Shown here piece by piece: positions 1 through 64,000 of a DNA stretch of 64,000 nucleotides; position 1 is the first letter of the stretch, and each line of letters begins with the position of its first letter. The notes under the pieces are model-generated. The model was given only the letters and a program-made list of their open reading frames with translations, had not been told where the DNA came from and did not search any database. The stretch is from the NCBI GenBank assembly GCA_048013815.1, contig CM106585.1, forward strand, positions 21,390,001 through 21,454,000, written 5' to 3'. The DNA comes from Setoptus koraiensis. Taxonomy: Eukaryota; Animalia; Arthropoda. The position numbers and the translations under genes were made by a program.

Positions 1-68
1 ATGGCTTGGCCGCAGGGGCCGACTTTACATCGAAAGAATGCGCCATTCCGGAATTCCTCTTCTCTTAT
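1..68 (-). CDS. Possible first coding exon of a gene running off the left edge (MAHSFDVKSAPAAKP..., ATG at 46-44; an alternative open frame reads IREEEFRNGAFFRCKVGPCGQA)
   Basis: An 83-nt GTGAGT...TGCAATAG intron-like segment (151-69, minus strand) precedes it and is similar in size to the introns inferred elsewhere in this window. No recognisable domain. Confidence 0.25.
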   Translation of the reverse strand, partial: MREEEFRNGAFFRCKVGPCGQA

Positions 69-2970
69 CTATTGCACAGTATTATACTGTCAGTATATTA
101 CACTGGGCACAACTGACTTGCGAGCAGAAAGGGACACTCTCTGAGACTCACCGGCGGCCGGCTGTGTTTTTTTTCTGGGAAAAAACTTGCACGTTCGGGC
201 ACGAGGCATTGTTGTCGCCATGTTATCGTGTTAATGCGCGCGCGTCTTATAACGTTAACGCGAACCGGTGTACCGATCGGTATCGACACCAACTGATGTA
301 CAACGTATGTACAATATACGTATAATGTAGAGAGTTCCGGGAAAATCGAGCGCTGCTCGAATAATTACGGCGCTCGCGCTTGCCGGTTCAGCCGGCCTGG
401 ATGTTAGCGGGGGGCCCCTCGAGAAATCACGGCCAGTATTGGCGGGAGAAATGCGAGGGCGCCGCTTGAGCCCGTTCAGTCGATTTCGGCGGTGCGTCGC
501 TGGTGCGCCGATGGTGCAAGCCGGCGAGCCGGACCAACGAACCTGTCCTGTCCTATTCTGTCGGATTACTATGCTAATGAGAGCCACGAGATTAACGCAG
601 CAATTAGAGCTCACTCACAGAGGTATACCCTGGCAAGGGGTGCTGTTGCGACGGGCACGGGCACGGGCGGCGGCGGGGCACGGCGCCACGGCGCGGCAGT
701 GTATCGAAATCATTAGTAAAGTATAAATTATACTCGCGCAATCGTTATCCAACCGATGGTCGGCCCCAAGAGATAACTAGCGACGACACAATCTCAGCTG
801 CTGTGTCCGCGCTGCCGACCGGCTCACTTTGGCCTGCCGAGGCGCGGGCCCCTTTTGCAATTTCAGCCCGGCGGCCGGGCAACTTGGGGTTGGGCGGCGG
901 CCATTTTCGCTACTTGCTCATTCCTGTTTAGTGTTTTGCTTTTTTGGCCGGCGCGTTGGCCTGAGTTCCATTGTCATTAGTGGCTCGAGTCAACACAACG
1001 GCCACTGACAGTGCCAACAACGACAAGACGGATTGCCCTGTTGAGATTGATTAAGAACTCGCGCGGGGCCCCTCGCGGGCCCAGCCGGCCAGACAGGCTA
1101 CACTCGCCAGAGCAGCGCTGACACAAACTGACACTCGGCCAGCCAGACTTATCCACTTAGCCGACTGGTTGGCCCGCAGTGGGGCCCCGCTTGGCCCCAG
1201 CGGCTCGCTGACGGCGAGGTGTTCGCCGCTCGCTGTGTGTGTGTGTGCCGATCAATCAGAGAGAGAGAGAGAGAAAGAGAGAGAATCGGCCCGCCAGTGC
1301 GCGCTACTTCGGGCCACTGCTCGTTTGTGGCGGGCCCATTTATAACTCGGCCGCTGGCCTCTGCTCGCTCAACTCAATGTAACAACGCGTAGATGTTGCC
1401 CGGCCGCGCGCACCCCCGGCGCGGGCCACTCGAATGCGCGCCGCGCGCGGGCCCCTCGACGCTTATCTGGCGCGCCGCGTTTCCGATGAGCGCGCATTCA
1501 ATCTGGCGAACAGAATTAAATTAGGGGCTGCGTTTTGGTGTTTGGCCACTCTGTTACTTTTTTGCTATCTGTCCGTCCGTCTGTCTATCTCATTCTTATT
1601 CTCGGATGCACACTTAATGACCACACCACTATCCCAAATACGGGCCCCAGCGGCGGCGGCGCCAGCAGTTGAGCGGGGCCCCCTCCCGTTGGCAGCGTCG
1701 GCAGCACAGTTTGCATCGGCTTGCCAACTCACACTGTGTGACTCACGCAGCCAGTTACGTAACAAAGTATCATCAAGACACAGCGCCATTATTATTGTTG
1801 TTGCGCGTGCCGCGTTGTGATGGCTCGTGGGGCCCCGCAAAGGTATGCACAGGGGACGCCCGGCTGCTAATCAACTAAAACTCATTAATATTTGCGCAAA
1901 GCGCTCGCTGATTAAGCAGTGATCCAGTTGCGCGATCTCATTTGTTGCTCTCTCGTCACCCGTGCCAACGATGTAGCGGGCCGCTATTTGTATATTAGCC
2001 TCCGCTGTCCGCATGAGATAAGATAAGAAGCCTTTGCAGCCTTGATCACAGTTGGCCGGCCCGCTAAGTCCGGGCCGGCCGCCGGTTCCACAGTGTATGC
2101 ACTGAATGCAGCCGGCCGCTGCATTCAATCTTCCGCTTTCGTTGTTGTTGTTGTTGTTGTTGCTGTTTGTATCAGTGAGCGTCCGCCGATAAGCGAATTG
2201 ACGGCGCAGCGAAATCTAAGGGGGCCCGCAATTCAATTCTTGTCGGCCCAGCGCAGCGAAATAAGCGCACCAAACAGAAGAAATATTAACTAGCGAGCCG
2301 GCTAAAGGCAAATAAATAACGTCGCTCATATCTCATCTGGCCAGACAGGGCGCCGCCACACTCGCCGGCCGCAAATAAGTAGAGCCAAGGGATAAATTGA
2401 GCCACGCGAATAGTGGCCACTTGTCGTCCGATCTTTGACTGTAATTATTTATGCACTGACCCAGTGGCATTGTTTGTCACTTGTCTGGGGGCCAGTTGCA
2501 AGTGGCCGAGACAAGTTTGCGCCCCGCGTGCCACCTAATCAATCTTTTCACAAGGCAATGCCCAACGAACAAGTGGGGCCCTCTCACGGGCTCTTATGCG
2601 GACCGAACCGGATCAGATTGTTGACCAAGTGACAGTTTTGTGCGCAGAGGAAGTGACGCACTGTGGCTCTGTTCTATTATTAAGCGCGGGCCCCCCAGCG
2701 AGCACAATAGTCCGACAGTAGACTCTACTACTGAGTAGAGTATCGCGAAGTGGGCGCGTCCGTCTGGCGGCCGAAGTTAGAATTAGGCACACACACACAA
2801 GAACGTGGCCATTGATTCAGTTTGGATAGATTTAGTGTGGATAGACGGACAGGTCTGGTTTGGCGACAGCAACCCTGTAAGTGTCGCCATAAAACCGGGT
2901 GCGCCCCAATTTGCCAATTGGGCGCAACCGATTTTATTATCGCGCTCCGTCTGTTTGCTGTGGCGCGGAC

Positions 2971-3034
2971 GTTGCCATTGGTTGCCGTTGGTTGCCGGTG
3001 GTTGCCGGTGGTTGCCGGTGGTTGCCGTTGGTTG
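2971..3034. repeat. 10-bp tandem repeat (GTTGCCRKTG) x~6.4
   Basis: gttgccattg gttgccgttg gttgccggtg x3 gttgccgttg gttg. Confidence 0.95.
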
Positions 3035-6000
3035 TGGGCTCGCCCGACTGGCGGCCGAAAACTGGCCCCAATCAGGCGAGCCCGCAGCACTCTTGATTTG
3101 AGTTGAGGTATTGGACAATTGCCACTGCATGACATTATAATAACAATAACCGTTATTATTAGCGCCGCCACTAACTAGCTCGCCAGTTTGGCCAGTTTGG
3201 CCAGTTTGGCCGGTTTGGCCGCCAGCTCCAGAGCCCGATGACGGCTCGCCAACGAGTCTCTCCGTTGAGCCACTTGGTGGCCGACAAGCGACGGTAGCTC
3301 GCGGATGAGGCCCGTGTCGCACGGCCGCTACCGCGGGCCCAACATTCTGGCTTGGTATGTTAATGTATGCACCACACAACGGGCGCTATCGCGGGCCCCA
3401 AACATTCGAGGCGCCCCGAACACTGTGAGTGTAGCGCGTGTGCGGGCGCCTAGCTCCGTTCGCGCACTTGAGCAAGCAGCCTGTCAGGTTTGTGTGTCGC
3501 GAAGCCGATAATTGCAAGTAATGATGCAGCAATAAATATAATGCTGCTTACATAATATACATCTATGGCGCCCCTGGTGAGTGTGAGAATCTCACACGCT
3601 GCCATCGGTCCGATCATTAGACTGCAATCATTGGCAACCAATGCCATTGCTCCAATGGCGACTAGTTAAAGGTCGCGCCACAATTGGCCACAAGCGTTGG
3701 GCAGCGGCGAGTCGCGAACGCACCTATGCTCACCGTAGCACGGCGGCCATGGCGCGCCACGGTGCGGCGACGGGCAGCTTGCTTTTTAAGCGCCACCATC
3801 CGCACCACCGTTACAGTAGCCGGTTACAGCGCGCACAGGTAGCGGGTAAACGGGCATTAGCGCGGGTAATTTTAGATTTAGACTCTGGCGGCCTTGAGAG
3901 CAAACGAGGGTTCGAGGGGCCATCATCGCGCCCATTATCATCATCATAATCATAATCACGCGTGCAGCCGCACGCGAATTCCGCTCTCGCCGACTCATCT
4001 GATTATGATTTAGGTTACAAGTTTCGCCCGTGGCCCCCTCTCGGCGCACTCGCACACAACAATGGACGAGGGTGGCGCCATTTCATTTCATTAACGTGCC
4101 TGACACACACATCAAAATCAGCGCTTGCCCGTGATCATGAATATCATGGCGAGCTGCCCGTTGGCCGGCCCGGCGCTAATAATCCTTTATCTTGTTGTGT
4201 GTGTTTCGCCCCCCGCGCCCGATCCGCGCGCTCTCTTTTCATTCCGCTCGGATTTTTCCGTTCCTCTGGCCTCTCCGGTCTCTGGTAATGACATACAAAA
4301 TGAACCGATTAGGACAACGCCCCCCCCCTCACGTCCCCCGGCACGGCTGCCAAACAGGGGCCGTCGTGAGCAAACAGGCCGGCGCTCGCAGCGGCAACGG
4401 CCGCGGTTCGGGGCCGCTCGACGGGCCGCTACTGGCGCCCCTCTAGCGACCACAATATTATGGAAATTCAAGCCAATTTGAACAAGATCAATGAACCATT
4501 CACTGACGACGAGCCAGCCAATTGTGAGCCGATGTGGAGCCGGTCGCAACTGGCCGAGCCCAGGCAACAAACAACTTGCTTCCATTTGGCGGGGCCTCTC
4601 AAACTTTTAGCGCGCATATTAAAAAACAACAAAAATAATCTGAATAATTTGTGACTGGTGCATTTCGAACGGGGGGTCATGCGACGGCACGCGTCCGCAC
4701 GGTGCGACAACCAGCGGCCATTCCGATAAATACCTTGTGCGGCCCAACAGAATAACTTGTGTCGATAGACTGAAACCGACTGTCTCTCGCCAACGATTCG
4801 CGCTCGATCGGGGCCCCACAAAATGCGCTCCACTTGACCGAAATGGGCATTTGAGTCGCAGAAACCATCGGTTCGGATCGCTCATGATTCGGCCGAGTGG
4901 CAAGCGGCCGAAAATCGCCTCAGAAGCGGCCGAAAAGCGCCGACAGGCGGCTGGCGACAGAAAGATCTAGTTGGCTTATCGTCAAGCTAATGAGTGCGGC
5001 GCTCTGCTTACTTATTTATTTATGTTTGCGAATCGATCAATTTAATTGGCGCAAACAAACCTGGCGCCGGCGGCTCGCCATTTTTCGCCAGCTTCTCTGG
5101 CAATATTTTCCGCGGCTCCGTTTTGTCGGTTTTGTATGACGGAGCAATTTGGTGAAATAATTTATTTTCGCCTCACAGCTCGCCTCTGTCTTCCGTTGTT
5201 TTTCGCTGTCTTTCGCCTGAAAATGACTGGTCGAAACTGACAGTTTCGCGCTGGCGACGCGACACAACCAGAAATTCTGTTGCACAATTTCGCGCTCGTT
5301 CGGGCTCTGAAATTCACAGTCTGAATGGGCGTTCGGAGCCTCCGAATCGAAGGCAAGAATCGCGCACTCGCGATTCGCTGGCAATTGGCCGGCCAGAGTT
5401 GAGCGCCCGGCTAATTGCAAGCAGTGATTGGTATTTCGACTGCGACCTCGCGAGGCGCTGCCATCGCCGCGCCGTGGCTCAAAGTGCAATTATGTCGCCC
5501 ACCGATGTGCGTCTAGGCGGCCCAGACCTGGCCGCGACCGATCGGCGACCGATCGGCGACCGACTGGCGACCGATCGGAGAACACTCAGTTGTCGACTGT
5601 TTCGTGTGGGGGCGCCCAGCTCTGGTGGCCGTTGGACGGGCCTCGCTAGTGCGCGAAGTTCAGTTTTGCGAGCTCTGTTTAGAGAGTGGACAAATGGCAT
5701 TTTATTTGGGGGTCGCTGGGTGGGTCAGAGAGACAAGTGGGCCGCTTGAGAGGCCCCACTCACAAACAATGCACTCGCCGGCCAGAAGTGGAGAGGTAAC
5801 GGTGAATTGGGGTGCAATTGGCCGTGCCTCCAGCCGACCAAACAATGTTGGCCAGGCCGACCATAAGCTGCACTGGCTGCCAGTGCTGCCGCCTATCTCT
5901 AAATGATGCGGAATTTATTGTATCTGTGATCAGAGAGCTAGGTGATTGGCGCTCGCCAGCAAGCGGCCAGCTCCACTCGGCCAGCCCGAGGGACCGATGG

Positions 6001-6180
6001 CTGGCTGAGGCTGGCGGGCCCCAAAAGATAAATCGATAATCCAGCCGAGTGAGCAGCTAGGCTCTCTCTGATGCGGCTACTTAACGGACTCCATATATCT
6101 GATATGATATGTTTAGTGAGCTGCCACTTCGGCGAGCCATTTTGACCAGTGTCAGATGGGCGCTCGCGTTTGGTTGCCCG

Positions 6181-6238
6181 TGTCCGCTTTTGGCTGGTTG
6201 TGTCCGCTTTTGGCTGGTTGTGTCCGCTTTTGGCTGGT
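6181..6238. repeat. 20-bp tandem repeat (TGTCCGCTTTTGGCTGGTTG) x~2.9
   Basis: Directly visible near-perfect copies. Confidence 0.95.
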
Positions 6239-9200
6239 GCCATCGTGCACCACTGAGAGCTTGATTGTGGGCGCCCCTAATGGCGCCCGTTCGCTCACTC
6301 GCACTTTACAATGAGCTGCAATCCCGACCGGCTCGCAATTATATAAAAGGTTGTTTGTTTGTTTGCGGGTATCGCTGCAAGACGCTGTTATCCAATCGCC
6401 ACCGGAGTAGCCCCACTGGCTCCATTCTTCGCTCGCCCAGTCGGGCCCCCTCAAGCCAACTCGCCACACGGTTCGCGAAGGGCAGGGCACAAACGTCGCG
6501 GGTGCCCGACATGCCCCAATACTCATATGCTGGCCCTTAATGCCGTGTGACGGCTCTGCGATAAAAGCTAGCTTGTGGCTAGAGATGGCAAAAGTTCTGG
6601 CCCAGTTCAATCCGGCCCAATCCGGCCCAATTCGGTCATGATTGTTGGCGCCAACGCGACGTGATGTGGAAATAAACGAGCTGCACTCAGGCAGTTGCGT
6701 GCGACCCGATCGCTCAGCTGCCTGCGTTTTGGGGGGCCCCTTTTTGAGGCCAGCGAGCGACACTGTATATCTGCTGCAGATACATGCAGCGTGCAAATGA
6801 CATAACACAAATATCACAATTTAACGTCACAAATCTCCATGTCTGGCCTCTTTTCTTCGCGCACAGTCAGGCAGATGACGCCATACATAAGGCCGATATG
6901 TGTGAGATATATCGGAGGTGGCCCCTATCGGCGGGCGAAAACAGAGCCCCAACTTGGCCGGCTCAATAAGCTGCCTGGCTGGCGAATCGAGCTAAATCGA
7001 GTCAAGCCGTGAATCGAGCCGCGAGTCAAGTTGAGTCGAGTCGAGTCGAGGAGCAATACATTGTAATGATCTCGTTGAGGCCACTGCCAACTTGTTAGCG
7101 CCAACTGACATCCGACGGGCCCCGCGAAATCATTGGATTGAAACAAAACAAACAGAGACACTGCCAGTGTCACACTGGCCAGACAGACATCGCTGGCGGT
7201 GATAATTTGTCAGTGATAATTTATCTGCGACAAATCGCCTCTGACTAGCAGACTAACGAGCAGACAAACGACAGCGACCCCGCTCAAACGGTCACTTATA
7301 ACAATTATTACCAGGCGGCTCCGCTGGCTTTTTATCCGCTGGCTTTTTATCCGCTGGCAGGTAACAGTGTCCCGAGCATCAATTCAAAACGCGCGATCGA
7401 CACGCCATCAGCCGGCCGCGTGATCGATGCAATCAGATCCGGTGCACACATGCATTCAATCGAGACAACGGGGGCCCGCCACTTGGCGAGCTATTGGGTT
7501 TTTCGCGATCGGAGCATCGACGCTGCTGTTTTTTTCTCGTTTTTTTTCGTTTTTTCGCGGGCCTTTTTCCCGTCCGGCAAGCGAGGGTGTTGGCCTCTCT
7601 GGCCGAGCCAGTGGCAACAGAAGTGCAAGTTGATTCTCTGCGGCCCTGCCGGCAGTGAATTGAATCAAAATAGGGGGCCAGTTTGCATCGTATGTTGCCA
7701 CTGTAAAAACAGTTTTACGCAGCACAATTGACAAGATTGTTAGATCAATTGTTAGATCAATTGTCGATTGTCAATTGTCCGGTGGCACCGGCCCACTGGA
7801 CAATTGAATTTGCCAGTTTGACAGTTTCAGTTCACCTGACAGATGAGAATAAATTATCCACGAGTGCGGCAAGAGGCCGCCAAGAGAGGGCGCACACCCG
7901 ACTGACTGTCACTGTTTGTTGGCACAACCAGTTGGAGGGGGCGCTCTGCAAAAGTGTCACGCACACGGGACAGCATACGGGTCAGGCGACGCCAATCAAC
8001 TGGGCCTCGATATGGTCGGGACGCGCCCGTCTGCATGTCCGCGATATCGACCGTTATACAGCCCGTATACGGCCTGTATATTATAAATCATTTGTAGCGC
8101 AATGATATATCGTTTGTGCCGCAATGATGTATCAATCGCAATACACAAGCCGTAAGCTGAGCGCGCCGAGCTGGGCCCCAACTTGGGCCGAGACTCGGGG
8201 CTCGGCATTTCCCGTTCTGTCGCGCCGACCGCGGGGCCCCCGTTGCCAGCGATCTCTGGCGGCGCTGTGCGTATTTCCGGGAGTGTGTATGTGCAAAATG
8301 TGTCCCATTTTTGGCAAGCGAGTCACGGCACTGAACAATGATGCCCGCACTTGATTTCATTTGATCGCACTCACTGTGCCGCACTGAATTGATTCGCTGG
8401 CCAGTGAACGAGGCCAGAAATTGGCCAGAAATTGGCCACGAGGTAACCAGAAATTGGCCAGAAATTGGCCGGCCGGGCAGCAGCCGGCAGGCACAAAAGG
8501 GGCCCACAGAGAGCGGAGAGAATCAAGTTGATGGCGCCGAGTCGACAGTGTCGAGGCGCCGCTCAAAAGCGCCCCTTCCGGCGGGAACATGCACTGCGTG
8601 CAGGCATGTCCCGTGTGCAAACACATACAATGTTTATACTGGCGGCACACGCACACAACGGCGCAGATATTGACAAAGAAATTATATAAGATTACACCTA
8701 CACTCTTGGGCACGTATTTTTCACGCGCTGCATGCTCCACAAAACAGGCACACGTCGGCCGGCGGCGCGACAATTTCCGGTTTGGAACCGGCGCGAAACT
8801 CAATCAAGCCAATACATGACCAGCACACAATTAGTCTAGCGAGCAAAATGTCTAGCGAGGGGCCCCGTGCGACTCGCTTGTTGTCTCGCGCTGTGTGTCG
8901 TTGTCTGCACGGCGCACGAATCTCATCATCCAATCTGATCTCGTTTGATCATATCGCACCAAACGGAGCAAATGTCCAACGTGCCCGGCTTGGCTGTGTC
9001 ACGATTCTCGGCTCTCAACTCTTAACTCTCGACTCAAGAAATCAATTATCTTTCCAGACTCGCTGTGACTCGCGGCCAGCCCCATGCCCGGCACACAAAC
9101 AACCGCCAGTCGCAAACAATCGTTGCCTTTATCTGCCTCTATCGCCTATTAGGCTACACAAAGACAGTTGTTGCATAATACGAGCGCACAACACAATGTC

Positions 9201-9586
9201 TAGTCATACTTTGAGTCTAGTCACTAGACAAACCAATCCGCATTTTGCATTAACACTCGCAAATGTCGGGCCCCGGGCACAATTACATGATTGTTGGGCC
9301 CGTTGAGCGCGCCGACGAGATGGCGAGCGACACAGAGATAAATAAACGTTTGAGTACGCTTGCCAAGTGCGCCCTCTATGAGCGCATTTAGCTAGTAGAG
9401 GGGCCCACGGGGCCCCCATCAACTAAAAACAAACACGCCAGATGACGCCACAATGGCCTGGTCAACACGTTCGTTACGCAACAACCAAACGTTCGTGGCG
9501 TCATTGTTGACGCGGTCATGGTCTGGTTACCTTGTGTGACGTGCACCACTCAAGACGTTGCCTTTCTTGCGCCCGCGGGGGAGCCT

Positions 9587-9658
9587 CATTTCGCTCATTT
9601 CGCCCGTTTCGCCCATTTCGCCCATTTCGCCCATTTCGCCCATTTCGCTTATTTTGCC
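9587..9658. repeat. 9-bp tandem repeat (CATTTCGCC) x8, degenerate at the ends
   Basis: Directly visible. Confidence 0.95.
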
Positions 9659-12600
9659 CAGATGGCGCGATGGCTGTCAAGCGAGCGGACGCCGCTTCTC
9701 AATCTGGCCAGATATCAGATCAATTTTCAATTATCCGACCACGAGAACAATGAACAGGCGAGCAAGCGAGCCCACAACAAATGACAACTTTGTTTGTTTG
9801 TGTTGCGGGCCCCAAAGATTTCACCGGGCTGATTTAACTGGCCAAATGAGATTGCACCGGCGTCCTCTCGTAGACGATGATGAAATCATTTTGGTGACAC
9901 ACACACACACACTGGCGTCATTGATCAATGAACATATGACTAGCACATGTATATTAATGCGACGCCATTGTACGCCGACGAGATATATATGAGATTAGGC
10001 GACATTGCGTATGGCAGCCGCTAGAGGCGCCCACTAATGCAACTCGATGCAAACTGTCACTAGCGCCCATCATCTGGCTGGCTCGCCAATCGACTCGCCA
10101 GTTTAATATCCGTTGTTGCTCATCGGCAATTCATCCATTCACGCGGCCATGATTTAATCGGGCAGAACAGATGCCAGACGCCAAGCAGCGGACGAAACGT
10201 GCATCAAAATGTATCCAAAATTGATTTGACACACGCACACACACAAGCCAACGGTTAATATCCAGACAGACTTGCCAGCACAATTGTATCACGCTGAGCG
10301 GGCCCCTCGTCGCCCCTGCACCCATCGCGTTACCTGTGCTGGGGCCCGGCTCGGTTTTTCTTGGCCGGCGTCGTCGTCGTCGTCAATTGCAATGCCGGCA
10401 AAACGGCCGGCTCGAAAACAACCGTTCGCACCTGGCGGCGGGCCGAACGGTCGCCAACAGAGGCCCCGCAGCAACTCAAGTTACAAGCCCGTAATTTCGT
10501 CTCGGGCTCACTGATTCCGCATTGACTATGCGTCGCCAGAATGCTGCTGTTGGGATGGGGCGACAAGATGGGCTGGATTTGCTGTCACCATTGAACATTC
10601 GTCGGCTTGTCGGCGGGCCAGACGAATGTTCCGTTTTGGCGAATTCGGTTGGTCGGAGACGCGCCGGACCGTGCGTCTATATTGTTTGGCGCCGCCTGAC
10701 GAGTCTGGCGTGTCTGGTGTGCATTTTTTGGGGCCCATTCTCATGGTGATTGTCACGGATAAACTGGCTAAATCAATAAACTGCGCCCAGTCAACACACA
10801 CACACACACACACACCCATGCGCCTCGTTGATGCTAGTCGACTGGCGCGTCAACACAACAATCGATACGGCAGCGCCAACAACGACCGATGAGGCCCATT
10901 CCGTCAGCGAGAAGCCGACAAACTGGGCCAGACATTCGGTGGTATCGGTGTCACATTTAATGCCATCTTGTATTCATGTCGCCCCAATCAAGTTTTGTGC
11001 CATGTTAATAACATGATGTTATCCACACAGTAATCCGGCGCGCTCATCAAGCGGCTCAATGCGTATGATTCAGTGATTGATCAACGCTGGACATCGAAAC
11101 ACAATGGTTCGGTTGTTGGTTTGGGGCCCGAAACAATGGGGCCGCGTGGCGTAAATCACTTCATACATTCGGCACATTTGACGGCACAAGTCGTGTACTA
11201 CAAGACGTGCCTGGCCACCGAGCCCGAGCGTATTTTGTTTTCTGCCTGACAGTTTTCTCGCCTCGGACGAGACGAATTATCCACCAGAGTTGTACAGGTG
11301 AGCGATGGGCAAAATGAGCGAAAATTGGCGCCAAAATGGGCAAAAATTGGCACTAAAATGGACTATGGGTGCATGCAAATTATGTGCAAATTAGAGCGAG
11401 CCAGCGCGGATTGCCGTGGGTGGCTCGCTCTAATTTGCTCGCTCGCTAGCAGCTAACAGTCGTCTCATGCCGTTAGTAGCCGAAGCTTATGGTGAGAGCC
11501 GATTCTCAAAATCGGATTTTGTGAGCGAGTGAGGCGCCCCTTTTCGCACGCGTGTTTATCCGCTTGTGGGCGCTGTTCGCAGCCCGGTCACACAATAATA
11601 TCGTGACAGTATAGAGCGAGCATAAGGCCGGCCCAAAGTGGGCCCCATTTCGTTTGGGCCCGATGGCTCGCTGATTGTGGGCAAGACACGGCGAGCCATT
11701 GTGCTGCGAGCCCCGGGAATCGTGTCATGATTTTATGGTCTTGGCGCGACACAGCGAGCGTGGCGTATTTGTGGCGAGCTATAAATATATTTCATTTATA
11801 AATATGATGTGTTGGCTGGCACTTACATATTCTTGTGATGCCCAAAATATAAAGGGGCTTCGGCAAATGTTTTAGTTGCTATGTAACTATTATTGTTATT
11901 AGTATCAGTGTGACTATTTGCAACTGAGTCTATTGTCGCTGTTGGGGCCGCCCGGAGTGTCGTGCGTCGGGCATATGAATTATCGTGTTAGCAGCGGCCA
12001 GTGGGCCCCATAGCGGCAATATGTGCAACTTGCAACAACCAAACAACAACGTGACCTGATAATACGCACCAGCACAGGATACTCACGAATTTAACGACGA
12101 CGTGACTAATGATGATAATTCCGTCACATTACCGCCAGATAGCGCCGGCCATCGGCCAGCCAGTCAGCCATTCAGCCAGTGGGGCCAGCGGATCGTCCGA
12201 TGAGGCCCCTGGCCGGCGCTAAACTCGCTGCAACTCGATGGCTTTTCGGCCGCTCGCCGCTATGTTTGTCGGCCGATATTTAACTAGCTGAATATATCAT
12301 TAACACGCCAGATGATATTATCATGGTGACGAGCATAATAATAATAATAATTTATCGTTGCTTGGCTGGGCCCAAGCTTATACTTATTTCGCGCGAATTC
12401 GCTCTCCACTAGCGCCCAGTTATAACTTACAGCACTCAACATGTGACTTTGCCCAGTCACTGGAGTCTAGTGGCCCCTAAATGATGTGGCGCCCACTATG
12501 TCTGCTGTCGTGCACTAATCTAGTGCTGGCACTCGCCAGCGGGGCCCCCACGCACCCCAGCAATAGGCGCGTCTTGCTTGCATTAATTATCACCCGCCGC

Positions 12601-15600
12601 AGCGCCAATATCCGGCCATATCCTCGCGCCAGCTCTAAACTCGCCCCAAAGTCAGCCCAACTCGGCCTAAAGCCAGCCCAAACTCGGCCTAAACTAGCCC
12701 AAACGAGCCCAAAATGGCCCAAAATGGCCCGAACTGGCCCGAACTAGCTATCTTGCCCAGTGCTAGCCAGCCAGATAATATGTCGCTAGCGACACAGTCT
12801 CCAGTCTCCAGTGGCTCGGCCGGCGGAAGCTCTCTGCGGGCCCTCTGGTGGGCAGCACGTGCACAGCACGCGCAACTCGTTCGTAACGAGTGGCGGCTAC
12901 GGCGGATAACGAGGTGCCAACTGCTATGATAACAGCAGCAAACAGCAGCCGAGCTGTGAGCTCACACTCGCAGTCAGGGGCCCCCATTGTGGCGCATGTC
13001 GGCGCGTCAGGCTGCCAGGGGCCCCAGATCAGATGCCGCATGATGCCTAATAGTTGCTCAAACACTTGCCGTTGCTGCCGTAATGAGATAAGAGCGCCGA
13101 GGTCTTGTCAAAGGGCGTTGCCAGCGCCCACTTGCAGAGCGCCAACGTGAAGGGCAGAGGGCGCTTCTTGGGCCCTTTAATATATATGTATAACAGTATA
13201 TATCAAATTAGAGTGAGCCGAGTTAAAGTGTTCGTTCGCAGTGCAGACAGTGTGCACCAGGGTGTGCACCGGAGCACCATTACGGCCGCTGCCGGGCCCA
13301 CACTGGCCACCTAACGGTTGATTGGTGAATGTGTGTTATGCAAACAAGTAATTGTTGTATCTCATACTTATTACAATCAACGCGCAATATAATGTGTAAT
13401 ATACAAATTTGCGCTTGCCTACGCTCCCGCAAACACCTAGCTAGATACACCTTGCTCTTGCAGCTCCATCTATCTTGTCGGCTGGTCCCCCGTGCGCCCC
13501 GTCGCACGCTGACCCGCCAGTCTCCCGGGGTATTAATACATATTCACGTATTGATACATATTGCAGTGATGCATATTATACCTTTATGGCTCGGCATCAC
13601 GGTCAGCGGCGGCACGGCTCGTTATGCGCCTAGGTCCGTTTGCGCGCCCTCGCCAGAATAGGGCCCCGGCGAGTGCGTGGCCGACAGCTCTTAGCTGGCC
13701 CGTCATTGCGAGGGGCCAGCGCAAGTGGATTAGGCAAATTGTATTGACATTCAAGTAGCGCTCCGACAAGATTGATCGACCTTACCACTTTGGCGACGAA
13801 ACACTAATAGTAGTATTGATGACGGCCGCCAGTTTAGCTAGTCTGCCGTGCGGGCCAAATATTAAACTGGCGCCATGCTCAAACTGTAACCTTATGCCGC
13901 CCGACCGATCGGCAGCCGCATCGACTCGATGCCGTCGAGAGGAAATTTAAGTTGGGCTCCCTCTGTCGTCGAAACGGATGTGATTATGTGCTGGAAACAT
14001 AATACACACTTGCCGAAACAAACCGGCGCCATCGACGAACCGGCCATCAACTGCAGCAGCAGCAGCAGTGGACTCTGATTCGGGGGCCCCCCGCAACCAA
14101 AGATGGCGCCATAATGCTGCCGAGAGACGCTCGCAGCTTCGTGGCAGCGTGAGCGACTAATGGGGCTCGAGACCCGACGGCGAGGGGCGTCTCGATGATT
14201 AGGAATAAATATAATTATATAATTGCCGGGCTGGGCCGCGTTCGCTGGCCGCCATCAAAAGAAGCGCCCAGTTTAAAGTCATTATTGGATGGGTCCCAAT
14301 GGCAACAATGTTCACGCTTGCACGCTTGCATGAGGGGGCCCCTCTGACTTGCGCGGGGCCCCGCTGACGAGGCGATCGCTGGCGCGCTGTGATTGTTTCG
14401 CGCACAAAGTGATTTGGTTGCAACTTGCAAGGTTCGCCAACGATAATTAAGCCGGCCCCAGCCCCCCAGTCGCAAACGCCATGGCACACAATGGCTGCTG
14501 GAGATCGGGGGCCCGGTCGCGCCGATCACACGATCAAATTTCACCATGACCATAAACACCAAACACTGGCCTAGACACTGTGCGCGTTGAAGAGGCCGCC
14601 AGATTGTTATTAATGCCCGAATAGATTATTCAGATTAAATCTAGGCGGCGGGTCGGGCCGGTGGCCAGCGCAGGGCCCGATAACCGGGCGCTATAACAGT
14701 CAGTTTGATTGTCCGGGCCGCCGGCGAGTCAATGTAATTTGCCTAAGAAGCTCGCTGTTTATCGCCGCTTTTATCCGTGCCAGCCAGCCCGTTTTGCTGT
14801 GAGCTGCCAGCAACTATCGACTTGCCCGATCCGGTCGATAGTTGACTAGTTGGCAGCTAACGCAAACGGAGCCTCATGCAAAAATTGCCCTACTGGCCCC
14901 ATCGGCAGCAGGCCGGCAATTTAGCGCGCTGAGCAGTGCAATGGGGCCCGTGAGCCAGATAAGCCGGCCGGCCGGTCGGCCGGCCAGCCAGCAGACAACT
15001 GGCAGACAGCGATAACGATAAATGAAGGTGAGATCAATTCAATTTAGTGCAAACTGCCATTTTGATTATTACCATTCTCTCAAGCGGCGCGCTCCATCGA
15101 TCAGGTGTGCGATGAATAATTTGCCGGGCGGCTCGCCGGTTTGGCCCCAATTCGGCACTTGGCTAGCCTTTGGCGGGCTCGAAAGGTTGGGCCCTGTTGT
15201 GTTGGGGCCCAACCTTTTGGGCCCCACACACGGGCCGCCCGATACGCGGGCTGTAAGCGATCGCGTTATATTGTTTGCAGCTCGCGGGGCCCGCCAGGCA
15301 ACCGACTCTTACGTTTACTCACTGAATTTTGCTCAGCAGCAAAGTTTTCTGAAGCGCCAGTCGCCGGCGCCCAGTCAATTTGTAGTGCTTGAGGCTGCTA
15401 TTGATGGCCGGCGCAACCTTATTTATGCGCCTCAATAGCGCACATAGCGGACATAAATAAAGTGATCCCATCAAGCGATTTACAGCTGACCCAGCTCACC
15501 TGTAAATGGTTGGCTGTGCGGGCCGCTAGGTGGCCCGCAGGTAAACAATGGCCCCGTTGAGTGAGCACGCCGACAGTGCATTAACAGCAAAAGCGGCCGG

Positions 15601-17983
15601 ATCAGGAGTAAATTGGATCGGATAAAACGCAAGCGAGCACCCTTACAACGCCAATCTTACAAGTTATGGCAGACAATGCGTGTCCAATTGCGATATCAGC
15701 GCCCGATTGGGGCCCATAATGAAGCCATTATGAGCAATCTCTTGCCAGATATCTGGCGCTCCCAACAGCGCCCAATATGCCGGCAGTTGCGCTGTGAATA
15801 ACACCATTGTTGGGCTATTCGGGCCTCGTTATCGGCCTCACTGTGCGTCGAATACCTTGCTCCGGCCCGCAGTTTCTGACTTATCACTACAACTAACGAC
15901 TGCAACTATAGGTGGGCCCCGTATGCCAAACTTGATTCTTTGTGCTGCGCAGCGGATATATACTGGCGGGCCCCCGGTTCGGTCGATTTCGGAGGCCCGC
16001 CGTGGCAGCGCCATTTTGAAAATTAGAGCGGCTTGTTTTGAGGCCACTCTGAGACTTGTACTACCCGCGCTCGTATTGTTGCCGCTAATTTTGTCCCGCT
16101 GCTGCCGGCGACAAAAGTTTGCCCCGAATGAGAAACTTGATGGCAACTGAGAGCTGACACTTTTTCGCATTCAAACACGGCGACCTCTCGCGAATTCGCT
16201 GTGTTTGTTGGTTTATAAAATGCAAATTATGCACTTGTGCCCCATTCTCGAATTGAATTGCGCAAACAATTTAGCCGATCGGCCGATTGCTCTCTTCCTG
16301 CTCCCGCTCCCTCACACGATAATCCGCGCGCATACAAACAGCCAGCCAGTTTATTTTGCAACATTCGGCCCGGGCCGGCCCGGCCCGCCAAAATCGTGCT
16401 GTGAATAATAAGTAATGTCACATTAAGTGAGCGAGAGTGTGCACTTGCGATTGAGCCCTCCAACTCCCGACGCTCCCACTGCCCAACTCTCCCACTGGCC
16501 GAGGCTCCCGTTGCCGACTCTCTCGTCGCCGACTCTCCCACTGGCCGACTCTCCCATTGCCGAGTCCGCCGACTGCGAAGAGCAAACTCTGGAGTGCGGA
16601 CGGTGCAACCGTCGGGCATGGAATCGAGCGAAACAATCGCGCCAAGACGCAGTTGCAAACACAAAAACTGCGACCAGATGAACGGGCCCGCTGGTCGCCC
16701 CATTTCGGCCCGCTCGCGTCGGCCCGCTCAGGGTCGCCCGCCGCCCACTGTGAGCTGGGCACCGCCGAAACGGCAGTGGCGCCCCTTCCACTCATTTTCA
16801 CTAATCACTCACTCATGTCCGGTATGGCACCGCTGGCTGGCGCTCGTGGCCCACGTCGCGTCGAGCGGCCGGCTTGTGACTGGACTGTCAAGCTGGCGGC
16901 CACAATGGTGTCGCAACACGGCGGACATAGCGGACATTGCGGACACTGCGGACATTGCGGAAGTGGCGGCGGCCCGACTGTTGGCGTGTCTCGGCCAGTT
17001 GTTGTTGGCGCGCACTGACCGGCCGACCGGTTGTTGGGCTGGCTCGCCAATTGTCAAGCGCGCGTTTCAGTTTATAATTTTAAGTCGTCGTGTGTCTATT
17101 GAGTGAGTCGACGACAACCGCATTGAGTGTGTGTGTGTGTGTGTGTTGCGTAATAAACGGTAAATCACGCAAAAATAACGCCATTGTGTGTGCAAGCGAA
17201 CGTGAGATATAAACAACGACGGCTCTGTCCTCTGTCCGCTGTCGGCTGTGACCGCTCTTAGCTCGGGCCGCTCGCCTCGGCGAGCCCGCCGCGGCGGCCT
17301 TCGGACGGCGAGCGGCCGGTCCGCTCGAACAAATGAGAGTGTGGCCACAGAGGCCACAATTTATGGCTGGCACGGGCCTGGCGCAAACAAGGATCATGGC
17401 ATTATATGTTGTCACTTTCTAGTGTTAGTTCCGTCCACTGGTTCGCGCTCGTGCCCGCCACTGGGTCAAGGATCGCCGCCGGGCCGCCAGGCCAAGCTCG
17501 TTACTGGGGCCGCGTAACCGTTCCATTTTAGTGTGGGCCTGCGCTGCAGTGTGTCGCCCCCACTTGGCCGTATCCGCTGGCTGGATATTTATATCCAACC
17601 AGCGGATGTATGTGCGTGTAAGTCGGGACAACAACAATCGTCACAGCGGCAATATGCGCCCAGCAAACAGTTAGCGGCGAGCTTTATTCAAAGTGCTGCC
17701 AAACAAACTGGCCCCACGGATAAATGCGTAACCCGCTGGCGCACGGTGTTACTTAGTGGCATGTTGTGTCAGATTGCTGTCAGCTGTTGGCTGTAATCGT
17801 TTGCTGGTTGCAAGCGATGCGAGCTGGGGCCCGCGAAAGTTGGGGCCGGCAAAAGTTGGGGCCGAGCGGACAATCTGCTGGCAACAACTGGCCAGCGGAT
17901 GAGCGAGCAGCGCTGAAAACAATTGCAACTTTATTTGCATATTTGAATTGTTGTCCGCTCACAGCGAGCATTGTTGTTGTCAC

Positions 17984-17985
<2 letters not shown>

Positions 17986-18051
<66 letters not shown>
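17986..18051. repeat. (TG)33 microsatellite
   Basis: Uninterrupted TG run. Confidence 0.98.
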
Positions 18052-18053
<2 letters not shown>

Positions 18054-18197
18054 CCTCATCTCAATAGTGTTTTTGTTGTGAGCAGTACAATGATACAACA
18101 CACACACACACACACAATGTTTATTGTGTGCGGCCACTATTGCGTCATTGGATCAATCACGCAAAGCGCTGGCAGTGACGAGTGTCAGTTGCACAAA

Positions 18198-18334
18198 CAG
18201 CCACGACAGCGCCGACAACAACAACGACGACAACGACGACAACGACAACAACAACAACTGCAACAACAGCAGCCACGACAGCAACAACAGCGACAACAAC
18301 AACAACAACAGCAGCGACAACAACTGCAACAACA
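18198..18334. repeat. Compound (CAA/CAG/CGA)n trinucleotide microsatellite
   Basis: Directly visible; gives spurious polyQ/polyN/polyC/polyL ORFs in several frames. Confidence 0.9.
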
Positions 18335-20061
18335 AAGCGAAAGTGAGCAAATCAAGAGCGCGGTCACGTTATTAAAACAACTCTGACAGCGCCCATCGCG
18401 GTGGCTTTAAGCTTTTTGTTGGGCATTTGCGGCCAGCGAGCGCGGCGCGGAGCGGCGCCGTGTCCGGCCTGTTTGGCTCGAATAAATACAAACAACTTTT
18501 GCTTTTTGCTGGCCTCTTTGCGCCCCTGGGCCACTTTTCATTGGCCGCAGTGGCCGCAGCGGCCACCGAGTGACGGTCAGACGGATAAACTAAATCTCGG
18601 CGCCGACAACAATACTGTCACTTTCATTAATTTCCAAGCAAAGCCACCACTCAGCGCCCGTGTAAACTATTATGTAACGCCAGATAATGTGTCCGAGGGC
18701 CCCATCACGGGCCCACTGAATAGCCGCTGCAGGGGCGCTGCATGGCCGGCGAATAGTTGGCTGGCGGCGAGTGTTTGTGCGCGACACGCCAACTAAGTTA
18801 TCAAAACTGAGTTATTTCAACGCAGCCACTTGCTGGCCGCTGAATCGCCGGCCGCCAAATCGCCGGCCGCCAAATCGCTGGCCGGCAAGCCCAACACACA
18901 GCAAGTGGGGCCCATCTATCGCGACACTAATAGGTCGCTCTAGGTAGCGCCAGCGGGGACCTGATACACATACAATTGGCTCATTTTAATCCAATTATGA
19001 CTTGGCCACTCGCCACTTGGCGGCCGGCGCTGATACGGCCACCGTTTTGTAGCTACACAATAAGTGATACAATGATTCAATGATGGCACGCCAGCCTGGC
19101 CGACACAATGCCAAAAGTGTCTCTTTAGCGACTGGCCCTGCGCTCGCTTGGGGCCCTCTGCCGGGCCGGGCCTCTTTGGGGCTTTTTGGGGCCAGCCACT
19201 CAAAAAAGCGAGCGGCTCCGCTGCGGCGCGTCAAGGTGTTGCACGCATATGGGCCGCGAGCGGGCTTTTGGGGGCCTGCGCGCTTCGTTGGGCACCGCTC
19301 GTCAGTGCCCTCTGTTTGCCGCCCGACCGGCGGCCGGACTCGGGCGGCGGCCGGCCGCGAAATCGGGCCGGTGCGCACTCGGTCAGCGGACGGGCCAGCG
19401 AGCGGGCGGATAATGTATAATTTAAAGTAAATAAGGCCGTTTGTTGGACTGGCGAGCGGTTTGTTTTGGCGCTGGCAAGACTCGACAACTGGCGACTTAC
19501 GCCGCTGCACTCACTGTCCGAATCGATCGCCCCTTGCCAGCGGCTGTGCCGTCTGTTGTTGCTGTGGTTGTTGTTGTTGTTGCCTTGGTTGTTGTTGCCT
19601 TTGTTGCTGTTGTTGCTGTTGTTGCCGTTGTTGCGCCAGTGTGGCCGTTGTTGTCGCCGGCAAAAGCGGCACAACCGCTTAGACTATTTAGCGCACTTAT
19701 AAATAGCCAGCTTGACACATATGGCTTATGCAATACACATAAATATCATGATTGCGCCACAGAGTAGATAACTACAAATAGAGCCCCACTCGCTCGACAA
19801 TGACGCCACTAGGCACGAATGTCTGTGCAACGCACACGCACACACTCCGTTAAGTGTGCAACTCAGTGCTCTCAGTGGGCCCCAGAGGCCAGTCGGGGCC
19901 CCACTTAGAATTATCAAATTATCTCACGCGCGCCCAGGTCTCAAGGGCGCGCGCGCGAGCCAATCCAATCTGCATACATGATGATGATGATGACGATGCA
20001 ATTGTTTTACAAACAACAACGGCTACCTCTTATCAGGCTCAATTATGTAATAGAATGTCGC

Positions 20062-20073
20062 CGTTGTTGTTGT

Positions 20074-20148
<75 letters not shown>

Positions 20149-20199
20149 CGCTGTTGTCGCTGTTGTCGCTGTTGTTGCTGTCGTGGCTGTTGTTGTTGC
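20062..20199. repeat. Compound (TTG/CTG)n microsatellite
   Basis: Directly visible; shares a 29-nt segment, in inverted orientation, with the array at 18270-18298. Confidence 0.9.
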
Positions 20200-20902
20200 C
20201 GCGCTGGCCAAATATGCTTGCACACGCCATTTGAGCCATTTGAGCGTCTGGGCCAATTCAAATTACGACACTTTCCATTCGGGAGCGCGCGCCAGTGAGC
20301 GCCGTTGGGTTCCATGCGGGCTCCATGCGGGCTCCATGCAGGCTCTATTTGGGGCCCGATGGGGCCCACAGGAGGCCCGCGAAACCCGGCGGAACGTTGT
20401 GGCGCACGGTTAATCGTGGCGCATACTGACGAGCCAACTTTGTCATGATACAACTTTGAATACGGCGCTGTCACAGCACATTGAGCACTTGTGAGTGGGC
20501 CTCCAACGGCGCGCCCTCTCTAAGACATTATCCAATATTCGGGCGGCTGATAGTGGGCGGCTGCCGCAGACGCGGGGCCCATCAATTCATGGGCGCGATT
20601 TGTGCCGTCAGCCGTGCGACCAGCGCGCTGTCATGAACGACATTTTCCATCGACAGCTTAACGCAAAGTTTGAGTTAAGCTGTCGCTGGAAAATGTCGAT
20701 GAAGAGGCCCACAAGTCACTTGATACCAGAGTGCCAAAACGCCTAGGCGCCGACGCGCCGAAACGCCAAAACGCCAAAACGCCAAAACGCCAAAATGTCA
20801 AACTGCCGAAATGCCCTCAATTGAGCTTTTGCCGGCAGCGTGGCCAGCTCTTACAATGCTCCCGCTAATAACAGTTTGTCTCTGGCAGAAAGTGTCTGGC
20901 AG

Positions 20903-21004
20903 CCGTCGGACGGACCCAAACCGTCGGACGGACCCAAACCGTCGGACGGACCCAAACCGTCGGACGGACCCAAACCGTCGGACGGACCCAAACCGTCGGA
21001 CGGA
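20903..21004. repeat. 18-bp perfect tandem repeat (CCGTCGGACGGACCCAAA) x~5.7
   Basis: Five perfect units plus 12 nt. Confidence 0.97.
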
Positions 21005-22472
21005 GCCCAAACCGACCGATTGAGGGCCGACGCTGAGCTGATCTAATCAACAACTCTAATGGGCTCGACATGATCAGCACTGTCTAGACTCTGCACCTAA
21101 TCTAAATGCTGATCAATCACGATTTGGTCAGTGTGTCCGGCCGGAGCATTGTGCTGGCACAATAAGGCACGACAAATGCAACACTGTCACCTGTTCGACA
21201 GTGACAGTGTCCGGCCAGCAACAACAACAACAACCACAAGTCGGCCAGTAGATGGCACGCCGACTTGTTGTTGTTGGCGCGTATTGTTGTGTCGGCCGAC
21301 TCGTCTCTGACTGACAGCGGCCGCAAGCGGTCACGTGGGCCTCACGGCTGTCAGACGAGCTCGCAAACAAACAACCAACAGCCAGGTACAACAAATACAA
21401 ATCGAACCCCAATAACGGCAACAGCAACGACAACGGCGACAACAACGACAACGGCGACTTTTGCGCGCCAACTCCAACGTTGCGGCCGCGGCGCACTTTA
21501 TGTGTCAGCCAGTGACGCGAGGTGCGTGTCTTAAATTTGCTGAAGCCCCCGGCGACCATCGACCAGCGGCCCCCTGTTGTCATTAGAGCGGTCAATAACA
21601 TCATCGTATTGCGTAATGTGAGCCATTGTCTGAGCGAGCGCTGGCAAAGTGGCACGTCGCCGCGATCCTCTGGCCGTCAGAGTCTGGCCGTCAGAGTCTG
21701 ACCGTCAGAGTCTGGCCGTCAGAGTGGCCCGCAACACGCTTACGTCGGCAGGGGTCAATTGTCGGCGGGCCCCAATTGTCGGCTCGCTGGCCAGCGACAG
21801 GCCGATACGTGCCCGATATCTGGCCCATATCAGACCGATATCTGGCGTGCATCGGGGACATTATCTGATTGCCAGCGATATGTGCCAGGCATCTGTTATA
21901 TTGGCGACCTGATCGGGGCCACTCGCTCGCGGGGCCCCCCGATCCGCGTGTTTCAGTGCGTGCTCGTAGCCGGCATTTTGCTGGTTTTTTGCTGGCTAAC
22001 GACAACAGTGCCTGGCTATGCAGCATACGGCCGAACGCAGCCACATCAAGTGCACAAAATGGCCAGCATTCGCAATGAACTCTGGCCCCCAATGAAAAAT
22101 ACACAAATCCTAAATGGCCGATAAGTGGATCTGTGTGGGCTGGCCTCAGCATCAAATTTTTGCTGTTGAGCCGACTGCTCGCCAGGTGACTTGAGTGAGT
22201 CAAGTTGAGTGGCCAGTGTGCAGTCATACAAATCGGTGCGCAAATTTAATCACATCGCTCGCATGTCATACTCTTATCGTCGCCATCTCTCGTCTAATAT
22301 CTTATCGCCGATATCGCCGACACCGCCGATATCGGATAAAATCGGATCCAGCGAGCGGCCAGCGATCCAGCGAGCGGCGATCTCTCTGGGGCCCCGCCAG
22401 CCAAACAGAGACTGGGCGCAATCAACCTGCAAACCAATAAATCACACGTCGGATTGAATTTGCATACCGACC

Positions 22473-22536
22473 TTTGCGTTCGAGTTTGCGTTCGAGTTTG
22501 CGTTCGAGTTTGCGTTCGAGTTTGCGTTTGAGTTTG
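22473..22536. repeat. 12-bp tandem repeat (TTTGCGTTCGAG) x~5.3
   Basis: Directly visible. Confidence 0.95.
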
Positions 22537-24204
22537 GGGGGCGCATCCTCTAATTCGAGTCGCGCTCTGCATCACAGTCCACCGGCCGAAACAATCCGAC
22601 AATCCGCTCCACCTCCACATAGCCAGCTCGATATAGCGCCATCTAGTCAGACCCGAACAATGGATAAACTGTTTGATTGGCTCAGTTTGAGGTTTGAGAG
22701 GCGCAAACCGATTCAAACCGCCGGCGCCAAATTCGTGCTGCCATGACCCCAGCGAGAGCACGACAAATTGATGCGTTTCGGAATTAAAAATGAATGATCG
22801 CAGAGAGCGAAAAAACAAGACGAGTGTCCGCATCATTCGCCGGCTGACTCGGCCAACTGGCGGTGAAAATGGGCAAAATGATGCCGGCAAATATGCAAAT
22901 ATGAGCACATACACACACACACTAAGAGTCTTGATAATTAATTGGCGCCTGGGGGCGTTCAAGACAGCGCACTTATGGCGCACTTGCTGTATAATTTATA
23001 TTATACACATTGTATAATATGTGCAACGTATAATATATACAATGTATAGCATAACAGGCCCCATTAAAAGGCTCACCGAACCGTAATCAATTTAGCAGTG
23101 ATTTTATTAGCAATAGTGGGATTAACTGCCGCTGGCTTGTGTCATTGTCGGCTGTTATCGGCCTATCGATTCATTCACTATCGATTGTTAGGGATTTATT
23201 ATATAATATGGTCACACAAGATGTTATAATGAATCTCGAGCTCGCATTTACGTCAGTCACAAACAACAAAATAAATTGTCGAAGCTTGCGAATTGCTAGC
23301 CCTAACTGGCTAACAATGCTTTATGCAATGTAAGGCAATTTATTTTCAGGTAGCGCGTTGCCTGTACGTGCCCAAACAAATGCTTGGCTCAAGCCCAAGC
23401 CGACGCTTGCAACTTCCGGTTTTGCTTGGTCGATTAAGCGCGGCAACATTTAGTTGATTTTTGTGCCGTTATTACCGGTATGTCGTTATTATGTCCTTGT
23501 TGCGTCGTCATTTGTGTCGCTTGCCATGGCATGGGCGAAAATAAGACTTTTGTTTTAGAAACAACTAAGAAATGGTCACACAATTTCATCTAATTCATGA
23601 ACTCTGGCTTGGAATTGCTTTTGTAAACAGGGCGAAAAAACAGGGTCAAGAGTATACACAGTTAGTACAGAGTACTTATGGACCAGAAAACTGCGAATTA
23701 CGACAAGACTCACTGCAATCGGCGAACTGATTAAAATGATTGATATCAATATAATGAGTCTAACAAACTATCATGGTGACGCAATTTGCAACTGCAGCCT
23801 AGGGCCACTTGTCCTCAAGCAAAATAAAATGAAAAATAAATAATTGTAATATTTTTATTGTAGCATGTCGCTCTGATCGGAGACGACCGTTATTTTTCGC
23901 AACGTCTGTGGCATAGAAATTCTGTTGTAGAATGAGGTCGGTTTTGTGAAGGAAACCCAACAATGGACTCATGGCGAGCTTGCCACTATGGTTGTTCTGA
24001 CTCGGATTGGGAGTCAGAATCGGAGATAATCGGCAAATGTCATGTTTCGCCCTTGGCTGATCTCGACGGATCTCGGATAATCTTTTGAGAGATGATCATC
24101 TCGTGGCAAAACAAATCTTGTGGCGCTCTCTGGAGCGACAATAGCCGTTTTATTGCTGGCGATGGTTGGAATAAAATCAAATGGCCCAATGAATATTGGA
24201 TATC

Positions 24205-25516
24205 TCATACTGTATGAATCACACACAAGTATATTACACAAGTATATTACACTTGCAAGTATTGTGCTTATGTAATATACGATATGCAATATTTGTCTAC
24301 ACAAATTTGCTTATGTTGTCGGTTACAAGTTAAATATGTTGCATATGTTAAATATGTTGTATGCAAATGTGTCTATTTGCATATAGATTTTGGTTATAAG
24401 TTGGTTTTTGGGGTTGAACTTACGTGCATCAAACGAATGTCGCATGGCCGAATGCATGGTTGAGTCTATGGAGGGCCTCATGCTAGACAGTCGACCGAAC
24501 AGGCTAATGTCGGCCCACGAGGCCCGATGACCGCCAACGAGGGGCGGTTGCGTGTATAATCCGATGAGGTGGGGCGGTATAAGTTCGTGATTGAGGCCGG
24601 TGAATGCGTATGAGCCCGTAGAGCCGCTTGTGTCTAACATAATGCCCGATTGTAGGAACAATTGTGACATTCTTCTGCCGTCGATACCCCGCTGATCAAA
24701 CAGCGGATGTTGGCCACCGCCCATGGGCAGCGACAATGTGGGCCCGTCGTGTTGATTGTCTGCTTGCTGGTCTTCGTGTGAGCCTTGAGTGGCGCTGGAC
24801 AGCGATTGCTGATGATGAAACAATCTTTTTGCTAGCTGATTGTGATGAAGAACGCCCGATATTGAGCTTAATCTGGCGCGAAATTTCGCCGAGCCATGTT
24901 CTGAGGCCCGCGACGCTGCTGCTGTTGCCGCAGCCGCCGTTGTTGCCGCCGCTGTTGTGGTGGGCACCGCAATTGTGGCGGCGGTCGTTGCACTATTATC
25001 ACTTGTTGTTGATTGTTGTTGTTGCTGCTGCTGTTGCTGTTGTTGATGTTGCTGTTGTTGTTTGGTGTCGCCACTACTTTGGCTGGTTGCGTCATCGTGC
25101 TGACGTGACGACGCCAACGAGCTGGCGCCGCCCGCCTGAGCGCCCGAGCCCGGCATTGGGCCGGACCCTTGAGCGGACTGTGCGGCTTGAGCGGACTGTG
25201 CGGACTCTTCTCGGTCGGATTCAATGGTGGAGCGATGCTGCTGCTGATGCTGTTGCTGTTGCCGCGCGCTGCCGCTTGCCGGCGCCCCTAACTGACGCCG
25301 CTGCTGCTGATGATTAACGCTGCTGCTGGGGCCCGTCGACAGCGAACCCGACGACGTCGACGAATTTTGTATAATGTTGAACGGCTGGTTGTGACTCTGA
25401 CTGCGACTGTTGTTGTTGTAACCGCTAGGTGTCTTGATATAAACACTGTCATGCTTGTGCATTCCATCGGGCAGATCATTGTCAGTGTCGTGGTTCCACG
25501 ACACATTGCGCCACAT
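24205..25516 (-). CDS. Uncharacterised Q/S/A-rich low-complexity protein. Main exon 25516-24424 (364 codons + 1 nt); best nearby acceptor at 24210 gives ...HSFDAL-stop
   Basis: 397-codon ORF with a non-repetitive N-terminus (MWRNVSWNHDTDND...) and C-terminal part (RRMSQLFLQSG...HRASWADISLFGRLSS). There is a strong donor GCAC|GTAAGT at 24424/24423, after which the sequence turns AT-rich. The downstream exon structure is uncertain. Confidence 0.65.
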
Positions 25517-25891
25517 TACAGCTCAGCGTGTGTGTGTGTGTGTGTCTGTGCACACACTCGTGCCAGCCAAGCAACGTCGTACGTTACGTAATATGACGTA
25601 TTACGTGGCTGCAGCGCGTGGCAGCCACTCAAGTACGTGCCAGCGCAACGTGCCAGAAGCAAACGATGACGACGCAGCACAAACGCCAGACAGTAGCCAG
25701 CGCCACTAACAGCTAGTGCCAATAACTGCTGCTTTGAACGATTAACACTAGACACTAGCGACAAACGCCTACAACTGGGGCCGCTCGCGTGGGGGCGCTG
25801 CTCGCGCTCACTGTCGGCGTGCGTGTGTGTGTGTGTGTGCGCGCGCGCTCAGCTGAGCGGTGTCATATTATGCAACAGAGGACGTGTTTTA

Positions 25892-25897
25892 GCGCGC

Positions 25898-25934
<37 letters not shown>
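25892..25934. repeat. (GC)n(TG)n alternating purine-pyrimidine tract
   Basis: 43 nt of unbroken R/Y alternation about 380-420 bp upstream of the ATG at 25516. Confidence 0.9.
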
Positions 25935-25935
<1 letters not shown>

Positions 25936-28103
25936 TCTATGCAAGCAAGTGCCAGTGACAAGAGCTCAGTGACCTAGAGCGATTCGCGCACTGCTCTCTC
26001 TCGCGCAAGCCACTAGTCGCTATAAGCTACTTAGTTGTGGCGTCGGTGTCGTCGTCGTCGGTGGCGTCGTTGTCGGTGTCGCCGCCAGATAATTGTTGGG
26101 CTCTTCTCGCACTGTGTGTGTGTGTCGCTAGGTCGCTATGTCACTACGTCGCTAGGTCGCTAGGTCGCTAGGTCTCTGTGTGACCTCGCGCAAGCGGATA
26201 TCTGGTTTGGGAGCAACACTTGTCTCTTTGCGCGTGTGTATGCGCGTGTGAGTATCGATGTGTGAGTGTCGGTGTGTGTGTCGGTGTGAGTGTCGGTGTG
26301 TCGGTGTGTCGGTGTGTGTCGGTGTGTGTGTCTGTGGGTGGTCTGGTCGGCCAGGTGAGCTGCTGGCGCCGGTAGCATGTAATCATTGATACAATCAATA
26401 TAATCAAACGTTTATCCGTTTGCTGGCTGCTTGTGTGCGAGAGGCGGATATGTCGCGGCTTGCGTGATGCTATTTTTGTTGCTAATCGTTGTCTAATCGA
26501 TGCGAAATTGCGCCCCACTCTAGCTCGGGCATTTATGCAAATGTTGGCCCTGAGCGATGGTGCTAGCGAGCGGCAGCAGCCAGACAGCCAGCGACAGACA
26601 GAGAAAGATACAAAAAGATACAAAAACAGAAAGCGAGCGGGAGTAAAAAACTGAGTGCAGCGTCTCTTGTTTATAACGCAACTTTGTGACACAAACACTC
26701 TATCTATCCGCTTGTCTATAATATATGAGATATATAAGATATATTATCATCGTCATGATCGTCGTTATCATCATTATTCAGCATGAGCCGGCCGCTCTCT
26801 TAATGCATCATTGTCGCCCACTATCTTGGCCGCTGTTGGCGCTGTCTAACTGTCGCTGGCTGGCACAGCCATTGTGTCATTGGGCGAAACGTTAGTATTT
26901 AGTTCATTTAGTCGACGCCTCCAATTATAATCGTTGGCGCAGCGAGCAGCGGCAATATTGCGCAGCCATTAGGCGCGTTGTGGTTGGCGTTGTTGCCGCT
27001 GTTGTTGCTGCTGTTGTTGCGGTTGTTGCCGTTGCCGCCGTTGTTGCCGGTTGTATCTGTGCGACTAATTTCGGCGAGCTCATTCAAGTGACAATTGTAA
27101 CAGCACATATGCAAATGACGTGCCTCTTCCGCTTTCGCTCAATGACATGCTCGCATGATGACTGATCCTATTACTTGATTAGCTAAGCCGCGCTTGTCGC
27201 AATTGTCGTTGTCGTTGTTGTTGCTGTTGTTGCCGTTGTTGTTGCTGTTGTTGCTGCTTATTAGCGAATTGCGAATTGCTGTGTGAGCACTCATCTAAAT
27301 CTAGATCGTCATCTAGTTCAACGGCAGCGCAAACAAAACACTGTTGACATACTGCTGGCACTGTTGAGAGCGCGTGCTGTTACACACAAAACTTGCTAAA
27401 TGCAGCGCCCTCTAACTTTTAGACTGTCTAACTATTATGTTGAACACTTGTGGTGAATGCACTTGCCGCTTGCCACTTGCCGCCACTTTCTGTTGCATGA
27501 CGAGAATTTATTGTCCTCTATGTCACTTATAACTCTTATATCGCTATGCGTTGCAGCTGTTTTGTGACGGCCGCCAGGCGGCGATTGCAGGTAGGATTAG
27601 CGGAACACAATTAAAGTTGATGTTGTTGTTGTCGTTGTTCACTTGCACGTGAGACGTGTGTCATCGCAGCGGGCCCCCTATCGGACGTGTGAGTTGTATT
27701 GGTGCAGCTATGTGTGGCGGCTCGCTTGCGGTCACTAACTGGCGTTGGTGCGACTGACTGGCGGTCGCTTCTGTGACTACTAATGCGATCACTGCCAACT
27801 GTCACTGATCAGCGCCCACCGACAAAACCATCAAGATCAACAGCCAAACAACAACGGCAACAACAACAGCAACCAAACACTGCACATTGTGTGCGTGTGC
27901 GTGTCGTTGCGCATGCAAAAGTCGCGCGCAACAACAATAACTGGGCCCCAGTTAGCGCACTGCACGAACGCAAACCAGCACTGGGGCGCACTGCACAGTG
28001 TCGTGCATACAGCAATATGTGCCAGTGGCTATATAAACAGCACAAGCTGCATATCGCACACATATTGTTTGGGCGGGCGCATGCGCTTGTGTGCGCGCAA
28101 ACG

Positions 28104-28175
28104 GCAAGCCAGTTAGCGAGCCAGTCGGCGAGCCAGTCGGCGAGCCAGTCGGCGAGCCAGTCGGCGAGCCAGTTA
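28104..28175. repeat. 12-bp tandem repeat (GCGAGCCAGTCG) x6
   Basis: Directly visible. Confidence 0.95.
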
Positions 28176-29462
28176 CAACGGCCAACTGGCCGGCCACTTG
28201 GTGTATAAATATACATTTTTGTGTGTACGACACTGATACTCGCGTGTATGCGGGGTACACGTGGGGCATGTGTGGGGCATGTGTGGGGTACGTACGCGAT
28301 TTTGGGGCCAAGTGTGTTTTAAAACTGTTCACTGTGACAGGTTTGCAGCGGCACAGCTTAATCAATCAATTGTTTTGTCACACATGTATCACTGTGCGGC
28401 GCTGTTGTCATGGCAGCCCGGTGCTCGTGTGCTTTATCTCTGTGCTACATGGCACAGTCTGTATGTAGTCCATGTGACAGCCAACTAGGGCCTCCCATCA
28501 TGGCGGTTCCGTAGCCAGTGCGGCTGTTTCGTCATGCGGCAAGTCGACGAGCTTTCCGCCTGGCAAGACAGTTTGTCGCGCCAACGGCACAGACGCAAGC
28601 CGAGCCGCACTCCGAGCGAGCACGGTTGGCTGGCGTGTATGCACGAGCCGTGTAGGGTTCGGTGGCAAGGAGACGCGCAAATCACCGAAGCCAAACCGAG
28701 TTTTGCTGGCTGGTCGGCGTCGCGACACACAGTTTGGCGCCAAACAAGCACCAGCTACCAGTTACGCAACCAGCTACCAGTTACGCAACCAGTAACCAGT
28801 CACTGACGGCCAGTGCGCGCTGTTGGCGCGCCGACCGGGCGACAGGTGAGTCGCCGACCGGGCGACCGGTGAGCCGCCGGCCAGACGCGGCTGAGCCGAC
28901 GACAGGTGAAAAAGCGGAGACGCGGCCGCGCGGCAGCGATCGGCGCGCACGAGGGGCCCCAAATATTCATGGGCGCGCGCAGGTATTCATGCAAACAAAC
29001 GCACGCGATACACGCAAGACAGCGCACATCCGATGGGGCCCGTGTGGGGCCGCTTGCACGAGCCGCCCGGATCAGTCCGACGGCCCCCTATCGGCGGGTT
29101 ATCGGCGGGTTATCGGCGTGCTATCGGCGTGTTATCAGCGCGCTAGATGCAGCCTCAGATTAGGCGGGCGCTGTGGGCCCGCAATCTGCAATCGCGCCAC
29201 CTCCGGGCAACCACAACACGACGAGTGCACGCGCTGAACACTGTGCGCTGCGCTCGCTGCACGCGCACAGCGTCGGTTTGGTTGGTGGTTGGCGGGCTGG
29301 GGCCATTGGGGCCCGTGGGCCAGCGACAAGCATGACTTGCGATGTCACCTGTGCCGCGTGCGTGTGCGTGTGTGTGTCAAACATTAACAAGTCGTTCGGT
29401 GTGCTGGTGCTGCCACCACCGACCAGCGGCGACCGGCAGCCAACGCGCCGAGCCCGGCAAAG

Positions 29463-29610
29463 TCGACAAAGTCAGCGCTCGACAAAGCCAGTCGCTCGAC
29501 AAAGTCAGCGCTCGACAAAGCCGGCCGCTCGACAAAGTCAGCGCTCGACAAAGCCGGCCGCTCGACAAAGTCAGCGCTCGACAAAGCCGGTCGCTCGACA
29601 AAGTCAGCGC
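29463..29610. repeat. 33-bp higher-order repeat (16+17 bp subunits sharing TCGACAAAG) x4.5
   Basis: tcgacaaagtcagcgc alternates with tcgacaaagcc(a/g)g(t/c)cgc. Confidence 0.95.
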
Positions 29611-31145
29611 GGCCGTTATTCAATTGTGGCGCCGCAAAACGCCCGACGCTGGCCAGTTGCGACAAACGCCGCTAATCGGCGTTCTATTTTGGGGCCGACG
29701 TTCGGGCGCGCCCGGCGGTTCGTTCAACTCGCGCGCCTCGTCGCAGAGCGACAGACGTGTTATTATCGGGCGCTCGGGCGGGCGCTGATAATAATAAGCA
29801 GATGCATAATCAAATGCGCATCGCGTCGGTCACAACCGGGCCGCTCTCATAAGCTGCTGACGGGGCAAGCGGCGGCCCAGTTTATGATGGTGCCTCGATC
29901 ATGCTGTCCGCTGGCGGCCGATAAAGCCCCTGCGCAGTGCCCTTGGATAATGCCCCCGGATAATGCGGCAAGACAACGGGTAGGCGCTGTGAGGGCGGGC
30001 CCGGCTGCCGGATCGAGAGCTCGGCTCAGTCCGGACCGGACCAACCAATGAAAGCAAATGAGCTCGTGTGCGGGCGGCCGGCCGGCCGGGCGCCAACAGG
30101 CGGCGTCAGCAAAATGCAATCTGAACCGCTAGCCCGTCCAGCCCGCACCACTCACCGGTTGGCTGTGAATCGCCAGCCGCAAATCTGGGCTGGCGAGCGG
30201 CGGGCCCCGTCGTGCCGTTGCGCATCACCTAACGGTACGGCAGCGCGTAATGTTACAGTCCGTGCGGGCAGGCCATATAAGCCGCCAGTATAAATAGCAT
30301 CGGATATATATATATATATTCACGTGTGACTTCGCCCGCCGCCGGGCCACCTGATCGCGGGCCAGCCTGATGAGGCGTGACTTGCGTGAGTGAGGTGCCG
30401 AGTTATTGCGGCCAAACTGAGCCGCGCCGCTGCGGCCCGATTTGTGCCGGATTATGCCGGATCCGCTCGCCAGGCGCACTCAACGTAACGTGTCACACGA
30501 GCCGTTGTGTTGTTTTTTCATAGTTGTTATTATGCAACTGGACACAGTGGCCCAAAATAGCAAAACAGCCAAATGGGCGCACGGCCAAACAGCTCGTGGG
30601 GCCAAAAGTGACAAGCTGAGCCGGGCAAAACTTGTGAGATTGGTTGCTCCTGTTGCAAGTACAAGTGCAAGTGAGTTGGTGTGACAATTATGATGGATCA
30701 GATTGCCGCGGCCAGGATGGGGCGCCGCACGAGCGGCTCAAGTCTAGTTAACTTTGCAGCGGGCCCGTCTAAATGATGAAGTGATAAATTAAATGATTTG
30801 CACCATCGCTCAGCGTAACGAGAGCAACGCCGGGCCGGACCGGCCAGCAGCGCAAACAGGAAACGAGGCGCCTTTTTTGTTTATTTTATTTTATTCTCAT
30901 TTCCTCTTTCTCTTGAATTTAACTCGCTGCTCGGGCCTCATTTATTATCGCGCTCGCCAGCGTTCGGCTCGCCAGCGTTCGGCTCACTAACATTCAGCTC
31001 GCGCACACGAAATCACTGCCGGCGCTGCTCAATTGCAATCTACTCAATTTAATCAGACTGTTCTCGAAAACCACTACACGCCGCCACTTCGAGCGTGCAC
31101 AGACTTGCGTCAGACCGGACCGATGCAACGCGAGGGCCCCCCCCC

Positions 31146-31221
31146 CAAACTGGATAAACCCAGTGATCGCAGGGCCGACACAAAGCCAGATATAAAGCTA
31201 TCACTGGGTTTATCCAGTTTG
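31146..31221. ncRNA. Perfect 22-bp inverted repeat with a 32-nt loop (candidate pre-miRNA, hairpin RNA or cruciform)
   Basis: CAAACTGGATAAACCCAGTGAT (31146-31167) is the exact reverse complement of ATCACTGGGTTTATCCAGTTTG (31200-31221). The inverted repeat is directly visible; its identity as an RNA gene is unproven. Confidence 0.35.
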
Positions 31222-31823
31222 TCGCTCGGCCCGATGCTCGTTGGCTGGCGCTGGTTGGCGCTGGCCGGCGCTGGCTGGTGTGATTTAATTTGAGCTGAGC
31301 TGTTGACTCAACAGTGTTGAGTTGTTTGCAAACGCGCGCCACATCAACAGCCAACAAAGCCAATGATTGATGACCGCAAGCTTGCCAGCGTGTGACATTG
31401 TGAGCCGACAATAAAGATGCCACAACAATATCGCACACATATTATATAACCAGCATATTGAGCCGGTGAATCGAGCGAAAAAACCAGTCGCCTGTCCGAC
31501 GCCAACAGCCAGCCCAGGTGGCGCCCTTTCGTCGGGCTCCTCTCGCCAGGCTATCCGAATTGCTAATTACTATTCAGTAGATTGAGGGGCCCATTGTTGG
31601 CACAATCAATCACAACAAATCTCGCTCAGCTCGCAAGTCTGTATGGGGCCCCAAAATGAAAAAAAGAACAGAAAGAAAAAAAAATTGAAATTTGGCATCG
31701 CACAAGTACGAGTTAACACACTGGTGACTGGTGACGAGTGTTTGGAAATTCAATTTTCAATGCAACTCGAGCCGTTCAATGGAGCCCGCCGAATTGAATG
31801 AATCTCCAATTGACAAATCTCGA

Positions 31824-31860
<37 letters not shown>

Positions 31861-34800
31861 CTCTCTGGATCGTAATTGTGGCCTCGACAAAATGCCAACG
31901 CTGCTGGCCGCCGCCTTATCCTTTATCCTTTAAATGTCGGGGCCTCAATGTCAATAACACTCAAGTTGACAATACCTGCACCATGGCACCATTTCAAAAG
32001 GTGCACCACGTCATATGGGCGATATCTTTTGAGCGAGCAATCGCCATCTCACGCACTGTCGCACATATTTATGTGCGAAATAGGGGCATTAATAGCGCGG
32101 TGATGCACGCCAGTGCCGAACCCATTGCTCGCCAGACCAGATATTTTGTTGAGAGAATTTTCTCTTCTGTTTGAATTGGTGCCTCGCGAACGTCCCGGCC
32201 TGACGCAGCACGATAAAACCGATTATTTCCGGCCATCTGATGCGCATCCGATGGGGGCAAACGCACGCTAATGCGACCTGCTTGCGACGGAATCATTTTT
32301 GTGTCTCGTCGATAATCAACGGCGCCGATTGTTTGTTTCAATGGGCGCGGGCTGCAACAACAGCTAGCGACAAGAGGGGCCCCAAACAAGCCAGTTTCCG
32401 CAAGCGACCAGCTATTGACGTTGATGCGTCCAAAGTTTGCTCAGCATGCGCGAAATGCCCCAAACAGTGTCCAGTTATCACTGTCGACGCGTCTAATTAT
32501 CAGTGTCGACATGTCCAGTTATCAATGTCCAGTCATCAGTGTCCAGTTACCAATGTCCAGTCATCACTGTCCAGTTATCACAGTGTCAGTGCAGATTGCG
32601 CAGCGCTGTTGGCACGCTGGCACAGACTCGCCGCTTGGCACAGACTCGCCGCTTGGCACAGACGCTGGCCGGAAAATAGCGCCGGTATGCGGCGAGCGAA
32701 CGTGTCTGAAATGTCTTATCTGTCATGGTGAGCGGCCACTGGCGCCCCCGTCGATGATGTCGGTGATGTCGCTGCTGTCGCTGCTGTCAGTGGCGCTGCT
32801 AGTCAATCTATGCGGCGCAATCAATATGGCGGTCAGAGAAATAATGGCTGGCACGAATGAACACAAATGAATAATAAAATAATTAAATGGCCAATGGCCA
32901 GCCACTGGCACAAACCGGCAACCCTGGCGGAACGTGTTGGTCGCTCGCCACGGGCTAATGATGCGGCCGGCTCGACGTGCGGGCCGCGCGAGGCCCACGG
33001 GACCCCGAACCAGACCAGACACACTCACCTAACGAACCGAACGCACCTAACGAACCTGCCGACGTACCCGTGCGGCCTTCAGCTAACCTGCGCCGAACCT
33101 GTGCGAACTCGGTAATTGCGGCAGTGGCGGCGGTGGCGGCAGTGGCGGCTAACCCGACAGGCCCGACGAGCCCGACTGGCCGGCTGAACATGGCAAATCT
33201 AACACGGCAGCCGTGACGCAACGTTCACGTCACACAGCTTGTCATGGGTGTACTTGTGGTCGACACTTGTATCGCGGACGCCAGCAGACACGGGCGGCCA
33301 CGGGCGGCCGCGAGCGGACACGAGTGGCGGTTGATGCGGTTGGCAGTTGATGCGGCCGGCGCTGCACTTGATACACTTGTAATTCACTCGACGTTGCGAG
33401 ATAAGCCCACACTCTGGGCGCCAAAATGAACTGCCAATGATATCAAATGAGGGCCAAATTATTTATTTTGTGCAGCGCGCCACTGGCATGTTTATCGTGG
33501 CCAGCGCTGGATAAATAACGGACGGCCGTCGAAATTAATTGGCCAGCCCGGCGACCGGCACCGGCCCGTGGCGCAGGCCAAGTGTCGGCCCGAGCGGGCA
33601 TAAATAAGGCCAGCGTTGGCCGCAATTATAACTAGCTGCACTTGTTATTAAATCCGCCCGCCGCCAGTGACAGGAATAACAGTTAGTTTCGGTGCAGCCA
33701 CCAGCTTGTGATTGAGCGGGTTTTGTTTCGCGTTTTGTCGGTGGCGCCGCACGCGGTTGTCGGTGGCGCCGCGCGCGTCCGTCGGTCGTGTCGCACTTGT
33801 CGCGCTGTTTGCGGTATCGCCGGGATATCGGGACACAAAAAAATGAATCACAAGTGCCGACGCGAGCGACTTGCAATTTTTTGTGCGACGCGCGGGCCCG
33901 CGGCAAGGCGCGATATGTCGCCGCTCAGTGTAAACGGAGCGCAAATACAAGCGCATATTGTGCGCAACACAATAATACTCTCCGCGACTCCCTCGTGCGT
34001 CTGGCGCGACACCCGCGACCCGCACAAGAAGGTAGCGAGCGGTTAAATGTCGCTAATGGAACACTGGCTGTCTCTGCCGGTCATATCCGGCCAGTGCGCG
34101 AACGGAGCTAGGTCGCCGGGGCACTCGCTGCGCTTGCCGGTTAGCGGAAAGTGGCGCCCGTGTGCGGGCCTCGTGCGGGCCGTGTGCGGGCCGGAAACAA
34201 GAGGCGGCGCACAATCGCAATCAAGTCACAACATTTGCGATTTGCGAACACTGTTTCTAGCGCCAATTTTCCTTCTAACTGTTGTCGTCGTTGCTGTTGT
34301 TGCCGTCGTTGCTACAACAGCGGCAGCGGCAACGGCGACTGCAATTATAAACGCTCTCGGTTCCTCGGAATTGCGCTCATCCGTCAAGAGCCAGCGTTGC
34401 GAACGCTCCATGTCTGTGTGCGAGAGTGTGATGAGGCCTCACTTGAGAAGCTTCACTGCTCGCTAGGAATTATCTCTCTCCTTGTCTCTAATTCTTAAGT
34501 GCTAGCCAATAGCGGAGAGATACAAATTAATAGCGCCGCCAGTGAGCGAGTCGCTATAGACAGTTGGCAAGATTTGCCGCATGCTGCCGGGCCCGCGAGC
34601 CGCCCATAGCCGGCAAAAATATTCAATTTACAATCAGCAGCGACTACTTTGGCTCGCTCGCGGCCTCTTGAGCACAGGAGAAGCGCCGAGTGAGCGCCAG
34701 AGAACGACCGAGAACGACAAAGAGGCACAGAGAACGGCAAAGAGGCACGGAGAACGGCAAAGAAGCACGGAGAACGGCCGAGAACCGCAGAGGGCGGCGA

Positions 34801-35970
34801 AGAACGGCAGAGAATCGCAGAGAGCGACGCAACGAAATTCCTTGTGGGCTAATCAACGGCGACCGCAAACAGCCAATAACTCGAACATAGTGACACATAC
34901 ACGACACTGCCACAGATAGCATCACTATTTTGCATACTGCTACTATGTGCACCGTTGCGGATGGCGACATTTTTCAGTTTGCGTTGACTCGACTCGCGAG
35001 CTCCACTTGCCGGCGACTGCCAGCGACTGCCAGCGACTTGCCGGCGACTTGCCAGCGACTTGCCGAAGACGAGTTGTCAGCCAGTCGGTCTTCGGCAGTC
35101 ACGTAATTGTGCTCGCTGTGAGTGCAAGATGTCAGTTATTATCCAGTCGACATTCTTTCGAATTTGCTCGTTGTTGTGCGCTGTTCTCTTTGTCGTGTTG
35201 TCACATTTCCACACAGACAGCTAATGGAAAAAAAAATTTGCTTGTTTTATAGCGAAATTACAAGCAAATTTACAAGTTCACCGCTAATCACGCAAATGGC
35301 GCCATTACAAATACACGCGACACAATTATCTATCCTATCGTACCAATTTGTGTTGCCAATTTGTCTAGACAGTGGCGAGCCGCGATGCCAAGTCGCGCCA
35401 ACAGGCAGCAAGTCGCCGATATGCTGCCAGACAACTCAACATATCGGCATAATACTTTGCGCATGCCGATAATCATTGCACGATGATAAAACATGATAAA
35501 ACATGATAAATACGTGTCTACAATGCTGTCGAAGTCACTGTTGGCGTCACTAATCATTTGCATATCGCGTAGTTTGCATATTGCACATCGCAGAGTTTGC
35601 TAAGAGTGGCACGCAGCCAACTGCATGTAGATGCGCTCGACAACGCGTTACATCATGTAATTTGCATGCTGCAAAACGCTCTTTGCAACAGGTTCTTGTC
35701 GCTCGCGTTTAATACCGCGTCTGAGACATGGGCAACCGATCACAACTGCATATTATCGCGCCGATATTGGGGCCACTCTGTCGCCCAAACAACTGGCGAG
35801 CCGCTGGCCCAATTACGCGCGTATAATTGGTTTATGCGCACAGCTTCCGTTTCTGCGTTGCTCAGGTGGGTCGGCGCGCTGACCAAGTGCGCTGCTCGCT
35901 CTCGTTTGTGCACAGTTGTGCGCCCGTCGACGCCTGACCACACATGCCCCCAAATCATTTGGGCCAAATG

Positions 35971-36100
35971 TGCTCCATCGCGCTCAATCGTGCCCAATCG
36001 TACCCAATCGTGCCCAGTTGTGCCCAGTTGTGCCTAATTGCGCCTAATTGTGCCTAATTGTGCTTAATTGTGCTCGATTGTGCTCGATTGTGCGCAATTG
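35971..36100. repeat. 10-bp tandem array x13 with stepwise sequence drift (TGCCCAATCG to TGCCTAATTG to TGCTCGATTG)
   Basis: Directly visible. Confidence 0.9.
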
Positions 36101-37587
36101 CGTGTGCGCCCAGCTCGCCCGTCCCAATTGAGCAGAGAGCTCGCCAGCCAGCTCGCCAGTGGCCAGTCGTCGGTGTTGCGTCGTGTGCCGGACGGAGACC
36201 GGCCTACGAGCGGTCAGTTGGTGCGCGTGCGACGAGCTTGCGGATATTACATGTATCATTATGGTGGATATTATGTTTAGTTTATTTATACATTTGTGTG
36301 TGAGTTTTTAGCCGCTATCGTCGGCCAAAAACTGCAACAAGCACCGGCTAATTCCGGCAGGTCGCTCACCTGGGCCCCGTTACCTGTGCGTGCCGCGCGT
36401 AGCTGTATGTAGTTGCATGTTATATATAGCTGCATGTATGGTCTAGTTGGCTATATCTATCTTTTTGTTGCATCTATCACACGCCCGGCGCGGTTATATG
36501 TGGCAAGGTCGCGCAAACACGTACACGCAAACCTACTTTGCATAGCCGGCCTCATGTGGCTCATGTGGCTCATGTGGCTCATGTGGCTCGTGTATCAGAT
36601 AGGTACGATAGGCGGACGGGGGGCGAGTGAAAGTTGAAAGTAGCGAGCTGAGTGGGTCTCGCAATGGGGCCCGGCCAGTAAAAGGCGGGGGCTAGCTGTG
36701 AAAGCTGGCACAGGGGAGCCAGCGAAAGCCAGCGGAAGGGAGGCACGCACAGCATGTCCGTGTTTATGTGTCGTTTGCTCACGCCAAAGACATAAAATGT
36801 TGCCGTTTTGGCACTGGCCAATCAGTTGATACACTCACCGCCAGGGGTTCATTAAGTGGCGGCGGCGCGAGTGCGACTTTTATCAGTGTTCATCAGTGTT
36901 CATCGGGCAGCTTGTTTGTTATCAGCTGTTTGTTGTTGCGCCACAGCCAACAACAATTGCCACAACTCACTTAAATGGGGCCAGTCTCATCACGGGCCCG
37001 CTGTTGTCGGCACTGACCGTTGTTGGGCCGACCGTTGCTGGGCTGGCCGAACGTCTGGCTGGCTGGCCAGCGAACGAGTTGAACGTATCGGCACGAGCAC
37101 GGGCCCAATTGCCACGTGTGACGCTCTTTTGGCGATTTATCTGGGGGGCCCCCCAGATAAAGTTGGCCCCCCGTGCCAGCTACCGCTCCACTGGCCGGCC
37201 GCGTGATGCATGATGCGGCCCCATAACAACTAATATAATCCCCGCCCTTTCGTACGGGCCCAACAGGCACAACATCATTTGTCTCTCGGCCGCTGTGGGC
37301 TCTCGGCAAACTCTGCCGGCCAAACGAACTGGTCGTGCTGGCGTGCTCGAAATGCGGCGCCAAATTTGACGGTGACCTCCGCAATGTAAAGGCTCCACAT
37401 TGGACTGCACAAATTTGTGGCGTCAGCAGCGCCAATAATCGGGGCCCGCGCGATACACGCACAGAAATGGTTGCGCGCTGGTGATTGGCCGCCGCAACCG
37501 CCGCACCGGCACCCCCGCACATACGGCCCACAAAATAATGGCCAGCTCGCTGGCAAACATTATTACATTATTCGCTATATATTTATT

Positions 37588-37626
<39 letters not shown>

Positions 37627-40048
37627 TACACGGCGTGCTTTTGTTGGGGCCGCGCCGATACGACGCAGCCAGTTATGAGTAGATGCCCGAAACGTTGGCA
37701 CCACTGGCCGGCCTCTGGACTCCAGAGTCTGGAGCGGTCGCAACAACGTGCCAGCCAGCCTGGCAACGGCACGATATGCGATATATTGCCTGGGCACAGT
37801 TGAGCCACAACGGATCGAGATGGATCTGTTTCATTTCCGTTGCGGGAGGGATACGCGGCTGTGGACAGACTGGCTTCACTTGTGCCAGCACTTTCGCTCT
37901 GGCGCCAATCTCTGTGGGGGCGCGTTTAGCCAGAGCGGCTTTGCGGCCAGGTGAGCGCACCCGCACCCGCAACCAACGACAGCGCCCCGGCGTGTGTCCG
38001 GGCCGCCGCAAAGCTGCAAATGTGATCCAAAGTAGCGCTGCTTTTTGTGCGACTCAACTGGGCCCGAGAGGCGGCCCTCTCAATCATAGCGCCATCTTGG
38101 CATGCCGATCATGCCGACAATTCTCCTTCGCCAGCAACAACAACAACAACAACTACAACAACCAGCAACAACAACAACGACGACAACAGCGGCCAGCTAC
38201 AACAATGGCAACCAGCAAAGTGATAAAGGGCCAAAAAAGGCAAAATAGCAAAGTTGGCCAATATCAGGGCCACGCCGAGCCGAATCGAGCGCCGATTCAA
38301 GGCTCGCAACACTTGCAAACACGGGGGCATTACATCATTGTAATCTCTAGTCGCATGAAATCAAGATCGGGCCGCTTTTGGGCATTAGGTGGCTGGCGCG
38401 GCATTTTACAGGCTAGCGCGCGCAAGTTACATAATAAAACTGGCGCGCTAACACCGGTGAAAGTCAGCCAGCCAAAGTGGCTTAAATCTAGCCAAAAACA
38501 ACTGCAGCAGCTAATATGAAAAAGTAGACACTGGCACACTTTTTCAAAACTAGATTTATATATAAGCGGTGCAACATTGTAAATGATACATGTGTTGTTG
38601 ATGATGGAAGGCCAGCAAGAGAGGAATTTTGAGTTGAATTGGTGAAAATGGCCAGTGAGTGTCCCTCGAGCTTTGCGACTAGCGACCAGCGACTGGCCAC
38701 TGGCCACCGGCCACTGGCAACCGATCCGACCCCAATGATAAACAGTCGCGTTTGTGTGGGTAAATTTGGGTCTGTTTGCGTTTGGGTGGTCGCTTGCTTG
38801 TTTGTTTGTTTGTTTGTTTGCGTCTGTGTGTTTTGTTTGTGTTCTCTCTGGCCAGACTTTGCCAGGCTCTTTGTTTTTATTTGTGAGCTGCCGTTTGGCT
38901 CATTCAGCCGTTTACCATTGAGCCTCGGCCTCTCAGTCGCTAAGTCATTTAGCCAGCCAGTCCGGTCGGTGGGGCCAGTGAGGCCAGTGAGGCCCGTGGC
39001 GCCAGCGTGCAGTTACTTAGCCTCTACAAATAGCCTGGCACATACCATACCTACGACTAGCATACCTACAACCAGCGCACCGACAACACACCGAAAACGG
39101 ACGAGAAACAAGCAATTGCAACCCCGAAATTACGTCTCGACAGAGCGAGAGAGATAGCGGATCATTGATCAAGGACCAAATAAATTGTAAAGTGGCCGCC
39201 GAAATTATCATGTGTCTCGGCGTGCGCCAACAATAACAACAATCACTCGTGTCTGTATGATTATAATGGTCGGGGGTCACCTGATCGCCGCTTCACACAA
39301 ATAGCAGCTACATATGTTATGTAACTCAGCGCTGGCCAGCTCAACAACTAGCCAGAGGCAGCCAGTAGTAGAGTCTTGGCAACTTTTTTAGTGGCCATTC
39401 GCGATACGAGAGCTTAGCTAGATGGCTGTAATAGCTGTTGTGACGACAACACACATTATGTAACATACCGTATACTATATATTTTTGTAGTATAGGTGGT
39501 ACAACTTGATACGATTGCACTGTGCACAGTTGTATCAAGTTTTTACCATAGAAGTATGTACTATTTGATTACTATTATTACATACATTTCTGGCCACTCG
39601 AGGCGCTCGGCCTAATAATAATAACAGTAACAATACCTGCACATAGATAGGGGGCCCCTTGCTCATCAGCGGCAACTCGAGCAGCAGCGTCATCTTTGTT
39701 CGGCCCCGGCCCGATGGACCAAGATACCTGGGGCAACTCTAATTTGATTATGTTTGATACATGCCTTCGTTGTATGACTGTTGTTGCGCAAAAAGTGCCC
39801 ACCCCACACCCTTAACTATATATTATGGAGGTTATTAATAGAGGGCCAAGCAACACACACACACTAAGACATTATTATTGCCACGGAAACGTGGCCCAGG
39901 TCACCTAGGCTAGATGCCCGTGCCAACGGCCGTCGACGGTCAGCATAGTTCTGGGCGCCAATCACGAGATATATCGTGCCAAAATTTTATTACTGCTGCT
40001 ACGAATACCCCGACTCGTCTCATCTCTGCTCTGGAAACTACATTCTAG

Positions 40049-40264
40049 CCAAATCATCTATCACTGGACGCCTCTCTGTCGGCCTCTTCTCGCTGGTGGC
40101 ACCGCCAAACTCAACTCACAATGCAGATGCATGGTGCCGACGACTCAAATGAGCCCAGTCCTGTAAAGAGGAGCGGATATGCTGAGATTCTCAACAAGTT
40201 CATTCTATCCACAAAAACAACAATAATCTCGCCAAACGACGAGTACTCAATAATTACTTATTAA
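40049..40264 (+). CDS. Possible terminal coding exon (PNHLSLDAS...SPVKRSGYAEILNKFIL...YSIITY*) of an unidentified gene
   Basis: 71 open codons after CATTCTAG|, with a coding-like composition, followed by an AT-rich UTR-like tract. No domain recognised. Confidence 0.25.
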   Translation, partial: PNHLSLDASLSASSRWWHRQTQLTMQMHGADDSNEPSPVKRSGYAEILNKFILSTKTTIISPNDEYSIITY

Positions 40265-40844
40265 TGCGCTCTCACATATTGTATGCATACCGTTGTAGAC
40301 AGGGCACATTATGCAGTATACAGTCCTCATTTGTTGCAGAGATGTAAAGATCATCAATAATATATAACAATAATAACACATCGTGCATGTAATCAACCTG
40401 TCACTAGCAAGACATAGATTTTCCCTGAAAATCTCTCAAAATCCAGGAGAAGATAGTAAGGAGAAAATGAGGCAAATAAGTCTGATAAGTTGCGAATACA
40501 CAGTAGTGTAACAGTTTGCTAATAACAAACTGGATACAACTTACATCATCAATATACCAAGTGCTATTATCAATCAAAATTAATGGATCAATAAAATTAA
40601 ACTTCTTGTTTTGCGCGCTCTGGAAAAAAAGTTTTAAAAACGCCATCTGGCGATCAACATAGCGCTCTCATTGATGCTATGGGTTTGTTTACACTTTTGA
40701 AAATTATACACTGTTTCCACTGTGAAGCATACGTAACCATTCACCAATTTCCAACACCGGCGATATATCGTCTTTAATTGTGGTAATTTATTAAATATAC
40801 ACTATTATTTATTATTATCACATCCATATAATCACTATTGTCAA

Positions 40845-41057
40845 ATGCATCAATCAAGAAAGCGAAAATCCGACTCTGGTTCATCAAGTGCAAAGAAGCC
40901 CAGACCCGCAAAAGCACCCAAAACGCTTGCTGAAGAGCTTAAGAGACTGGAAGCAATAATATACACTAAAGATGATGCATATTATAACAATATAAAACTT
41001 TTCACTGATCCGCCTGTCTTCACTGAATGGGATCCCGAAATAGAAATCAAATTTTAA
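40845..41057 (+). CDS. Small basic hypothetical protein (70 aa) with an NLS-like RKRK...KKPR segment
   Basis: ATG in a CAAATG context, non-repetitive sequence, located in the gene-dense block just upstream of GSKIP. Confidence 0.45.
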   Translation: MHQSRKRKSDSGSSSAKKPRPAKAPKTLAEELKRLEAIIYTKDDAYYNNIKLFTDPPVFTEWDPEIEIKF

Positions 41058-41156
41058 GAACGAATTCAGCCCTATTGATTATATTTATTATAGATGATTA
41101 TGATTTTATCCATCACACATGATACATCAATTTAACTTTGATAGACTCGCTGACCA

Positions 41157-41558
41157 ATGGATTGCTACGATATCATAGATTGGAACGAAGAGGCAAAAGC
41201 GATTATTCGAGACGTCAAGCAATTTGTGAACAAGATAGATCTCAGCAAGATCAATAATGAATCTGATCCTCACAATAATCAACAAATCTATATTAATCTA
41301 GAGACAAAAGAAGGTCATCAGTTTACTCTCTGCCTGAGCGCATCAGGCCTCAGAATATGTGCTAGTACATTCGACTTCGACGAGGAACACTCAAGATCTG
41401 ATAGTAATACAGATGGTGAAGACTCAACAGGAATGGAGTCAGAGGTCTATGAAACTATATATGCTCTGTTGACAAACAAAAGTCCAGCATACAGACAGGC
41501 CTTCGCTAGTGCTCTAGCAAACAAAATCGACGCCATTAATTACAATAAACAGATTTGA
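41157..41558 (+). CDS. GSKIP: GSK3-beta interaction protein (DUF727 family)
   Basis: Motifs EAKAIIRDV, IYINLETKE, YETIYALL and SPAYRQAFASAL match GSKIP (EAEAVVNDV, AYINVETKE, HETVYSLL, SPAYREAFGNAL). Confidence 0.93.
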   Translation: MDCYDIIDWNEEAKAIIRDVKQFVNKIDLSKINNESDPHNNQQIYINLETKEGHQFTLCLSASGLRICASTFDFDEEHSRSDSNTDGEDSTGMESEVYETIYALLTNKSPAYRQAFASALANKIDAINYNKQI

Positions 41559-41653
41559 TTATCGATTTTCGTTAGTGAATCGTTTAATTTTGAAAGGGTG
41601 GGCCCATTTGATCATATGAATTATGATAGTTGACTAATATATTAGTGGATGAA

Positions 41654-44600
41654 TCATTCTTCTAACATTAGATCTTCCTCTATTTCTTCGTCACTTTGAG
41701 GTGCTGGATCCGAATTCTCGACAGTATCTTCTTCCTCAGCACTTTTATTCTTTTCTGAATTGTCGCCCGGCAGCACCTCTATCATAGTCGATTGAAACTC
41801 ATCGAATGTGCGTTTTCTAGAATGATCATGGACTCGCTCCGCTATGTCGACCTGATGTCTAAATTTAGTATATTGGCTCTTCAGAACCTTACTCTTAACG
41901 CTTAATCTATCAATGATGGATTCCAGTTCTGATAATGCATTCTCTAGGTCATCGAGAGATTCGGAGTTCGCCTTCTTAATATCGAAAGAGGCGAATGAAT
42001 ATATCAAGAAGCCGCAAAGATCATTGCAAGTGTCGGTTTGATGTCTACTCAATTCTCTGATTCTTCTAGCAACACTAATAGCGATAGGAACATGACACAC
42101 CACTGGTATCAGACTACACATAAACCTTATCATACAGTAAATATCTGATGCAACCATTATATTGTATCCTTCCTCTAGGATGTAAGCATGAAGACTTTCT
42201 ACTCCAATTAGGAATGTCTTCTCCAGTAGACTGTAAAGATTAGCTTCAGATTCACGTGATCTTCCGGTCAAATCTTCAACAAGAATAGGTAAGAATACCC
42301 CTATGTATTGTTTAACTCGTGAATGTGTTCTAGGATGGTACCACCATAGTATGAGATCAGCCAGTATCTCGGGGGACGACAACTTCTCAAAATAGAAGAG
42401 CTTGGAGACTCCTTCAGTAAGCGCTTTTAAATATTCTAATGTGGATATATTGTTATCTTTAGGATTAAATTGTCCATATTTCTTCAATGGCCCTCTGAAG
42501 AGGTTGTACAATTCGGATTCTTGCACCTCTACATCTCTATGTTGTATCACTACGTCAACTAAACTGCGATAACTTCGAGTTTTTACTTCAATCATCGGAT
42601 CTTTACAGCCGCCAACAAGTAATGCCAATGTACCTGCTTGTAGGGCATAGTTCTTATCTGTTAAAGCAGCCAAACCCGTGCAACGTATAACGAGACTCTT
42701 GATTGTAGGATCATTAGTCCATTCCATACCTTCCAGAGATAATAATGTAAGATGAGCACTCATTGTAGTCGGGACTTCCTTGAGATCACAATACTCGAAA
42801 CAAGCCGCAAACATCTGCAAACACTTGAGCAATTCAGATCGGTGATGCTTGAAGATTTGAATTTCCTCAGAACCGAAGTCTATACTGAGGAGATGGGCAG
42901 CTGAACTTCGGGCACTTGCATTGTAACCAATATCAGGGAAAGCTATCAGCGACTGGCGTTTGTCATTTAGCAGTTTGATGTTTGTCTTCAGTTCTTCTAT
43001 CTTCTTGCGAACACTTTCGTCAAAGTCTGGGTCTTCATTGTACTTTTCCTCGGCATCTCTAAGGTCTACTTTACTCTGAGCGATCTCATTCTCTATAACA
43101 ACATCTAATGGCAAAGTTTGAGAATTTGAGACTCTCCTAGGTTTGAAGGGAGTGCTCGATTTAGCTATCTCTTGGGTGCTTCTTCGACATCTATCTGTGA
43201 GATCCTCCAAGTTAGATCTAACCTCCATGATCATGTCGGAGACCAGGCTGACCAAAAGATTTGGGCTGGTTTTGTATATCAGCTTAGATAAGCATCTCAC
43301 TATGGGAGTGATGAAATCATTGAATGCTCCAGTCAAGAGATTTTCCTTCAGCATCATACGAAATACTTCCTGAGTATTTTTACGCTCTAATTCGTCAACT
43401 ACTTCATAGGTTTCAATGAATTGCATCAGTTGTTGGTATACGAATTCTAGTTTAGCAACTGATCTGTTTTCTCGTTGTTGTTCAATTTTTTTATGGGAGC
43501 GCTGGACGAATTCTTTGATATAGTCGGCTAAAGTAACAAGGTCTGGGCACAACCTTTCGTATAGATCTATCTCCTCCTCCTGGGGAATTACATTGTCATC
43601 TATTAACTTCTCAATACTAGTATCGGCGTCAACATGTGGAACTAGTTTTAGTAGTGGAATGGACGCAGAGTTTTTTTTGCAGAAACGCAGTAATGTCATC
43701 CAAACGAACACAGACTTTTCATCCAGACGATCGAAATGAGGCAATCTTGTTTGAGCATTTAGTAGGTTTTGTCTGAGCATTTCAACGTTTGAATGTAATC
43801 TCGTAGTTCCATTCGTTTGGATATTCTCCAAGTCTTCCATATAGATCAGGTCAACAAGTCTTTGCATATCATCTAGATAATTAACAACATCAAAGGATTG
43901 AATTAGTTTGATGAGGTCAACACGATCATACAACTCCTTGGTCCACAAATCCAAAGTGCGACTGCGGAATATATATGCCAGATGACGACATCTCTCATTC
44001 AACCCGTTATGAATAACACGGTGGCGCTCCTCTAGCGTTAGATCCGAGGGATTGATCAGGCCCAAACGATTGTACGCAACTTTTCTTATAGACTCATTGG
44101 AGTCACGAGTGGAATCAATCAAAAATCCGTGTTTGAAGACTTTAGTATCCATAACTTGTATGAGGGCTTTACGCACAATAGGCTCCGGATCGCGTTCAAA
44201 ATGATGAATAAATGCCTCGCGAATTAATCTACAATCCTGAAATGTTTTAGAGGCAAGTACAGCATGTGCACGAATGATAGATTTTTTGTCTCTCATTCTT
44301 TTGCCCAGACTTGTTTGAAGTACCTCGCAGATACCCTGGTCCAAAGAGGCCACTGATGAGAGCACCTTAGCGATCAATATGACAGCATTACATCGGCAAT
44401 TATCATTCACTGACTGCATGTAATGATTGATGACATCTAGAACAACAGCACTAATAAGTCTATCATGATTTGTGACCTCGTATAATTCTAACTGAGACTG
44501 TTGAGAACCATTTACGGATGATAAGACATCGCACAATTCATCATCGATTGGAATTTGTTGTTTTCTTTTGTTGGCATTTCGTTTAGGATTGTATGTTCGT

Positions 44601-45001
44601 CCACCTCTCGCGGATCTTCGTCGGGTTTGTTTTTCCTGTTGTTTTGCCACAACTGTTTCATCGTTTTCCGGTGCATCAGACGATGGGGCAGCTGATTTTA
44701 TTTGCGAAATATATTCTAAGAAAGTGCAAACAAATTCACAGGCAGTGTTAAAGAATACCTTGTTGGCCGGCGCCGATTGTAGAAGATTCCTCAGGCAATG
44801 TTTAAATGATGTGATAAATTCATTATAGTCGGTGTTCCTATAGAGCTTCTTGAGTTCCGTTAGCGACGAGTCGGTCGATGTAACATGTTGTCCACTATTG
44901 AATATGTTGACAATGGCAGCGTGGCAATTGCTGTTGTTGACAGTTCTCTCGCCTAGTGGACCCAAGGAAACGTTTGTTGACATATTTGTGGCAGTCGGCA
45001 T
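41654..45001 (-). CDS. NCAPG: Condensin I HEAT subunit CAP-G (Cnd3/Ycg1), intronless, about 1115 aa from the first ATG
   Basis: HEAT motifs RMRDKKSIIRAHAV, RDPEPIVRKAL, TRDSNESIRKVAY and GLNER match CAP-G. The C-terminal Cnd3-like region contains EGVSKL and LILWWYHP...KQYIGVFLP. The ORF track starts at a TTG (45055); the first ATG is at 45001. Confidence 0.92.
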   Translation of the reverse strand: MPTATNMSTNVSLGPLGERTVNNSNCHAAIVNIFNSGQHVTSTDSSLTELKKLYRNTDYNEFITSFKHCLRNLLQSAPANKVFFNTACEFVCTFLEYISQIKSAAPSSDAPENDETVVAKQQEKQTRRRSARGGRTYNPKRNANKRKQQIPIDDELCDVLSSVNGSQQSQLELYEVTNHDRLISAVVLDVINHYMQSVNDNCRCNAVILIAKVLSSVASLDQGICEVLQTSLGKRMRDKKSIIRAHAVLASKTFQDCRLIREAFIHHFERDPEPIVRKALIQVMDTKVFKHGFLIDSTRDSNESIRKVAYNRLGLINPSDLTLEERHRVIHNGLNERCRHLAYIFRSRTLDLWTKELYDRVDLIKLIQSFDVVNYLDDMQRLVDLIYMEDLENIQTNGTTRLHSNVEMLRQNLLNAQTRLPHFDRLDEKSVFVWMTLLRFCKKNSASIPLLKLVPHVDADTSIEKLIDDNVIPQEEEIDLYERLCPDLVTLADYIKEFVQRSHKKIEQQRENRSVAKLEFVYQQLMQFIETYEVVDELERKNTQEVFRMMLKENLLTGAFNDFITPIVRCLSKLIYKTSPNLLVSLVSDMIMEVRSNLEDLTDRCRRSTQEIAKSSTPFKPRRVSNSQTLPLDVVIENEIAQSKVDLRDAEEKYNEDPDFDESVRKKIEELKTNIKLLNDKRQSLIAFPDIGYNASARSSAAHLLSIDFGSEEIQIFKHHRSELLKCLQMFAACFEYCDLKEVPTTMSAHLTLLSLEGMEWTNDPTIKSLVIRCTGLAALTDKNYALQAGTLALLVGGCKDPMIEVKTRSYRSLVDVVIQHRDVEVQESELYNLFRGPLKKYGQFNPKDNNISTLEYLKALTEGVSKLFYFEKLSSPEILADLILWWYHPRTHSRVKQYIGVFLPILVEDLTGRSRESEANLYSLLEKTFLIGVESLHAYILEEGYNIMVASDIYCMIRFMCSLIPVVCHVPIAISVARRIRELSRHQTDTCNDLCGFLIYSFASFDIKKANSESLDDLENALSELESIIDRLSVKSKVLKSQYTKFRHQVDIAERVHDHSRKRTFDEFQSTMIEVLPGDNSEKNKSAEEEDTVENSDPAPQSDEEIEEDLMLEE

Positions 45002-46683
45002 ATTGCAAGCAATAAAATGATTTCTATTGATATGGATGTTGATTGAATGTAGCAATTGGATTATAAGCCGCCAGTGTGATAAATAAAAGTTGTAATGATA
45101 ATGAGCAACGTCCGTCTATCGGGGCGGCATACGGCCATGTAAATGGGTGGCAAAAATAAAATTTCCAATTAGATGCTGATGTTAGGCTAATTTCTAGTAG
45201 GGGATATTTTTCTCATAATAGATTGGGATATTAGTGACGAAATGCCTGCGAAGGGGAGTGATATAGTTGTTGGTCGCGTTACTGCTATACAGTAAAATAT
45301 GTGCCAGTAGTGCAGCAGTTCTGTTACTGTGATGTTTGTGTTGTGCTGTTGTTGTGTGCGCACAACAAAATCAATTGCAGCGGCACAAAGTGAACGCAGC
45401 AACAGTTCGTCTGTTTTTCCCCTCTTTTCATTGTGCCTCTAACAAGTTGTTTGTTGTAGTTGTGCTCGGGGGAAAAAGCATCGACTACGTGCAACCGGCG
45501 TTGCTAGCAACGAAATGGAAATGCACGGCTCAACACACTTGGCAAAAGATGCAAGCAACACAAACGAGCACATGGTTTGGCGCGTAAAACCCATAAACAA
45601 AGATTGAAAAAATAGTGCGCTGACTGACATTGATCTGTGCATTGGCCACTCGCACTGATTACTGACAACTAACACACCATCTCATTCGACGCTAATCGTC
45701 GGGGGTGGTGTTTTTAGATCGTAGTTGTTGGTTCCAATCGGACCGACAGAGAATTCACACACACTCGATAATTGTTATTGCGCCGACAGTGAGTCTCCCT
45801 CTGCACGCCGCTCACCGTCGTTGCCTATGTCGTTGAACGCCGATTAACGGCCGACAACGCTGACCATTGGCGGTGTTGAATGGTCATATTAAATTACCCA
45901 ACTCAAGCAATTACAATAACGAATAGTAGTAACTCATCAAGGAAATCAATGTCTTTTGTACAATCGAGTCCCGACAATCACGGCGATGGCCAAAAAATAT
46001 CTCGAGCCATCAGACATCCTGTGGCCGATTAGTCAGTCTCAACTGTGACTTTGTCCATCTCGAACCGCAAATTGGATAAACACACGGAACGAGCTCACAA
46101 TATGATTCATCTTTAAGTATGTTTATAATTTGTATAATTATAGGGACGTTGTAATAACAGCAACAGACACACTATCGACCCACCATCAATATTACCTATA
46201 TCCAGCCTCGTTGTGCCTCCATTGTTGCTAAATTTGACATGAGGCAGGCACACAACAACTACGATACTGAACTGCATTTGAAACAAACATGTTGTTGCGT
46301 TTTTTATCCAGGCTATGAATCATCGCGCACACATACAAACGCACACGCACAATCGCAGACAGACACACTAATACATGTACACTATCGTTGGAGTAGATAA
46401 ATGGCATTAAAACAACTAAAATCAAACAGTGAATACCTTAAACATATTACATTATTTTTATTTTCCACATCAGGATGACAGACTCAGGGAAACAATATCA
46501 GAAACGAGGGATATAGTGGAAAAATAGTGCACGCTGGCCGCGCTCCTACAACCACGCTGTCGAAAAGGATAAATTTTCTATGATGCTGGCTGCTTTACAA
46601 AGTAAAAGAAATCATTTTCTTGCAACAACAAACTCAAAGTTCAACTGTCATAATCCAAGTCCAGTACAAACCCCAGACCCGAA

Positions 46684-49026
46684 ATGAGAGTATTAAGAAA
46701 ATATATTGTTTCTGATTGTATATTATTCTTGTTTATACTGTCACTGCAAATACCGAAAATTCATAATCAATTGTCATCAATTACAGCGACAAACCCATTA
46801 ATACCAGCCAACAATGACAATATTCACAATGATCCCACACTTGCTGTGCCCACCACTCAAGCCACCATGGTGAGCAAACCAGACAAAATTCATCCATACA
46901 AGACTATTGACAAGCAAAAGCCCATAATCGTTCAATATCAATTTGACAACGGACTAGACTGTAATGGTGCCTATCTCAAGCTCATGAAGTCCAACGATCA
47001 ATTCTCAGCATCGTCATCATCAAGCAACACAGACAATTCAAAACATCAACAGCCTTATTCTGTAATGTTTGGTGTGGACAAATGTGGACTAGATGCCAAG
47101 TTACACTTTGTCATGCAGTATTTAAATCCTAAGACCAATCAAATTGAGGAGAAGCACTGGAAATCAGCACAGCACATCGGTCTAATGGAACCAACAGAAA
47201 TAGATCGATATGAGGGGGCACTCGTCCAACAGCCCAATCCCACAACTTCCTTGTTTGATCCCTCTAAACTTTTACCCGGAGATAACAATGAAAACGGTAT
47301 ATCTCTCCAAGACGCCAACCCTGGAGGAGTGTGTCCCATCTCGCCTATCATGCACCTTCCGGCGCCTTCTGATTCATCTAGAACTGATAGTAAAAGTTAT
47401 TATCAGCAACAATTCCTTCCCAACATTGAGTCCAATTCATTCCCCAATATATTGAGTGCTATGCGCTACTACTTTAAGGAAGTGGCAGCTTTATGCATTA
47501 TAACTGGCCTCATCATGAATTATGCACTAGCATTAATTAAATGGAGAATTAGCCGCAGCATGGAAAGCTCTCAAAATGGTCCACCAAACGAATCAAACTT
47601 GAGATCAACCAGGAATTCTCTTCCTTTTGGTCCTATACTGCATGACGATGGAACAATACAGATTGGCAAGATCGCTTTCAACCCGAAGTTACAACTAGGC
47701 CATGGGTGTCGAGGAACTGGTGTCTTCAAAGGAACTTTCGAATCTAAACAGGTTTGTGCCGTTAAAAGAGTTCTATCTCAATATGTAACACTAGCAGGTA
47801 GGGAAATAGAATTTTTGCGGTCTTTACAGAACCCCAACTTAGTTCGATATCTAGCAACTGAAGAAGACGCCCAGTTCATCTATATAGCTCTGGAACTAGC
47901 GGAGTTAACTCTCGATGATTTGATTGAAGGTACCAAAGCTTGTACTCTCAAGAATATAGGAATAGCCAGAGAGGAGCTTTGTCGACAAGCCGCAAATGGT
48001 CTTAGTTATCTGCATGGGATGAACATCGTTCACCGTGATATCAAACCTCAGAATATTCTAATATCGTTCCCACTGCGTCCGGATAATGAACGGAAAATCA
48101 TGATCTCCGATTTTGGCGTGAGTAAACAGTTGGCAAGTATCGATTCTCCTTGTACTTCTAGCGTAAGTCGTTGTCTGGATGGTACTCAAGGTTGGATTGC
48201 ACCAGAAATCTTGAAAGCCGAGCTGGACAAAAGTAAAAAATCAAGGCCCTCCAAATCAGCGGATATATTTTCACTCGGGTGTGTGTTCTGGTTTATATAT
48301 AGTGATGGTGGACACCCTTACGGAGATCCATTCGACCGCCAAACAAATATTTTAAAAGGTGATTTCAAGCTTGATACATCCGACAAATTTTCTCAGGAGC
48401 ATGAAGCACTAGCTGGAATTTTCGAACCTCTAGTTAGATCAATGATAGACCCAAAAATGTCCAAAAGACCGCCTATCGAGGCAGTTTTGTCATATCCGCT
48501 TTTCTGGAGGAAATCGCGACAACTGCAGTTTTTGCTTGACGTCTCGGATCGAATTGATAAAGAGCAAAATTGCTTTTTAGTTCGTAGAATAAATTTGCAA
48601 TTTATAGTTGATGGAGATTGGCATGCCAAGCTCGAGCCAGATGTTATTGAAGATCTAAGCAGAAGTAGATCATACAATAAAAAGTTAGTATGCCATCTAC
48701 TGCGTGCTATCAGGAACAAGAAAAATCACTATTACGAACTACCACCGAACATCAAAGGAATACTCGGTGATATACCAGATCAATATATAGATTATTTCAC
48801 ATGCAAATTCCCAAAGCTCTTACCACACGTTTACATAGCCACTCAGCCGGCAAGTCATGAAAGTGTTTTCAAACCCTACTATTCAGCCGTGCATAGATTT
48901 TCATCACAAGAGGAAATCGAATCCAGATCGCAATCGAATAGAACATCTAATTGCTTAGATAGTGTGGATATTAATTATTTTGAGTGGCCTGACTTGGACA
49001 CACCGCCATGGCGAAAGTTAAATTAA
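46684..49026 (+). CDS. IRE1: IRE1-type Ser/Thr kinase-endoribonuclease with a non-canonical, calnexin-derived lumenal region (780 aa, intronless)
   Basis: Signal-like CILFLFILSL; TM VAALCIITGLIMNYALALI (47482-47538). Kinase motifs LGHGCRGT, AVKR, HRDIKPQN, ISDFG, GTQGWIAPE and DIFSLGC. KEN domain motifs QLQFLLDVSDRIDKE and LLRAIRNKKNHYYEL...FTCKFPKLL. Confidence 0.95.
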   Translation: MRVLRKYIVSDCILFLFILSLQIPKIHNQLSSITATNPLIPANNDNIHNDPTLAVPTTQATMVSKPDKIHPYKTIDKQKPIIVQYQFDNGLDCNGAYLKLMKSNDQFSASSSSSNTDNSKHQQPYSVMFGVDKCGLDAKLHFVMQYLNPKTNQIEEKHWKSAQHIGLMEPTEIDRYEGALVQQPNPTTSLFDPSKLLPGDNNENGISLQDANPGGVCPISPIMHLPAPSDSSRTDSKSYYQQQFLPNIESNSFPNILSAMRYYFKEVAALCIITGLIMNYALALIKWRISRSMESSQNGPPNESNLRSTRNSLPFGPILHDDGTIQIGKIAFNPKLQLGHGCRGTGVFKGTFESKQVCAVKRVLSQYVTLAGREIEFLRSLQNPNLVRYLATEEDAQFIYIALELAELTLDDLIEGTKACTLKNIGIAREELCRQAANGLSYLHGMNIVHRDIKPQNILISFPLRPDNERKIMISDFGVSKQLASIDSPCTSSVSRCLDGTQGWIAPEILKAELDKSKKSRPSKSADIFSLGCVFWFIYSDGGHPYGDPFDRQTNILKGDFKLDTSDKFSQEHEALAGIFEPLVRSMIDPKMSKRPPIEAVLSYPLFWRKSRQLQFLLDVSDRIDKEQNCFLVRRINLQFIVDGDWHAKLEPDVIEDLSRSRSYNKKLVCHLLRAIRNKKNHYYELPPNIKGILGDIPDQYIDYFTCKFPKLLPHVYIATQPASHESVFKPYYSAVHRFSSQEEIESRSQSNRTSNCLDSVDINYFEWPDLDTPPWRKLN
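46891..47163 (+). other. Calnexin/calreticulin-family lectin-domain fragment within the IRE1 ORF (aa ~70-160)
   Basis: KPIIVQYQFDNGLDCNGAYLKLM...PYSVMFGVDKCGLDAKLHFVMQYLNPKTNQIEEKHWK aligns with calnexin [25 protein letters not shown]...[37 protein letters not shown]. Confidence 0.93.
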
Positions 49027-49337
49027 AGACAAAACATTGAAAGTTTATCATAATGATTGAGTGACAAATATCTTGTACTTTGAGTGAACACATTTGCACG
49101 AAAAGTGTATGAAGGACTCGATCAAGTACCAAAAATGTTTATACGATCTACATCATATTAGTTAACTAGATTGGAACTCAAGATGATCATATCTGCAATA
49201 TTTATATGTATTCTAAAACAGTTTGAAAAGTTGAGTCGACTTGTTGAGAGATCAGTGCTTATTCTCAGAATATATCGAGTTAAAATAGAAAAATAATATC
49301 TCCAGATTTTTCTCCCTAATGCAATTTGGCTCTCATT

Positions 49338-49979
49338 CTAAACAAAACTAGCAAACTTATTATAATGGTGGAGTGGCTTTAAATTGAAGTGTTTCTTCAT
49401 GAAATTAATCATAGCATTAGAAGGCCTATCAATGAGGAGATCTTTGGGTTGTGAATTCAAATCTTTGCTGGCAGACATCATAAGTTTCAGGCCTGTGCCT
49501 TCTCTCCTTTCTACTACGAAAAAGTCCATGACACATAAGCAATTCTCGTACTCTTCCAGTTGATCCATTCCACTGAGGAATAGATTTTTCTTGCATATTC
49601 TAATGTAACCTTTTGGAGTAGATTGTTGATTGATTGAGAAGTACAGATATTCCGAATCTTGGTTTTGCATCAACTTTGCATATGTGGTTATGGAAGATTT
49701 GAGTTTTTGGGCCTGAGCCGATTGCTGGCCTAGATGATCGATGTGAGCGGCCAAACTACTTTTGACACTCTCAATCAATTGATTCCAATCGAATTCGGCT
49801 TTATGGGACTGTTTTCGATGTGCTGTCGAGTCACAATCAACACGGAAAAGTTCGCAGCCATGGAGACATAGAACAATTTCTTCCTCATTTATGTTTGTAG
49901 ATTTGTCTGAAGAAGGTACGCTGTTGTCGATGGTAGCTACTAACAATGGCGACGGTGGAGCAGTCTTTTGTTTTTCCAT
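49338..49979 (-). CDS. ATAT1: Alpha-tubulin N-acetyltransferase (MEC-17 family), divergent; 5' end uncertain
   Basis: IDHLGQQSAQAQKL..IT, GYIRICKKNLF, LCVMDFFV and IDRPSNAMINFMKKHFNL match alphaTAT1 motifs. The frame stays open for more than 50 codons upstream of the ATG. Confidence 0.88.
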   Translation of the reverse strand: MEKQKTAPPSPLLVATIDNSVPSSDKSTNINEEEIVLCLHGCELFRVDCDSTAHRKQSHKAEFDWNQLIESVKSSLAAHIDHLGQQSAQAQKLKSSITTYAKLMQNQDSEYLYFSINQQSTPKGYIRICKKNLFLSGMDQLEEYENCLCVMDFFVVERREGTGLKLMMSASKDLNSQPKDLLIDRPSNAMINFMKKHFNLKPLHHYNKFASFV

Positions 49980-50819
49980 TACGTCGTGTTCTTGAGTCGG
50001 AGCTCTTTCAATTGGCGGCTGACTGAGATGAGAAGCATCTTTAGGAATGTCAATGGACGTCAGTGTAATTGGGTGGAATAAGGCATGACAGTAATAATAG
50101 CGGAGGTAGCTGATTGAATAAACTTTATTTACAACGAAATGTCGAATTCAATATGGCTATTATTACGAACAACAACAATCTTTCGTAAAAAATTTGGTCA
50201 TTTAAATCAGGCGCCCGAGTGATGATGGGTGAACTGTAGCATTGGCGATGCCACAGTTGTGACGGGGGAAACTGCATAGTGAGCATTGCGCCTGCGCTCA
50301 ATTACGCCGAAAGGTTGAACGGCTGCTTGTTGAATGAAACTCGGATCAGCTTTAGATTGCAGTCAGCTGTAAGCCTCGAAGATGTTGGTCATGTTTGGCT
50401 CGGAAATGAGAATGCACTGTTAAGCGTCAAGCATGCACAGATTGTAAGTTAGTGTGGCACAAGTCATTCTTGTGCATAGTGTTTCAGTGGGTTGAGTGTC
50501 CTCAATTTTACTGTGAATCATCATGACAAGCAGCATCTGTGCGTAATGCGCATTTGTATCCGATCGAAACTCGATTTATGACAATCACCTTACGCCGACT
50601 ACATTTAATCTGCCAAGACTGCAACCGTACTACCTCTCTTTATTTGTACTATACTACGTAAAATGTAGTACGTATATAGATATATGTTGTACATGTACAG
50701 TCTATCATATATGCTGGTATATTTATATATACATACATTCACAGAGAGAGAGCGAGCGATAGCGCACCTGCTTGAAGGCTACATTTGTTTGACGTAGAAG
50801 AACAAACAAGAAGTAGGAT

Positions 50820-52124
50820 ATGGATTCCAGACTAAAACAGTGTCAAATAAATAGGGAATTGTATTGTGCAAAGCTGGCTCTCGATGAAGCAAAGCAACGG
50901 ACACTAATGGAGGAACTATCGATTGAGAGTGGTCAAGAGCAACTGGATGAAGTGACTAAAGAAGAGGCTGATCTGGAGTCAGAACTGAAGGATTATGAGC
51001 ATATCAAAGAAATCAATGAGAGTCTGACGAAACAATTAGAGGATGTGCATATACAAATCAAGGAAACAGAGCATGATATTGGGACTATTCGGGCCGATAT
51101 AGAGGAAAAACAATTAAATCTGGAAGAAATTGAGGTTGATTTGAGCGCCAAACAAAATGAGGCTCAAACGCAAGAGGAACTGCACGATAAACTGCTGGAG
51201 TATCGGCAACAAGTTCCTCTTTTGAGCGAAGAAAACGAGGAACTCAAAGCTGAATATGAACGACTGGAATCAACACTTAAGGAAGAAAAAGATAAACGTA
51301 TACGATTGGAAGAAGATAATCAGAAGTTATTGAAAGAAATAGAGGAACTCCGTTCAAGCTCTCTACAGTCCACTGAAGATTTAGATATAGAGCAGCACAA
51401 ATGTGATCAACAAACTAATGAGTTTATGTCAAGATTGACCGAAATAAGTCCTGAGTTAAGTGACAAAAGTTTTGCTGATATAATAGAGACTATTAAAGAT
51501 TACTCTCAAGCTAAAGCAAAATTAGACCGCGCTTCAACAGAATTACAAGAAAGTAATGACAAGGTGAACCAACTGGACAAACAAGTTAAACAACTACAAC
51601 TCGAATGTGATGAGAGACAAAAGAGTCTTAACCAATTTGAGCAAACGAAACGAACTCTTACGTATCAAGTCGATATTTATAAACAAAAAATTGAAAGCAT
51701 GGAACGGGAAAGGCTCGAAGATGAAGATAAATATCGCATCTCGACCTCTCAAAAAGATCTTTTGAATCACAACGATGAACGCTTGAGCATTCTAACCAAG
51801 ACAAATGAAACTCTGAAACAAAGTATAGCACAACTAAGCGAGGAGATTCAAAGTTGGAATGCTAGATATAAAGAGGCCACATCACAATGCTATGCCAACT
51901 GGGTTGCTTGGAAAGAGGCCAACGACAGTTTGGAACAACAAAAGAAAGAGGCGGCCAAGTTACGTCAGATGCTTACTCAATCCGTTAGGTCACCCACTTA
52001 CCCGGAGTATGATTTGTACTCTGGTCGTGCCGGGAGCTCTGCTTCTTTTTCTGAATCGCTACCCCCTCCACCTGCCGCCAGGCCGCCTACACCTCCATTT
52101 TACTCCACGAATGTTAGATTATAA
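50820..52124 (+). CDS. TANGO1/cTAGE5 (MIA3/MIA2)-like coiled-coil protein with a short proline-rich tail; cytosolic region only
   Basis: Long heptad coiled coil. YANWVAWKEANDSLEQQKKEAAKLRQML aligns with the end of TANGO1 CC2 ([28 protein letters not shown]) and is followed by PPPPAARPPTPP. The N-terminal SRL resembles the post-TM SRL of cTAGE5. Confidence 0.68.
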   Translation: MDSRLKQCQINRELYCAKLALDEAKQRTLMEELSIESGQEQLDEVTKEEADLESELKDYEHIKEINESLTKQLEDVHIQIKETEHDIGTIRADIEEKQLNLEEIEVDLSAKQNEAQTQEELHDKLLEYRQQVPLLSEENEELKAEYERLESTLKEEKDKRIRLEEDNQKLLKEIEELRSSSLQSTEDLDIEQHKCDQQTNEFMSRLTEISPELSDKSFADIIETIKDYSQAKAKLDRASTELQESNDKVNQLDKQVKQLQLECDERQKSLNQFEQTKRTLTYQVDIYKQKIESMERERLEDEDKYRISTSQKDLLNHNDERLSILTKTNETLKQSIAQLSEEIQSWNARYKEATSQCYANWVAWKEANDSLEQQKKEAAKLRQMLTQSVRSPTYPEYDLYSGRAGSSASFSESLPPPPAARPPTPPFYSTNVRL

Positions 52125-53194
52125 ATATTTTATTATTCAACCGTCTACATCTTTTTCGAACTTGATCTTGAATAAAAAATTGTTCTGAATTGATCCACAC
52201 AGTTGCGTGCCTGTTGACATCACCCACATTGATGAATAGCTTAAATATATCTAGAATCGCTCATAATCGCCCCTCTTAACATCAGCCATCTCGGCCAGAT
52301 CCAGTGAATTCCTATACCTCTTCGGCTCCACTCAATAGTTGATCTTTCCGATGACCTATGGGCACTTCGACAATAAATCTACTTATGGGTGATATAAATT
52401 TAATAACAATTAGCGCGTTAAGCTTTAAATCACAACTTAGTCAACAGCGATCCGATCCACCAATTAGATCATCAAGACTCGAGTCGGCAATTAGTTACTC
52501 GCTTTGGATCGATATACATCTAAATTTGAGGATCGCAACGTCAATGGGCAGTCTCTGATTGATCTGGGTAGCACTGTCTTGGCAGTGCTTGGGTGTTCTT
52601 AACTCGAATGACAGAAATCTACTTTAAAAGATTGGAGAAACGAGGGCCGAAATCGATAAAGAAAAGAAAATACTACAGAAGAAGTAACGAGAGAGTCAGA
52701 AAGAAAAGTTGAAACAAAAAGACAAATCCTTAATATGTCTTGGAATTAGTAATTGATAAAATGCAGGCGGTAGACCAACTGGGAAAAGAGGTCTATTGCC
52801 ATGAAACATCGAACAAAAGAAGAATGAGGCAATAAGGAAATCGATCAATCAACCGATCACTGTTTGATATTAGAATTGGTTTGGCGATGAATTTGCTTCT
52901 TAAAATGAGGGTGCTCAAAGGATAGATTATATTGAAGCTCGGGTTCGAATATAAGTCAAAGGATTGTCTTCTACTGATCTTCAATTAGTTGGAATCAATG
53001 TCCTCAGGATCCTGCAAACCTAGCCACACATTTCATGGAAGTTATTGCTTTTATGGTCTTTAATAGGTTACAATCGCTTGCTTCACAAAATGGGGTGAGT
53101 ATATTTTTTGTGACTGTTAAAAGACAGCTATAGAGTAAAGGTCGATGACTATTTCTAACGCAATGAATGTAATGAAAACTAAATCTACTTCGCT

Positions 53195-54126
53195 CTACTT
53201 TTTCTTATCCTTGGATGCTAACTGTTTTTTCCTTTGAGACCACATGTAACGCATCAAAAGATAGATAGCTTCAAGGGAACGAGATCGAAGATGGAGAAGT
53301 TTCATTAGGGGAAATGATTAGTGGCAATTGATAATAATGATAGTAGTATAATAGTTAATAACAACAGTAATAGCCATCAATGATAAAATTGGATTATATC
53401 TTACTTGGAAAAAGTATGAATACCACATAGATGCGCAATGCTGTTGGTAAATGAAATGAAACATTCAGTCGGTTTGGCAATGAAATGGAATATTCGCCAG
53501 TTTTCTCGTATCGGCTCAGACTCCGAGTGATGACCATTGCTGTTCCAAGTCCGAATAAAGAAGGTGAGAAAGCATCAATTGAGAGAAAGATGCAATATAT
53601 AATCAATTTAGTGCTAGAGATTTGGTTGCTTTCTACTACTTGAGTTGACCCTGGATAACTTACATTCACAAAAACCTCCGAGAGGATATAGAGGCAAGAA
53701 CAGTGAGTATCTCAGCCATGTCAAAGGTTCAATGTTGACACTGAACACTCTTAAGGCATAGAAGGGATATCTTACAATCTCTATCGTTGACCATACTAAA
53801 ATCAAGTAGAATACAAATGGTTCCGAATTGATACGAATCTCAGATTGGCCCAAGAATAAGATCACTATGAGGCGTCCAGTAACTTGCGCGAATGTCATAA
53901 AAGCTCCGCCAGGAACCAGGCCACAGATGCTGTGGACAAATTCTAGATATTGTATAAATGTCAGGAGTTTAATGATGGAACAAGCCGCCTCTATGGTGTC
54001 GTCAGCTAGAGTCCGACTTATGGCCTTGATGATTAAGACCAAAAAGACAAACAAGAAGCCAATGAACATCATTAGGTTGTATACGAATAGGTAAGTTTTC
54101 CTGCAGTCATGAGCTATAATTGACAT
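53195..54126 (-). CDS. HACD3: Very-long-chain 3-hydroxyacyl-CoA dehydratase (PTPLA family, HACD3-like); exons 54126-53664, 53539-53405, 53268-53195
   Basis: Motifs YLFVYN, LEFVH, QVTGR, WSTIEIVRYPFY, LTWLRYSLFLPLYPLGGFCE. Two phase-consistent GT-AG introns (124 and 136 nt) join to YLLMRYMWSQRKKQLASKDKKK-stop, which ends in an ER-retrieval-like dilysine. Confidence 0.88.
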
Positions 54127-55249
54127 TTTGTTTGACGTGTGTGAGGCCAGAGAACAAGCGAGAAATTGTGATTAAAGCTCTGTATCAGGTCTTCAGAATG
54201 TCATAATTCAATTCCGCCTAACTTACCCTGTCTGACAGTGTTCCTACTTCTAGGCTCACAGGCCTCTCGTCTATAGTCGAACTTCATGGTTGCTCTGTTC
54301 CTTCTAAACGGATTGAATATGTCAACAGATTCTCCTCCTCTTTCAATCTGTGATTGCTTGGTATTTATATCCCTATAAATCTTTTTGACATAGTCACCCT
54401 TTTCGTAACAAATATTTTCGCTAGATCTCTTTGTTGTGTCACAATCACGCTTGTCTTCTAAATCAATTCCATCTTGTTGCATTCTCTCGAAAAATTTGAA
54501 TGATATATTCTTTTGTTGTATATGCTGACAACTTAATTGATTCTCTAATCGATCATTTCGTTGGTTGCGTGAATTTGCAATTGAAACTGGATTTATTTTC
54601 TTTTTTACTCACAATCTATTGATCAGCTGGGTGACTCATGACAATTCGAAGAGAGCCCCGCAGCAGTGTCGCGCAAGCGCCAACTATATTTACCAGTATT
54701 GTGTCGTGTCGTGTTCGACTCGAAACGAAACGAAACGAAAAGAAGCCTGACGATACCAGAGAATATTCAAGAAAAAAATAAAGCTGATTCTGACAGTTGG
54801 CTTATGTTATTAATGTTGATGACACAATTGCAATGGGTCGATTGTTGGAACCACATGTCAATCGAGTCAGACGTGTTAGCGTGAACATTGGCGTGGTAAA
54901 CATGATGCGTCGGGTACCGAGCATATCCACAACGAGCGATATCACGAAATAAGGCGAATCCTTCCAAACTGCCAGACCATTCATAAAAGACACAGAAAAC
55001 TCAGCCTGATATTTGAAAAGTAGTCGATTTGTTCGTGTTCTGTGAGCCATCGACCAGATCTTATACAAGCAATGGCCAGTGGTCATTATCAACGGTCTGG
55101 GATGCGATGCATCCTTGCACTCGCCACCTGAACGCCGTGCCCTATCTGTTTTTCAGTCTCTATTGATCTCGGAAGACACGAAAAAGACATCTCAATACTT
55201 TCTTTATTATCACCAAACAGTCATAAATAATTCACTGGATTGTTACCAT

Positions 55250-57087
55250 TTAGTCTGTATCAAACACTATTTCATCCGGGTCCGGCGCTCTGGGTAAAAA
55301 TTCCTCTCCTGGAAACATTGTTTGAAACAGATTTTTAGCCTGAAATTTATGGAATCGCGAAGAACATATTCATTAGTTAGGAATGTCCATTAGTTGTGAA
55401 AGTTTGATTGTGAGGCTTGATCACTAACCTCATCTATTGCACTGTCGTAGTCAGTATCGGATGTGCCCAAAGAGGTAACATAAAGTCCATTTTTATGTTG
55501 GTCAGGAATGTTGATCACATCATGCTGAGTAAGTTGATTGTAGTAACAACTCCACAAAACACAATCGCCCTTGTCTTTGTATAGCCTTTCAACTATTGGC
55601 ATTAAATCTTTGGTAGCATTGCACTCGTGAGATCGGGTCCATAAATAAACTATACTCAACCCTGTTGGACAAACCATGACAGAAGAATTGACTTCTAACA
55701 AGGAAATAGTGTATCTGTTCGACATTGTGTCAGCTGCGAATCTGGAGAATATTATTGCCTGTTGTTCATCTCGGTCGTTCTCATGAAAGCTCCTCGTGGT
55801 TATAATTATGGCTCGAGATTCCATATCTTTGCTGGCACCTAAAACTTTGGCAGATAAGGCATAAGAATAGTTAAGAACTACCTTGGCGCATCTAACTGTT
55901 CTATCCTCATCTAATTTTACAATTATCCGATCCTCCAGAGAGTCCCCCTTCTCGCTATCAGAGGTTATTTGCACGTTCTCTGCTTGTCTATCGAGACAGT
56001 AAACTCCACCAAATACGGCACACATTCGACAAAAAGACTGAGGAAATTCTCCACAGCCATACATTGGAAACAAAAATGGAGATTTACCAAATCTTTCAAC
56101 TGACGATAGAAATTTCTTGATGTTCAAACACGTCGTGAGTGTGGACGTGTTTGGATCTACCATGCCAATAGAATTTATGAGTATGTGGCGCAAATTACTT
56201 GTCAGATCACGCTCAATGAGACATTTTTCTATATCCATTTGAAGGTAATCATTGAGTTCGGATTGTTCAGGTTGGTCTTGATTAAAATTTATGCACAATT
56301 CGAGGAACTTCATTAGGCGCCGTTTGTCTATAAGATTGGGTAGTATTTGACTAGAGAAGACTTCGTTTCTCTTACAAGGTAACACCTGAAATCGACCCTC
56401 GATTAAGCTGACCAAACGGACTATATTCTTGAATTCGTGGTAACGTGCCACGTTAGATTTCACAAGAAGGTCCACCATCGCCCCATTGCTGTAGATCAGC
56501 CTGGGCGCCAGGTCCAAACAGAATAGCTTTGATTTCTCTCTCAGCCTTTCAACCGTCCATTTGTCCTCTACAGCCGCTGGCTCTTGGACGGTCTCTAGAA
56601 CTGGCTCTTGGACAGGCTCTTGGACAGGCTCTTGGACAGGCTCTTGGACAGGCTCTTGGACGGGCTCTTGGACAGGTTCCTGGGCAGGCTCCTGGGCAGG
56701 CTCCTGGGCAGGCTCCTGGGCAGGCCCCTGGACTAGTTCTTGACCAGCTGTTTGTCCGTCGCCGTGATGGATAACAACATTTACATTGGAGAAAATAGGA
56801 TCCCGTTTGGCCATTCTTTTCATGCAAAACGTCGTTTGTCGTTGATTGTTTGTACCGGTAGAGTCTGTGGCGATATTTGGCTGGTCTGTGGTGTCGTCTT
56901 GCTGCTGATATTGGGTCCATCTGACGAGTTGGTCGAAGCTGAAAGATGCCCATTGGTCTCCGTAATAGTCATTGTGATCCAGATGTAACACGGACTTCCC
57001 CACTCTGGCACAAGCGGCGGCCAGGATAGAATTTATGAGGCCCGTCCCGAAGAAGACACAATCGACCCTCTCAGGTAAGTCAGCCAT
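55250..57087 (-). CDS. CHM: Rab escort protein (Rab GGTase component A; GDI/REP family); exons 57087-55429 and 55339-55250; 582 aa
   Basis: N-terminal DCVFFGTGLINSILAAACARVGKSVLHLDHNDYYG, plus FCLDLAPRL, YHEFKN, SPFLFPMYGCGEFPQSFCRMCAVFGGVYCL. An 89-nt GT-AG intron joins to the REP-type tail AKNLFQTMFPGEEFLPRAPDPDEIVFDTD*. Confidence 0.93.
56578..56731 (-). repeat. In-frame 12-bp coding repeat giving about 13 QEP(A/V) units inside REP
   Basis: QGPAQEPAQEPAQEPAQEPVQEPVQEPVQEPVQEPVQEPVQEPVLETVQEPA. Confidence 0.95.
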
Positions 57088-59256
57088 TTGACCAATAGTG
57101 ATAGTAGATTGTTATCCAAGCGAGTGTAAATAGTGATAATGATGAATAATAATGATAAACAAAAACACGAAGGGAGGTTGTGTTTTTGTTGTTATTATTA
57201 TTTTCTTGCACGGCGCGCACAGATTGACAAGATTTTGTGCCATTTAAGCACATGCGCAGCGCCCTTTAGAGTCGAAAAGATCGAGAAAATTTCGGCTTTC
57301 TCTAACTAACTTTTTGCAATGGTACGACTCTAGTGCTGTTGCATGGTAGGCAATGGCTTTATGTTTGCTTTTGTCACTTTTTCTTTTCTGGTCGATCGAT
57401 ATCTCGCTTGATCGATCCTATCTAGCTTGCGAGTGTTGTGTTGAATTGAGCACGCATTCACTGGATATCAAGACAGCAAGCTAATGAAGCGACTAGTCAC
57501 ACTCTCGTCATGAGTAATCATAAGTATTATGTAAGACGAGAGAGAACCGGATTTTTCTCGTTCTGATGCCATGTCGTATGCGATCGTCGGCGACGTGTAG
57601 TGTCTGTGGCGCCAGCGAAAATGTTTTGCATTTCATTACCTCATTACTTGGCCAATTTGCCCGCGATTCAACGAACACACACATATTCACTGCATTGAAT
57701 TAGGGATTTAATCTGAATATACTGTCGCTCTTGTCGGGCCCAAATTCAATACGATACATACCATGCAGAATTATAGAAAATCTCGTGGTTAATTAATTTC
57801 ATGTCGATCGCCGATGAGACAGTTGCGAACCCGAATTGTATTCACGGGCCAATGGGTCTGCAAACTCGCAACTGCAAATCGACTCAAATAGCGACTTGTC
57901 GGTGGTTGTTGTAACAAACGCTAACAATTTCAACTAAGATGCCAAATTAGCGACAGTCTCGACGACCGAGTCGATGCCTTAACGGCACCAGCGATTCTTT
58001 GTATGGGCGTTGTCAGCGATAACTAATTAATTAATTGTGCAGTTATCACACAAATAAGCGAAATGAAGCTGATTGAAGTTCAAGTATACTCATCTTTATC
58101 TAGTTATCTCAAGCAAGATTCTTGGCAGCAAAGAAACTTTTTTGCTACAAGACTGTCTCGGCGCTTATGATCTGTCATACAAGTCTCGCAGTGTTTATGT
58201 TGATAGTGAAGCGCCACGACCAACAACAACAACAATAACAAAGCCGTCTTTACCTAGCCAGCAGCATGACTAGTTGAGGCACTATCTCTCTATCATCTCG
58301 ACGCTCTCAAATTCGTGCGAGGCCAACACTATGTACGTGTGTATGATTACGTAGTATTATCGTCCTGCCGATTTATCACTTTGAAGATGTCGGATGATCG
58401 TCGTCTAGATAGTATCAGATGTGAAGAGAGTATCAAAGTATCTGTTTGTTTGCTCGAGGAAATACAAACGAATAAATGAATAAGTAAGACAATTCGAGTC
58501 ACGTTGCATTTGTCGCTTTGCAGTGTTGCTATTTTATTAGCTGGCCAGCCTCACAGTTGCTTACAATCGCCTCTAGCAGTTTACAACTAAGTTAGTTAAA
58601 TAAAATTAAGTGATCAAGGCGACATGTCAATATCCAGCAGCTATGCTCATATCTGTTGCTCTAATTAAATCGACTAGAGATCATAATCATCTGATTTGAA
58701 CCAATACAATACAAGGATACTAGTATCGATATATTGGATCTTGCGATATGAGAATATGTCTGTGGTGAATTCTTTTAAGTAGATACGATTTGAAAAAAAG
58801 GGAGCAATTCATTTGGTCTATGGTAAGTTAATAAATAGAGATATTTGGTCTTATTCAGGTCTTCGCACATAGTGTTGTTTGTAAGCGTTAACATTTTGTG
58901 CGTTTCCCAGTGAAAGGCTTTGGCTGTTTGGGCTGTTGAGATGTTTTGTCGTTCTTGTTTTATTTATCACCATTCGCAAATTATCCACAATTTATCCGAG
59001 AGAATTTTCTCAATTTGACGCTGTGATGCGCGCTGATTCAATGATTAGTTAAAACTTAAACTTGATCGGCTTACGTGTCGTGTTGTCTGTATATGTATAT
59101 CGCGCTCGCGTATACCGATACCGTGTTGCTGTTTCCGATATGTTTGTTCGTTGTACATTATCCACAATATCTTTCACAATCGACAATCGACAGATCCGTT
59201 GACGCCGCTTTAGTTGAGTGTCACACAAACTGTAATAGTAACTTTGGTGTATATAA

Positions 59257-60004
59257 TTATCCCCATCGCAATGGCCGGCCCACGTGTCTTATTATGGTGT
59301 GTCTATTGGAGCTTTTGACAAATTCCTCAGAGCTGGGACTAATGATGACGATATTTTGATCCGAGGCGCCGTCCGACAGGCCAGAATTTGTCGACGATTC
59401 GACAACTTTTGGATTGGCCCCATAAAATGGTATGTTGTTCCATTGCAACAATAGGCTGCTCAGTCCTTTCTTCACTTTCTCTGAGGCTCCGTTTCTTATC
59501 AGATCCAGTGATAAGGTTGTAAGGGGAGAAACTTGTTTAGCGGTATTGCTGTTGACTGTGGCTGCAATTGGCGCCTTTTGCTGCTTCTGTTTATCAATGG
59601 TATTTGTGGCTGAATTTATGTCACCGATTTGTGCCACTGTGTCAACACTTAGTTTACCGACTTGTTGATTGGGTAGCTCGGTGCTCACTAAATCGGTGGA
59701 TTGAATAATAATAGTTTGGTCGGCGGGTAGCAGTTTCATCAGGGACAGTTCGTTGTTGTTTGTCGCACCGGATACAGTGGCTGGATTGGCACAAATACAA
59801 TACAAATAATTTGAGCGTTAGTATAAATTCTGCAATTATTTTCACACATTGACCTCATTTGGCTTTAGAATATCTTATTTAACTGTCTATCAACATACCT
59901 TTGTCGATCACCTCTATGGGTTGGCCAGTTGCAAACACTTGGATGAGTATCAATACAGTTATTGGTACTGCAATGCAAAAGACGTTGTTTGCTGTTGAGA
60001 ACAT
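59257..60004 (-). CDS. Secreted precursor (209 aa) ending in ...IIRHVGRPLRWG-stop, a candidate RWamide neuropeptide precursor; exons 60004-59899 and 59780-59257
   Basis: Exon 1 encodes the signal-like MFSTANNVFCIAVPITVLILIQVFATG and ends at the donor G|GTATGT. A 118-nt intron ends CCAATCCAG|, and phases match (1/1). The C-terminal Gly sits directly before TAA. Confidence 0.72.
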
Positions 60005-60910
60005 CTTGTTGTCCTTGTTAGTAGTGATACAAAAATTGAAGTTGCAATAAAGAATTTTATAATGAACTAATGCTATACTACTCTAATTATGTTCTTTGGA
60101 CTTGTTTGGTGTTCGTAATTGTTCATATGAAACAATTCAATGAACTGTACAAATTGATAGTCAATCATCAACCATGATGCTTTAATTAATGTATCGTCTG
60201 TGTGCCAATTATTTGATATAAAAGTCATCAGTAAATAAATAATCAATGAATACAAATTGCAGATGCAATTGATGCGCCGAAGGTCATCAACAGGTGCTTT
60301 TGGTGCAATACAGTTAATAGCGAGTACAGTTTATTATCTACTACTCCTACTACTACTACAATATTGAACTATATTGAATGATTCTAGTGGAAAATTGATT
60401 CTTTATTTGGTCTATCAGACCTAAATAGGCTAGTATGATTGCGTTTGATTTGAATGGAAATTGTGCTAATTCTAATGGAAAGATTTGAATTGGTTTTCTA
60501 ATGTGATTCGTTTCTAATTGATGCGTCTATGGCTTGCTGCACATTATATACTCGCGTTGCTCAACTGATTGAGATGAATCTCTCATTCATATCTAATGTT
60601 AATATCTAATTGTTTACTATTGTTTTAGCTAGACTATGCCAAGACTAGTGCATGTAGCTGTTGTTGGTGGGATATCATGGAATAGAAACAAACAATACAC
60701 TCGAAAACGCATAGCAAAGCAGAGATTTGCGCTATATTTAGGTCTGAATGTGTGTTTAAAAGAACAACAATCAAGATAGACGCCGACGGAATTAGGGCCG
60801 CCTAGACAGGCGACATTAGGTATTAGTTATTATGTTATAGTTATTACTATTACTATTATTGTTTTCGTTACTACATTATTACCAATATCACTATTATTGT
60901 TGCCTACTTC

Positions 60911-60993
60911 ATTGCTATTATTGGTATTATTGCGACTATTATTGCTATTATTGGTGATATTGTGACTATTATTGCTATTATTGGTGATATTGT
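60911..60993. repeat. 30-bp AT-rich tandem repeat x~2.8 (ATTGCTATTATTGGTGATATTGTGACTATT)
   Basis: Directly visible. Confidence 0.85.
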
Positions 60994-62014
60994 TAGTATT
61001 TTGTTTTTGGCATTAGTTGTGTGACATACGAGTGTAATATTGATGAGTATAATGGCAAATTGTGTATCGAATGTCGGAATGAAGGATTTGCCTGATGACA
61101 TTGGTTGGTGAAAACCTGCGAGAATCGCTACATGACCATATTATGCAAGCCCACAAGCTCATCATGGTGCACATGTAAATATACAAATTATAATATTGCA
61201 TTATCTCTTTCATACTAATGGATATATATGGAGCTCTTGTATAAGAAGGTCCACTCATTGTTGCCAGATATTGTGTTTAATACATAATATTTATATTATA
61301 TATATTATGTATTAAATATATATCTAAATATCTAAATATCTGAATGTGTGGCTCGCATACACTTGTTGCACATGCCGCCCTTTGTCACACTGGGTTTGTC
61401 AATTCACTCATTGATAGTGTGAAATTGTACAGAGGTTGGCTGTTGGTTGTTGTTGTTGCTGTTATCTCTCTCTATATCAAATCATTCATCTAATTGGCGC
61501 CTATGTATTGTTGCCTATGTTGCGTTGTTTGTCACCGCTAAGACACAATGGATGTGTAAGGCGTATAAATATCTGCCTGCCAAGATCTGGCTGCAAGATC
61601 TGCAGAGTTGCAAAAAACTGAGCGTCGTCGTTGTTTTGCACAAGCAGGTGACGATGCCACCAATTCCTTGAACTGGCTACCTACAGACTATCTAATGGCT
61701 TATCTGAACGGATAATCCCTGCCGAGCTCGGCCGAGCCGCTAGTTCACCCCAAAACGTGCGATAAATCGTGACTGTCAGTTCAACAGTCGTCGAGCCCGA
61801 CAATAACAACAACAACAACAACAAACTGCATACATCACAAACTGCATACATCACAACTGCAGACGTAATGTTTTTTTCGCACTGTTGCTTATTTTCGCAT
61901 TTTCATATTGTCGCATTCGTCACACTCTCGCCATCGTCTGGCTGCGTACCTGTGGGGCACCGTCTCGGAATTTTGTCGTTTTGGCCTATTTCGGGCACAT
62001 TATGCAGGGATGTT

Positions 62015-62066
62015 ATGGAGGGATATTGTGGGGGGATATTATGGAGGGATATTGTGGGGGGATATT
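62015..62066. repeat. 26-bp G-rich tandem duplication x2
   Basis: ATGGAGGGATATTGTGGGGGGATATT occurs twice. Confidence 0.9.
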
Positions 62067-62906
62067 ATGAGAAAATGGCGCTTATTTCATGCTCATTCGG
62101 CTGAGTGTGAGCAAAACGAGTCGGATTCTCACAGCGAAATTTTCATCTCTCATTTTTGGGCGCACTTTGTCGCCGTGAATGGCAACTTATCGCCACAATT
62201 TTTGTTTTGTTTTACTGGCAGCGTAATGTCGCACAATGTAACACCCAACAAGTTATAAGTTTGTATGTGACATCATACAATCCCAAGACTGATCAATCTA
62301 AGGCCAACATCTGGCAACGCCACCATGAACGCCTGTATGAATATGTCGACTATATTATCATAATTATAATAACGACTTTGGCATGCCCTAGCAACATGTC
62401 ATTGCCAATGTACAGAGAATTTGGGATCTTGTGATCACGCTTGTGATGAAAAAAAGATAGTTAGATCAAATCGATAGCTGCAAATCGATTGGTTGGATAT
62501 TTTTCAATATACTGCAATATACCGGTAGTGACAGACAGAGCCTGAGATAAGCCTTGCCGAGTAGCCGAGTAGCCGAGTTTGTTGCGAGCCAACAGCAAAC
62601 AATGATCGCGCAATAAACTTGGCGAAAAATAAGAATAAAAATAAAATGCTGCCGCAATGCCTGACTGGCGTGCCGCTGACCTATAATTGCACACTGATTT
62701 ATGATAACAATGATTAACGAAATCCGGCCTTGCCACTAATTATACATTATATCGGTGCGATTAATTTGAATTTCCTCTTTGTTTGCTGCCCGATCGAGCA
62801 GGTGACCTCAATGTTGAGTCTGAAGAATCTGGCGACAATTTTCACTGCTGACGGTCGCCGCTCGCGGCCAGACCCGATGCTTCGCAGACATTGTGTGGGT
62901 CGCTCG

Positions 62907-62979
62907 GGCACTCGTTCGGGTCGCGCCGGCACTCGTTCGGGTCGCGCCGGCACTCGTTCGGGTCGGGCCGGCACTCGTT
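62907..62979. repeat. 21-bp tandem repeat (GGCACTCGTTCGGGTCGCGCC) x~3.5
   Basis: Directly visible. Confidence 0.95.
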
Positions 62980-63810
62980 GGGCTCGCGACCGGGCAGCGC
63001 GACCAGGCAAAGCCAAACCGGCACACAGAGCCTCTGTGGCAGAGGCGAATGGGCAGCGAAAAAGTGAATGATTCCTCGGGTGGATTCTTTTTGCGGCGCA
63101 TGCGCACTGCACACCGAAAGAAGCCACACTGGTGGCTGTTGTATTGGCAATGTATTGTTGGCGCTGTTGTTGTTGCCGCCGTTGTGCCAAAGTGCCAATG
63201 TGTTGGCCCGAAAGAAGCGTCTGTCGGCGCACATCGGCTGCCAGCGGCGTCGAACACGGCGAATTGGCTGGCGGAATTGGTGCGCGAATCGGGCCGGCAA
63301 ACGCCAGCGCAACGAGAGCGCCAGGCATAGAAAAAAGCGCAGAAAATATTGACGCGTGGCCACATTAAATGTTGCTGCTTGAGGGCAGCTTGTGCCGCTG
63401 TTTTGGGCACGAGGGCGCTCACCTGGCGTTCGCCAGCTGACATCTGGCCCGATGTTTGCGGGCGTCGCCGAAGCGTTGGAACGCGCTGGTTCGCGTTGAT
63501 GGCGTGATGCCAGCCCGCGAACGCCAGTTTGTGTGGTCATCATTCACGTTTCGAACACTGACCATTGAACAGTCGCCAGTCGGCAGTCAGCAATCGAAGC
63601 ATCAGCAAGCGACACCGCAACCAGCAAAACTGGCAAACTGCATCCAGCAAAAGCGAGTTTGACCACTCTCAGTTAGTTTCGACAAGCCTCCGAAAAGTCG
63701 ACAAGTTGCGTCAACACACCCGCTCAACATAGCCGCACATCGGTGAATCCCGAACGCTCGAAGCGAGCCCCAAACAACAACGAAATCAACAGAGTCTCGC
63801 CAGTTCAACA

Positions 63811-64000
63811 ATGACGGATATTTTGCCCACTAAGACCAATGTTGTGAGGCGCCAATCGGCGGCCTCGTGGATGCTCAAGCAGAACAAGTCGTATCAGAAG
63901 ATCAACAGGGAGTGGAGCGTGCACCACAGCGAGCTCAACTTCAACAGGGAGCTCCGTCGCGGACACCAGTACAGCATCCACGAGGGCCAATGGCACGGCG
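63811..64000 (+). CDS. 5' end of a Raf/KSR-like (TKL) kinase-domain protein; runs off the window and is absent from the ORF track
   Basis: MTDILPTK...REWSVHHSELNFNRELRRGHQYSIHEGQWHG matches kinase subdomain I of KSR/Raf ([30 protein letters not shown]). Third codon positions are strongly G/C-biased, and there is an in-frame upstream stop at 63730. Confidence 0.72.
   Translation, partial: MTDILPTKTNVVRRQSAASWMLKQNKSYQKINREWSVHHSELNFNRELRRGHQYSIHEGQWHG

What the first reader, a model, noticed from the sequence alone, without database searches (positions are those of the whole stretch)
46684..49026. Calnexin-IRE1 chimera: the UPR sensor domain is replaced by a chaperone-lectin fragment
Seen in sequence: one uninterrupted ORF encodes a signal-like peptide, about 90 aa clearly homologous to the calnexin globular domain, a P/S/Q-rich linker, one TM helix, and an IRE1 kinase plus KEN RNase. 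No canonical IRE1 lumenal motif (e.g. STLDG...AV...G...KW) is visible, and the lumenal part is only about 240 aa. Established: IRE1 normally uses a conserved lumenal core that binds unfolded proteins and BiP, whereas calnexin binds monoglucosylated N-glycans. Inference: a gene fusion that could couple the calnexin glycoprotein-folding cycle, or a glycan ligand, directly to IRE1 RNase output (XBP1 splicing or RIDD). I do not know of a described example of this architecture.
Basis: partly seen in the sequence, partly recalled or inferred. Interest (0 to 1): 0.92.

Follow-up and report, generated by a model that had tools for sequence, protein, structure and literature searches.

The report
Mite IRE1 with calnexin-derived sensor
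A gall-mite gene for the cell's main protein-folding stress sensor (IRE1) has swapped its usual sensing domain for a conserved piece of the sugar-binding chaperone calnexin, a combination not described before.

Summary
ORF 46684-49026 (+) encodes one 780-aa protein. It has a signal-like N-terminus, a calnexin fragment (Pfam Calreticulin E 2e-20), one transmembrane helix, and an IRE1 kinase plus KEN RNase whose catalytic residues align with human IRE1. It has no canonical IRE1 lumenal core.

The gene is real and under selection. A second species (Logan contig L001) carries the same 782-aa architecture beside the same condensin gene. dN/dS is 0.075 in the calnexin core, equal to the kinase, at dS about 1. 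In 78 core codons there are 23 synonymous changes and no replacements.

Two refinements:
- The calnexin-derived part covers about aa 46-238, not 90 aa. The "linker" is a degenerate continuation that reaches the start of the P-domain.
- The host is an eriophyoid mite. All 28 other eriophyoid IRE1s found also lack the canonical sensor and carry an unrelated ~95-aa N-terminus.

The fragment keeps the disulfide and five of the six calnexin glucose-binding residues, but lacks about half of the lectin sandwich, Glu426 and the P-domain. Glycan sensing is therefore plausible but unproven. No RNA evidence was obtained. I could not settle whether this genome has a second IRE1. I found no published example of this architecture. 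The same scan noted the retained lectin residues on this window before.

The parts
46399..46576 (+). Conserved non-coding block upstream of the start codon (likely promoter or 5' UTR)
   Evidence: 74-82% identical to L001, against about 30-60% in the rest of the intergenic region. No ORF is conserved between the two species here.
46684..49026 (+). Whole ORF: 780-aa calnexin-IRE1 chimera, stop codon included
   Evidence: Ortholog P0001/L001 is 82% identical. Overall dN/dS is 0.118 at dS 0.80.
46684..46770 (+). Signal-peptide-like N-terminus (aa 1-29; basic start, hydrophobic core CILFLFILSL)
   Evidence: Kyte-Doolittle peak at aa 3-27. The start MRVL[RK]KYIV is conserved in L001. No signal-peptide predictor was available.
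46819..47181 (+). Well-conserved calnexin lectin core (aa ~46-166), with Cys93/Cys134 and Tyr97, Lys99, Tyr125, Met128, Glu156
   Evidence: Pfam PF00262 E 2e-20. 1JHN E 8e-18. Foldseek best match 1JHN, E 9e-6. AF2 gives five strands at pLDDT 76-86. dN/dS 0.075; 78 codons carry 23 synonymous and 0 replacement differences. All nine columns that are invariant across 46 sequences are kept.
47182..47397 (+). Degenerate continuation of calnexin (aa 167-238), up to the start of the P-domain; contains the conserved unpaired Cys217
   Evidence: BLASTP alignments with spider, oribatid and horseshoe-crab calnexins run to aa 235-247. MAFFT collinearity. dN/dS 0.15. AF2 pLDDT below 50.
47428..47553 (+). 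IRE1-heritage juxtamembrane amphipathic stretch (FPNILSAMRYYFKEV) and transmembrane helix (aa ~249-290)
   Evidence: This is the only lumenal or membrane part shared with the short-type eriophyoid IRE1s: hhalign 25 columns, 48% identity, E 1.4e-5. tblastn homology with P0003 starts at 47428. Hydropathy peak at aa 266-286 and helical moment. AF2 helix 256-297.
47689..48504 (+). Protein kinase domain (aa 336-607), with VCAVKR Lys, HRDIKPQN and DFG
   Evidence: Pfam E 1.2e-36. Alignment to human IRE1 5HGI, E 4e-98. dN/dS 0.074.
48520..48882 (+). KEN / RNase domain (aa 613-733), with RSY...LLRAIRNKKNHY
   Evidence: Pfam PF06479 E 7e-34. Residues aligned to the human RNase motif RTY...LLRAMRNKKHHY are conserved. 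dN/dS 0.084.

Best explanation
This is a real, functional IRE1 gene of a deep-branching eriophyoid (gall or rust) mite lineage.

Shown:
- One ORF makes a type-I-like membrane protein. Its cytosolic half is an IRE1 kinase/RNase in which the catalytic motifs I checked against human IRE1 are conserved.
- Its lumenal half is not the canonical IRE1 sensor. It is a domesticated piece of the mite's own kind of calnexin, running from the N-lobe of the lectin domain to the first residues of the P-domain (about aa 46-238).
- That piece is joined about 15 residues before an amphipathic juxtamembrane helix and a TM helix that are shared with all other eriophyoid IRE1s.
- A ~90-aa five-strand core of the calnexin piece is unchanged by selection between the two species. 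It keeps the lectin disulfide and 5 of the 6 glucose-binding residues.

Inferred:
- The output is ordinary IRE1 signalling: trans-autophosphorylation, then XBP1-type splicing or RIDD.
- The input comes from two routes. One is the conserved amphipathic helix plus TM, which would sense membrane stress, as in sensor-less IRE1 variants. The other is the calnexin-derived module, which binds a lumenal ligand or partner and so controls dimerisation or clustering.
- My leading candidate ligand is the monoglucosylated N-glycan on unfolded glycoproteins (about 35%). A non-glycan partner or self-association is about equally likely.
- It is more likely this lineage's only IRE1 (about 60-65%) than an extra paralog.
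For: Architecture:
- Domains and motifs.
- Second species with the same 782-aa architecture and the same Cnd3 neighbour.

Selection:
- dN/dS by segment: calnexin core 0.075, degenerate part 0.15, kinase 0.074, KEN 0.084, at dS 0.7-1.0.
- Zero replacements against 23 synonymous differences in 78 core codons, and 0 against 10 in aa 224-251.

The calnexin piece:
- Every column invariant across 44 calnexins is kept, including the sugar-site residues. Residue list from PMC10197109.
- AF2 core pLDDT 76-86, and Foldseek best match calnexin 1JHN.
- The nearest calnexin is that of the eriophyoid Fragariocoptes setiger.

Place among IRE1s:
- In the IRE1 tree the fusion pair sits inside a fully supported eriophyoid clade, sister to the 28 short-type IRE1s.
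- Cnd3 shows the same 83% then about 40% identity pattern. The species lineage itself is therefore deep-branching.
- The juxtamembrane and TM homology is shared.
- Sensor-less IRE1 is functional in plants (IRE1C: PMC6788458, PMC6883098).
Against: - No transcript evidence. The two RNA-seq runs laid had no reads from this organism. The runs that hold the sequence are of unknown or only guessed ('RNA?') kind.
- The lectin fold is incomplete. About 55-60 N-terminal residues of the sandwich, the C-terminal strands with Glu426, and the P-domain are missing. AF2 gives pLDDT below 50 for aa 168-254.
- AF2 was given a calnexin-rich alignment, which biases the core towards the calnexin fold.
- Only two species carry the fusion, so selection estimates rest on a single pairwise comparison.
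- The rest of the genome could not be searched for a second IRE1. A low-depth contig with a short-type-like KEN stretch is present in runs X2 and X7.
Confidence: 0.8

Rival explanations
1. Glycan-gated IRE1. The calnexin module is still a lectin for monoglucosylated N-glycans. IRE1 clusters when UGGT-tagged unfolded glycoproteins exceed calnexin/calreticulin capacity.
For: The disulfide and 5 of 6 sugar-binding residues are kept. These are among the only columns invariant across 46 sequences, despite a very long branch of 2.19 changes per site. The core has no replacement between the two species. An unchecked scan note places a likely calnexin gene elsewhere in the genome.
Against: Glu426 and about half of the beta-sandwich are absent. 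AF2 supports only five strands. No second sheet is evident to bury the hydrophobic face. No binding data exist.
Confidence: 0.33
2. Non-lectin scaffold. The half-sandwich and the conserved tail (Cys217, block 224-251) serve as a dimerisation surface or as a docking site for BiP, a PDI or calnexin-cycle partners. Stress is sensed mainly by the amphipathic helix and TM (lipid-bilayer stress) or through chaperone release.
For: A lone beta-sheet with an exposed face is a natural self-association surface. An unpaired Cys217 is conserved in both species. The predicted-disordered block 224-251 is as conserved as the core. The amphipathic helix and TM are the only lumenal or membrane parts conserved across all eriophyoid IRE1s. 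Short-type relatives and plant IRE1C work without a canonical sensor.
Against: It does not explain why all the sugar-site residues in particular survive such a long divergence from calnexin.
Confidence: 0.4
3. Extra, specialised paralog. The genome also has a short-type IRE1, and this copy is a duplicate that captured a calnexin 5' part and does a side job, for example RIDD of particular mRNAs.
For: The fusion pair is sister to all short-type IRE1s rather than nested among them. Short-type genes lie beside VPS13, whereas this one lies beside Cnd3. A short VPS13 is noted elsewhere in this genome (unchecked). A short-type-like KEN fragment occurs in runs X2 and X7.
Against: Single-copy Cnd3 shows the same deep split, 83% then about 40%, so no duplication is needed. 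Cnd3 neighbours differ in every lineage, so synteny is uninformative. The KEN fragment has depth 3.5 against 116 in X2, which fits a second organism. Root-to-tip lengths are similar in both clades.
Confidence: 0.35
4. Artefact or dead gene: a misassembled junction, a read-through of two genes, or a pseudogene.
For: There is no RNA evidence. Some of the contigs holding it may come from the source sample.
Against: A different species has the same continuous ORF. All indels are in frame, and dN/dS is 0.08-0.2 in every segment, the junction included. There is no stop and no alternative start except Met259, just before the TM. DNA conservation starts upstream of the ATG and ends at the stop.
Confidence: 0.03

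Closest known systems
Canonical metazoan IRE1 (ERN1/ERN2; e.g. human IRE1alpha, PDB 5HGI cytosolic part)
   Same: Single-pass membrane layout. Kinase and KEN RNase align over 410 residues (E 4e-98). The catalytic Lys, HRD, DFG and the RNase Tyr/Arg/Asn/His motif are conserved.
   Different: It lacks the conserved core lumenal domain altogether: no Pfam PQQ-like hit, and hhalign probability 0.4%. A calnexin-derived segment stands in its place.
Short-type eriophyoid IRE1s (e.g. Aceria tosichella P0032; Logan P0002-P0026)
   Same: Same fully supported clade. 50-54% identical in the kinase and RNase. Same juxtamembrane motif FP[DN]ILSA..[HY]Y..EV and TM. They also lack the canonical sensor.
   Different: Their ~85-aa N-terminal part, with three conserved Cys and no signal-like stretch, shows no similarity to calnexin or to this protein's aa 1-248. 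Their genomic neighbour is different.
Calnexin (PDB 1JHN; nearest is Fragariocoptes setiger calnexin KAG9509658.1)
   Same: Aa ~46-238 are collinear with the calnexin N-lobe up to the start of the P-domain. The disulfide pair and Tyr165, Lys167, Tyr186, Met189 and Glu217 equivalents are kept.
   Different: The first ~55-60 residues of the sandwich, the P-domain arm, the C-terminal lectin strands with Glu426, and calnexin's own TM and tail are all missing. Only Pfam profile positions 42-158 of 369 are matched.
Arabidopsis IRE1C (sensor-domain-less IRE1)
   Same: A natural IRE1 without the canonical unfolded-protein sensor that is still functional (PMC6788458, PMC6883098).
   Different: As those papers describe it, IRE1C lacks the sensor domain. 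Here a foreign, selected ~220-aa ectodomain is present instead. The lineage (plants) and the origin are independent.

Membership tests
IRE1 (kinase/endoribonuclease, ERN family) | Protein kinase domain with catalytic Lys, HRD and DFG | tested here: met
   Pfam Pkinase E 1.2e-36. VCAVKR, HRDIKPQN and SDFG align to human IRE1.
IRE1 (kinase/endoribonuclease, ERN family) | C-terminal KEN/RNase domain with catalytic Tyr, Arg, Asn and His | tested here: met
   PF06479 E 7e-34 over profile 1-127/127. RSY...LLRAIRNKKNHY aligns to RTY...LLRAMRNKKHHY. It sits inside the mite IRE1 clade, not with RNase L.
IRE1 (kinase/endoribonuclease, ERN family) | Type I single-pass topology (lumenal N-terminus, cytosolic kinase) | tested here: met
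   Only two hydrophobic segments, aa 3-27 and 266-286, with basic residues (KWRISRS) after the TM. This is in silico only.
IRE1 (kinase/endoribonuclease, ERN family) | Conserved core lumenal domain (unfolded-protein and BiP sensor) | tested here: not met
   No PF13570 or PF13360 hit, although other mite IRE1s have them. hhalign against 20 canonical lumenal domains gives probability 0.4%.
IRE1 (kinase/endoribonuclease, ERN family) | Stress-induced splicing of XBP1/HAC1 mRNA or RIDD | not testable with these tools
   Needs an assay.
Calnexin/calreticulin lectin chaperones | Complete lectin beta-sandwich (Pfam PF00262, full length) | tested here: not met
   Only profile positions 42-158 of 369 are matched. 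A degenerate continuation reaches about position 225. AF2 models five confident strands.
Calnexin/calreticulin lectin chaperones | Six glucose-binding residues (Tyr165, Lys167, Tyr186, Met189, Glu217, Glu426) and the Cys161-Cys195 disulfide | tested here: inconclusive
   Five of the six plus both Cys are present (Tyr97, Lys99, Tyr125, Met128, Glu156, Cys93, Cys134). The segment that carries Glu426 is absent.
Calnexin/calreticulin lectin chaperones | Proline-rich P-domain arm (ERp57 and cyclophilin B docking) | tested here: not met
   The alignment stops at the first PxNPxxEIxDPxDxKP-like stretch. No repeat motifs follow.
Sensor-less IRE1 (plant IRE1C type) | Lumenal sensor domain absent | tested here: not met
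   About 235 lumenal residues are present and under purifying selection.

The most novel reading that the evidence does not exclude
A natural glycan-gated UPR sensor. The domesticated calnexin half-lectin still recognises monoglucosylated N-glycans, so the load of the calnexin/UGGT folding cycle is read directly by IRE1 without an unfolded-peptide groove or BiP. More broadly, a whole animal superfamily (Eriophyoidea) would run its IRE1 branch without the canonical lumenal sensor, with one lineage re-inventing a sensor from a chaperone.
Probability: 0.3. Interest if true: 0.9.

Novelty: new variant of a known kind. Interest (0 to 1): 0.74.

Why it matters
How IRE1 senses ER stress is still debated: direct peptide binding, BiP release, or membrane stress.

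Here evolution has done a domain swap. The canonical sensor is gone in every eriophyoid IRE1 recovered. In one lineage it is replaced by a strongly selected fragment of a lectin chaperone that keeps its sugar-binding residues.

This gives a directly testable natural construct for two questions. Can IRE1 be driven by a different lumenal ligand? How much signalling depends on the amphipathic helix and TM alone? It is also a compact template (about 220 aa) for engineering ligand-specific IRE1 reporters.

If the module proves inert as a lectin, the case still shows that a half beta-sandwich can be kept under extreme constraint for another purpose.

Tried and rejected
- RNA evidence. Two polyA or oligo-dT runs labelled as organism C gave zero reads on the stretch, so this was no test. 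My single read-laying run is spent. Run lists only show partial word shares in runs of unknown or guessed ('RNA?') kind. X7 contigs lie only inside the ORF and about 220 nt after the stop. That looks RNA-like but proves nothing.
- More fusions. A word-indexed search of the lumenal part, an exhaustive HMMER search of 1.84 billion representatives and a JGI metagenome scan found only P0001. The one metagenome hit, L006, is an ordinary calnexin of an unrelated GC-rich eukaryote.
- Is the short-type N-terminus a further-decayed calnexin, or a remnant of the canonical sensor? hhalign and Pfam say no. A 19-column LxKLPF resemblance has probability 1.6% and I disregard it.
- Calnexin remnants next to short-type IRE1 genes, or a short-type N-terminal exon in the window: none by tblastn.
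- An upstream coding exon or uORF: there is no conserved ORF, only a conserved non-coding block. I also saw no obvious upstream signal-peptide exon in a three-frame read upstream of the short-type genes.
- Ortholog or paralog, by synteny: Cnd3 neighbours differ in each lineage, so synteny says nothing. P0022, the deepest short-type, is from another sample. The window's own protein is not in the contig index. The scan's notes cannot be queried outside the window by coordinate.
- Atlas feature search of aa 1-290: the best score was 0.67, which is uninformative.
Full report
**1. Observation**

The window carries an uninterrupted 780-codon ORF at 46684-49026 on the + strand.

- Pfam finds Calreticulin PF00262 at aa 43-166 (profile positions 42-158 of 369, E 2e-20). 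It also finds Pkinase at aa 336-607 (E 1e-36) and the IRE1/RNase L nuclease domain PF06479 at aa 613-733 (E 7e-34).
- None of the PQQ-like families that mark the lumenal domain of other mite IRE1s (PF13570, PF13360) is hit.
- The N-terminal 279 aa match the crystal-structure sequence of calnexin 1JHN at E 8e-18.
- Hydropathy shows just two hydrophobic stretches, aa ~3-27 and aa 266-286. Basic residues follow the second, which fits a type I membrane protein.
- The cytosolic half aligns to human IRE1 over 410 residues (E 4e-98). The catalytic Lys (VCAVKR), HRD, DFG and the RNase motif RSY...LLRAIRNKKNHY are conserved.

**2. Is it a real gene?**

The protein library holds one close relative, P0001: 782 aa, 82% identical, with the same Pfam set.

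- P0001 lies on a 13-kb Logan contig from a different run (L001). The same condensin Cnd3 gene sits divergently upstream, and a different gene sits downstream.
- Codon-wise comparison gives dS 0.8 and dN/dS 0.118 overall. By segment, dN/dS is 0.075 in the calnexin core, 0.15 in the following 'linker', 0.15 around the TM, 0.074 in the kinase and 0.084 in the RNase.
- All gaps are whole codons.
- In two blocks of the calnexin core (aa 71-103 and 122-166, 78 codons) there are 23 nucleotide differences, all synonymous. Block 224-251 has 10 synonymous differences and no replacement.
- DNA similarity between the species rises about 285 nt before the ATG and collapses about 40-130 nt after the stop codon (between 49069 and 49158). 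No conserved upstream ORF exists.
- A 13.4-kb contig in run X2 spans the locus. A 402-nt contig in run X7 crosses 47108-47508 without a difference. These may not be independent of the source, but L001 is.

Misassembly, pseudogene and two-gene read-through are therefore very unlikely.

Transcript evidence is missing. The two RNA-seq runs I could lay held no reads of this organism. The other holders are of unknown or guessed kind.

**3. What the lumenal part is**

- BLASTP against calnexins of a spider, an oribatid mite and a horseshoe crab runs on through the P/S/Q-rich 'linker' to aa 235-247. There GISLQDANPGGVCPISPIMHLPAPSDSSRTD lines up with GSLLEDxxP--PVNPxxEIDDPxDxKPED, the end of the lectin N-lobe and the first residues of the P-domain.
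- Upstream, similarity starts near aa 46-52, which corresponds to about residue 100 of a full calnexin. About 55-60 residues of the sandwich's N-terminal strands have therefore been lost.
- Downstream, tblastn and hhalign show that from aa ~249 the protein is IRE1 heritage. The motif FPNILSAMRYYFKEV plus the TM matches FPDILSAISHYWFEV plus the TM of other eriophyoid IRE1s.
- The best calnexin match is that of Fragariocoptes setiger, an eriophyoid. In a tree the fragment sits on a very long branch attached next to it, within the animal calnexins. The donor was most likely the mite's own calnexin lineage, although the resolution is weak.

In a 46-sequence alignment the nine invariant columns are Cys93, Gly95, Tyr97, Lys99, Met128, Gly130, Asp132, Cys134 and Glu156. 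By offset these are calnexin Cys161, Tyr165, Lys167, Met189, Cys195 and Glu217, and Tyr125 equals Tyr186. That is the disulfide plus five of the six residues listed as sugar-binding in PMC10197109, which cites Leach and Williams 2004. The sixth, Glu426, lies in the C-terminal lectin strands, which are absent.

AlphaFold2 was given the calnexin alignment, which is a bias.

- It models five strands (aa 81-158) at pLDDT 76-86, and aa 168-254 below 50.
- It models one long helix at aa 256-297.
- Foldseek returns 1JHN first, at E 9e-6 over 118 columns.

There are no N-glycosylation sequons in the ectodomain. There is one conserved unpaired Cys217.

**4. Context: eriophyoid IRE1s**

The nearest other IRE1s are 25 clusters of 547-704 aa, 45-54% identical over the kinase and RNase. 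The named one is from Aceria tosichella.

- Their N-terminal part is only ~95 aa (consensus EPDFSKxFPKRFITMSMxDKYMAVCFIYDGxQYQNLCxEENPDGTFNYSEKCL...). It has no signal-like stretch and no Pfam hit.
- It shows no profile similarity to calnexin, to this protein's aa 1-248, or to the canonical lumenal core.
- In a maximum-likelihood tree all 30 eriophyoid sequences form one clade (SH-aLRT 100). That clade is separate from spider-mite, oribatid and astigmatid IRE1s, most of which are longer and several of which carry the Pfam families of the canonical lumenal domain.
- Within that clade the fusion pair is sister to the 28 short-type sequences (SH-aLRT 94).

The canonical sensor therefore seems to have been lost on the eriophyoid stem. 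The calnexin piece is a feature of one deep lineage.

Other notes of this scan also call the genome eriophyoid. I treated that as a lead, and the Aceria and Fragariocoptes affinities found here agree with it.

**5. Only IRE1, or a paralog?**

- Short-type genes lie beside a ~1920-aa VPS13, whereas this one lies beside Cnd3. However, Cnd3's neighbours differ in every lineage examined, so synteny is uninformative.
- Cnd3 itself shows the same pattern as IRE1: 83% to the L001 species and 38-47% to all other eriophyoids, Aceria included. The species lineage is therefore deep-branching, and no duplication is needed to explain the IRE1 tree.
- A 327-nt contig in runs X2 and X7 encodes a short-type-like KEN stretch. 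Its depth is 3.5 against 116 for the locus in X2, which suggests another organism.

I put ortholog (sole IRE1) at about 60-65%. An unchecked scan note mentions a likely calnexin gene 20.9 Mb away and a short VPS13 4.5 Mb away.

**6. Mechanism**

Shown: the architecture, the conserved catalytic motifs, strong purifying selection on the calnexin core and the juxtamembrane region, and retention of the sugar-site residues.

Inferred: the protein is an ER-membrane IRE1 whose RNase output is conventional. Its activation, meaning dimerisation or clustering, is controlled by the conserved amphipathic helix plus TM and by the calnexin-derived module.

What that module binds is open.

- For a glycan ligand: the residues that survive a very long divergence from calnexin are exactly the lectin-site residues.
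- Against: the sixth residue and half of the sandwich are missing.
- A lone sheet with an exposed hydrophobic face, an unpaired conserved Cys and a fully conserved 'disordered' block fit a self-association or partner-docking role equally well.

I give glycan gating about one third, a non-lectin scaffold about 40%, and little weight to an inert spacer. The spacer idea conflicts with 0 replacements in 78 codons.

**7. Comparison and novelty**

The protein is an IRE1 by kinase, RNase, topology and phylogeny. It fails the lumenal-core criterion. It is not a calnexin, because it lacks a complete lectin domain, the P-domain and calnexin's own TM and tail.

Sensor-less IRE1 is known in plants (IRE1C: PMC6788458, PMC6883098). 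Here, by contrast, a foreign selected ectodomain replaces the sensor.

Full-text searches for IRE1 with calnexin, fusion and lumenal domain, and for IRE1 with eriophyoid, returned no description of such a protein. Searches of 5.8 and 1.84 billion proteins found it in only one other species.

I class it as a new variant of a known kind. Its interest is high for UPR mechanism. That interest is tempered by the lack of expression and binding data and by its narrow distribution.

Noticed in passing
L002:10001-11692, L003-L005, L009:8001-10115 (relatives, not the window): All 28 other eriophyoid IRE1s recovered are 'short-type'. They have a ~95-aa N-terminal part with three conserved Cys and no signal-like stretch. 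There is no similarity to the canonical lumenal core (hhalign probability 1.6%). In four loci from two clusters they lie beside a ~1920-aa VPS13. The canonical IRE1 sensor seems to be lost in the whole superfamily.
   Followed up: partly
window 46399-46576: A non-coding block 74-82% identical to the other species, just upstream of the IRE1 start codon. No conserved ORF lies in it. It is a likely promoter or 5' UTR element.
   Followed up: partly
window 47332-47334 (Cys217) and 47353-47436 (aa 224-251): A conserved unpaired lumenal cysteine, and a 28-aa block with 10 synonymous and 0 replacement differences, although AlphaFold rates the region as disordered. This could be a linear motif or a redox or dimerisation site.
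   Followed up: partly
runs X2 and X7, contigs touching window 48526-48564: A 260-327-nt low-depth contig encodes a short-type-like KEN stretch (PFFWSKANQL...SHESKIVSRV). It is either a second eriophyoid species in both samples or a second IRE1 gene.
   Followed up: no
window 1-40000 versus 40000-62000: The first 40 kb are 45-61% GC (mostly 52-57%), with many short tandem repeats and few long ORFs. The gene-dense part with intron-free ORFs is 36-45% GC. The composition changes sharply near 39-40 kb.
   Followed up: no
window 55390-57087 (-), repeat at 56579-56733: The Rab escort protein / GDI-family ORF (565 aa) carries about 13 tandem (A/V)QEP units from a 12-nt repeat inside the coding region.
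   Followed up: partly
window 41654-45055 (-) and 49338-49979 (-): The neighbours are condensin subunit Cnd3 (83% identical to the L001 species, only about 40% to other eriophyoids) and a Mec-17 alpha-tubulin acetyltransferase convergent with IRE1. In L001 the downstream gene is an RNase PH protein instead.
   Followed up: partly
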